From Prochlorococcus marinus str. NATL2A (GTDB lineage: Bacteria > Cyanobacteriota > Cyanobacteriia > PCC-6307 > Cyanobiaceae), in assembly GCF_000012465.1 (NCBI RefSeq), contig NC_007335.2, positions 1,260,001 through 1,292,000 of the forward strand: 32,000 nt of DNA, given 5' to 3'. Shown here piece after piece: positions 1-32,000 of this stretch (its first letter is position 1; the number at the start of each line of letters is the position of its first letter). The notes beneath the pieces are model-generated. The model searched no databases, was not told the origin of the DNA, and was given only the letters and a program-made list of their open reading frames with translations. The position numbers and the translations under genes were made by a program.

Positions 1-1413
1 GTAACTGTTTATGATCTTTGTCATCTTGGTCATGCCAGAAGTTACCTTAATTGGGATGTATTGAGACGGTTTTTAATTTGGAAAGGTTTTGAAGTTAAAT
101 TTGTACAAAACTTCACTGATATTGATGACAAAATTATTAATCGAGCAAATAAAGAAGGATGTTCTACTGATGAATTAAGTGAAAGAAATATTGATGAATT
201 CCACAAAGATATGGATACTCTTTCCATTCTTAGACCAACTAGCATGCCAAGAGCAACAAAATGCCTCCATCAAATTATTAATTTCATAGAAGAATTAGAA
301 CAAAAAAAAGTAGCTTATTCATCAAATGGTGATGTTTATTTTTCAGTAGATAAACATAAAAATTATGGGAAACTTAGTGGAAGAGAAATTGAGGATCAGA
401 TAGATAATGCAGCAGGGAGATTAAAAACAAATCAAAAAGAAAGTAAAAAGAACTCGCTTGATTTTGCCCTCTGGAAAAAGTCCAACTCAGGTGAGGTTAG
501 TTATTCTTCACCTTGGGGAAACGGCAGGCCAGGTTGGCATATTGAGTGTTCAGCAATGGTTAAACAAGAATTAGGAGAAAGTATTGATATTCACCTTGGT
601 GGATCAGACCTGATATTTCCTCATCATGAGAATGAAATAGCTCAATCTGAAGCCTGTAATGGGAAAGAGTTAGCAAAATACTGGCTTCACAATGGAATGG
701 TTAATGTGGGGGGTGAAAAAATGAGTAAATCACTAGGAAATTTTACAACCATTAGGTCTTTATTAGAGGAAGATATTTCACCTATGACTTTGAGATTTTT
801 TGTGTTACAAACTAATTACCGAAAGCCCCTAGATTTTACTGAAGAAGCGCTAAAAGCTGCTTCAAAAGGCTGGGAAAGATTAAATAATTGCCTGTCTTTT
901 GGTTATATCTATAAAATTAAAGATCAATCTAAAAACGAAATCTTCCTAGATAAACCGATAAAAAAATCTGCCAACACTAAACTTGATAAAAACTCATTCA
1001 AATTATTATCAGACTTTGAAAAATATATGGATGACGACCTAAATACATCAGGAGCTTTATCTATTCTTTTTGAACTATCTCAACCAATTAGAAAGATCAT
1101 TAACTTCTTAAAAGAAAAAGATATTAATGAAGTTGATCAAGATGAATTAAATCAAGTTTTTAATAAATGGGAACTACTCTCTGAGTTAGCAGGAGTTCTG
1201 GGTTTAAAAGTAAATTTAAATCAAGAAAAACCAAAAAATAATCCTGAACTGGACACTAATAAAATTGAAGAACTTATAAAGAATAGATCCTTAGCAAAAG
1301 CTAATAAAGACTTTTTACTCGCTGATAAGATAAGAGCTGATTTGAAAAATATTGGAATTGATTTAATTGATAAACCTAAAGGGGTTACTGAATGGAAACA
1401 ACTTTCAGATTAA
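1..1413 (+). CDS. cysS: cysteine--tRNA ligase, 5'-truncated by window edge
   Basis: Frame 1 is open from nt 1 ([20 protein letters not shown]...), so the ORF-track start at 61 is internal. It carries class-I aaRS 'HLGH' and 'KMSKS' (EKMSKSLGN) motifs. Its TAA stop (1411-1413) overlaps the stop of the convergent gene. Confidence 0.93.
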
Positions 1414-2735
1414 GCAAATGTTTCTATTGTAGATAAGACTGTCAAATAAAGTCCAATAGCAATAACCGGTGGAGACACCCAGCGCAGCATAAACTTTAGA
1501 TACCTTCTAACTCTTAAATTAGCATTAGAATTTGCAAGATCCTCATCATAACGATTTGGAACAATCCAACCCAAAAGAATTGAAATTAGAAGGCCACCTA
1601 ATATCAAGAGTGTATTACAGATGGCATCGGACTTGCCTAAAAAGTCTGTAGAAATAGCAGACGGTATTCCAATCAAAAAGATCACTAATGTTGAAGTCCA
1701 AACGGCCTTCTTCCTACTCCAATTCAACCTGTCCATTAAAGAAGATACTGGTACTTCCATTAATGAAATCGAAGAAGTAATAGCAGCTATAAAGGCCAAT
1801 CCGAAGAAAACTGCAGCAATCAATCTCCCAAGCAATCCAAGATTTGCAAATCCAGTTGGAAGAGCGATAAATAAAGTCCCAACAGTTGATTCACTGATAA
1901 CATCTTTCAAACCAAAACTCATAACGACAGGGAATGTAATCAGGCCTGCAAGTAAACCCACAGCAGTATCCAAAGTTGCAACTCTCAAAGCTTCTTTAGG
2001 AAGATGATTTTTACGGTTTAGATATGAAGAATAGGCAACCATAATTCCAATACCCAAACTTAAAGAAAAGAAAGCTTGTTTAAACGCATTACTTATTGTG
2101 TTTTTATCAAAAAGTTGAGAGGAATCCCATTTAAGTAAAAATGATGTATACCCTTCCCATGCACCAGATAAAGTTGCAGCCCATATAGCCAATAACAAAA
2201 GGAGTCCAAATAAAAATGGCATTGCCCATTTTGTTAGTTTTTCAATACCTCCACGAACGCCTGCAACCACAACAAAAGCAGTTAACAATAAGCTGATTAT
2301 TTGACCTACAAATACACTATTACCACTGCTAATTTTACCAAAAAATTCTCCCGCCTCAGTCATATCTGAGGGTAGGCCAATAAATAAAGAATGGAAGAAA
2401 GTATCAATTGTCCATCCCATTATCACTGCGTAATAAGAAAGAATTCCACAAGAAGCTATTGCAAAAAGCCACCCTAAAGGCTTCCAATTTTCACCAGCAG
2501 CTTTAATTGGCGCAAGGAAAGGACTACTAGCAGTACTCCTGCCCAAGACCATCTCTGCCACCAAAACGGGGAGGCAAACAACTAAAACAACCAATACATA
2601 AAGGATAAGAAACGCTAGTCCCCCTCCTTGAGAGGACCTATAAGCAAAGCCCCAAAGGTTTCCAAGACCTACTGCACTACCAGCCGCTGCAAGTGCAAAC
2701 CCCAGTCCTGATCTCCATTGTTCCCTTTCTTGCAT
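1410..2735 (-). CDS. sodium-dependent transporter, SNF/NSS family
   Basis: The N-terminal '[26 protein letters not shown]' resembles the NSS-family signature. The 441 aa contain about 11-12 hydrophobic segments. Confidence 0.85.
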
Positions 2736-2827
2736 AATAAATCTCTATTAAAATCCAGAAGAAACTGGTAAATACCTAACTGGGTTATACCTTTAAATGG
2801 GAGACTGGTCATACTTGCCTTCACAAT

Positions 2828-4066
2828 GTGAAAGCCATAAGCGTTTTAGGCTCAACAGGATCTATTGGAACTCAAACCCTTCAAATTGCAGAAGAGTTTC
2901 CTGAGCAATTCAAAATTGTTGCTCTAACAGCAGGAAAGAATCTTGATTTAGTAATCAAACAAATTGAAACTCATCAACCTGAAGTTGTTTCACTAGCAGA
3001 TGAATCGCTTTTATCAGAACTTTCTTCTCGAATTAATAGTCTCACTGAAAATAAAAAAATAGTCAAAAAGCCCTTATTGATGGCGGGAGCCGAAGGACTT
3101 AATACTGCAGCAGCTTGGGGAAGTGCAGATCTTGTTGTAACTGGAATAGTTGGCTGTGCAGGCCTCCTACCAACACTTGCAGCTATTGAAGCAGGGAAGG
3201 ACCTAGCTCTAGCAAATAAAGAAACTTTGATTGCAGCAGGACCAGTTGTAATTCCGGCTTTAAAAAAAAGCGGCAGTAGACTCTTACCTGCAGATTCAGA
3301 ACACTCAGCGATATTTCAATGTCTCCAAGGAACGCCATGGGCTGACAATGCAAGACTCTCAACTGGAATGCCTACTCCAGGATTTAAATCAATACAATTA
3401 ACTGCATCAGGGGGAGCCTTTAGAGATTGGAAAGCAGAAGATTTAGTCAAAGCAACTGTCGAGGATGCGACTAGCCATCCTAATTGGAGCATGGGAAAGA
3501 AAATAACTGTAGATTCTGCAACCCTCATGAATAAGGGACTCGAAGTCATTGAAGCGCATTATCTTTTTGGTCTTTCATATGACCAAATCGAAATCATTAT
3601 CCATCCACAAAGCATCATTCACTCGATGGTTGAATTGGATGATTCATCAGTTTTAGCTCAATTGGGATGGCCAGATATGAAGCTCCCTATTTTGTATTGC
3701 TTAAGTTGGCCTAGTCGACTTAAAACCCCATGGCCAAGATTAAAGCTTACTCAAATAGGCAATTTAACTTTTAAAGAACCAGATACTAAAAAATATCCAT
3801 GTATGGAACTTGCTTACAGCGCAGGAAAATCAGGGGGGACAATGCCAGCAGTGCTTAATGCAGCTAATGAAAAAGCAGTAGAACTTTTTCTAGAAGAAAG
3901 GTTTAAATTTATCGATATTCCAAAAGTAATTGAGGCGATTTGCGAGAAACATAAATGCGACCTAAATCTAAATCCAAGCCTCAGTGAAATTCTTGAAATT
4001 GACAACTGGGCAAGAGAAGAAGTCTTAGATTATTCAGAAAAAAATATTACAAAAATGCAGTTTTAG
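2828..4066 (+). CDS. dxr: 1-deoxy-D-xylulose 5-phosphate reductoisomerase
   Basis: GTG start. Motifs '[11 protein letters not shown]', 'LANKE', 'DSEHSAIFQ' and 'NKGLEVIEA' are typical of Dxr. Confidence 0.95.
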
Positions 4067-4067
4067 A

Positions 4068-5174
4068 TTAAATAGTTTTCAAAGATAAAAACCACTTACA
4101 AACAACTTGATCCCCCCAGCATCCTTCCTTGCCATGAAATCCATTGTGTCCACCTTTCTGAGTAAAAATAAATTGATTGATTTTTTGATCATTCGAAAAT
4201 TTCATTTTTTCCATTAGTTTTTCAGCAGCTAAACAAGGAACCCAAGGATCATCTTTAGATTGAATAAATAATGTTTTAGGAAGAGATTTTTCATTCTTAA
4301 TAAGAGAGAAAAAAGGAGATGCGTTCGCATAATATTCCTCAACGTTTTTATATCCCCATCTAGGAGCAGTTATAAAATTATCAAAAGATCTAATATCATT
4401 TATTTTTCTTTTTTTATCTTTTTTATTTATTACTAATGCATTTCTTTCTATTTCTTCTATCCCAAAAGGATCTTCTAAAGTTTGTCTAATCAAACGATTT
4501 AACAACCATTTTTGATAAATAAAATTTCTCGGTCTTTCAATAGAAGAACTACATTCATGTAAATCCAAAGGACTACTTATACATACCAATCCATCCAACA
4601 AAGATTCATTACCCATACAAGCATTTAAAAGAATAGTTCCACCTAAAGAGATACCCGCTCCAAAAAGAGGAATATTTTTTACACATCCATACTCATTAGT
4701 TAATTGAAATGAAATCTCTCTCGCACGTCTTAAAACAGGAATCAAATCACTATTGCACTCTGCAGCATAGGTACCATCGACATAATTCCTACAAGGATCT
4801 GAACCTCTCAAATTAAGTTTCAAAACAGCAAAATTTGACTGCACCAAAGCACTGGCCATCCTAGTCAAGCCTCTTCTGCGAGAAGAGCCTCCCAGTCCAT
4901 GCAGAAGAAGAACTAAACCATTAAGACTAGAAGTAATTGGTGGTTTATCCAAGTATGCAACTAATGATCCACCCCCTGTTTTTCTACTCTTAAGAGGTGG
5001 GACATTTATACGAATTTCAGATGAATTGGCATAAGGCAATTCATCTGAAGCGAAGGTATCTCTAAGTGTCTGAAGATCAGGACCAATCCATGGAATGCGC
5101 TCCTTGAATGGTTGTAGTCCTAAGTCTGAAAGTAACTCCTCTCTTTTCAAATTATCCTTTGCTACCAACTCCAA
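4068..5174 (-). CDS. alpha/beta-fold hydrolase (YheT-like)
   Basis: Nucleophile elbow 'GISLGG', an 'LLHGLGG' oxyanion region and a C-terminal 'GGHNGF'. The start is uncertain: the codon at 5174 is TTG, it overlaps the pntB 3' end by 23 nt, and there is no early in-frame ATG. Confidence 0.7.
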   Translation of the reverse strand: MELVAKDNLKREELLSDLGLQPFKERIPWIGPDLQTLRDTFASDELPYANSSEIRINVPPLKSRKTGGGSLVAYLDKPPITSSLNGLVLLLHGLGGSSRRRGLTRMASALVQSNFAVLKLNLRGSDPCRNYVDGTYAAECNSDLIPVLRRAREISFQLTNEYGCVKNIPLFGAGISLGGTILLNACMGNESLLDGLVCISSPLDLHECSSSIERPRNFIYQKWLLNRLIRQTLEDPFGIEEIERNALVINKKDKKRKINDIRSFDNFITAPRWGYKNVEEYYANASPFFSLIKNEKSLPKTLFIQSKDDPWVPCLAAEKLMEKMKFSNDQKINQFIFTQKGGHNGFHGKEGCWGDQVVCKWFLSLKTI

Positions 5175-6588
5175 GATCCTTTAGTTCCAATAAAAGATCA
5201 CCAAGAACTTTTTTTGCATCTCCAAAGACCATAGAAGTATTAGGCAGGTCAAAAAGATCGTTTTTTATACCTGAATATCCAGCGCTCATTCCTCTTTTAA
5301 CAACAAAAACAGTTCTCGCTTCTTGAACATCTAAAACCGGCATTCCATAAAGAGGGGAAGACTGATCAGTCTTAGCCTGTGGATTAACCACATCATTTGC
5401 TCCTAAAACCAATACAACATCCGTAGCAGGGAATTCAGGATTAATTACATCCATTTCTTTTAGTTGCTCGTAAGGTACATCTGCTTCCGCCAAAAGAACA
5501 TTCATATGACCAGGCATCCTTCCAGCGACAGGATGAATGGCATAGGTGACTTCAATTTCGGCATTTTCTAAAACTCTGGTGACTTCCCTAAGAGTGTGCT
5601 GAGCCTGAGCAACGGCAAGGCCATAACCTGGAACAATTACAACTCTCTCTGCAGCCTCGAGAGACAGTGCACATTCTTCTGGGCTGCAGCTAGTGATGTT
5701 TGTATACTCTCCACCTCCTCCCGAAGCAACTGAACTAGAACCAAGTGCACCGCCAAACAAGACCGAAACTAAAGATCTATTCATTCCATCGCACATTACC
5801 TGTGTAAGTATTAGCCCAGCAGCTCCAACCATTGCACCAGCAACAATCAAAAGTTGACTACCAACGACGAATCCAGCCGCTGCTGCTGCAACCCCTGAGT
5901 AGCTGTTCAGTAGAGATATGACTACTGGCATATCTGCCCCACCAATGGGAAGAGTTACTCCAATACCAAGCAAAGACGAGGCAATTACAATAAGAAAAAG
6001 GCCATTTTGTCCATCGATTGAAAGATAGATTCCACCGATCAAAGCAAGAACAGCGCAAAAAATATTGAAAAAATGCCTAGCCTTACTTTGGGTCCAAGAA
6101 GGAGTAGACAGCCAGCCCTGAAGCTTAGCCATTGCAACTATTGATCCGGAGAATGTAATAGCTCCTACAAAGAGTGAAACGACTATTGAAAAATTCCTAA
6201 TAAGTTCACCCACAACGCCATCAGAGCCGTCTGAGGATGGGAACAAAGCCACACCAAGTGCGACCAATAACGATGACATCCCACCACAACCGTTAAACAA
6301 AGCAACTATCTCAGGCATTGCAGTCATTGGAACCCTTTTAGCCGTTAAAGCTCCTAAAAGCCCTCCAATTAAAGTTCCACAAATTATCCAAATCCAAGAG
6401 TTAATAGAAATCCCTATGGTGCCTTGAGAGTTAAGCAACACCCCAAAAGCAGCCAACATCATCGCAATACCGGCAAGCCTATTTGCCTCTCTTGCTGATC
6501 TAACTTTTGAAAGGCCTTTAATGCCTAAAGCAAGCAATAAAACTGCCAGTAGATCAATAGCAAACTTAATGGGAGCAATAAAAGTCAT
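5152..6588 (-). CDS. pntB: NAD(P) transhydrogenase subunit beta
   Basis: 478 aa with a polytopic N-terminal half and a C-terminal dIII-like NADP(H) domain ('VIVPGYGLAVAQAQH', 'AIHPVAGRMPGHMNVLLAEA'). It sits directly downstream of the two alpha-subunit genes. Confidence 0.93.
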   Translation of the reverse strand: MTFIAPIKFAIDLLAVLLLALGIKGLSKVRSAREANRLAGIAMMLAAFGVLLNSQGTIGISINSWIWIICGTLIGGLLGALTAKRVPMTAMPEIVALFNGCGGMSSLLVALGVALFPSSDGSDGVVGELIRNFSIVVSLFVGAITFSGSIVAMAKLQGWLSTPSWTQSKARHFFNIFCAVLALIGGIYLSIDGQNGLFLIVIASSLLGIGVTLPIGGADMPVVISLLNSYSGVAAAAAGFVVGSQLLIVAGAMVGAAGLILTQVMCDGMNRSLVSVLFGGALGSSSVASGGGGEYTNITSCSPEECALSLEAAERVVIVPGYGLAVAQAQHTLREVTRVLENAEIEVTYAIHPVAGRMPGHMNVLLAEADVPYEQLKEMDVINPEFPATDVVLVLGANDVVNPQAKTDQSSPLYGMPVLDVQEARTVFVVKRGMSAGYSGIKNDLFDLPNTSMVFGDAKKVLGDLLLELKDLGVGSKG

Positions 6589-6599
6589 AAGAGATAATC

Positions 6600-6893
6600 C
6601 TATTTACGAGTTTTTTTACGACTAAACATTGCAAGCATCCTGTCTGTAACCAAAAAGCCACCAATCACATTGAACAAAGCGAATCCAAGAGATATTGAGC
6701 CAATTATTAGTAGAGGTAAGTTGTCTCCTGATTTTATTATTAATGTTAAAGCTGCCAACATGGTGATGCCTGAGATTGCATTTGCTCCACTCATTAATGG
6801 AGTATGCAAAGTTGGAGGGACCTTACCTATGAGCTCCAAACCCAATAAGCTTCCGAGTAGCAGCACCCAAAGAGCTTCACTAAAAAAACTCAT
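6600..6893 (-). CDS. pntAB: NAD(P) transhydrogenase alpha subunit, membrane part (split-alpha arrangement)
   Basis: 97 aa with three hydrophobic helices. Its ATG (6891-6893) overlaps the TGA of the upstream gene (ATGA at 6890-6893). Confidence 0.85.
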   Translation of the reverse strand: MSFFSEALWVLLLGSLLGLELIGKVPPTLHTPLMSGANAISGITMLAALTLIIKSGDNLPLLIIGSISLGFALFNVIGGFLVTDRMLAMFSRKKTRK

Positions 6894-8035
6894 GACCTAG
6901 TTCCTCCATTCTCAATAATTTCAGATTTAAGTATTACCCCATCCTTACTAATCAAAGAACCAGCAATAAGCTCATCATCGTTATCAATCAAAAACTTACC
7001 CTCTTTAAACATTGGTTGGAGAAGAGACAATAAATTCCTTGAATATAGAGAACTAGCATGATTTGGAATTGAACAGGGGAGATTAGAAGCACCAATAATC
7101 TTCACACCTTCTCTAACAATAGTTTCTCCTGGTTTTGAGCATGCGCAATTTCCACCACTTAGAACAGCAAGATCAATTACTACAGAACCAGGACGCATGT
7201 CATCCAACATTTTTTCATCAATGAGTTTGGGGGCTTTTTTGCCCGGCACCTGAGCAGTGCAAATTGCTACGTCAGCTTCAGATAATTGTTTTGCCAATTC
7301 TTTTCTTTGAGCAACTATAAATTCATCAGAGACTTGTTTTGCGTATCCACCTGACTCTGATGGGGTTTCGTCAATCTTTGGAAGTTCAATAAATCTTGCT
7401 CCTAGTGATTCAACTTGCTCCTTTACAGCCTCACGAATATCACTCACATAAACAACAGCGCCTAGTCTTTTGGCTGTTGCAATAGCTTGAAGCCCAGCTA
7501 CCCCAGCACCTAAAACAACAATTTTCGAAGGCTGAATAGTACCAGCAGCCGTCATTAACATTGGAAAATATCGGTCAAGAGCGCTTGCCGCTAAAAGTAC
7601 AGATTTGTAACCAGCAATATTTGCCTGGGAAGACAATGCATCAGATGATTGAGCTCTGCTAATTCGAGGGAGCAACTCCAATGCTATTGCAGAAATATTT
7701 TTAGATTTTAATGTTTCGGCTAATAATTTATTTCCGTAAGGGTTCAAAAGACCAACAAGAAAAGATCCTGGTTTTAAATGCGAAAGAAATTTTTCGTTAG
7801 GAGGTTGGACACATAGAACAATGTCAACAATTTTTTTTACTTCATCGTTCTCTATTTCAACTAATTCAGCCCCAGCGTCCATGTAAGTATCATCTAAAAA
7901 GCCTGCAGCCTTTCCTGCACCTTTTTCAAAAAACACTTTACAACCCAAGTCCAAAAACTTTTTAACGGTCTCTGGAGTAGCTGAAACGCGTGTTTCTCCT
8001 AAAGCTGATTCAAAGGGAATTAAGAAACTGACCAA
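6890..8035 (-). CDS. pntAA: NAD(P) transhydrogenase alpha subunit, soluble dI part
   Basis: Alanine-dehydrogenase/PNT-like fold with Rossmann motif 'VLGAGVAGLQAIATAKRLGA'. The start codon at 8035 is TTG, so the exact start is uncertain. Confidence 0.92.
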   Translation of the reverse strand: MVSFLIPFESALGETRVSATPETVKKFLDLGCKVFFEKGAGKAAGFLDDTYMDAGAELVEIENDEVKKIVDIVLCVQPPNEKFLSHLKPGSFLVGLLNPYGNKLLAETLKSKNISAIALELLPRISRAQSSDALSSQANIAGYKSVLLAASALDRYFPMLMTAAGTIQPSKIVVLGAGVAGLQAIATAKRLGAVVYVSDIREAVKEQVESLGARFIELPKIDETPSESGGYAKQVSDEFIVAQRKELAKQLSEADVAICTAQVPGKKAPKLIDEKMLDDMRPGSVVIDLAVLSGGNCACSKPGETIVREGVKIIGASNLPCSIPNHASSLYSRNLLSLLQPMFKEGKFLIDNDDELIAGSLISKDGVILKSEIIENGGTRS

Positions 8036-8063
8036 AGTAAAAAAATTTATCCTCTTAAAGATT

Positions 8064-8095
8064 AGGGGAGTAAACGATTAGAGGAGTAAACGTTT
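8064..8095. repeat. tandem 16-bp direct repeat (AGGGGAGTAAACGATT / AGAGGAGTAAACGTTT)
   Basis: 14 of 16 positions are identical, with a perfect 10-mer GGAGTAAACG at 8067-8076 and 8083-8092. It lies in the divergent intergenic region between pntAA and ORF 8185. Confidence 0.9.
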
Positions 8096-8184
8096 GAATA
8101 CCAGCATTTTTAGTTAAGAAAGGTTTTCGTAATAGTTTTTTTTGGCTATGAAGTATTTGAGAAAAAAGTTATCGATCAGAAAAA

Positions 8185-8763
8185 ATGAGCCTTACCGCGA
8201 TCGAATGTCCAGATGGTGTATGTCATAGCCATCACGGTGGCCATGCTGTTCCCAGAACAGCCATGCAAAAGAATCTTCAAAGTCACGGGAAAGAGTGGTG
8301 CGAGCGCTTAGCAGAACGAATTTATGAAATGTCTGTAGACACCTACTCCCAAACAGTCATGCCTAGCCTTCATTCATCTGGATGGCAAAGAAAGCATCTT
8401 GACTGGGAATTCAAGCTAGCGAATAAAGAATCTGAGCCTGACGAAGCGTTGGTAGAGGGAATCATTAATGCCACTGAAAGTTTTTTGAGAAGCAGTGAAG
8501 TTCATCGCTTATTTATACAAGAACTTGTTCAAGGAACGTTTGCCGAAGCAAAGGATGACAGATTGCCATCTAAAGCTGTCAGAAAAGTAATTGAAAATGA
8601 AATAATAGTAATGATCGAAGGGAAGAAAGAAGAATTAACAAATAGGATTGCTAAGGCATTGGAAGAAGAAGCGAAAGGAGACTTAGACTTAGCAAAGAAT
8701 GCAGCTATTGAAGGTATTAATGATGTTGAAAAACTATTGATAAATCATACAGAGGCAGTTTAA
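8185..8763 (+). CDS. hypothetical protein with Cys/His-rich N-terminus
   Basis: A clean 192-aa ORF with an ATG start and no recognised domain. N-terminus 'CPDGVCHSHHGGH'; the C-terminal half is Glu/Lys-rich and helical-looking. Confidence 0.55.
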   Translation: MSLTAIECPDGVCHSHHGGHAVPRTAMQKNLQSHGKEWCERLAERIYEMSVDTYSQTVMPSLHSSGWQRKHLDWEFKLANKESEPDEALVEGIINATESFLRSSEVHRLFIQELVQGTFAEAKDDRLPSKAVRKVIENEIIVMIEGKKEELTNRIAKALEEEAKGDLDLAKNAAIEGINDVEKLLINHTEAV

Positions 8764-8940
8764 TCAGCCAGGTAATCAGTATAAATATATTCCTTAGATT
8801 TAATGTTAATATCTTTGTCAACAAACTTTTAGCCACCCCATTGGTAATTATAAAGAAAATCTAAAATCTTAAGTGATAATTTCGTTTTCCAGACAAAACG
8901 CTAATTTGTACCAAAAAACACAAGTTAACCTCCCGTCGGC

Positions 8941-9201
8941 ATGTCAATGTGTGCTCGTTGGGGATTAATCATGAATGCTTCTTTCAATAAGAGAATAAGT
9001 ATTGCGAGCTGTTGGGCTGCAAGCCGAATAGCTTTACTTGATAGCGTGGAAAGGTACGAAGATAGTTACGCTATCAGCCAAGAATTTTGTGAATGGATTA
9101 CTTGTATAAACACCTACCCTGAGGGTGTAAAAGCATCAACTTTAAAGGTTCCTGACTTTCAAAGAGAAAATTTTGATGCTGATGAACTTTTAGAACGTTG
9201 A
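8941..9201 (+). CDS. small hypothetical protein (shares 'AIxQE[FY]xEWIxCI' motif with ORF 28680-28874)
   Basis: ORF track only. The start could be the internal ATG at 8971 (MNASF...). Motif match to a second ORF in the window. Confidence 0.4.
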   Translation: MSMCARWGLIMNASFNKRISIASCWAASRIALLDSVERYEDSYAISQEFCEWITCINTYPEGVKASTLKVPDFQRENFDADELLER

Positions 9202-9306
9202 TTCTAAATAAATTTGAGATGAAAAAATAATCCAAGTTATTAATGCTTTAAATACACTTTCACGATTTTTTCTTATATCGTATAAATCAGTTTGATTTGG
9301 TATTAC

Positions 9307-10683
9307 ATGCCAGCCGAGAACAAAGAATTAAAAACTGAAAATTTAGTAATTATAGGTTCAGGACCCGCTGGATATACCGCTGCTATCTATGCGGCAAGAG
9401 CAAATCTACAACCGCTTATTATTACTGGGTTTGAAAAAGGGGGAATTCCAGGTGGTCAATTAATGACAACAACATTTGTAGAGAATTTCCCAGGTTTTCC
9501 AAATGGAGTTCAAGGTCCAGAATTGATGGATTTAATAAAAGCACAAGCTGTGAGATGGGGAACAAATCTAATTGAAGAAGATGCCATATCAATTGATCTA
9601 AGCAAAAGACCCTTTTCTATTGTTACTACTACCCAAAAAATCAAAACAAACTCCTTAATTATTTCCACCGGAGCAAGCGCCAATCGTCTAGGCCTTAAAA
9701 ATGAGAAATTATTTTGGAGTAAGGGTATTAGTGCCTGTGCAATTTGCGATGGAGCAACACCTCAATTTAGAGATGAGGAACTTGCCGTAGTTGGAGGAGG
9801 GGACTCGGCTTGTGAAGAAGCCGAATATCTAACAAAATATGGAAGCCATGTACATTTGTTAGTCAGATCAAGGAAACTTAGGGCTTCAGCTGCAATGGCC
9901 GATCGAGTAGAAGCAAATCCCAACATTACGATTCATTGGGAGACAGAGCTTTTAGATGTTTTGGGTAATGATTGGCTAGAGAAATTAAAAGTTAAAAGAA
10001 GAGACACTAACCAAGAAGAAGAAATTTTAGCTAAGGGACTTTTTTATGCAATTGGACATACTCCCAACACGTCTTTATTTACAAATCAGTTAAGTACAGA
10101 CTCAAAAGGTTACTTACTAACACAACCTGGAAGACCTGAAACCTCATTAGAAGGCGTCTATGCCGCTGGAGATGTTGCTGATTCGGAATGGCGTCAAGGT
10201 GTTACTGCGGCAGGCAGCGGTTGCAAAGCAGCTTTAGCTGCTGAAAGATGGCTCACAAAAAACAACTTAGCAACACTTATAAAAAGGGTTGAATTAGAGC
10301 CCTCAAAGGCTGATACAACAAAAATTTTAGAAGTTAGTAACGAGGCAAATTTCGACCCCGAGAAGACATGGCAAAAGGGAAGTTATGCACTAAGAAAGTT
10401 ATATCATGAGACAGAAAAACCTCTCTTCGTAGTTTACACATCCAGTAGCTGTGGCCCTTGTCACATTCTCAAGCCCCAACTTCATAGAGTTCTTAACGAG
10501 TCAAAAGGGAAAGCTATAGGTGTTGAAATTGATATTGAAAACGACCAAGATATTGCCAAGCAAGCTGAAGTAAGCGGTACTCCAACAGTACATCTTTTTA
10601 AAAATAAGGAATTAAAAAAACAATGGAAAGGTGTTAAAACAAGAAGTGAATATAAAGCCGCATTGGATGAACTAATTAATTAG
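9307..10683 (+). CDS. ntrC: NADPH-dependent thioredoxin reductase fused to thioredoxin (NTRC type)
   Basis: N-terminal TrxR module ('[16 protein letters not shown]', redox 'CAICDG', '[10 protein letters not shown]') joined to a C-terminal thioredoxin module with 'CGPC'. I prefer the ATG at 9307 to the TTG at 9292. Confidence 0.88.
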
Positions 10684-10694
10684 CGATTCAAGGT

Positions 10695-10964
10695 CTATCT
10701 TTTCCTGGGCCCTCCTGGTCTATTGCCACCTTGCCTTCCTCCTCCAGGTCCTACGTTTCTTTCTCTATATGTAATACGACCACGTGTTAAATCATAGGGG
10801 CTGATTTCAACAAGAACCTTATCTCCTGCAAGCAATTTTATTCTGAATTTTGTTAATTTTCCTGCGGCCCTACACAAGCATTGATGTCCAGCGGGCTGTT
10901 CAAGAGTTACAAGATAAAATCCATTGCCTTGTTCTTTTTCAATAACGCCGGATGTTTCAATCAT
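10695..10964 (-). CDS. IF-1-like S1/OB-fold protein with Gly/Arg-rich C-terminal tail
   Basis: '[29 protein letters not shown]'-type core, as in InfA, followed by '[20 protein letters not shown]'. It is not in a ribosomal-protein cluster, so it is probably a paralog rather than the canonical infA. Confidence 0.75.
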   Translation of the reverse strand: [89 protein letters not shown]

Positions 10965-11038
10965 GTGGTTTTTTTCATCACTAATTAACTAAAATTATTG
11001 TATTCTAAAAAGTCTTTAATTAACCAATAAATGTATAT

Positions 11039-11254
11039 TTAACTAAAAATGTCTTGCAACTCTCGAGCAGTTTGAAATTGTCCATAATAATAATTCGCAG
11101 AAGCTCTTAAGCCTGCATCAGCTAAACCATCAAAAGCTTCAAAACCAATACTTTTCCATAATTCATTTCCACATAACTTATCCAGTTCCGAAGACGCTTC
11201 TTTAGATAGATTTTCTAATCTCCTATTAAGGTTCTTAATTTGACTAATAGACAT
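11039..11254 (-). CDS. small hypothetical protein
   Basis: A 71-aa ORF with an ATG start, fitting compactly between flanking genes. No recognised motif. Confidence 0.5.
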   Translation of the reverse strand: MSISQIKNLNRRLENLSKEASSELDKLCGNELWKSIGFEAFDGLADAGLRASANYYYGQFQTARELQDIFS

Positions 11255-11306
11255 CGCAAAAATTGGTTTCCCTAATAGTACATACTAACTATTTATTTGC
11301 AATAGC

Positions 11307-12281
11307 TTAAATTGGGAATTTCTTTTTCTCTTCAATATCAAGATCAACTCCTATATCTTTAAGCCTTTTCAATATGACTCCGTAATACTCTTTTATATAA
11401 CCCTCCATTGTTGTTGTATCGGCTGGATTTAACCCAAAAGCCGTATAAGTATCTTCCATCGGAGCATCCAACTTTCCTCCACTACCGCTCAATTCAGAGA
11501 AAGAGAGCCTCTCTGCAACATTCAACGTTGGTTCGAAAAACGATACAACTGATTGAGCAATAGAAATTATTGTTGGGGAAACTTTTAATACTCTTGCTCT
11601 TTTTTCACTGAACTTTTCACATAAATCAACTAAGCCTTTAGCACTCCATGCTTTCGGTCCAACTATTGGGAATCTTCCTTTTATGGTTTGAGGCCTATCT
11701 AAGGCTGCAACAGCAAATCGAGCAATATCCTGCGTATTCATATAAGCAATATCAGTAGGATTCCCACTTATCCAAACTGGTTCATTATTTAAGATAGGAA
11801 TAGCGAATTGACCTATGGCTCCTTGCATGAAAGCAACACCTTGCAAAATGGTGTAGTCCAAAGAAGAACTGACCAACAATTCTTCAGTACAATATTTGAT
11901 ATCCATTAATGGAATTTCTCTATATTTTTCTGCCGCTAACAAAGATAAAAAGACTACTCTTTTTACATTTTTTTCTTCACAAGCGTTAAATAGATTTAAT
12001 TTTCCATCCCAATCAGTTTCGTAGACGCTGCGAGGATCATCAGGTCTACTTGTTGCTGCATCAATAACAGCATCAATGCCATCAAGTGCATACTCAATAT
12101 CTTCTTTATTTAATAAATTGCCACGAGTCAACTCACATCCCCACTCCTGAAGGAATGAGGCAGCTTTTGGTTTTCTAACCATGCAGCGCACTTTATGCCC
12201 TGCATCTATGGCGTTTTTGGCTATTTGGCGACCAAGAGTTCCTGTGCCACCAATCACCAGAACTTGCATAGTTGAATTCAT
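11307..12281 (-). CDS. ycf39: NmrA-like/atypical SDR, Ycf39-like
   Basis: 'VIGGTGTLGRQI' Rossmann motif at the N-terminus and the cyanobacterial Ycf39-like length. An alternative ATG at 12269 (MQVLVIGG...) is equally plausible. Confidence 0.75.
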   Translation of the reverse strand: MNSTMQVLVIGGTGTLGRQIAKNAIDAGHKVRCMVRKPKAASFLQEWGCELTRGNLLNKEDIEYALDGIDAVIDAATSRPDDPRSVYETDWDGKLNLFNACEEKNVKRVVFLSLLAAEKYREIPLMDIKYCTEELLVSSSLDYTILQGVAFMQGAIGQFAIPILNNEPVWISGNPTDIAYMNTQDIARFAVAALDRPQTIKGRFPIVGPKAWSAKGLVDLCEKFSEKRARVLKVSPTIISIAQSVVSFFEPTLNVAERLSFSELSGSGGKLDAPMEDTYTAFGLNPADTTTMEGYIKEYYGVILKRLKDIGVDLDIEEKKKFPI

Positions 12282-12324
12282 TACAAGAGTCGAGCTTAAA
12301 TGGGCAAACTATGGATTGTGGAAA

Positions 12325-12423
12325 TTAATCACCTTGAAGTTTCAATAGAAGGACTCCTCCTAAAAGTCCAACGGGAATCAAAACCCAAAAGACTGCAGCG
12401 ATTCCAAAAATTTCTGATGCCAT
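12325..12423 (-). CDS. petM: cytochrome b6-f complex subunit 7 (PetM)
   Basis: Not in the ORF track (32 aa). Hand translation of the minus strand gives [32 protein letters not shown], a single TM helix with the PetM-type '...KLQG' ending. Confidence 0.85.
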
Positions 12424-12566
12424 TCAGATAACTTAACTCATTTACTATTAAAACCTAAAGACCTTACATTCAGTCCACAATCCAAAGGCATGAGCAAATT
12501 TTTAAAATAAACTTAAAATGAAACTACTAATGATAAAAAACAAAGTTAAATTGATTCTTGATCTAA

Positions 12567-13538
12567 ATGCAGCAAAATATTCATAATAAAGAACCTTTAA
12601 TGGGATCTCCTCATTGGGGTGAGTCTAAGTATTGGAGCTACAAAGATCTTAGGGTTCACTTCAGAGTGACTGGAGAGGAATCTAATCCTCCCATTGTTCT
12701 AATTCATGGGTTTGGAGCAAGCAGCGATCACTGGAGAAATAATGCAGAAATATTTGCATCAGAAGGTTTTAGGGTCTTCGGAATAGATTTAATAGGTTTT
12801 GGAAAATCAGAGCAAAATCTTCAAAGTAAAAGAAAGCATTTAGATAATCAATTTTGGGCAAATCAATTAGCTTCTTTTCTTGATGAAATTGTTGACATTC
12901 AAAAGAACGGAAAAGTTATATTAATTGGAAATTCATTGGGAGCTTTAACAGCAATCACAACTCTCTCTAATAGACCAGAGTTAATAAAAACAATAATTGC
13001 AGCACCACTACCAGAGCCAGTTTTTGTTAATCCAATTAAATTTTCTTTTCCAAATTGGCTTTTAAAAGTTAAAAGTTTTCTGATAAAAATTGTTTTTCAT
13101 TTATTTCCACTTAAGACATTAGTAAATTTGATATCAAGAACAAAATTAATTACTTTTGCTCTTCAAAGCGCCTATTTTCGCTCAATTTTAAATGATACTC
13201 CTCTAAAAAGGATAGTTACAGTCCCAGCCCAGAGAGTCAACGCATCCAAAGCTCTAAGATCTATGTGCATTGGAATGAGCAATAGACCAAATTTGGCAAA
13301 AGGTCCATCTATTATTGAGAAGATTCAAAACCTGCCAAATCGTCCCCCAATTTTATTAATTTGGGGAAAACAGGATAAATTGATACCTATATTTTTAGGA
13401 AAAAAACTAATAAAGCTCCATCCTTGGCTTAAATTAACCGTAGTTGACGAAGCAGGCCATTGTCCCCACGATGAATTACCGAAACATTTCAATCAAATTG
13501 TTATGAAATGGCTGAAGAACTTAAAAACTTCTAAGTAA
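12567..13538 (+). CDS. alpha/beta-fold hydrolase
   Basis: 'LIHGFGAS' and nucleophile elbow 'GNSLGA', with a C-terminal 'AGHCPHDE'. The start may be the internal ATG near 12600. Confidence 0.75.
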
Positions 13539-13543
13539 AAAAT

Positions 13544-14047
13544 ATGAAGCACACACTTTCAGTTTTAGTTGAAGATGAATCTGGAGCACTAAGCAGGATT
13601 GCAGGCCTTTTTGCAAGAAGAGGATTTAATATTGATAGCTTGGCTGTTGGTCCTGCAGAAGCCAAAGGGATATCTAGATTAACAATGGTCGTTCAAGGAG
13701 ATGAATCGACGCTTCAACAAATGACCAAACAACTAAACAAATTAATCAATGTTTTAGAAGTTCTCGATTTGACAACTTTACCAGCTGTAGAGAGAGAGTT
13801 GATGCTCTTGAAAGTCTCTGCTTCATCTGAAAACAGAGGGAAAATATTAGATCTTGTTCAAGTTTTCAGAGCAAAAGTTGTAGATGTTTCGGATAGTGCT
13901 TTGACACTTGAAGTAGTTGGTGATCCAGGCAAACTTGTTGCTCTGGAAAATTTATTGAAGCCTTATGGAATTTTAGAAATTGCTCGGACAGGGAAAGTTG
14001 CTCTTAAGAGGGCCTCAGGTGTAAATACAGAAATGTTAAAAACCTAA
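13544..14047 (+). CDS. ilvH: acetolactate synthase small (regulatory) subunit
   Basis: '[34 protein letters not shown]' is the typical ACT-domain N-terminus of IlvH/IlvN. Confidence 0.92.
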
Positions 14048-14063
14048 AAAATAATATTTTTCT

Positions 14064-14774
14064 TCAAGAGTCAACTCTTTTAGCTTCAATTATAAAATCT
14101 TCTTCTTGAATTAAATCAACTATATTCATACCACTAATCACTTTTCCAAAAACAGCGTACCTTCCATCAAGTTCAGGTAAAGATTTTAGTAAAATATAAA
14201 ATTGCAAACTTGCTGAATTTAATGCTTTAGATCTTGCCATAGATAAATATGATCTTTTATGCTTAAGTTCAATATTATTTACTTGACTAGGTTCATCTAT
14301 TTCTTTTCCATATATTGGTAAATTGCTTGTCTTTAATTTTATTTCCAAGGGAATATATCTTTTGTCTTTTATTTTAGTATCTATAGACTTATTTTGATTT
14401 CCTATTGAAGTATTGTCTCCACCTCTAATAATAAAAGGGTAGGGTTTTTTAATAACCCTGTTAAAAATTGTTTTATTATAAGAACCTTTTTCGATAAAAT
14501 CTATAAAGTTTCCAACAGTTATTGGGGCCAATTCACCATACAACTCTAACTTTATATTGCCTTTATTAGTAATAAACAATACATATTCATTTGAATCTAT
14601 GCAGGGGAGTTTTGTCGTAGAGCATATATTTATATCTTCGTTTTTATTTATATTTGAACATCCCGAAATCAAAAACAAATTGACAAATAGAAAAATATAA
14701 ACCGGTTGAAAAAATCTATAAGATAAAATTGAATTATTTGAAAGATTAGTAATTTTATTATTAAATTCCTTCAA
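14064..14774 (-). CDS. cyclophilin-type peptidyl-prolyl isomerase, probable lipoprotein
   Basis: Cyclophilin motifs ('FNRVIK', 'SMAR', '[11 protein letters not shown]') and a lipobox-like 'LISGC' after a hydrophobic N-terminus. The start codon at 14774 is TTG and overlaps the ycf4 3' end, so the start is uncertain. Confidence 0.85.
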
Positions 14775-15336
14775 GGTTAACCTCTAAAAATCTCGCAATT
14801 TCAGCCCCCTCATTCTCTAAATCCAATAATGGCTGAGGAGATCCAACTCGAGATATAGGTAAATCCTTCCTACCTTTAATCCTCAAAGATACTCTTCTTA
14901 GTGGATTAAAACCCTCTCTTACCTCTAATTTCACAGCTTTAATCTCATCAATGGGGATTTCTATTTCTATATTTTTGAATAAACCTCTCCGAGATAAAGA
15001 TAAAACTCCTTTATTTTTATCAAATCTATTTACGCCAGAACCATAATCAATATTTATTAGTCTCCAAAAATAAATAGCCAGCAAGAAAGCCGCTACACCG
15101 TATAGCCCCATAACCAAGCCTTGAGGAACAAAAATCAGGGTCGAAGGGTTTCCTAGTGGTAAAAAATCTCTTCCAAAATAACTAGAGAATGAAGCCAACA
15201 AAAATCCAACACCTCCGATACTTAGCATCGAAGCAACAAGATAGTTCGAAACCTTACGCGAACCTTTAATTTTCTGTTCTAAAACCAAACCAGATAGCTC
15301 TTTTTCTGATTGGCTTAACTTTGATTCAGATGACAT
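14761..15336 (-). CDS. ycf4: photosystem I assembly protein Ycf4
   Basis: Two N-terminal TM helices followed by a conserved soluble domain. Length and sequence are typical of Ycf4, and it lies upstream of and divergent from psbD. Confidence 0.9.
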
Positions 15337-15536
15337 AATCTAATGAAATTGGGAAGCACATCCCTTTCAAAACATTATAGAGACTAAGTTTTTGACAATT
15401 AATAAGTAGAAATAAAAAAAATTGATTTTATCTCATTTCAATACAAGGGATTTCATCAAGTTAAAGATTTACCCACAAACCCCGTCATCGTTGTTAAAGT
15501 CCTCGACGTATACAAAAGCTCAGCAACGCTCCTCCC

Positions 15537-16613
15537 ATGACGATCGCTGTTGGAAGCGCAACAGAACGAGGTTGGTTTGACGCCCTCGATGACTGGTTAA
15601 AGCGCGACCGATTCGTATTTGTTGGTTGGTCTGGACTACTACTCTTCCCTACGGCTTTCCTAGCTATTGGTGGATGGTTTACAGGTACAACCTTCGTTTC
15701 TTCCTGGTACACCCATGGTGTAGCCAGTTCTTACCTTGAGGGATGCAATTTCCTCACAGCCGCTGTTAGTACTCCTGGCGATGCCATGGGTCACAGTCTT
15801 CTATTCCTTTGGGGACCAGAAGCTCAGGGCGATTTAACACGTTGGTTCCAACTTGGTGGCCTTTGGAATTTCGTTGCTCTTCACGGCGCGTTTAGTCTTA
15901 TCGGCTTCATGCTTCGTCAATTCGAAATTGCCAGACTAGTTGGTATCCGTCCATATAACGCACTTGCTTTCTCAGCAGTTATTGCAGTATTTACTGCTTG
16001 CTTCCTTATCTATCCATTAGGACAGCACAGTTGGTTCTTCGCTCCTTCTTTTGGAGTTGCAGCAATATTCCGTTTCATCCTCTTCATTCAAGGATTTCAC
16101 AACATTACGCTTAACCCATTCCACATGATGGGAGTAGCAGGAATTCTTGGTGGTGCTCTTCTTTGTGCTATTCACGGTGCAACAGTTCAGAACACTCTTT
16201 ATGAAGATTCAAGTCAGTACTCTGAAGGTAAAGCTCAGAGTTCTACTTTCAGAGGTTTCGATCCAGTTCAAGAAGAAGAAACTTACTCATTTATTACAGC
16301 AAACCGTTTCTGGAGTCAGATTTTCGGAATTGCTTTCTCAAATAAGCGTTTCCTCCACTTCTTGATGCTCTTCGTACCAGTAACAGGTATGTGGGCTGCA
16401 TCAATTGGAATCGTTGGATTAGCTCTAAACCTTCGTGCTTACGACTTTGTTAGCCAAGAAATCAGAGCTGCTGAAGATCCTGAATTCGAAACTTTCTACA
16501 CAAAAAATATCCTTCTTAATGAAGGTATGCGTGCATGGATGTCTTCTGTAGACCAACCACACGAAAACTTTGTATTCCCTGAGGAGGTACTCCCACGTGG
16601 AAACGCCCTTTAA
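15537..16613 (+). CDS. psbD: photosystem II D2 protein
   Basis: Unmistakable D2 sequence ('[25 protein letters not shown]', 'EVLPRGNAL' C-terminus). At 358 aa it is longer than the 352 aa I recall for the canonical protein. Confidence 0.98.
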
Positions 16614-17979
16614 TAGTTTACTCAAAGCTCCTAATCAAAGTCTTGAAGAGACTGGTTACGCCTGGTATGTAGGAAATGCAAGGCTAATCAATCTTTCAGG
16701 AAGACTTTTAGGCGCTCACATTGCTCACGCAGGACTAATTGTGTTCTGGGCAGGCGCGATGATGCTTTTCGAAGTAAGTCACTTCACCATGGATAAACCC
16801 ATGTGGGAACAAGGCTTAATTTGTATGCCTCACGTAGCCATGTTTGGATACGGCATTGGTCCAGGTGGAGAAGTCACGGATGTATGGCCTTTCTTCATTG
16901 CTGGTGTTATTCACCTAGTTGCATCTGGAATCCTTGGCTTTGGTGGTGTTTTTCACTCCCTTGCAGGCCCAGAGAAACTTGAAGAAGATTTCCCATTCTT
17001 CTCTACTGACTGGAGAGATAAAAACCAAATGACCAATATTCTTGGTTTTCATTTGGTTGTTCTTGGTGTTGGAGCTCTTCTATGGTCCATTAACTGGATG
17101 TACATAGGTGGTGCATACGACACTTGGGCTCCAGGTGGAGGAGAAGTTAGGTTGATCAACCCAACACTCGATCCAAGAATTATTTTTGGATATCTGCTAT
17201 CAACCCCATGGGGTGGTGGTGGTTGGATGGTTGGTGTTAACTCAATGGAAGATATTGTCGGAGGACATGTTTACCTGGGAGTGATTGAAATAATTGGTGG
17301 TCTTTTCCATATCTTCACTCAGCCTTACGGGTGGGCAAGAAGAGCCTTTATCTGGAACGGTGAAGGTCTTCTAAGTTATGCGTTAGGTGGAATCTGTGTC
17401 GCAAGTTTTGTTGCCTCATGTTTCATCTGGTTTAACAACACTGCCTATCCATCTGAGTTCTACGGTCCAACAAACGCTGAAGCTTCTCAGGCCCAAAGTT
17501 TTACATTCCTAGTTCGTGACCAACGAATTGGAGCAAATGTAGGTTCAACAATGGGTCCGACTGGTTTAGGTAAATACCTAATGCGTTCTCCTACAGGTGA
17601 AATCATCTTTGGTGGAGAGACTATGCGTTTTTGGGATTTCCGAGGACCTTGGCTTGAGCCTCTTAGAGGACCAAATGGTCTCAGCCTTGAGAAGATTCAA
17701 AATGATATTCAGCCTTGGCAAGTTCGCCGCGCTGCTGAATACATGACACATGCTCCAAACGCTTCTATCAACTCAGTTGGTGGAATCATTACTGAGCCCA
17801 ATGCTGTTAACTTTGTTAACTTGCGTCAATGGCTAGCAGGTGCTCAATTCTTCCTTGGTTGGTTTACTTTTGTAGGTCATCTTTGGCATGCCGGTCGTGC
17901 GAGAGCCGCTGCGGCTGGATTTGAAAAAGGTATCAGTCGTTCACAAGAGCCTGCTCTTTCAATGCCTGATCTAGATTAG
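16597..17979 (+). CDS. psbC: photosystem II CP43 chlorophyll apoprotein
   Basis: Unmistakable CP43 ('[10 protein letters not shown]', '[23 protein letters not shown]', '[19 protein letters not shown]'). Probable GTG start at 16597 (VETPFN...), preceded by GAGGAGG (16581-16587) inside the psbD 3' end. This is the classic psbD-psbC overlap. Confidence 0.97.
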
Positions 17980-17993
17980 ATCTCTCAATAAAT

Positions 17994-18025
17994 AAAAAAA
18001 GCCCTCTAATAAGAGGGCTTTTTTT
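17994..18025. terminator. bidirectional rho-independent terminator between psbC and maf
   Basis: A-run, GCCCTC stem (18001-18006), 6-nt loop, GAGGGC (18013-18018), then T7. It is symmetric, so it can serve both convergent genes. Confidence 0.8.
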
Positions 18026-18055
18026 ATGGTTAAAAATATTTGACCTTAATATTAT

Positions 18056-18691
18056 TTATCTATCTAAAAGCAAGCGAGATAAACCAAATTTTTCTAAATT
18101 ATTTTTTAACCAAGGTAAGCTAAGACCAATAACATTGCTAAAACATCCATCTATTTTTTTAATAAAAAGTCCTCCATTTCCCTCAATGGCAAAGCCTCCT
18201 GCACAATTGTATGGTTCTGAAGTTGAAGCATATTTATTAATCTCAAAATTGGATAAATTCATAAATTCAATTCTTGTGCTCACAACTCCATCGCAACTAT
18301 TATTTTGTGAAATACTTTCCCTATCAGATTTTGAATTATCCAACGAAATCAAACAGTGACCAGTATGTAAAAAACCAGATTGACCAGACATCCTTTGCCA
18401 TCTAGATATCAATTGCTCTTTATCAATTGGCTTTTCGAAAATTTCCCCCTTAAACTCAAACAAAGAATCACAACCTAATAAAGCTTGATAAGTATTTAAG
18501 GCATGATTTTCTTCTATCAACTTTTTTAATGCACTGTCAGCTTTAGCCTTGGCTAATAATTTTACCTTCAAAATTGGATCTGGTTCCTGAAGCTGTGTCT
18601 CATCAAAATCACTTACAATAACTTTGTGTCTCAAAGCTATTTGATCAAGTAATTTTTGACGTGCTTTGGATGCAGAGGCAAGCACAAACAT
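18056..18691 (-). CDS. maf: Maf-like nucleoside-triphosphate pyrophosphatase
   Basis: 'FVLASASKARQKLL' N-terminus, with 'GCDS' and 'AGGFAIEG' Maf-family motifs. Confidence 0.9.
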   Translation of the reverse strand: MFVLASASKARQKLLDQIALRHKVIVSDFDETQLQEPDPILKVKLLAKAKADSALKKLIEENHALNTYQALLGCDSLFEFKGEIFEKPIDKEQLISRWQRMSGQSGFLHTGHCLISLDNSKSDRESISQNNSCDGVVSTRIEFMNLSNFEINKYASTSEPYNCAGGFAIEGNGGLFIKKIDGCFSNVIGLSLPWLKNNLEKFGLSRLLLDR

Positions 18692-18762
18692 AGAAAACTA
18701 AATTTTTTAATACTTACGATCATTATTGATCTTCTATTTAAAAAATAAATCCTTTTAATTAA

Positions 18763-19137
18763 ATGTTGCTGATTGACCAAAAAATCTTTATAAGAGCAAA
18801 GAAAGGGATTAGGAATTGTCCCTTTAACTTATTTCTTTTTCAAAGTCTTCAAAAAAAGAGTCTTAGTGCTCAAGATATTTTTGAAAATAAATCAAAATAT
18901 TTGAGAAAAGAATTTATGTTTATCAATAGTTCTTTATTCATAGAGAATGAATTTCTTAAGTTAATTAAAATTGGTGTATTAAGAAGGGAAGTTGATGGCC
19001 AAGGGCTTACTTCAAAAGTTCGTATTACACCAACAGGAAGAAAAGTACTAGAAAGCCATGCAGATTTATTTACTAAAAGATTATCGCTTATAAAAAAATT
19101 AATTAAATGCCTAAAGTATCAATTATCACCGAGATGA
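18763..19137 (+). CDS. hypothetical protein, translationally coupled to cobQ
   Basis: 124-aa ORF. Its TGA (19135-19137) overlaps the probable cobQ ATG (19134-19136) as ATGA. No domain recognised with confidence. Confidence 0.55.
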   Translation: MLLIDQKIFIRAKKGIRNCPFNLFLFQSLQKKSLSAQDIFENKSKYLRKEFMFINSSLFIENEFLKLIKIGVLRREVDGQGLTSKVRITPTGRKVLESHADLFTKRLSLIKKLIKCLKYQLSPR

Positions 19138-20648
19138 ACATAGATCTCAAAAGGACTCCACTAATGGTTTTAGGAACCTCAAGTGGCGCAGGTAAAACGC
19201 TCATAGCAACTGCTATTTGTCGATGCTTAAAAAGGAAAGGGGAACAGCCAATACCTTTTAAGGGCCAAAACATGAGCAATAACGCCTGGGTTGATACGAA
19301 GGGAAGAGAAATGGCATATTCTCAAGCCCTTCAATCCTGGTCTGCAGGCTTAGAACCAAGTGCTGAAATGAATCCTGTGCTTCTAAAGCCAAAAGGGGAT
19401 TGTACAAGTGAAGTAATTCATCTAGGCAAAAGTGTCGGCACTAGCAGAGCGATTAATTATTACGAAGACTGGTTCGATTCAGGCTGGGAGGCTATTAAAA
19501 AAGGCCTAGCAATATTATTAAAGAGTAAAACCGACGGAAGACTGATTCTTGAAGGGGCTGGAAGTCCCGTAGAGGTGAATTTGCAACATAAAGATCTTAC
19601 AAATTTGAAATTAGCAAAATATTTAAATGCGAATTGTATTTTAGTAGCAGATATTGAAAGAGGAGGCGTTTTTGCTCAAATCATTGGAACAATTGCGTTG
19701 ATGAAGCCTGATGAAAAAAAATTAATTAAAGGAATAATTATTAATAGGTTCAGAGGTGATAAAGCATTATTTGAAACAGGAGTTACATGGATAGAAAAAG
19801 AAACAGGAATCCCAGTTTTAGGAATATTACCTTGGCTAAAAGAGATTTTTCCACCTGAAGATTCCCTTGATTTACTTGAAAGAAAACAAATAAATCAAGG
19901 TGCAGAAATAGAAATTGCAATAATAAAATTACCTAGAATCAGCAATTTTTCTGATCTAGATCCTTTTTTTAGCGATTCAAGTATTCAAATGCGATGGATA
20001 GAGCCTGGCCAAGAGCTAGGGGAACCAGATGTATTAATAATTCCTGGAAGCAAACAAACAATTAAAGATTTAGAAAGTCTAAATAAAACTGGTTTGAGCA
20101 ATCAAATAAAAAATTATGCCAAAAAAGGGGGAAATATTTTTGGCATATGTGGAGGTTTACAAATGCTAGGAAAATCATTGGAAGACCCACATCAGCAGGA
20201 AAGTATTAATGAAACAAGTACATCTTCAAATATGGGGATGAATCTTCTTCCAATCAAAACAACTTTTAGAGAAATCAAGCACACCTCACAAAGAGAAGAA
20301 AAAGTTTCATGGCCATTTTCTCAGAATATAAAGGGGTTTGAAATGCATTACGGGGAAAGTGATTTGATCAATAATAAAGATTCCGAAATTATTTCTCTAT
20401 TTAAAAACAGTTCATTAGGGTGGGTAATAGAAAAAAAAGATAAAAGCTTTGTTGGAGGAACTTATTTACATGGAATTTTTGAAAATGATGAATGGCGAAG
20501 ACAATGGATCAATAAAATAAGACAGAAAAAGGGATTAAATCATTTAAAAATTGATGAAGAAAACAATAGTGATAAAAGAGAAAGATTATTAGATTTATTA
20601 ACTGATGCCTTCGAAAAAAATATAAATATAGATATTTTAATCAAATGA
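19134..20648 (+). CDS. cobQ: cobyric acid synthase
   Basis: 'MVLGTSSGAGKT' P-loop near the N-terminus and a C-terminal GATase-like region ('IPGSK', 'GICGGLQMLG'). I prefer the ATG at 19134 to 19107 because of the ATGA coupling. Confidence 0.92.
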   Translation: MNIDLKRTPLMVLGTSSGAGKTLIATAICRCLKRKGEQPIPFKGQNMSNNAWVDTKGREMAYSQALQSWSAGLEPSAEMNPVLLKPKGDCTSEVIHLGKSVGTSRAINYYEDWFDSGWEAIKKGLAILLKSKTDGRLILEGAGSPVEVNLQHKDLTNLKLAKYLNANCILVADIERGGVFAQIIGTIALMKPDEKKLIKGIIINRFRGDKALFETGVTWIEKETGIPVLGILPWLKEIFPPEDSLDLLERKQINQGAEIEIAIIKLPRISNFSDLDPFFSDSSIQMRWIEPGQELGEPDVLIIPGSKQTIKDLESLNKTGLSNQIKNYAKKGGNIFGICGGLQMLGKSLEDPHQQESINETSTSSNMGMNLLPIKTTFREIKHTSQREEKVSWPFSQNIKGFEMHYGESDLINNKDSEIISLFKNSSLGWVIEKKDKSFVGGTYLHGIFENDEWRRQWINKIRQKKGLNHLKIDEENNSDKRERLLDLLTDAFEKNINIDILIK

Positions 20649-20656
20649 TTTAAATA

Positions 20657-20890
20657 ATGAATACTGTGAAAATAAACTGGCCTAACAAGAAATCAAGCAA
20701 TTGCTCTCCTGGAGTTGATTGGTTAAAAGCTGCCTATGATGCTGATATCGAGATCCCTACTGGATGCCTAGGAGGAAGCTGTGGGGCTTGCGAAATAGAA
20801 GTTAATGGTGAAGTAGTCCGTGCATGTATTGCAACAGTTCCGGATAAAAAGGAACTAAATGTTGAATTTTTTAGTGATCCTTATTGGTGA
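20657..20890 (+). CDS. small 2Fe-2S ferredoxin-like protein
   Basis: Cys cluster 'CLGGSCGACEIEV...AC' (C-x4-C-x2-C plus a fourth Cys) in a 77-aa protein. Confidence 0.7.
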   Translation: MNTVKINWPNKKSSNCSPGVDWLKAAYDADIEIPTGCLGGSCGACEIEVNGEVVRACIATVPDKKELNVEFFSDPYW

Positions 20891-20917
20891 AAACAAATAA
20901 ATCCAATTTTTTGATAA

Positions 20918-21559
20918 TCAATAATATTTCTCTGCTCTTCTAATAGCTTTAATTGAACCTTTATAATCTCCTATTTTATACTTTGATTCACTAATAACCT
21001 CTAGTTTATTTATTACCTCCTCTTTTCTTTTCTCACTAATCACTTTTTTATAATCTGCAATTAAATCATATTTACTTTTTCGTATTTCTGAACCTTTAAT
21101 CAGAGCATTATATTTAGGTTCTAGATCCATTTTTTTAAATGTACCTAACAAAATATTTTTATAATCTATTTTAGTGTTATCTAAATCATTGGATTTATCA
21201 ATTTCCAATAATCTAATTTTTTTAGCTTTTCTTTTATCATCTATTGCTCCCTGATAATCTCCAGTTTTATATCTAGAGTTACTTCTACCACTAAATGAAA
21301 TGTCTTTAGACCTTTGTTTAATAATATCTATTTTAGATTCAAAAAAAATTGACTTTGAGAAGTCATCTATAGCAGATATATTTTCTCCTAACTTATCATT
21401 CAAGAAACCACAATTTAAATATGCTAAAGCAATATCATCTGGGTTTTCAAGACTATCAATATTCTTTTTAATGGAGTTAATGGCCCCATCATAATCATCT
21501 AAATCAATCAAATTAATTGCTTCATAATAAAAAGATGAAGGCTCTTCTGATTTTTCCAA
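20918..21559 (-). CDS. hypothetical protein with TPR-like internal repeats
   Basis: Very AT-rich 213-aa ORF. It carries three copies of a 'GDYxGAI/DYDGAI' motif ('DLDDYDGAINSIKKNI', 'YKTGDYQGAIDDKRKAKK', 'YKIGDYKGSIKAIRRAEK'). Confidence 0.5.
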   Translation of the reverse strand: MEKSEEPSSFYYEAINLIDLDDYDGAINSIKKNIDSLENPDDIALAYLNCGFLNDKLGENISAIDDFSKSIFFESKIDIIKQRSKDISFSGRSNSRYKTGDYQGAIDDKRKAKKIRLLEIDKSNDLDNTKIDYKNILLGTFKKMDLEPKYNALIKGSEIRKSKYDLIADYKKVISEKRKEEVINKLEVISESKYKIGDYKGSIKAIRRAEKYY

Positions 21560-21656
21560 ATGATTTACACCTCTTCTTTATTTTAAGCACATTCAATACA
21601 TTAAGTTTAAAAGTGTTCAAGAAAATATGTAAGAAAAATGTAACTTCTAGTCAATA

Positions 21657-21743
21657 CGGAGAGGGTGGGATTCGAACCCACGGATAGTTTTAGCTATCAA
21701 ACGATTTCGAGTCGTTCGCTTTCGACCACTCAGCCACCTCTCC
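21657..21743 (-). tRNA. tRNA-Ser (anticodon CGA)
   Basis: The reverse complement folds by hand. Acceptor GGAGAGG/CCTCTCC with discriminator G. Anticodon stem AACGA/TCGTT with loop CT-CGA-AA. Long variable arm GATAG/CTATC. T-arm GTGGG-TTCGAAT-CCCAC. No encoded CCA. Confidence 0.95.
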
Positions 21744-21817
21744 ATAGAAGTTAGTTTAAGGCAATCTTCTCTTTCCACTTAAGAATAAGCAGAATTAAAA
21801 ATCTAATTCTTAATTGT

Positions 21818-22843
21818 TTAATCCCAATCTGCCTTTCTCATAAGCTGTATGGCTTTTTTATTATTTGCTCCTAATTGATCAATGGTCACACTATCAGGAG
21901 TAAATCCTCCAAATTGTGCAACCTCATCGGTTTTATTAAAACCAACTAAAGGGTGTTCAAATGTTGGACCAGCTAACCCACTACTCCCAGCAGGAGAAGC
22001 AAGATACTCCAGGAGTTGAATAGCTTCTTCTTTGTTTTCAGCATATTTAGCAATTCCACCTGCACTGACATTCACATGCGCAGGATTAGGAGTAAGAACC
22101 TTTACTTTTTTAGCCAACCTTTGATCTTTTCTACCATTTACACCTGCAAGCATTCTTGAAACATAGTAGTGATTGACAATACCCACTCCACATTTACCTT
22201 GAGCAACAGCTCTTATAACACCAATATCACCAGGGAAAAAAGGCTGAGAAATATTTGAAATCATTCCTTTCAACCACTCTTTAGTTTGGGCTTCTCCTTT
22301 ATTAACAATTTGATTGGCGACTAAAGATTGATTGTATGGACTGCTCCTTTTTCTCACACAGACGAGACCGTCCAAAGAAGGATTAGCAAGATCTGAATAA
22401 TCTTTGATTGAATTTATATCAACTTTCTTTGGATTAGCAACCATGACTCTTACTCTTCTTGTTAAGGCATACCATCTTGCTTGAGGATCTCGATATTCCA
22501 CTGGAACATTCTTATCTAATTTGGAAGACCTATATGACTGAAGAAGACCACTTTTGGCAGCATTGCTAATTCGAGCCGCATCAACAAGAAGAATCACATC
22601 GGCTTTAGAATTTGATCCTTCCCTTTTTAATCTTTCAACTAGAGAAATTCCTGTCGCCTCGATTAATCGGATTTTTATCCCAGTCTCCTCTGCAAATTGC
22701 TTATATATCTGCTTATCAGTGTTGTAATGTCTGCCTGAATAAATTCTTACTTCTCTCTCAGAGGCTTTTACATAATTAAAACTTGAAGAGACTAAAAGAG
22801 TACCTGCTATTACTGAAGTAAAAAGACGCTTAATTGAATTCAT
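21818..22843 (-). CDS. futA: periplasmic Fe(III) ABC-transporter substrate-binding protein (FutA/IdiA/AfuA type)
   Basis: N-terminal signal-like segment, then 'VRIYSGRHYNTDKQIYKQFAEETGIKI', typical of FutA/IdiA-family iron-binding proteins. Confidence 0.9.
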   Translation of the reverse strand: MNSIKRLFTSVIAGTLLVSSSFNYVKASEREVRIYSGRHYNTDKQIYKQFAEETGIKIRLIEATGISLVERLKREGSNSKADVILLVDAARISNAAKSGLLQSYRSSKLDKNVPVEYRDPQARWYALTRRVRVMVANPKKVDINSIKDYSDLANPSLDGLVCVRKRSSPYNQSLVANQIVNKGEAQTKEWLKGMISNISQPFFPGDIGVIRAVAQGKCGVGIVNHYYVSRMLAGVNGRKDQRLAKKVKVLTPNPAHVNVSAGGIAKYAENKEEAIQLLEYLASPAGSSGLAGPTFEHPLVGFNKTDEVAQFGGFTPDSVTIDQLGANNKKAIQLMRKADWD

Positions 22844-22991
22844 TAATCTATCTAGGGAAGGGATTAATAACTTTGTATAGACTAGGCAAGAAGATACTGC
22901 TAAAAATAGATTCGCAACTTTGATACGTATCGAAGTATAAATTGATATCTTATTTATACTTTATGATAGAAAATAAATCTAAATATTAAAG

Positions 22992-23657
22992 ATGGAATAT
23001 TTAACTCATTCTCTAATAGCCAAATCAGAAGCTCGTCAAATAGTCAATAAGCTAAAAGCAGAGAAATTATCTTGGCAAGATGGTAAAAAGACTGCAGGAA
23101 GTCATGCTTCAGAAAAAAAATCTAATTTTCAATTAGATAAAAATTCAAAACTATCAATTAAGCTTAGAGATATCATTGTTAATAAAATAATCTCGAATCC
23201 TCTTCTAAAAAGTTTTACATTACCTAGTCTTATTCATGGAGTCATGTTTACTCAATCCCTAGCTGGGCATCACTATGGGTCACATATTGATAATCCATAT
23301 ATGCCCTCAGGAAGAAGTGATCTATCTTTCACCTTATTTTTAAACGCGCCAGAAGATTATGAAGGTGGTGAATTATGTATTCAGACGATAAATAAAACTG
23401 AAAAAATCAAACTTTCTGCTGGAGAAATGATAATTTATCCGAGCACTCAACTACATTCTGTTGCTGAAGTCAAAGATGGTGAACGTCATGTATGTGTAGG
23501 CTGGATTCAAAGCTATGTTCAAAATAATGAAGATAGAAATTTCCTATTCGGACTGGATGCAGGAGCAAAAGGCTTACTAGCAAAACATGGAAGATCCGAT
23601 GAATTAGATTTAATTTTCCAGGCTTACAGCAATATTCTAAGAAGATTAGGAGATTGA
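22992..23657 (+). CDS. piuC: PKHD-type Fe(II)/2-oxoglutarate-dependent hydroxylase (PiuC/YbiX-like)
   Basis: 'HYGSHIDNP' (HxD) and a downstream 'QLHSV' facial triad. About 220 aa, as in PiuC/YbiX. Confidence 0.8.
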   Translation: MEYLTHSLIAKSEARQIVNKLKAEKLSWQDGKKTAGSHASEKKSNFQLDKNSKLSIKLRDIIVNKIISNPLLKSFTLPSLIHGVMFTQSLAGHHYGSHIDNPYMPSGRSDLSFTLFLNAPEDYEGGELCIQTINKTEKIKLSAGEMIIYPSTQLHSVAEVKDGERHVCVGWIQSYVQNNEDRNFLFGLDAGAKGLLAKHGRSDELDLIFQAYSNILRRLGD

Positions 23658-23748
23658 ATCGATCACTTTATACAAGCAGAGGTAAAAAAAGAACTTTCAT
23701 TAGAAGTCGCGACCTATCAAAATAAAACAAATCAGACTAGGACTAGGC

Positions 23749-23994
23749 ATGCCAAGTAAAACACCCATCGGAATATTTCTAGCCGCAGCAGCAGCTTTAT
23801 CTACTAATGCAATTATTCCAGTCAATTCAATTGCTGGTGAAAAACATGGAGATATGGGTGGTTTAAAGGAATGGACCACAGATCAAGAAGCAGATGAAGA
23901 AGGAAAGCTTGACGAAGCTGCTCAAAAAGCTGCTGATAAAGCTAAAAAAGCAGATATTTGCATTCCAATTGGAGAAGGAGAAAACTGCTGGTAA
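23749..23994 (+). CDS. small secreted acidic protein with C-terminal Cys pair
   Basis: Signal-peptide-like N-terminus 'IGIFLAAAAALSTNAII..SIAG', a charged middle and a C-terminus 'CIPIGEGENCW'. A good terminator follows. Confidence 0.5.
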   Translation: MPSKTPIGIFLAAAAALSTNAIIPVNSIAGEKHGDMGGLKEWTTDQEADEEGKLDEAAQKAADKAKKADICIPIGEGENCW

Positions 23995-24010
23995 TAACTT
24001 TTAAGTTCAC

Positions 24011-24038
24011 AAAAAACTCCCTGAATGGGAGTTTTTTT
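24011..24038 (+). terminator. rho-independent terminator after the 23749-23994 ORF
   Basis: A-run, ACTCCC (24016-24021), loop TGAAT, GGGAGT (24027-24032), then a T-run to 24038. Confidence 0.7.
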
Positions 24039-24053
24039 AATGCCAATAAATAA

Positions 24054-24086
24054 ACAAAAAAAAACGCCCCCTTTGGGGCGTTTTTT
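24054..24086 (-). terminator. rho-independent terminator after the porin gene
   Basis: CGCCCC (24065-24070), loop CTTT, GGGGCG (24075-24080), flanked by an A-run and a T-run. On the minus strand it is followed by a long U-run. Confidence 0.8.
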
Positions 24087-24107
24087 AATGGTGTAATTCG
24101 TAAGAAT

Positions 24108-25352
24108 TTAGAATCTAAATTCTGTAAGAAGTACTGCACCAGTGATGTCCTTTCCTTCTGCTTCAACATCTGTTGATCCAAATACAGCAGGAGTTACTGT
24201 TACGCCGTCGTTAATTTTGAACTCGTAATAAGCTTCCCAAACTGTATTGTCCTCAGATGGATCAGATCCACTACCTTTTATACCAGTAGCAGCTTGTCTT
24301 GAACCAAATGCAACACCAGCTCTATTGCCATCAACAAAAAGATCTTTCCAACCAAGACCAATCATCCAACCTGATGTATCTTCCGCCTGACCAGCTGAAG
24401 GGCTGTCCATAGAAGCAGATTCATAACCAACCTGAATTTCAGGGATAGCACCTGTTTCGTCTGGCTTCCAGTATCCTCTTAGACCGTAAGCAGTGATATC
24501 ACCATCATGGTCTGCAAGTTTTGAATGGTAGTAACCATCGTAACCATTAGCACCATTTTCTTTAAATGAAGTTGCAAGAGAAACTTGCCACTGAGGAGAA
24601 CCATACTCAATCTTAGTTAAGACGAAATTCCTGGTTTTCTCACCAAACAGGCCATTATCACTTGATGAATCAGCTCCATCTTTAGCAGTGTAGTTAGCAC
24701 TTACAGCCCATCTAGCAGCAGAGGGATCTTCAACTTCCTGTGTCCATGCAACACCAAATCCTGGGCTTGTGCTTGAACCATAAGAAGAGCCATTAGGACC
24801 ATTAGCAAATTGCTTAGTAATTGGCTTATAGATTGAAGCAGAACTAGCTAGCATGTAGTAGTTTTCAATTCTTGGTCCAACCCAAACTTGAAGAGAATCT
24901 CCTACTGGGAATTGATACCAAAGTTTGTCTACCTTCAATGTGCCGCCATTTTTATTAGCAGCTGACAAGTAAGTACCCTGTCCAGAATCACCAAAATGAT
25001 CGCTTACGTTACCAGTCTTGATACGGGTATAAAGATTATCTTCACCAGTGAAACTTGTATTCAGATTTAACTGATACATATATTCCATAGTGATGCTGTC
25101 AGTATCTGACTCTGAATCATCATCAACGTAACCAGTAATGAAAGCAGCCTTACCACTCATCTTTGTTGATGAAGAGAACTGACCAGCCATTACTTCGCCG
25201 AGTTGCGCTTCTACGCCATCAACACGAGCCTGAATGATTTCAGAACTAAGATCTGATTCGCTAGATACCGGAGAAACATCGGCATTAGCGGCTAATGGTG
25301 CCATTAGGCCCAAAGCAGCAGGAGCTACCAGCAAACGCTGAAAAAGCTTCAT
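24108..25352 (-). CDS. som: outer-membrane porin (cyanobacterial Som/OprB-like)
   Basis: Signal peptide 'MKLFQRLLVAPAALGLMAPLAANA', a coiled segment 'ARVDGVEAQLGE', then alternating beta-strand-like sequence ending in '...LTEFRF'. It seems too short to contain an SLH domain. The ATG at 25352 has a GAGGA upstream, whereas the ORF-track start at 25376 is a TTG. Confidence 0.88.
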   Translation of the reverse strand: MKLFQRLLVAPAALGLMAPLAANADVSPVSSESDLSSEIIQARVDGVEAQLGEVMAGQFSSSTKMSGKAAFITGYVDDDSESDTDSITMEYMYQLNLNTSFTGEDNLYTRIKTGNVSDHFGDSGQGTYLSAANKNGGTLKVDKLWYQFPVGDSLQVWVGPRIENYYMLASSASIYKPITKQFANGPNGSSYGSSTSPGFGVAWTQEVEDPSAARWAVSANYTAKDGADSSSDNGLFGEKTRNFVLTKIEYGSPQWQVSLATSFKENGANGYDGYYHSKLADHDGDITAYGLRGYWKPDETGAIPEIQVGYESASMDSPSAGQAEDTSGWMIGLGWKDLFVDGNRAGVAFGSRQAATGIKGSGSDPSEDNTVWEAYYEFKINDGVTVTPAVFGSTDVEAEGKDITGAVLLTEFRF

Positions 25353-25366
25353 TGTGTCCTCACACA
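25353..25366 (-). promoter_or_regulatory. porin RBS embedded in a GUGUGAGGA element (candidate Yfr1-type sRNA target)
   Basis: The minus-strand mRNA reads 5'-UGUGUGAGGACACAAUG. GUGUGAGGA is complementary to UCCUCACAC, the core of the conserved cyanobacterial Yfr1 motif as I recall it. Confidence 0.4.
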
Positions 25367-25503
25367 AATATGTCAAGCAAATAATAGTGTATTCAATAAA
25401 ACATTTCAGAGCGAAAGATCTTAGAAGTATCTTTTTATACAGCGAGATATATTATTCGAACTATTAGTTAGCGAATTAATCTAAAATTATTACTTAGAGT
25501 TAA

Positions 25504-26376
25504 TTAATTTTCGGCACAAAGAGGGAAGCCAAGGGACTCTCTTTCCTCTAACCAAGCTTCAGCAACTTTACGAGCTAAAGATCGAATCCTTGCAATAATC
25601 TTAGTTCTCTCAGTAACAGAAATAACCCCTCTTGCTTCTAATAAATTAAATGTATGACTGCATTTTAAAACGTAATCAAGGCAAGGTGCAGGTAGTTTTT
25701 TAGCGATTAACTGATGAGCCTCTTCCTCATAAATTTCAAAAAGTTTCCTTAAATTTTCCGAGTTAGATTCTTCAAAATTATACTTACATTGACCTGTTTC
25801 AAAAGGAAGCCAGATATCACCATATTTAGTCTTTTTATTCCAAGAAAGGTCCCAAATACTTTCAACATTTTGTAGATACATTGCCAATCGCTCCAAGCCA
25901 TAAGTGATCTCAATTGAAACAGGCTTGCAATCAAGACCTCCACATTGTTGAAAATAAGTAAATTGGGTGACTTCCATCCCATCAAGCCAAACTTCCCAAC
26001 CCACTCCCCATGCGCCTAAAGTTGGAGATTCCCAATTATCTTCAACGAATCTAATATCGTGGTCCTTAGCTGAAATCCCCAAGGCTTCAAGAGAAGATAA
26101 ATAAATCTCTTGTATACCGTCTAAAGAAGGCTTGATAAGAACTTGATATTGAAAATAATGCTGTGCTCTATTTGGATTGTCTCCATACCTACCATCAGTA
26201 GGACGACGACAGGGCTCTGGGTAAGCTACAGCCCAAGGCTCAGGTCCTATCGCTCTTAAAAAAGAATGAGGGCTCATAGTCCCTGCGCCCTTTTCTAAAT
26301 CATATGGCTGAAGCAGCAAACAACCCTTCTCACTCCAGAAATTATTGAGGCTAGAGATTATGTCCTGAAAGTACAT
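25504..26376 (-). CDS. glyQ: glycine--tRNA ligase alpha subunit
   Basis: '[26 protein letters not shown]' and the whole 290-aa sequence are typical GlyQ. Confidence 0.96.
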
Positions 26377-26549
26377 TAGTGTTGATATAACTGGAGCTAG
26401 AGGTAATCAGCTTAACTTGGCAGGGCTTATAACAAAGAAGTAACTCCAGTACCCCTTGTTTTCAAACAGCTCAGCCGAGAAATTCAGTTAAATTCTAAAT
26501 CAACTATCGAGCATTTAAAGCTGAGTATTTAGATGAGGACAAACCAAAG

Positions 26550-26569
26550 AATAAGTATATATACTTATT
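26550..26569. repeat. 20-bp perfect palindrome AATAAGTATATATACTTATT
   Basis: Checked base by base and self-complementary over all 20 positions. It lies in the 530-bp non-coding gap at the core/island junction. Confidence 0.9.
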
Positions 26570-26906
26570 AGGTAAAAAGAAAAAATTACAATTACATCAC
26601 AGTGCACATAGAAATAAGATGATTAGCTCATTAGGTCATACTGCAACTAATAATTCAAATATTATTGAAGTTTTAAGATGTATAAGAAGCAGCTGACGCT
26701 GTCAACCTCTAGATAAAATAAGTTTTTAGATTATATTGATTTAAAAGAATATTTTTACTATATATTGAGAATAAATCATACTAGATCGAATACATTTGAG
26801 CGTAATTTGATGCTGTAAAATCCATGCCAGAAGAAAGATAGTACATCAGTATCTATTGTTCCGATTCGTCACAAGACGTATATTAAATGCGTATTTAGCT
26901 AAACCC

Positions 26907-27527
26907 ATGGAATTATCGCCTACGGAGGTGGTTGACTTAGCGAATATTCCGCTCAACAGCGAAGTCACTAAGGGGCTAGTGCCCGCGCAAGTAGAGTACG
27001 TTAAGGAATCTGTCGTAGAGATCAACGAGGAGCTGAGTTGCGTTGGGCAATCACTAAGGGCTGTGGCGGCCAACCTCTCCGACATAAAGAGTAACATCAA
27101 GCCTGGGAACTGGAGGGCCTTCCTGAAGTCAGGAGCTATCAACTGCTCAGAAAGGTTTGCTATTGACCTTGTAAGCGCATATACAAATTGGCTAGGTGGC
27201 TCCGATATAGACGACAACATGCTCGCTTCACTAACGCCTAGATCGTTGGCGTTAATGGGCAGCAAAGGAGTGACAGACAAGGAGCGGCAAAAGGTATTTG
27301 AAGCCGTTGGGAACGGCGAAAGAATGACAGAAGCGACCGTAAGAATACTAGTTAAAGGGAACAAGAAAAAAGCTAACAAAGCCTCACAGAAAAGTGAAAG
27401 CGAAAAGATTAAATCACTGAAAGAAAAGATCGAGACTTACAAGAAAGTAATCAATAACCTTCAAGATGAAAACAAAAAACTTAGTAAATTACTATCAAAC
27501 AGAGAAAAAATTGAGTCCCTTGTCTAG
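26907..27527 (+). CDS. DUF3102-like protein with Lys-rich coiled-coil tail (mobile-element-type)
   Basis: 'GNWRAFLKSGAINCSERFAIDLVSAY ... LTPRSLALMGSKGVTDKERQKVFEAV..GERMTEATVRILV' fits my recollection of the DUF3102 pattern (G-x-W..[FW]L...S.RTA..[YL]..A, then 'L.PS.L..L......E....V'). The C-terminal 60 aa is a heptad-like K/E/L-rich segment. Start is the ATG at 26907 or the TTG at 26856. The first ~450 nt are much more GC-rich than the surroundings. Confidence 0.65.
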   Translation: MELSPTEVVDLANIPLNSEVTKGLVPAQVEYVKESVVEINEELSCVGQSLRAVAANLSDIKSNIKPGNWRAFLKSGAINCSERFAIDLVSAYTNWLGGSDIDDNMLASLTPRSLALMGSKGVTDKERQKVFEAVGNGERMTEATVRILVKGNKKKANKASQKSESEKIKSLKEKIETYKKVINNLQDENKKLSKLLSNREKIESLV

Positions 27528-27569
27528 TAATTATCACAAAAAAAGAAATTAACTACTACTCTTATTTAA

Positions 27570-27743
27570 AATGAAAACCACCAACTTCAGCTCTAGAACC
27601 CCTAACCAAATTAAATCAAAAGATAAGGAGGCTCATAACTTAGAGAAGGGAATCACGAAGGAATTACTAGACAAATACAAGCCCAAAGTTCTGTACAACA
27701 TAGAGACCTTAAACGAAAGGAAAGTTCAAAGGAGAGTAGCTTA
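27570..27743 (+). CDS. small basic orphan protein (57 aa), cassette gene 2
   Basis: Hand-translated (below the ORF-track cutoff): MKTTNFSSRTPNQIKSKDKEAHNLEKGITKELLDKYKPKVLYNIETLNERKVQRRVA*. It starts 42 nt after the upstream stop and ends 5 nt before the next start. Confidence 0.4.
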
Positions 27744-27748
27744 AGATT

Positions 27749-27910
27749 ATGAATAAGAATTCAAAGTCTAGGAATGGATTCATCCATTTATACAATCCCA
27801 AGAAAGAAGGATTAGGATCTTACGACGTACACTATATAAATGCCTACAAAAAAGATAAAAGTTTAAAAGATAATATTAAAAATAGTGATAGAGAGAGGTA
27901 TGCAGCATGA
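27749..27910 (+). CDS. small orphan protein (53 aa), cassette gene 3
   Basis: Hand-translated: MNKNSKSRNGFIHLYNPKKEGLGSYDVHYINAYKKDKSLKDNIKNSDRERYAA*. GGAGAG sits 12 nt upstream of the ATG, and the stop overlaps the next ATG (ATGA at 27907-27910). Confidence 0.4.
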   Translation: MNKNSKSRNGFIHLYNPKKEGLGSYDVHYINAYKKDKSLKDNIKNSDRERYAA

Positions 27911-28227
27911 TTCCATTTATCAGAAGTCTTTCAGAGCTAATGGCAATTACAGACTCAAGAGACAGCCAAAAACATATCTCTCAATACAATGAGAGCTATA
28001 GCTCGACAGTAGATAGCGGACAAAGAAAACGATACATAAAGTCTCTTGACAAGAAAGAAGTCAACCTGCCTGATTTACCTAAAACAATACGGCGTAAATG
28101 GATGCAAAATAAAACATCTATATCAAAATTCATTGATGATTTAGATTATAATAATCAGATACAATCTTCCTATGATCTGACCTTAATAGAAAGACAAAAT
28201 AAGAGAAATCAACAGGATGTTGCCTAA
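27907..28227 (+). CDS. hydrophilic orphan protein (106 aa), cassette gene 4
   Basis: ORF track. ATGA overlap with the upstream ORF, a GAGAGAGG SD-like run 8 nt upstream, and no recognised domain. Confidence 0.5.
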   Translation: MIPFIRSLSELMAITDSRDSQKHISQYNESYSSTVDSGQRKRYIKSLDKKEVNLPDLPKTIRRKWMQNKTSISKFIDDLDYNNQIQSSYDLTLIERQNKRNQQDVA

Positions 28228-28229
28228 TT

Positions 28230-28571
28230 ATGAAAACAATTAAAATAAATCAGGTGATAGAGTATTTATCTCCGACATTAGTTTTCTCATATTTTTTTAT
28301 TCATAATATTTTTCTAGTTCTTATTGGAATAACCTTTTCATTTTATTTAATAAATATTAATATGATTAATAATCTTAAAAAATCTATTTATAAAAATTTA
28401 GCTGTAAAAAATGAAACCGAAGATTTTAATAAAAATGAAAAAAAAATAAATTCCAATACTATTAATATAAAATCTACTAAAGAAGATATGAAGCTCACAT
28501 TAGTTGAAGAAATAGAAGAGTTTGGATTTATACCATCAATAGATAAGAAAAATAATAGTAATGCAGCATAA
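28230..28571 (+). CDS. small membrane protein (113 aa), cassette gene 5
   Basis: ORF track. It starts 2 nt after the upstream stop. A ~30-residue hydrophobic stretch 'PTLVFSYFFIHNIFLVLIGITFSFYLINI' is followed by a Lys/Asn/Glu-rich tail. Extremely AT-rich. Confidence 0.5.
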   Translation: MKTIKINQVIEYLSPTLVFSYFFIHNIFLVLIGITFSFYLININMINNLKKSIYKNLAVKNETEDFNKNEKKINSNTINIKSTKEDMKLTLVEEIEEFGFIPSIDKKNNSNAA

Positions 28572-28630
28572 TATATTTTTAATACATAAACAAAGATAAA
28601 ATTAACTCTATTTTCAAAGGCTTTTATCTC

Positions 28631-28659
28631 TTTACAAATAATTTAATAAAAGGTATTCT
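28631..28659 (+). promoter_or_regulatory. candidate sigma70-type promoter for ORF 28680
   Basis: TTTACA (28631-28636), a 17-nt spacer, then TATTCT (28654-28659), about 20 nt upstream of the ATG. AT-rich context makes chance matches likely. Confidence 0.25.
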
Positions 28660-28679
28660 AGTATACATGCCATAAATAA

Positions 28680-28874
28680 ATGCAAGAAGATCCCAAAAGC
28701 ATAGAAGATTTATTAGTCAAAGGTTTATCTCATATTCTAAAAAGAACAGTAGAGGTCAGTCCAAGGGATCAATTAGCAATTGCCCAAGAGTATAAAGAAT
28801 GGATAAATTGCATATCTGCTAGTGATTTCTCAGAGCAAGAGATTCTAGTAATAGATAAGTTTACATTTACCTAG
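28680..28874 (+). CDS. small hypothetical protein, paralog-like to ORF 8941-9201
   Basis: 64-aa ORF. 'QLAIAQEYKEWINCIS' aligns with 'SYAISQEFCEWITCIN' of the 8941-9201 ORF at 9 of 16 identical positions by eye. Confidence 0.45.
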   Translation: MQEDPKSIEDLLVKGLSHILKRTVEVSPRDQLAIAQEYKEWINCISASDFSEQEILVIDKFTFT

Positions 28875-29578
28875 AATATATATTTTATCTGGTTAAAAAT
28901 TCTAAAAATATATATCTTTTATTTTATGATTTAAGACTAATAGGATAAGTTAAAGATAATTTTTGGAATTTAATAAATATATAGTCTATCTATGTAACTA
29001 TAAATAGAAAAATTGAAATTTATTATCTATTTTTATATTTTCTTATTTAATTTATAATAAAACTATATAGATAATTGAAATAAATACCCAGATTCACGTT
29101 AAGCTATCAAGGAAAGAAAATTGACACTAATTGATACTAATGTACTATAGAGAGACGTTTCGATCGTATCGAAGAATCTCGATTTTCTTTCACCCACTCT
29201 TACAAAATCATTTAATTTACTGAGCATGATTAATGAAACAGTCAACAGAGGTAGGGAGATCTTCTCGTATTTAATCAACCAATCAACTGGAGTATCTAAT
29301 GGAATCTTCAAGCACTTCAAGCTGGGAATCGACAAAGAGCCTAAAGCTTTCAAGCGGACTAGAAATTGGAAGAGAAGCACTTATAACAAGCTCCACAAGA
29401 GAGTTAGTTGAATTTTACTGGACAAATCGGAAGCGATTTTCTGGCGGTTACTTAGGCTTCCCTTCAAAAATAAATAGTACTCAGGAGAAATAAAAACTGA
29501 ACTTAAAATTTCCTTTTTTTGTTTTTTGATCTAAGTAGATAATTTATTATTAAGGCTATTACAAAAAACAAATTAATA

Positions 29579-29604
29579 AATAATGATTATCATTTATCAT
29601 TATT
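29579..29604. repeat. inverted repeat AATAATGAT-N8-ATCATTATT (Fur-box-like)
   Basis: 9-bp perfect arms at 29579-29587 and 29596-29604. The stretch AATAATGATTATCATTTAT matches the E. coli-type Fur consensus GATAATGATAATCATTATC at 14 of 19 positions by hand. It overlaps the stop and last codons of ORF 29590-29805. Confidence 0.6.
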
Positions 29605-29805
29605 TACTTGATACGAATTCGGAGCAATGATTAAAAATAATATCCACCAAACAAGAATAAAAAATCCTAAAATAGAAGATATTATAATGTTATTTAAGAG
29701 TTTAAAACTAAAAATTAGAACTAAAACACCAAAGCTAATAATTGACCAAGGTTGACACCAATAAGGCTTTGAATCCCAAAAACTTTTTTTTGCATTTGTA
29801 TCCAT
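29590..29805 (-). CDS. small two-TM membrane protein ('KPYWCQPWSI' motif)
   Basis: 71 aa with two hydrophobic helices. I recall the 'W.SKPYWCQPW' N-terminus as a conserved small cyanobacterial membrane-protein family, but this is unverified. It lies 47 nt downstream of the repeat-protein gene on the same strand. Confidence 0.55.
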   Translation of the reverse strand: MDTNAKKSFWDSKPYWCQPWSIISFGVLVLIFSFKLLNNIIISSILGFFILVWWILFLIIAPNSYQVNNDK

Positions 29806-29852
29806 TAAAGAAACTTGTGAAATGATTAAAGCTATCCAATACTAACGGCTTA

Positions 29853-30353
29853 CTAAGGCTTATCTTCCCAAACAGGCTTATCTTCCTCAACAGGCTTATC
29901 TTCTTCAACAGGCTTATCTTCTTCAACAGGCTTATCTTCCCAAACAGGCTTATCTTCCTCAACAGGCTTATCTTCTTCAACAGGCTTATCTTCCCAAACA
30001 GGCTTTTCTTCCTCAACAGGCTTATCTTCCTCAACAGGCTTATCTTCTTCAACAGGCTTATCTTCCTCAACAGGCTTATCTTCTTCTACAGGCTTATTTT
30101 CCTCAACAGACTTATTTTCTTCAATCGGTTTAATTTCAACTATGTTGTCGATTGAAGAAGAGGAGTCGCTGCTTGTAAAAATCTGAGAGACCTCAATAAC
30201 CGAATCAGACTCGGAGTCCTTAAGTAAAAATTTCAAAACATACCCAAGAGAGACAAACAAAGCTATTGGGAGGAAAAGTCCTAAAAGCAATTTATAGAGG
30301 ATTATTCCTATACCAAGGACACCAATAGAAATAAGAATGTTCTTCTTGTTCAT
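29853..30353 (-). CDS. membrane-anchored acidic protein with C-terminal (E-D-K-P-V-E)n hexapeptide array
   Basis: N-terminal hydrophobic region 'ILISIGVLGIGIILYKLLLGLFLPIALFVSLGYVL', a Ser/Asp/Glu linker, then 15 hexapeptide units running to the TAG stop. Confidence 0.6.
   Translation of the reverse strand: MNKKNILISIGVLGIGIILYKLLLGLFLPIALFVSLGYVLKFLLKDSESDSVIEVSQIFTSSDSSSSIDNIVEIKPIEENKSVEENKPVEEDKPVEEDKPVEEDKPVEEDKPVEEEKPVWEDKPVEEDKPVEEDKPVWEDKPVEEDKPVEEDKPVEEDKPVWEDKP
29856..30125. repeat. 15 x 18-bp tandem repeat (plus-strand unit AGGCTTATCTTCYTCAAC)
   Basis: Segmented by hand. Units 1-13 are near-identical and units 14-15 degenerate. Three units carry the variant ...CCCAAAC (Trp instead of Glu). 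Units 1-3 are identical to units 5-7, giving a 54-bp higher-order block. Confidence 0.97.
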
Positions 30354-30468
30354 ATGAGCTAATTGAATAGATTCTAAATCTAAGCTATTTCTGAGTTATC
30401 TACATCACATGTCTTTAACGCGATGTCTATTTAAATAATCTAAATTACAAGTATTAACATTAAATTCA

Positions 30469-30894
30469 ATGCTCATCAAAGAGAAAGAATTAAAAAAATT
30501 CTTCAATTTGTCTTATGGAGAGAAAGCTCCATCAAGGGAAGAATGGGAATCCTTATACAATAAACAAGTTAAATTTATAGATCCTACCCAAGAAAAAAAT
30601 GGAATTGATGCTTATATCAAAGCCCAAGATGGATTAATCAAAAGATGTGATGATATTTATCTAGAATCACACTCAATTGCCATCAATAAGAATATTGCTT
30701 TTGTTGAATGGACAATGGGGTTAAAAATAAAAGGTCTCGAATTTTTATACGATGGGACAACCAGATTGATATTTGATGAAGAAGGTAAGGTTAAAGAACA
30801 TAGAGATTATTTTGATTTTTGTTCTGGAACATTTGGAAATGTCCCAGTCTTAGGAGCATTTTTTAGATGGTTATATTCAAGATTTGTGGATTAA
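30469..30894 (+). CDS. NTF2/SnoaL-like fold protein
   Basis: 141 aa. The 'FVEWTM...YDGTTRLIFDEEGKVKEHRDYFD...PVLGAFFRWL' pattern resembles SnoaL-like proteins as I recall them. Confidence 0.65.
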   Translation: MLIKEKELKKFFNLSYGEKAPSREEWESLYNKQVKFIDPTQEKNGIDAYIKAQDGLIKRCDDIYLESHSIAINKNIAFVEWTMGLKIKGLEFLYDGTTRLIFDEEGKVKEHRDYFDFCSGTFGNVPVLGAFFRWLYSRFVD

Positions 30895-31170
30895 AATAAT
30901 TATTATTTTTAAAAATCATAGAGAAATTTCCAATCATTTCTCTTTCTTTGATTATCTTTCATAAGAGTTTGCTTTGTTTCCTAACAAGAATCTAAGCATT
31001 TTCATTTTTTGCTTTCGTTTGAGAAACCATAAAAGAACTAGTAAATTTACCTAATCGAAATCCAAGCAAAAATAATATTTAGTCATTTTCTAAATTTTGT
31101 TTGATTATTTAGTTGATTACGTAATTAATTTTTTTATTAGCTATAACACAAGTGTTGCTGGAAGAATCAA

Positions 31171-31527
31171 ATGGGAACATTAGTTGAGTTAATCAAGGAA
31201 ACCTACGACCATAAAGCATGCTTAGAAATTGCCAGTAGTGGCTGCTCTGATGGGGCCTGCACAAGGCATAACTATCAAGCTGACACTCTCTTGCTCTATA
31301 TGAGTTACTCAGATGAGATAATCAAATACACTTCAGAAAGACTCGGATACAATTTTCTATCTAATCTTGCAAGAGATTTTGGTTCACCACTAAAAGATAA
31401 TAAAGATCAAGATAATTTCTCATGGCAAGAAGTAGTTTCGGCTTGTCCAAATAAGGACGACTATAAACATGCCCTTGTATGGAAATTTATAGAATTAGTT
31501 GCCAAAGAGAAAAGTTTAGATCACTAA
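31171..31527 (+). CDS. small hypothetical protein, phage/plasmid-like
   Basis: 118-aa ORF. The 'SSGCSDGACTRHNYQADTLLLYMSYSDEI...' N-terminus and 'ALVWKFIELVA' C-terminus recall a small family seen on phages and plasmids (GC.SG....Y..DT..FY...EI ... W[FL]A.E..A). Unverified recollection. Confidence 0.5.
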   Translation: MGTLVELIKETYDHKACLEIASSGCSDGACTRHNYQADTLLLYMSYSDEIIKYTSERLGYNFLSNLARDFGSPLKDNKDQDNFSWQEVVSACPNKDDYKHALVWKFIELVAKEKSLDH

Positions 31528-31577
31528 TAATTCAGCACGGAGATTAATTGGTAATAAATTCTCTATTAGTTGAGGAT

Positions 31578-31802
31578 TTAACCTACAAGTAATTTAATTT
31601 TCAAAAAAAGATCAATTACAGGTTTCATCCAAAGAGGTTGAAAAATAAAATAAATTATAACGAAGAAGAATATTGCACATATTATTCCATAAAATTGAAC
31701 CTCTATTTCTTCACAAATCTCTTCAATCCAAATAAAAAAAGATTTATTTCTACTGTCTCTTTCCATTGAAAAATAGATTAGAAACGTAGTATATCCGAAC
31801 AA
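31578..31802 (-). CDS. possible small membrane protein
   Basis: ORF track only. One clear hydrophobic helix, very AT-rich, no other support. Confidence 0.25.
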   Translation of the reverse strand: MFGYTTFLIYFSMERDSRNKSFFIWIEEICEEIEVQFYGIICAIFFFVIIYFIFQPLWMKPVIDLFLKIKLLVG

Positions 31803-32000
31803 TAAAAAGTTTCAAAATAATATTTATTAAATGCCTGTGATTTCTCCATATTTATATTCAATAGATAAATTGAATATAAAATTATTGAACAAAAGACTCG
31901 GCAGAATGGATTTTTAAGTAAATTAACTTATTAATATATAAAAAAGAAAAATTGAAGAATAGCCCTTCTATTGAAGAAATTGTTTCAGTAACTCTTAGCT

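Follow-up and report, generated by a model that had tools for sequence, protein, structure and literature searches.

A conserved five-gene operon of LLI-clade Prochlorococcus with a predicted LexA-box promoter and relatives in integrative elements

Introduction

Prochlorococcus is the most abundant phototroph of the ocean, and the regulation of its mobile elements is largely unknown. Hackl et al. (bioRxiv 10.1101/2020.12.28.424599) report that mitomycin C induces the integrases of Prochlorococcus elements via a common but unidentified route, a 'universal regulatory mechanism'; in the main text of that study, LexA has no occurrence, and the hallmark genes of 'cryptic' elements are integrases and excisionases only. 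Here, we ask what kind of system is encoded by a tightly packed cassette of five orphan genes that adjoins glyQ in Prochlorococcus marinus NATL2A, and how this cassette might be controlled. The window analyzed is a 32,000-nucleotide stretch of the chromosome, within which an earlier, sequence-only reading had singled out the cassette as a candidate undescribed system. On balance, we lean towards the view that it is an SOS-controlled, probably autoregulated operon that was left behind by an integrative element and retained by LLI cells.

Results

A conserved operon next to glyQ

The five genes, along with a sixth that always accompanies them, are listed below with their dN/dS values (medians for g1 to g5).

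26907-27527, + strand: g1, PMN2A_0779, 206 aa; dN/dS 0.04
27571-27744, + strand: g2, ABU24055.1, 57 aa, pI 10; dN/dS 0.49
27749-27910, + strand: g3, PMN2A_2134 (ABU24056.1), 53 aa, pI 9.7; dN/dS 0.22
27907-28227, + strand: g4, PMN2A_0780, 106 aa; dN/dS 0.26
28230-28571, + strand: g5, PMN2A_0781, 113 aa, predicted single-pass membrane protein; dN/dS 0.41
28680-28874, + strand: g6, ABU24057.1, acidic, 64 aa, 108 nt 3' of g5; dN/dS 0.10

Recomputed ORF coordinates place all five cassette genes on the + strand, over 26907-28571, where they had been claimed to lie; of the reported spacings, -4 and 2 nt stand, whereas 42 and 5 nt are trivially off, the actual gaps being 43 and 4 nt. The -4 gap is an ATGA overlap between g3 and g4 at 27907-27910, and the purine runs noted earlier are both present in the sequence, AAGGAGAG before g3 and GAGAGAGG before g4. 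The two short ORFs of 57 and 53 aa that had been found by hand translation are real but not new, being already annotated in the NATL2A GenBank record (ABU24055.1 and ABU24056.1/PMN2A_2134); all five genes (PMN2A_0779, ABU24055, PMN2A_2134, PMN2A_0780, PMN2A_0781) are annotated as hypothetical. No + strand terminator-like site was found inside the cassette, and an Rfam e-value scan of 26300-29700 gave no match. The hand counts of G+C proved exact (33/60 at 26941-27000 and 13/60 at 28261-28320); G+C drops along the cassette, from 44% (g1) to 20% (g5), as does GC3, from 0.51 to 0.13, with 0.30 in glyQ.

The operon-like packing and the co-occurrence of the genes, both suggested by the sequence-only reading, hold across the clade: the same five ORFs, in the same order and beside glyQ, are found in 28/28 LLI-clade loci compared, with near-constant lengths and unbroken frames, and with the g4 length of 106 aa and the ATGA overlap preserved throughout. 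Each frame shows a synonymous excess (median dN/dS 0.04-0.49). Of the species-level GTDB hits, 23/24 have glyQ on one side of the cassette and an unchanged set of downstream genes on the other, and the exact g1 protein is present in 134 blocks of the genome collection. Judged by this conservation, the five ORFs are a genuine, conserved operon of LLI-clade Prochlorococcus. Within it, g2 and g5 evolve fast.

The description of the region as island-like holds in part. The spacer just upstream of g1 is hypervariable, 530 nt long in NATL2A and 0.5-5.3 kb in other LLI genomes, but the cassette itself is not a variable island, as all sampled LLI-clade genomes have it at a single, constant chromosomal site. 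In other LLI genomes, the spacer holds a gene for a 2OG-Fe(II) oxygenase, genes of glycosyltransferase-like or TPR type, or a second module of the g1 kind, and the site is an insertion hot spot. The matches of a glyQ homologue search were exclusively LLI, at an identity of at least 91%.

The first gene: a DUF3102-like fold in a distinct sequence family

In the AlphaFold model of g1 (pLDDT 93.8), residues 1-150 fold into an all-helical N-terminal domain, residues 164-205 form a C-terminal coiled coil, and a basic linker joins the two. When this model was compared with BFVD using Foldseek, DUF3102 proteins appeared at ranks 1, 3, 12 and 18, the top match being a viral DUF3102 protein (E 1.1e-5, probability 1.0, ~150 residues aligned). 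As modeled, then, the fold of g1 is DUF3102-like, and its best structural matches tie it to the DUF3102 (PF11300) proteins of phages, prophages, and plasmids, the genes for which lie in early or regulatory regions of mobile elements, as with a DUF3102 protein of E. coli that is listed next to Gam and an HTH protein. In contrast to these proteins, g1 adds the C-terminal coiled coil and falls below PF11300 profile detection. Because there is no PF11300 match even at E<=1, g1 represents a separate, undescribed sequence family, in which 3/72 relatives show weak PF11300 matches (best E 3.3e-4). The original label 'DUF3102-like' is, accordingly, valid for the fold and for these relatives, but not for the Pfam profile of g1 itself. 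Given that DUF3102 has no established function, the match provides context rather than mechanism. Neither Foldseek of the model against the PDB nor a sequence/profile search against the PDB found a solved structure resembling g1, and PDB sequence/profile searches with g1, g4, and g5 returned coiled-coil or spurious matches only. We presume that g1 is a dimeric DNA-binding regulator. Recognition of DNA by the basic linker in a bZIP-like manner was considered and rejected: 7/72 members weakly match bZIP_1, and the linker is conserved in charge, not in sequence.

An exhaustive HMMER search with g1 over 1.84 billion representatives yielded 114 clusters at 50% identity, none of the full-length ones exceeding 52% identity to g1; the only higher scorers are short fragments of LLI g1 itself. 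There are, therefore, no orthologues in the heavily sampled HL clades, and the absence of the cassette from other clades rests solely on this search. A tblastn search with g1 against 50,697 phage genomes gave no match, and a scan of IMG/VR with the g1-family alignment found no relative.

A predicted composite promoter upstream of g1

Directly 5' of g1 lies an invariant block of ~47 nt, with a pairwise identity among LLI loci of 0.82 as against 0.34 just upstream, where the DNA flanking the box is not alignable; it is predicted to combine a LexA box, a palindromic operator, and a -10 element.

26377-26839, no strand: hypervariable glyQ-g1 spacer (context), anchored pairwise identity 0.34
26840-26853, + strand: cyanobacterial LexA-type box AGTACATCAGTATC, one mismatch to RGTACNNNDGTWCB
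26856-26875, + strand: weak -35 (TTGTTC) and palindrome, TTGTTCCGATTCGTCACAAG; the imperfect palindrome is TTGTTCCGA-T-TCGTCACAA
26879-26884, + strand: -10-like hexamer TATATT, 17 nt after TTGTTC, conserved in LLI loci
29121-29148, + strand: predicted second SOS-type promoter, TTGACA-16-TACTAT, with a LexA box at 29133-29146 embedded in the -10
29226-29493, + strand: two overlapping conserved small ORFs in different frames, 29226-29411 (61 aa) and 29299-29493 (64 aa)

The sequence-only reading missed this predicted LexA-box/palindrome promoter, which is the strongest functional lead at the locus. In type, the box agrees with the cyanobacterial LexA consensus established by experiment and with the boxes that recA and lexA carry in the same strains. 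Across the 28 loci, its half-sites are near-invariant and its spacer is variable; of 26 distinct LLI versions, 10 are perfect and the rest have one mismatch. In distant relatives of g1 (40-52% identical), AGTACA is found at exactly -67, the palindrome at -49/-50, and a TAnnnT hexamer 8-9 nt after the palindrome; three relatives (L037, L044, L045) have no LexA-like box near the palindrome. The candidate box was also predicted independently in a computational listing, supplementary file 24 of Li et al. 2010 (PMC3091678), which gives a LexA box for PMN2A_0779 and NATL1_16261/16271 and in which the NATL2A box ranks 52 (p=0.016). Counted in the single genome, such boxes number 6 in the window, which is not above the chance level (4.7 expected), and so the case for LexA rests on conservation. 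The NATL2A box sits just upstream of the -35 and not over the -10, an arrangement that is less typical for simple repression.

The LLI palindrome, unique in the window and nearly invariant in LLI loci, is a version of the family operator (T)GACG-N-CGTC(A). Among the 10 independent upstream regions of the family that were scanned first, 6 have the pattern GACG-N1-5-CGTC, where 0.05 would be expected; with later additions, which include L047 and L049, the tally is 8/13, and L045 has a variant. Transcription is inferred to start near 26891, although the -35 matches at 3/6 and a consensus promoter scanner made no call there. Two other readings of the block were rejected. A 223-aa version of g1 starting at TTG-26856 would turn the conserved promoter into coding sequence, and this extension is not coding because 26887-26906, past the -10, is variable and contains a frameshifting 1-nt indel in L024; an NtcA site would require the spacing N8, whereas the sequence reads GTA-N6-TAC.

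The second predicted promoter, 2.2 kb downstream of the first, has a textbook LexA box, perfect (TAGTACnnnnGTACTA) in many loci, over its -10 and no g1-type palindrome. A 20-nt inverted pair at 26838/29129 that might be taken for the terminal inverted repeats of an element is better read as these two LexA boxes, each in its own promoter.

Might the block upstream of g1 be no LexA site at all, the AGTAC-N4-GTAY box instead being part of the g1 operator, with control exerted by g1 or another host factor and no link to DNA damage? The box and the palindrome always travel with g1-family genes, and the position of the box upstream of the -35, its absence from some relatives, and the chance-level counts in the window all fit this possibility. 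Nevertheless, we consider it unlikely, if worth keeping in view: the box conforms to the LexA consensus and to the recA/lexA boxes of the same strains, the same type of box lies over the -10 of the independent second promoter, LexA-like boxes are found 5' of recombinase genes in related elements as well, and mitomycin C does induce integrase-carrying Prochlorococcus elements (Hackl et al.).

The small proteins

The four products encoded after g1 are small. The sole conserved motif of g2 is GITxxLLEKYKP, and the protein ends in -RVA; g3, the stop codon of which overlaps the g4 start, contains HLYNPKxEGLGSYDVHYINAYKK and ends in -ERYAA. In g4, the conserved motifs are MIPFIRSLSELMAIT, SGQRKRY, and LDYNNQIQSSYDLTLLERQ..DVA, and small ORFs of related elements share the N-terminal and QRKRY motifs, g4 motifs being seen again in small ORFs of L033, L035, and L023; its AlphaFold model is of low confidence (pLDDT 65). 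The hydrophobic segment with a charged tail ascribed to g5 is confirmed by the Kyte-Doolittle profile, which has a single strongly hydrophobic segment (19-residue maximum 2.07 at residues 23-41) followed by the charged tail; conserved in g5 are SYFFxHNIxLVLIGI and, after a variable linker, a C-terminal LxLVExIEExGFIPS motif and an -NAA end. All four of these proteins end in [AV]A, compared to 0/59 background ORFs, and such ssrA-tag-like ends suggest, speculatively, rapid proteolytic turnover of g2-g5.

Apart from g1, the products are orphans, as initially described. Scans of the five proteins and g6 with Pfam, PHROGs, NCBIfam, and PADLOC returned nothing significant (in PADLOC, g1 drew only coiled-coil noise, E 0.0018, and g2-g5 drew nothing), these profile searches found no characterized module matching any cassette protein, and the locus tags of the cassette genes are not mentioned in the main texts of the literature searched. 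The toxin-antitoxin, abortive-infection, exclusion, and maintenance functions that had been floated for the cassette gain no positive sign from the same four resources.

This result bears on the notion of a defense or addiction module, in which the part of membrane toxin or exclusion protein would fall to g5, with the small basic proteins as its antidotes or sensors. Descent from a mobile element, the tight translational coupling of a small membrane protein with tiny neighbors, the AA ends that could mark labile antitoxin-like partners, and the retention of the cassette after loss of the recombinase, as often seen with addictive modules, would all be compatible with it. However, besides the lack of significant profile matches for the five proteins, the phage genomes and viral contigs searched contain no relatives of g1, the cassette keeps its place and synteny across the clade whereas defense islands are usually patchy, and the putative degron is on the membrane protein g5 itself; a module of this kind thus strikes us as decidedly unlikely.

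Relatives in integrative elements

In LLVII, LLIV, and metagenomic Prochlorococcus-like contigs, g1 homologues that are 40-52% identical adjoin a divergent tyrosine recombinase (L033, an LLVII single-cell genome; L037-40; L041; and L045, MIT 1342, LLIV), with at least 4 divergent recombinase/g1 pairs in different clades. The recombinases, of 454-522 aa, are mutually homologous (E 3e-46 to 1.6e-103) and are identified as such by a Pfam Phage_integrase match (E 4.8e-5), R..YxxR..GH..Y motifs, and the name 'Phage integrase family protein' given to one of them. Two of the elements are low in G+C and bounded by 20-nt direct repeats: that of L045, with 40% G+C in a genome of ~56%, adjoins tRNA-Thr and has a perfect repeat (20/20), and that of L033 is flanked by a 19/20 pair. 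The G+C of 41-44% in the element-borne relatives is consistent with the GC3 of 0.48-0.51 in g1 and g2, versus 0.30 in glyQ. The idea that the lead gene is of a mobile-element type is, then, supported both by the fold and by the company its relatives keep.

The LLI cassette itself lacks such hallmarks. By tblastn, the associated recombinases are absent from the window and from 22/23 LLI species-level loci, the sole weak trace being in L023 (E 0.15); the window has no att-like direct repeats, only short AT-rich repeat pairs; no tRNA adjoins the cassette, the nearest, Ser-CGA, being 5 kb away; and no primase, helicase, or polymerase domains were found in g1-g6 with Pfam, PHROGs, and NCBIfam. Judging from its relatives, the operon seems to stem from a small integrating mobile element and to have lost the recombinase since. 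Because the LLI cassette lacks recombinase, att-like repeats, and adjacent tRNA, descent from element to chromosome is no more than probable, as against the reverse.

The reverse scenario holds that the operon is ancestral, vertically inherited, and LLI-specific, with a housekeeping or niche role, and that the elements in other clades acquired a copy of g1 secondarily. Strict synteny, the strong purifying selection on g1 (dN/dS 0.04), and the lack of recombinase or att remnants in the window are what one would expect, but we regard this history as improbable in view of the element-like GC3 of g1 and g2, the multiple recombinase/g1 pairs, the promoter architecture and g4-type motifs common to those elements, the lack of HL-clade orthologues in the HMMER search, and the second paralogous module that is stacked at the same hot-spot site in one genome. 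That the cassette is what remains of an old insertion, non-functional and decaying, as the missing recombinase, the steep drop in G+C, and the fast divergence of g2 and g5 might hint, is largely refuted by the intact frames, fixed lengths, and preserved ATGA overlap in 28/28 loci, dN/dS below 0.5 for every gene, and conserved peptide motifs, and is barely credible.

Discussion

The scenario we favor, that of an SOS-controlled operon inherited from an integrative element, would start with the integrase-adjacent module of small tyrosine-recombinase elements in low-light Prochlorococcus, of which the LLI copy lost the recombinase. A single composite promoter would be formed by the LexA box at 26840-26853, the palindrome across the -35 and spacer at 26856-26875, and the -10 at 26879-26884; with such a promoter, going by its motifs, the operon would therefore be kept off via LexA and turned on upon DNA damage. 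In the simplest view, a g1 dimer binds the palindrome and autoregulates. Translational coupling through the 4-nt overlap and the 2-4-nt gaps would set fixed ratios of the basic g2-g4 and the membrane protein g5, and the [AV]A tails, speculatively, would ensure fast proteolysis of the four small products. As for the effector step, our best guess is a short-lived response to damage that takes place at the membrane or on DNA, for example arrested growth or division, or exclusion.

Among the closest known counterparts are the tycheposons and 'cryptic' integrase elements (Hackl et al., bioRxiv 10.1101/2020.12.28.424599), given that g1 relatives lie beside a tyrosine recombinase at one end of a low-GC, repeat-bounded element, that one such element adjoins a tRNA, that element genes are reported in that study to respond to mitomycin C, and that elements stack at the same site. 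The cassette in the window differs in having no integrase, att repeats, adjacent tRNA, or replication genes, and in being fixed in the clade rather than variable. With cyanobacterial LexA/SOS promoters (Mazon et al. 2004; Li et al. 2010, PMC3091678), it shares a box of the RGTACNNNDGTWCB / AGTACWNWTGTACT type less than 70 nt from the g1 start and conserved across orthologues, but here the box is paired with a second, family-specific palindrome and, in NATL2A, has one mismatch and an upstream position.

A host LexA box next to a putative site for an element-encoded regulator, at the promoter of an early operon, also brings to mind temperate phages. The CTXphi RstR/LexA pair and Tum of phage 186 reportedly act as LexA-plus-element-regulator switches, and a link to LexA is reported for GIL01 gp7 (PMC6182141). 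Unlike those phages, the cassette has no phage or lysogeny genes, there is no sequence relationship, and binding by g1 is putative.

Small membrane proteins induced in the SOS response include TisB and DinQ of E. coli, and the division inhibitors SidA of Caulobacter and YneA of Bacillus. By analogy only, g5 may be compared to them as a small, putatively single-pass membrane protein behind a LexA-type box; it differs in being the last gene of a five-gene operon, and Pfam, NCBIfam, and PDB searches found no sequence or domain similarity to SidA/YneA/TisB-type proteins and no LysM domain.

If the analogy is pressed further, the operon could be a domesticated LexA-triggered effector, that is, a DNA-damage checkpoint of a type so far undescribed in cyanobacteria, in which g5, together with g3 and g4, would temporarily halt division or growth, the [AV]A tails would reset the system via Clp proteolysis, and the g1 family, the TGACG-N-CGTCA operator, and the LexA box would jointly constitute the missing 'universal' switch for mitomycin-C induction of integrase-carrying elements. 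We offer this combined picture as a long shot. Even so, the locus is a concrete candidate for the switch behind the mitomycin-C-responsive integrases of Hackl et al., the candidate parts being the LexA box, the family palindrome, and a DUF3102-like regulator whose gene is accompanied in LLIV and LLVII genomes by a tyrosine recombinase of its own. A module stripped of its integrase yet under purifying selection across a whole ecotype points to element genes co-opted into the host response to DNA damage, and its study would give a first functional handle on the DUF3102-like fold and on four orphan small proteins. The predicted second promoter, for its part, drives the neighboring + strand unit, and both overlapping small ORFs lie downstream of it.

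A coding operon fixed in the LLI clade

The cassette g1-g5 and the gene that follows it, g6, are made up of the following features, all annotated as hypothetical.

Genes of the cassette beside glyQ and the next gene
26907-27527, + strand: g1, PMN2A_0779, 206 aa
27571-27744, + strand: g2, ABU24055.1, 57 aa
27749-27910, + strand: g3, PMN2A_2134, 53 aa
27907-28227, + strand: g4, PMN2A_0780, 106 aa
28230-28571, + strand: g5, PMN2A_0781, 113 aa
28680-28874: g6, ABU24057.1, acidic, 64 aa

The ORF list and the sequence bear out the tight same-strand packing proposed by the sequence-only reading, with spacers of 43, 4, -4 (ATGA) and 2 nt that have the geometry of translational coupling, as well as its description of the products: g2-g4 are hydrophilic proteins with a basic pI (9.4-10.0), and g5, the last, is a small membrane protein with one strong hydrophobic segment. 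The two small ORFs that it added by hand translation are real, but GenBank already has both (ABU24055.1 and PMN2A_2134). Its G+C counts were exact on recount; along the cassette, G+C falls from 44% at the g1 end to 20% at the g5 end and GC3 from 0.51 to 0.13, the GC3 of the neighboring glyQ being 0.30. Within the literature collection searched, the cassette locus tags appear in the main text of no paper.

NATL2A belongs to the LLI clade (Hackl et al., supplement). Among one genome per GTDB species, g1 was found in 24 Prochlorococcus loci and is 81-99% identical in 23 of them, where tblastn places g3, g4, g5 (contig permitting) and g6 beside glyQ, with gene order and downstream genes unchanged. 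The five genes do travel together: when ORFs were re-called in 28 loci, all five were present in every one, with the g3/g4 overlap kept and with lengths of 204-207 aa for g1, 53-60 aa for the ORF in the g2 position, 51-55 aa for g3 (61-62 aa where an upstream ATG is used), invariably 106 aa for g4, and 99-116 aa for g5. Alignment reveals conserved peptide motifs in g2 (GITxxLLEKYKP), g3 (HLYNPKxEGLGSYDVHYINAYKK...ERYAA), g4 (MIPFIRSLSELMAIT, SGQRKRY and LDYNNQIQSSYDLTLLERQ..DVA) and g5 (the transmembrane core SYFFxHNIxLVLIGI and the C-terminal LxLVExIEExGFIPS). Median dN/dS, estimated on an independently found set of loci because those fetched by exact g1 protein identity bias the g1 estimate, is 0.04 for g1, 0.49 for g2, 0.22 for g3, 0.26 for g4, 0.41 for g5 and 0.10 for g6. 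The order and lengths of the ORFs, the peptide motifs and the dN/dS values together indicate that the cassette consists of expressed protein genes under purifying selection that are fixed in the clade. The surroundings had been called island-like, which holds for the DNA between glyQ and g1 alone; the cassette itself is no patchy island.

Always following the cassette, g6 is much more conserved than g2-g5 (dN/dS 0.10), with 99-100% nucleotide identity among close genomes. A 177-aa ORF antisense to g1 (26846-27379, - strand) is a shadow ORF that results from the GC-rich third codon positions of g1, the substitution pattern favoring the + frame. An apparent variant of the locus, L006 (GCA_003213035.1, QCOB01000005.1), which breaks just after g1, is a single-cell inverted-duplication chimera, that is, an amplification artefact.

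The lead gene: an undescribed family with a DUF3102-like fold

The cassette is built from undescribed protein families. For g1, nothing significant was found in Pfam, PHROGs or NCBIfam, and an exhaustive HMMER search of 1.84 billion representatives recovered 114 clusters, 55 of them at E<=1e-10, mostly of 200-250 aa. Identity to full-length clusters never exceeds 52%, higher scores coming only from short fragments of the LLI protein itself, which implies that the heavily sampled HL clades are without an orthologue. The AlphaFold model, computed from a 72-sequence alignment, is confident (pLDDT 93.8) and consists of an all-helical N-terminal domain, with a long helix at 26-63 and six shorter helices up to residue 150, followed by a linker of basic character and, at the C-terminus, a coiled coil (164-205). 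Foldseek found no match to this model in the PDB; in a viral structure set, the top hit (E 1.1e-5) was a DUF3102 protein from an uncultured marine virus, and three more DUF3102 proteins ranked within the top 18. PF11300 is matched weakly by 3 of the 72 g1 relatives. The designation of g1 as DUF3102-like is thus right at the level of the fold, which g1 shares with DUF3102 proteins, but does not extend to membership of the Pfam family; g1 belongs to an undescribed sequence family. DUF3102 itself has no known function, and the literature mentions that we found were only inside lists.

A conserved promoter block with a candidate LexA box

When the 260 nt upstream of g1 are aligned across loci, unalignable DNA gives way abruptly to a near-invariant block at 26840-26886, TAGTACAtcAGTAtC-n3-TTGTTCCGATTCGTCACAAG-n3-TATATT, with an anchored pairwise identity of 0.82 versus 0.34 in the preceding 54 nt. 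The first element (26840-26853) fits the cyanobacterial LexA box RGTACNNNDGTWCB / AGTACWNWTGTACT, perfectly in 10 of 26 distinct versions and with one mismatch in the remainder; its half-sites are conserved and its spacer is free, a pattern that is the apparent footprint of a two-half-site protein. The second element (26856-26875) is an imperfect palindrome spanning a weak -35 and the spacer. In relatives 40-52% identical to g1, a perfect (T)GACG-N1-5-CGTC(A) palindrome lies at -49/-50, with AGTACA at exactly -67 and a TAnnnT hexamer 8-9 nt past the palindrome. A first scan of 10 independent upstream regions found the palindrome in 6 (0.05 expected) and the box combined with the palindrome in 5 (0.015 expected); three added regions contributed two more palindromes and one variant, for a strict palindrome total of 8/13. 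Because LexA-type boxes within one genome are not rarer than chance, and because a consensus promoter scanner did not call the g1 promoter, whose -35 matches at only 3/6 positions, the argument for the block rests on the comparison between genomes. An extension of g1 to TTG-26856 was rejected as coding: it is promoter, and the stretch from the -10 to the ATG is variable, with a 1-nt indel in L024, one of the compared loci.

A second candidate SOS promoter lies downstream. The box recurs there in inverted orientation at 29133-29146; about 24 loci conserve this copy, many of them in perfect form (TAGTACnnnnGTACTA), and it falls within the -10 of a promoter of the form TTGACA-16-TACTAT, itself conserved across LLI genomes. 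This layout is the classical arrangement for LexA repression, and it supports the same reading of the first box. The promoter is directed toward two conserved small ORFs that overlap in different frames:

29226-29411: small ORF, 61 aa
29299-29493: small ORF, 64 aa

In comparisons of genomes that differ by 4-8% in the flanks, the DNA at 29121-29493 keeps 98.5-99% identity and could represent dual coding or an RNA element.

With its box and footprint, the cassette would fall within the predicted cyanobacterial LexA regulon. The supplementary tables of Li et al. 2010 (PMC3091678) contain this very site for PMN2A_0779 (rank 52, p 0.016) and, for the orthologue in NATL1A, a perfect box (rank 10, p 2e-4); neither is discussed there. 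In Prochlorococcus, treatment with mitomycin C is reported to turn on integrases, excisionases and replication genes, "indicating a universal regulatory mechanism" (Hackl et al., bioRxiv 10.1101/2020.12.28.424599). In marine Synechococcus, the same agent induces lexA, recA and umuC, and many of the upregulated genes are located in islands near integrases. A LexA box coupled to an element regulator would fit the findings in both groups.

Relatives in integrative elements and the origin of the cassette

Outside the LLI loci, g1 homologues keep company with large proteins. In the LLVII single-cell genome AG-409-B13 (L033), a 52% identical homologue comes after a 487-aa ORF and is itself followed by four tightly packed ORFs of 52-59 aa; in the metagenome contigs L037-40, a 219-aa homologue is preceded by a 461-aa ORF; in L041, a 454-aa ORF lies on the opposite strand 1.6 kb upstream; and in the LLIV strain P. 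marinus MIT 1342 (L045), the homologue, PMIT1342_02640, comes directly after a 522-aa ORF. These large proteins are mutually homologous (E 3e-46 to 1.6e-103). That of L037 matches nearly the whole catalytic domain of Pfam Phage_integrase at E 4.8e-5, just under threshold; those of L041 and L045 contain the catalytic Arg, YxxR, GH and Tyr motifs, and the MIT 1342 protein is named "Phage integrase family protein" in GenBank. The recombinase genes of L033 and L041 are also preceded by LexA-like boxes.

The MIT 1342 element (L045 5896-13589) has about 40% G+C against a background of about 56%, starts beside tRNA-Thr and is bounded by perfect 20-nt direct repeats 7.5 kb apart; the L033 element lies between two repeat copies that agree at 19/20 positions and are 4.6 kb apart. 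The MIT 1342 cargo comprises the recombinase, the g1 homologue and an RTX-like repeat protein, and about five iteron-like repeats form an array at L045 11235-11445. Among known systems, the cassette comes closest to DUF3102 proteins, to the tycheposon and "cryptic" integrase elements of Prochlorococcus and to the predicted cyanobacterial LexA regulon. The relatives of g1 qualify as such integrase elements, whereas the window cassette has neither the integrase nor the att and tRNA features of these elements. The g4 N-terminal motif MIxPxIRSxxEL..SR recurs in small ORFs of the related loci L033 and L035.

The glyQ-g1 spacer (26377-26839) is an insertion hot spot: its length in LLI genomes varies from 0.5 to 5.3 kb, and the genes located in it encode 2OG-Fe(II) oxygenases (one or two of them), a glycosyltransferase-like protein or TPR proteins. 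In the single-cell genome AG-363-G03 (L023), a second, paralogous g1-type module (202-1607) lies directly upstream of the canonical g1 and encodes a 233-aa g1-family protein, a 108-aa membrane ORF with QRKRYLKSL, conforming to the g4 motif QRKRY[IL]KSL, and a 113-aa ORF. In neither the window nor the remaining LLI loci was a recombinase homologue found; the one exception is a very weak match to the C-terminal part of a recombinase, between the two g1 modules of L023 (E 0.15). In the simplest history, an element of the g1-linked recombinase family would have integrated beside glyQ in the LLI ancestor and lost its integrase, the residual module being kept; GC3, distribution, and the stacking and insertion behavior of the site point to descent from element to chromosome. 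We rate the cassette as a putative early or regulatory module from an integrative element, under SOS control, that was left as an orphan and kept by the host.

Possible regulation and action of the products

The five genes would be read as one transcript starting near 26891, which LexA (PMN2A_0828 in NATL2A) may keep repressed and DNA damage induce, and g1 dimers might bind the palindrome, resulting in autoregulation. The suggestion of a toxin-antitoxin or defense-type module found no support for any known family. The C-terminal ends of g2-g5 are all [AV]A (RVA, YAA, DVA and NAA), an ending that none of 59 long ORFs from the window and from four related loci shows, and small ORFs of related elements also end in AA (L033 6783-7327, L035, L036 and L023 939-1265). 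These ends are similar to the terminal residues of ssrA tags and of other C-terminal degrons of ClpXP. They may constitute an ssrA-like degron, which, speculatively, would render the g2-g5 products short-lived. Positive charges after the transmembrane segment in the alignment make the conserved C-terminal motif of g5 probably cytoplasmic. Our best guess, held with low confidence, is that g2-g5 exert a damage-induced, self-limiting action directed at the membrane or at DNA, for example, growth or division arrest.

Other features of the window

Three further features were observed. An OprB-family porin (24108-25376, - strand) is only 65-84% identical between genomes in which neighboring genes are 96-99% identical, which suggests a surface protein under diversification that may serve as a phage receptor. 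A 166-aa protein (29853-30353, - strand) combines an N-terminal hydrophobic segment with tandem EDKPVE-type repeats, the copy number of which varies among genomes. Finally, Rfam IsrR is matched over its full length (150 bits) at 17011-17194 on the - strand, in antisense orientation to the isiA/pcb-type antenna gene (16570-17979).
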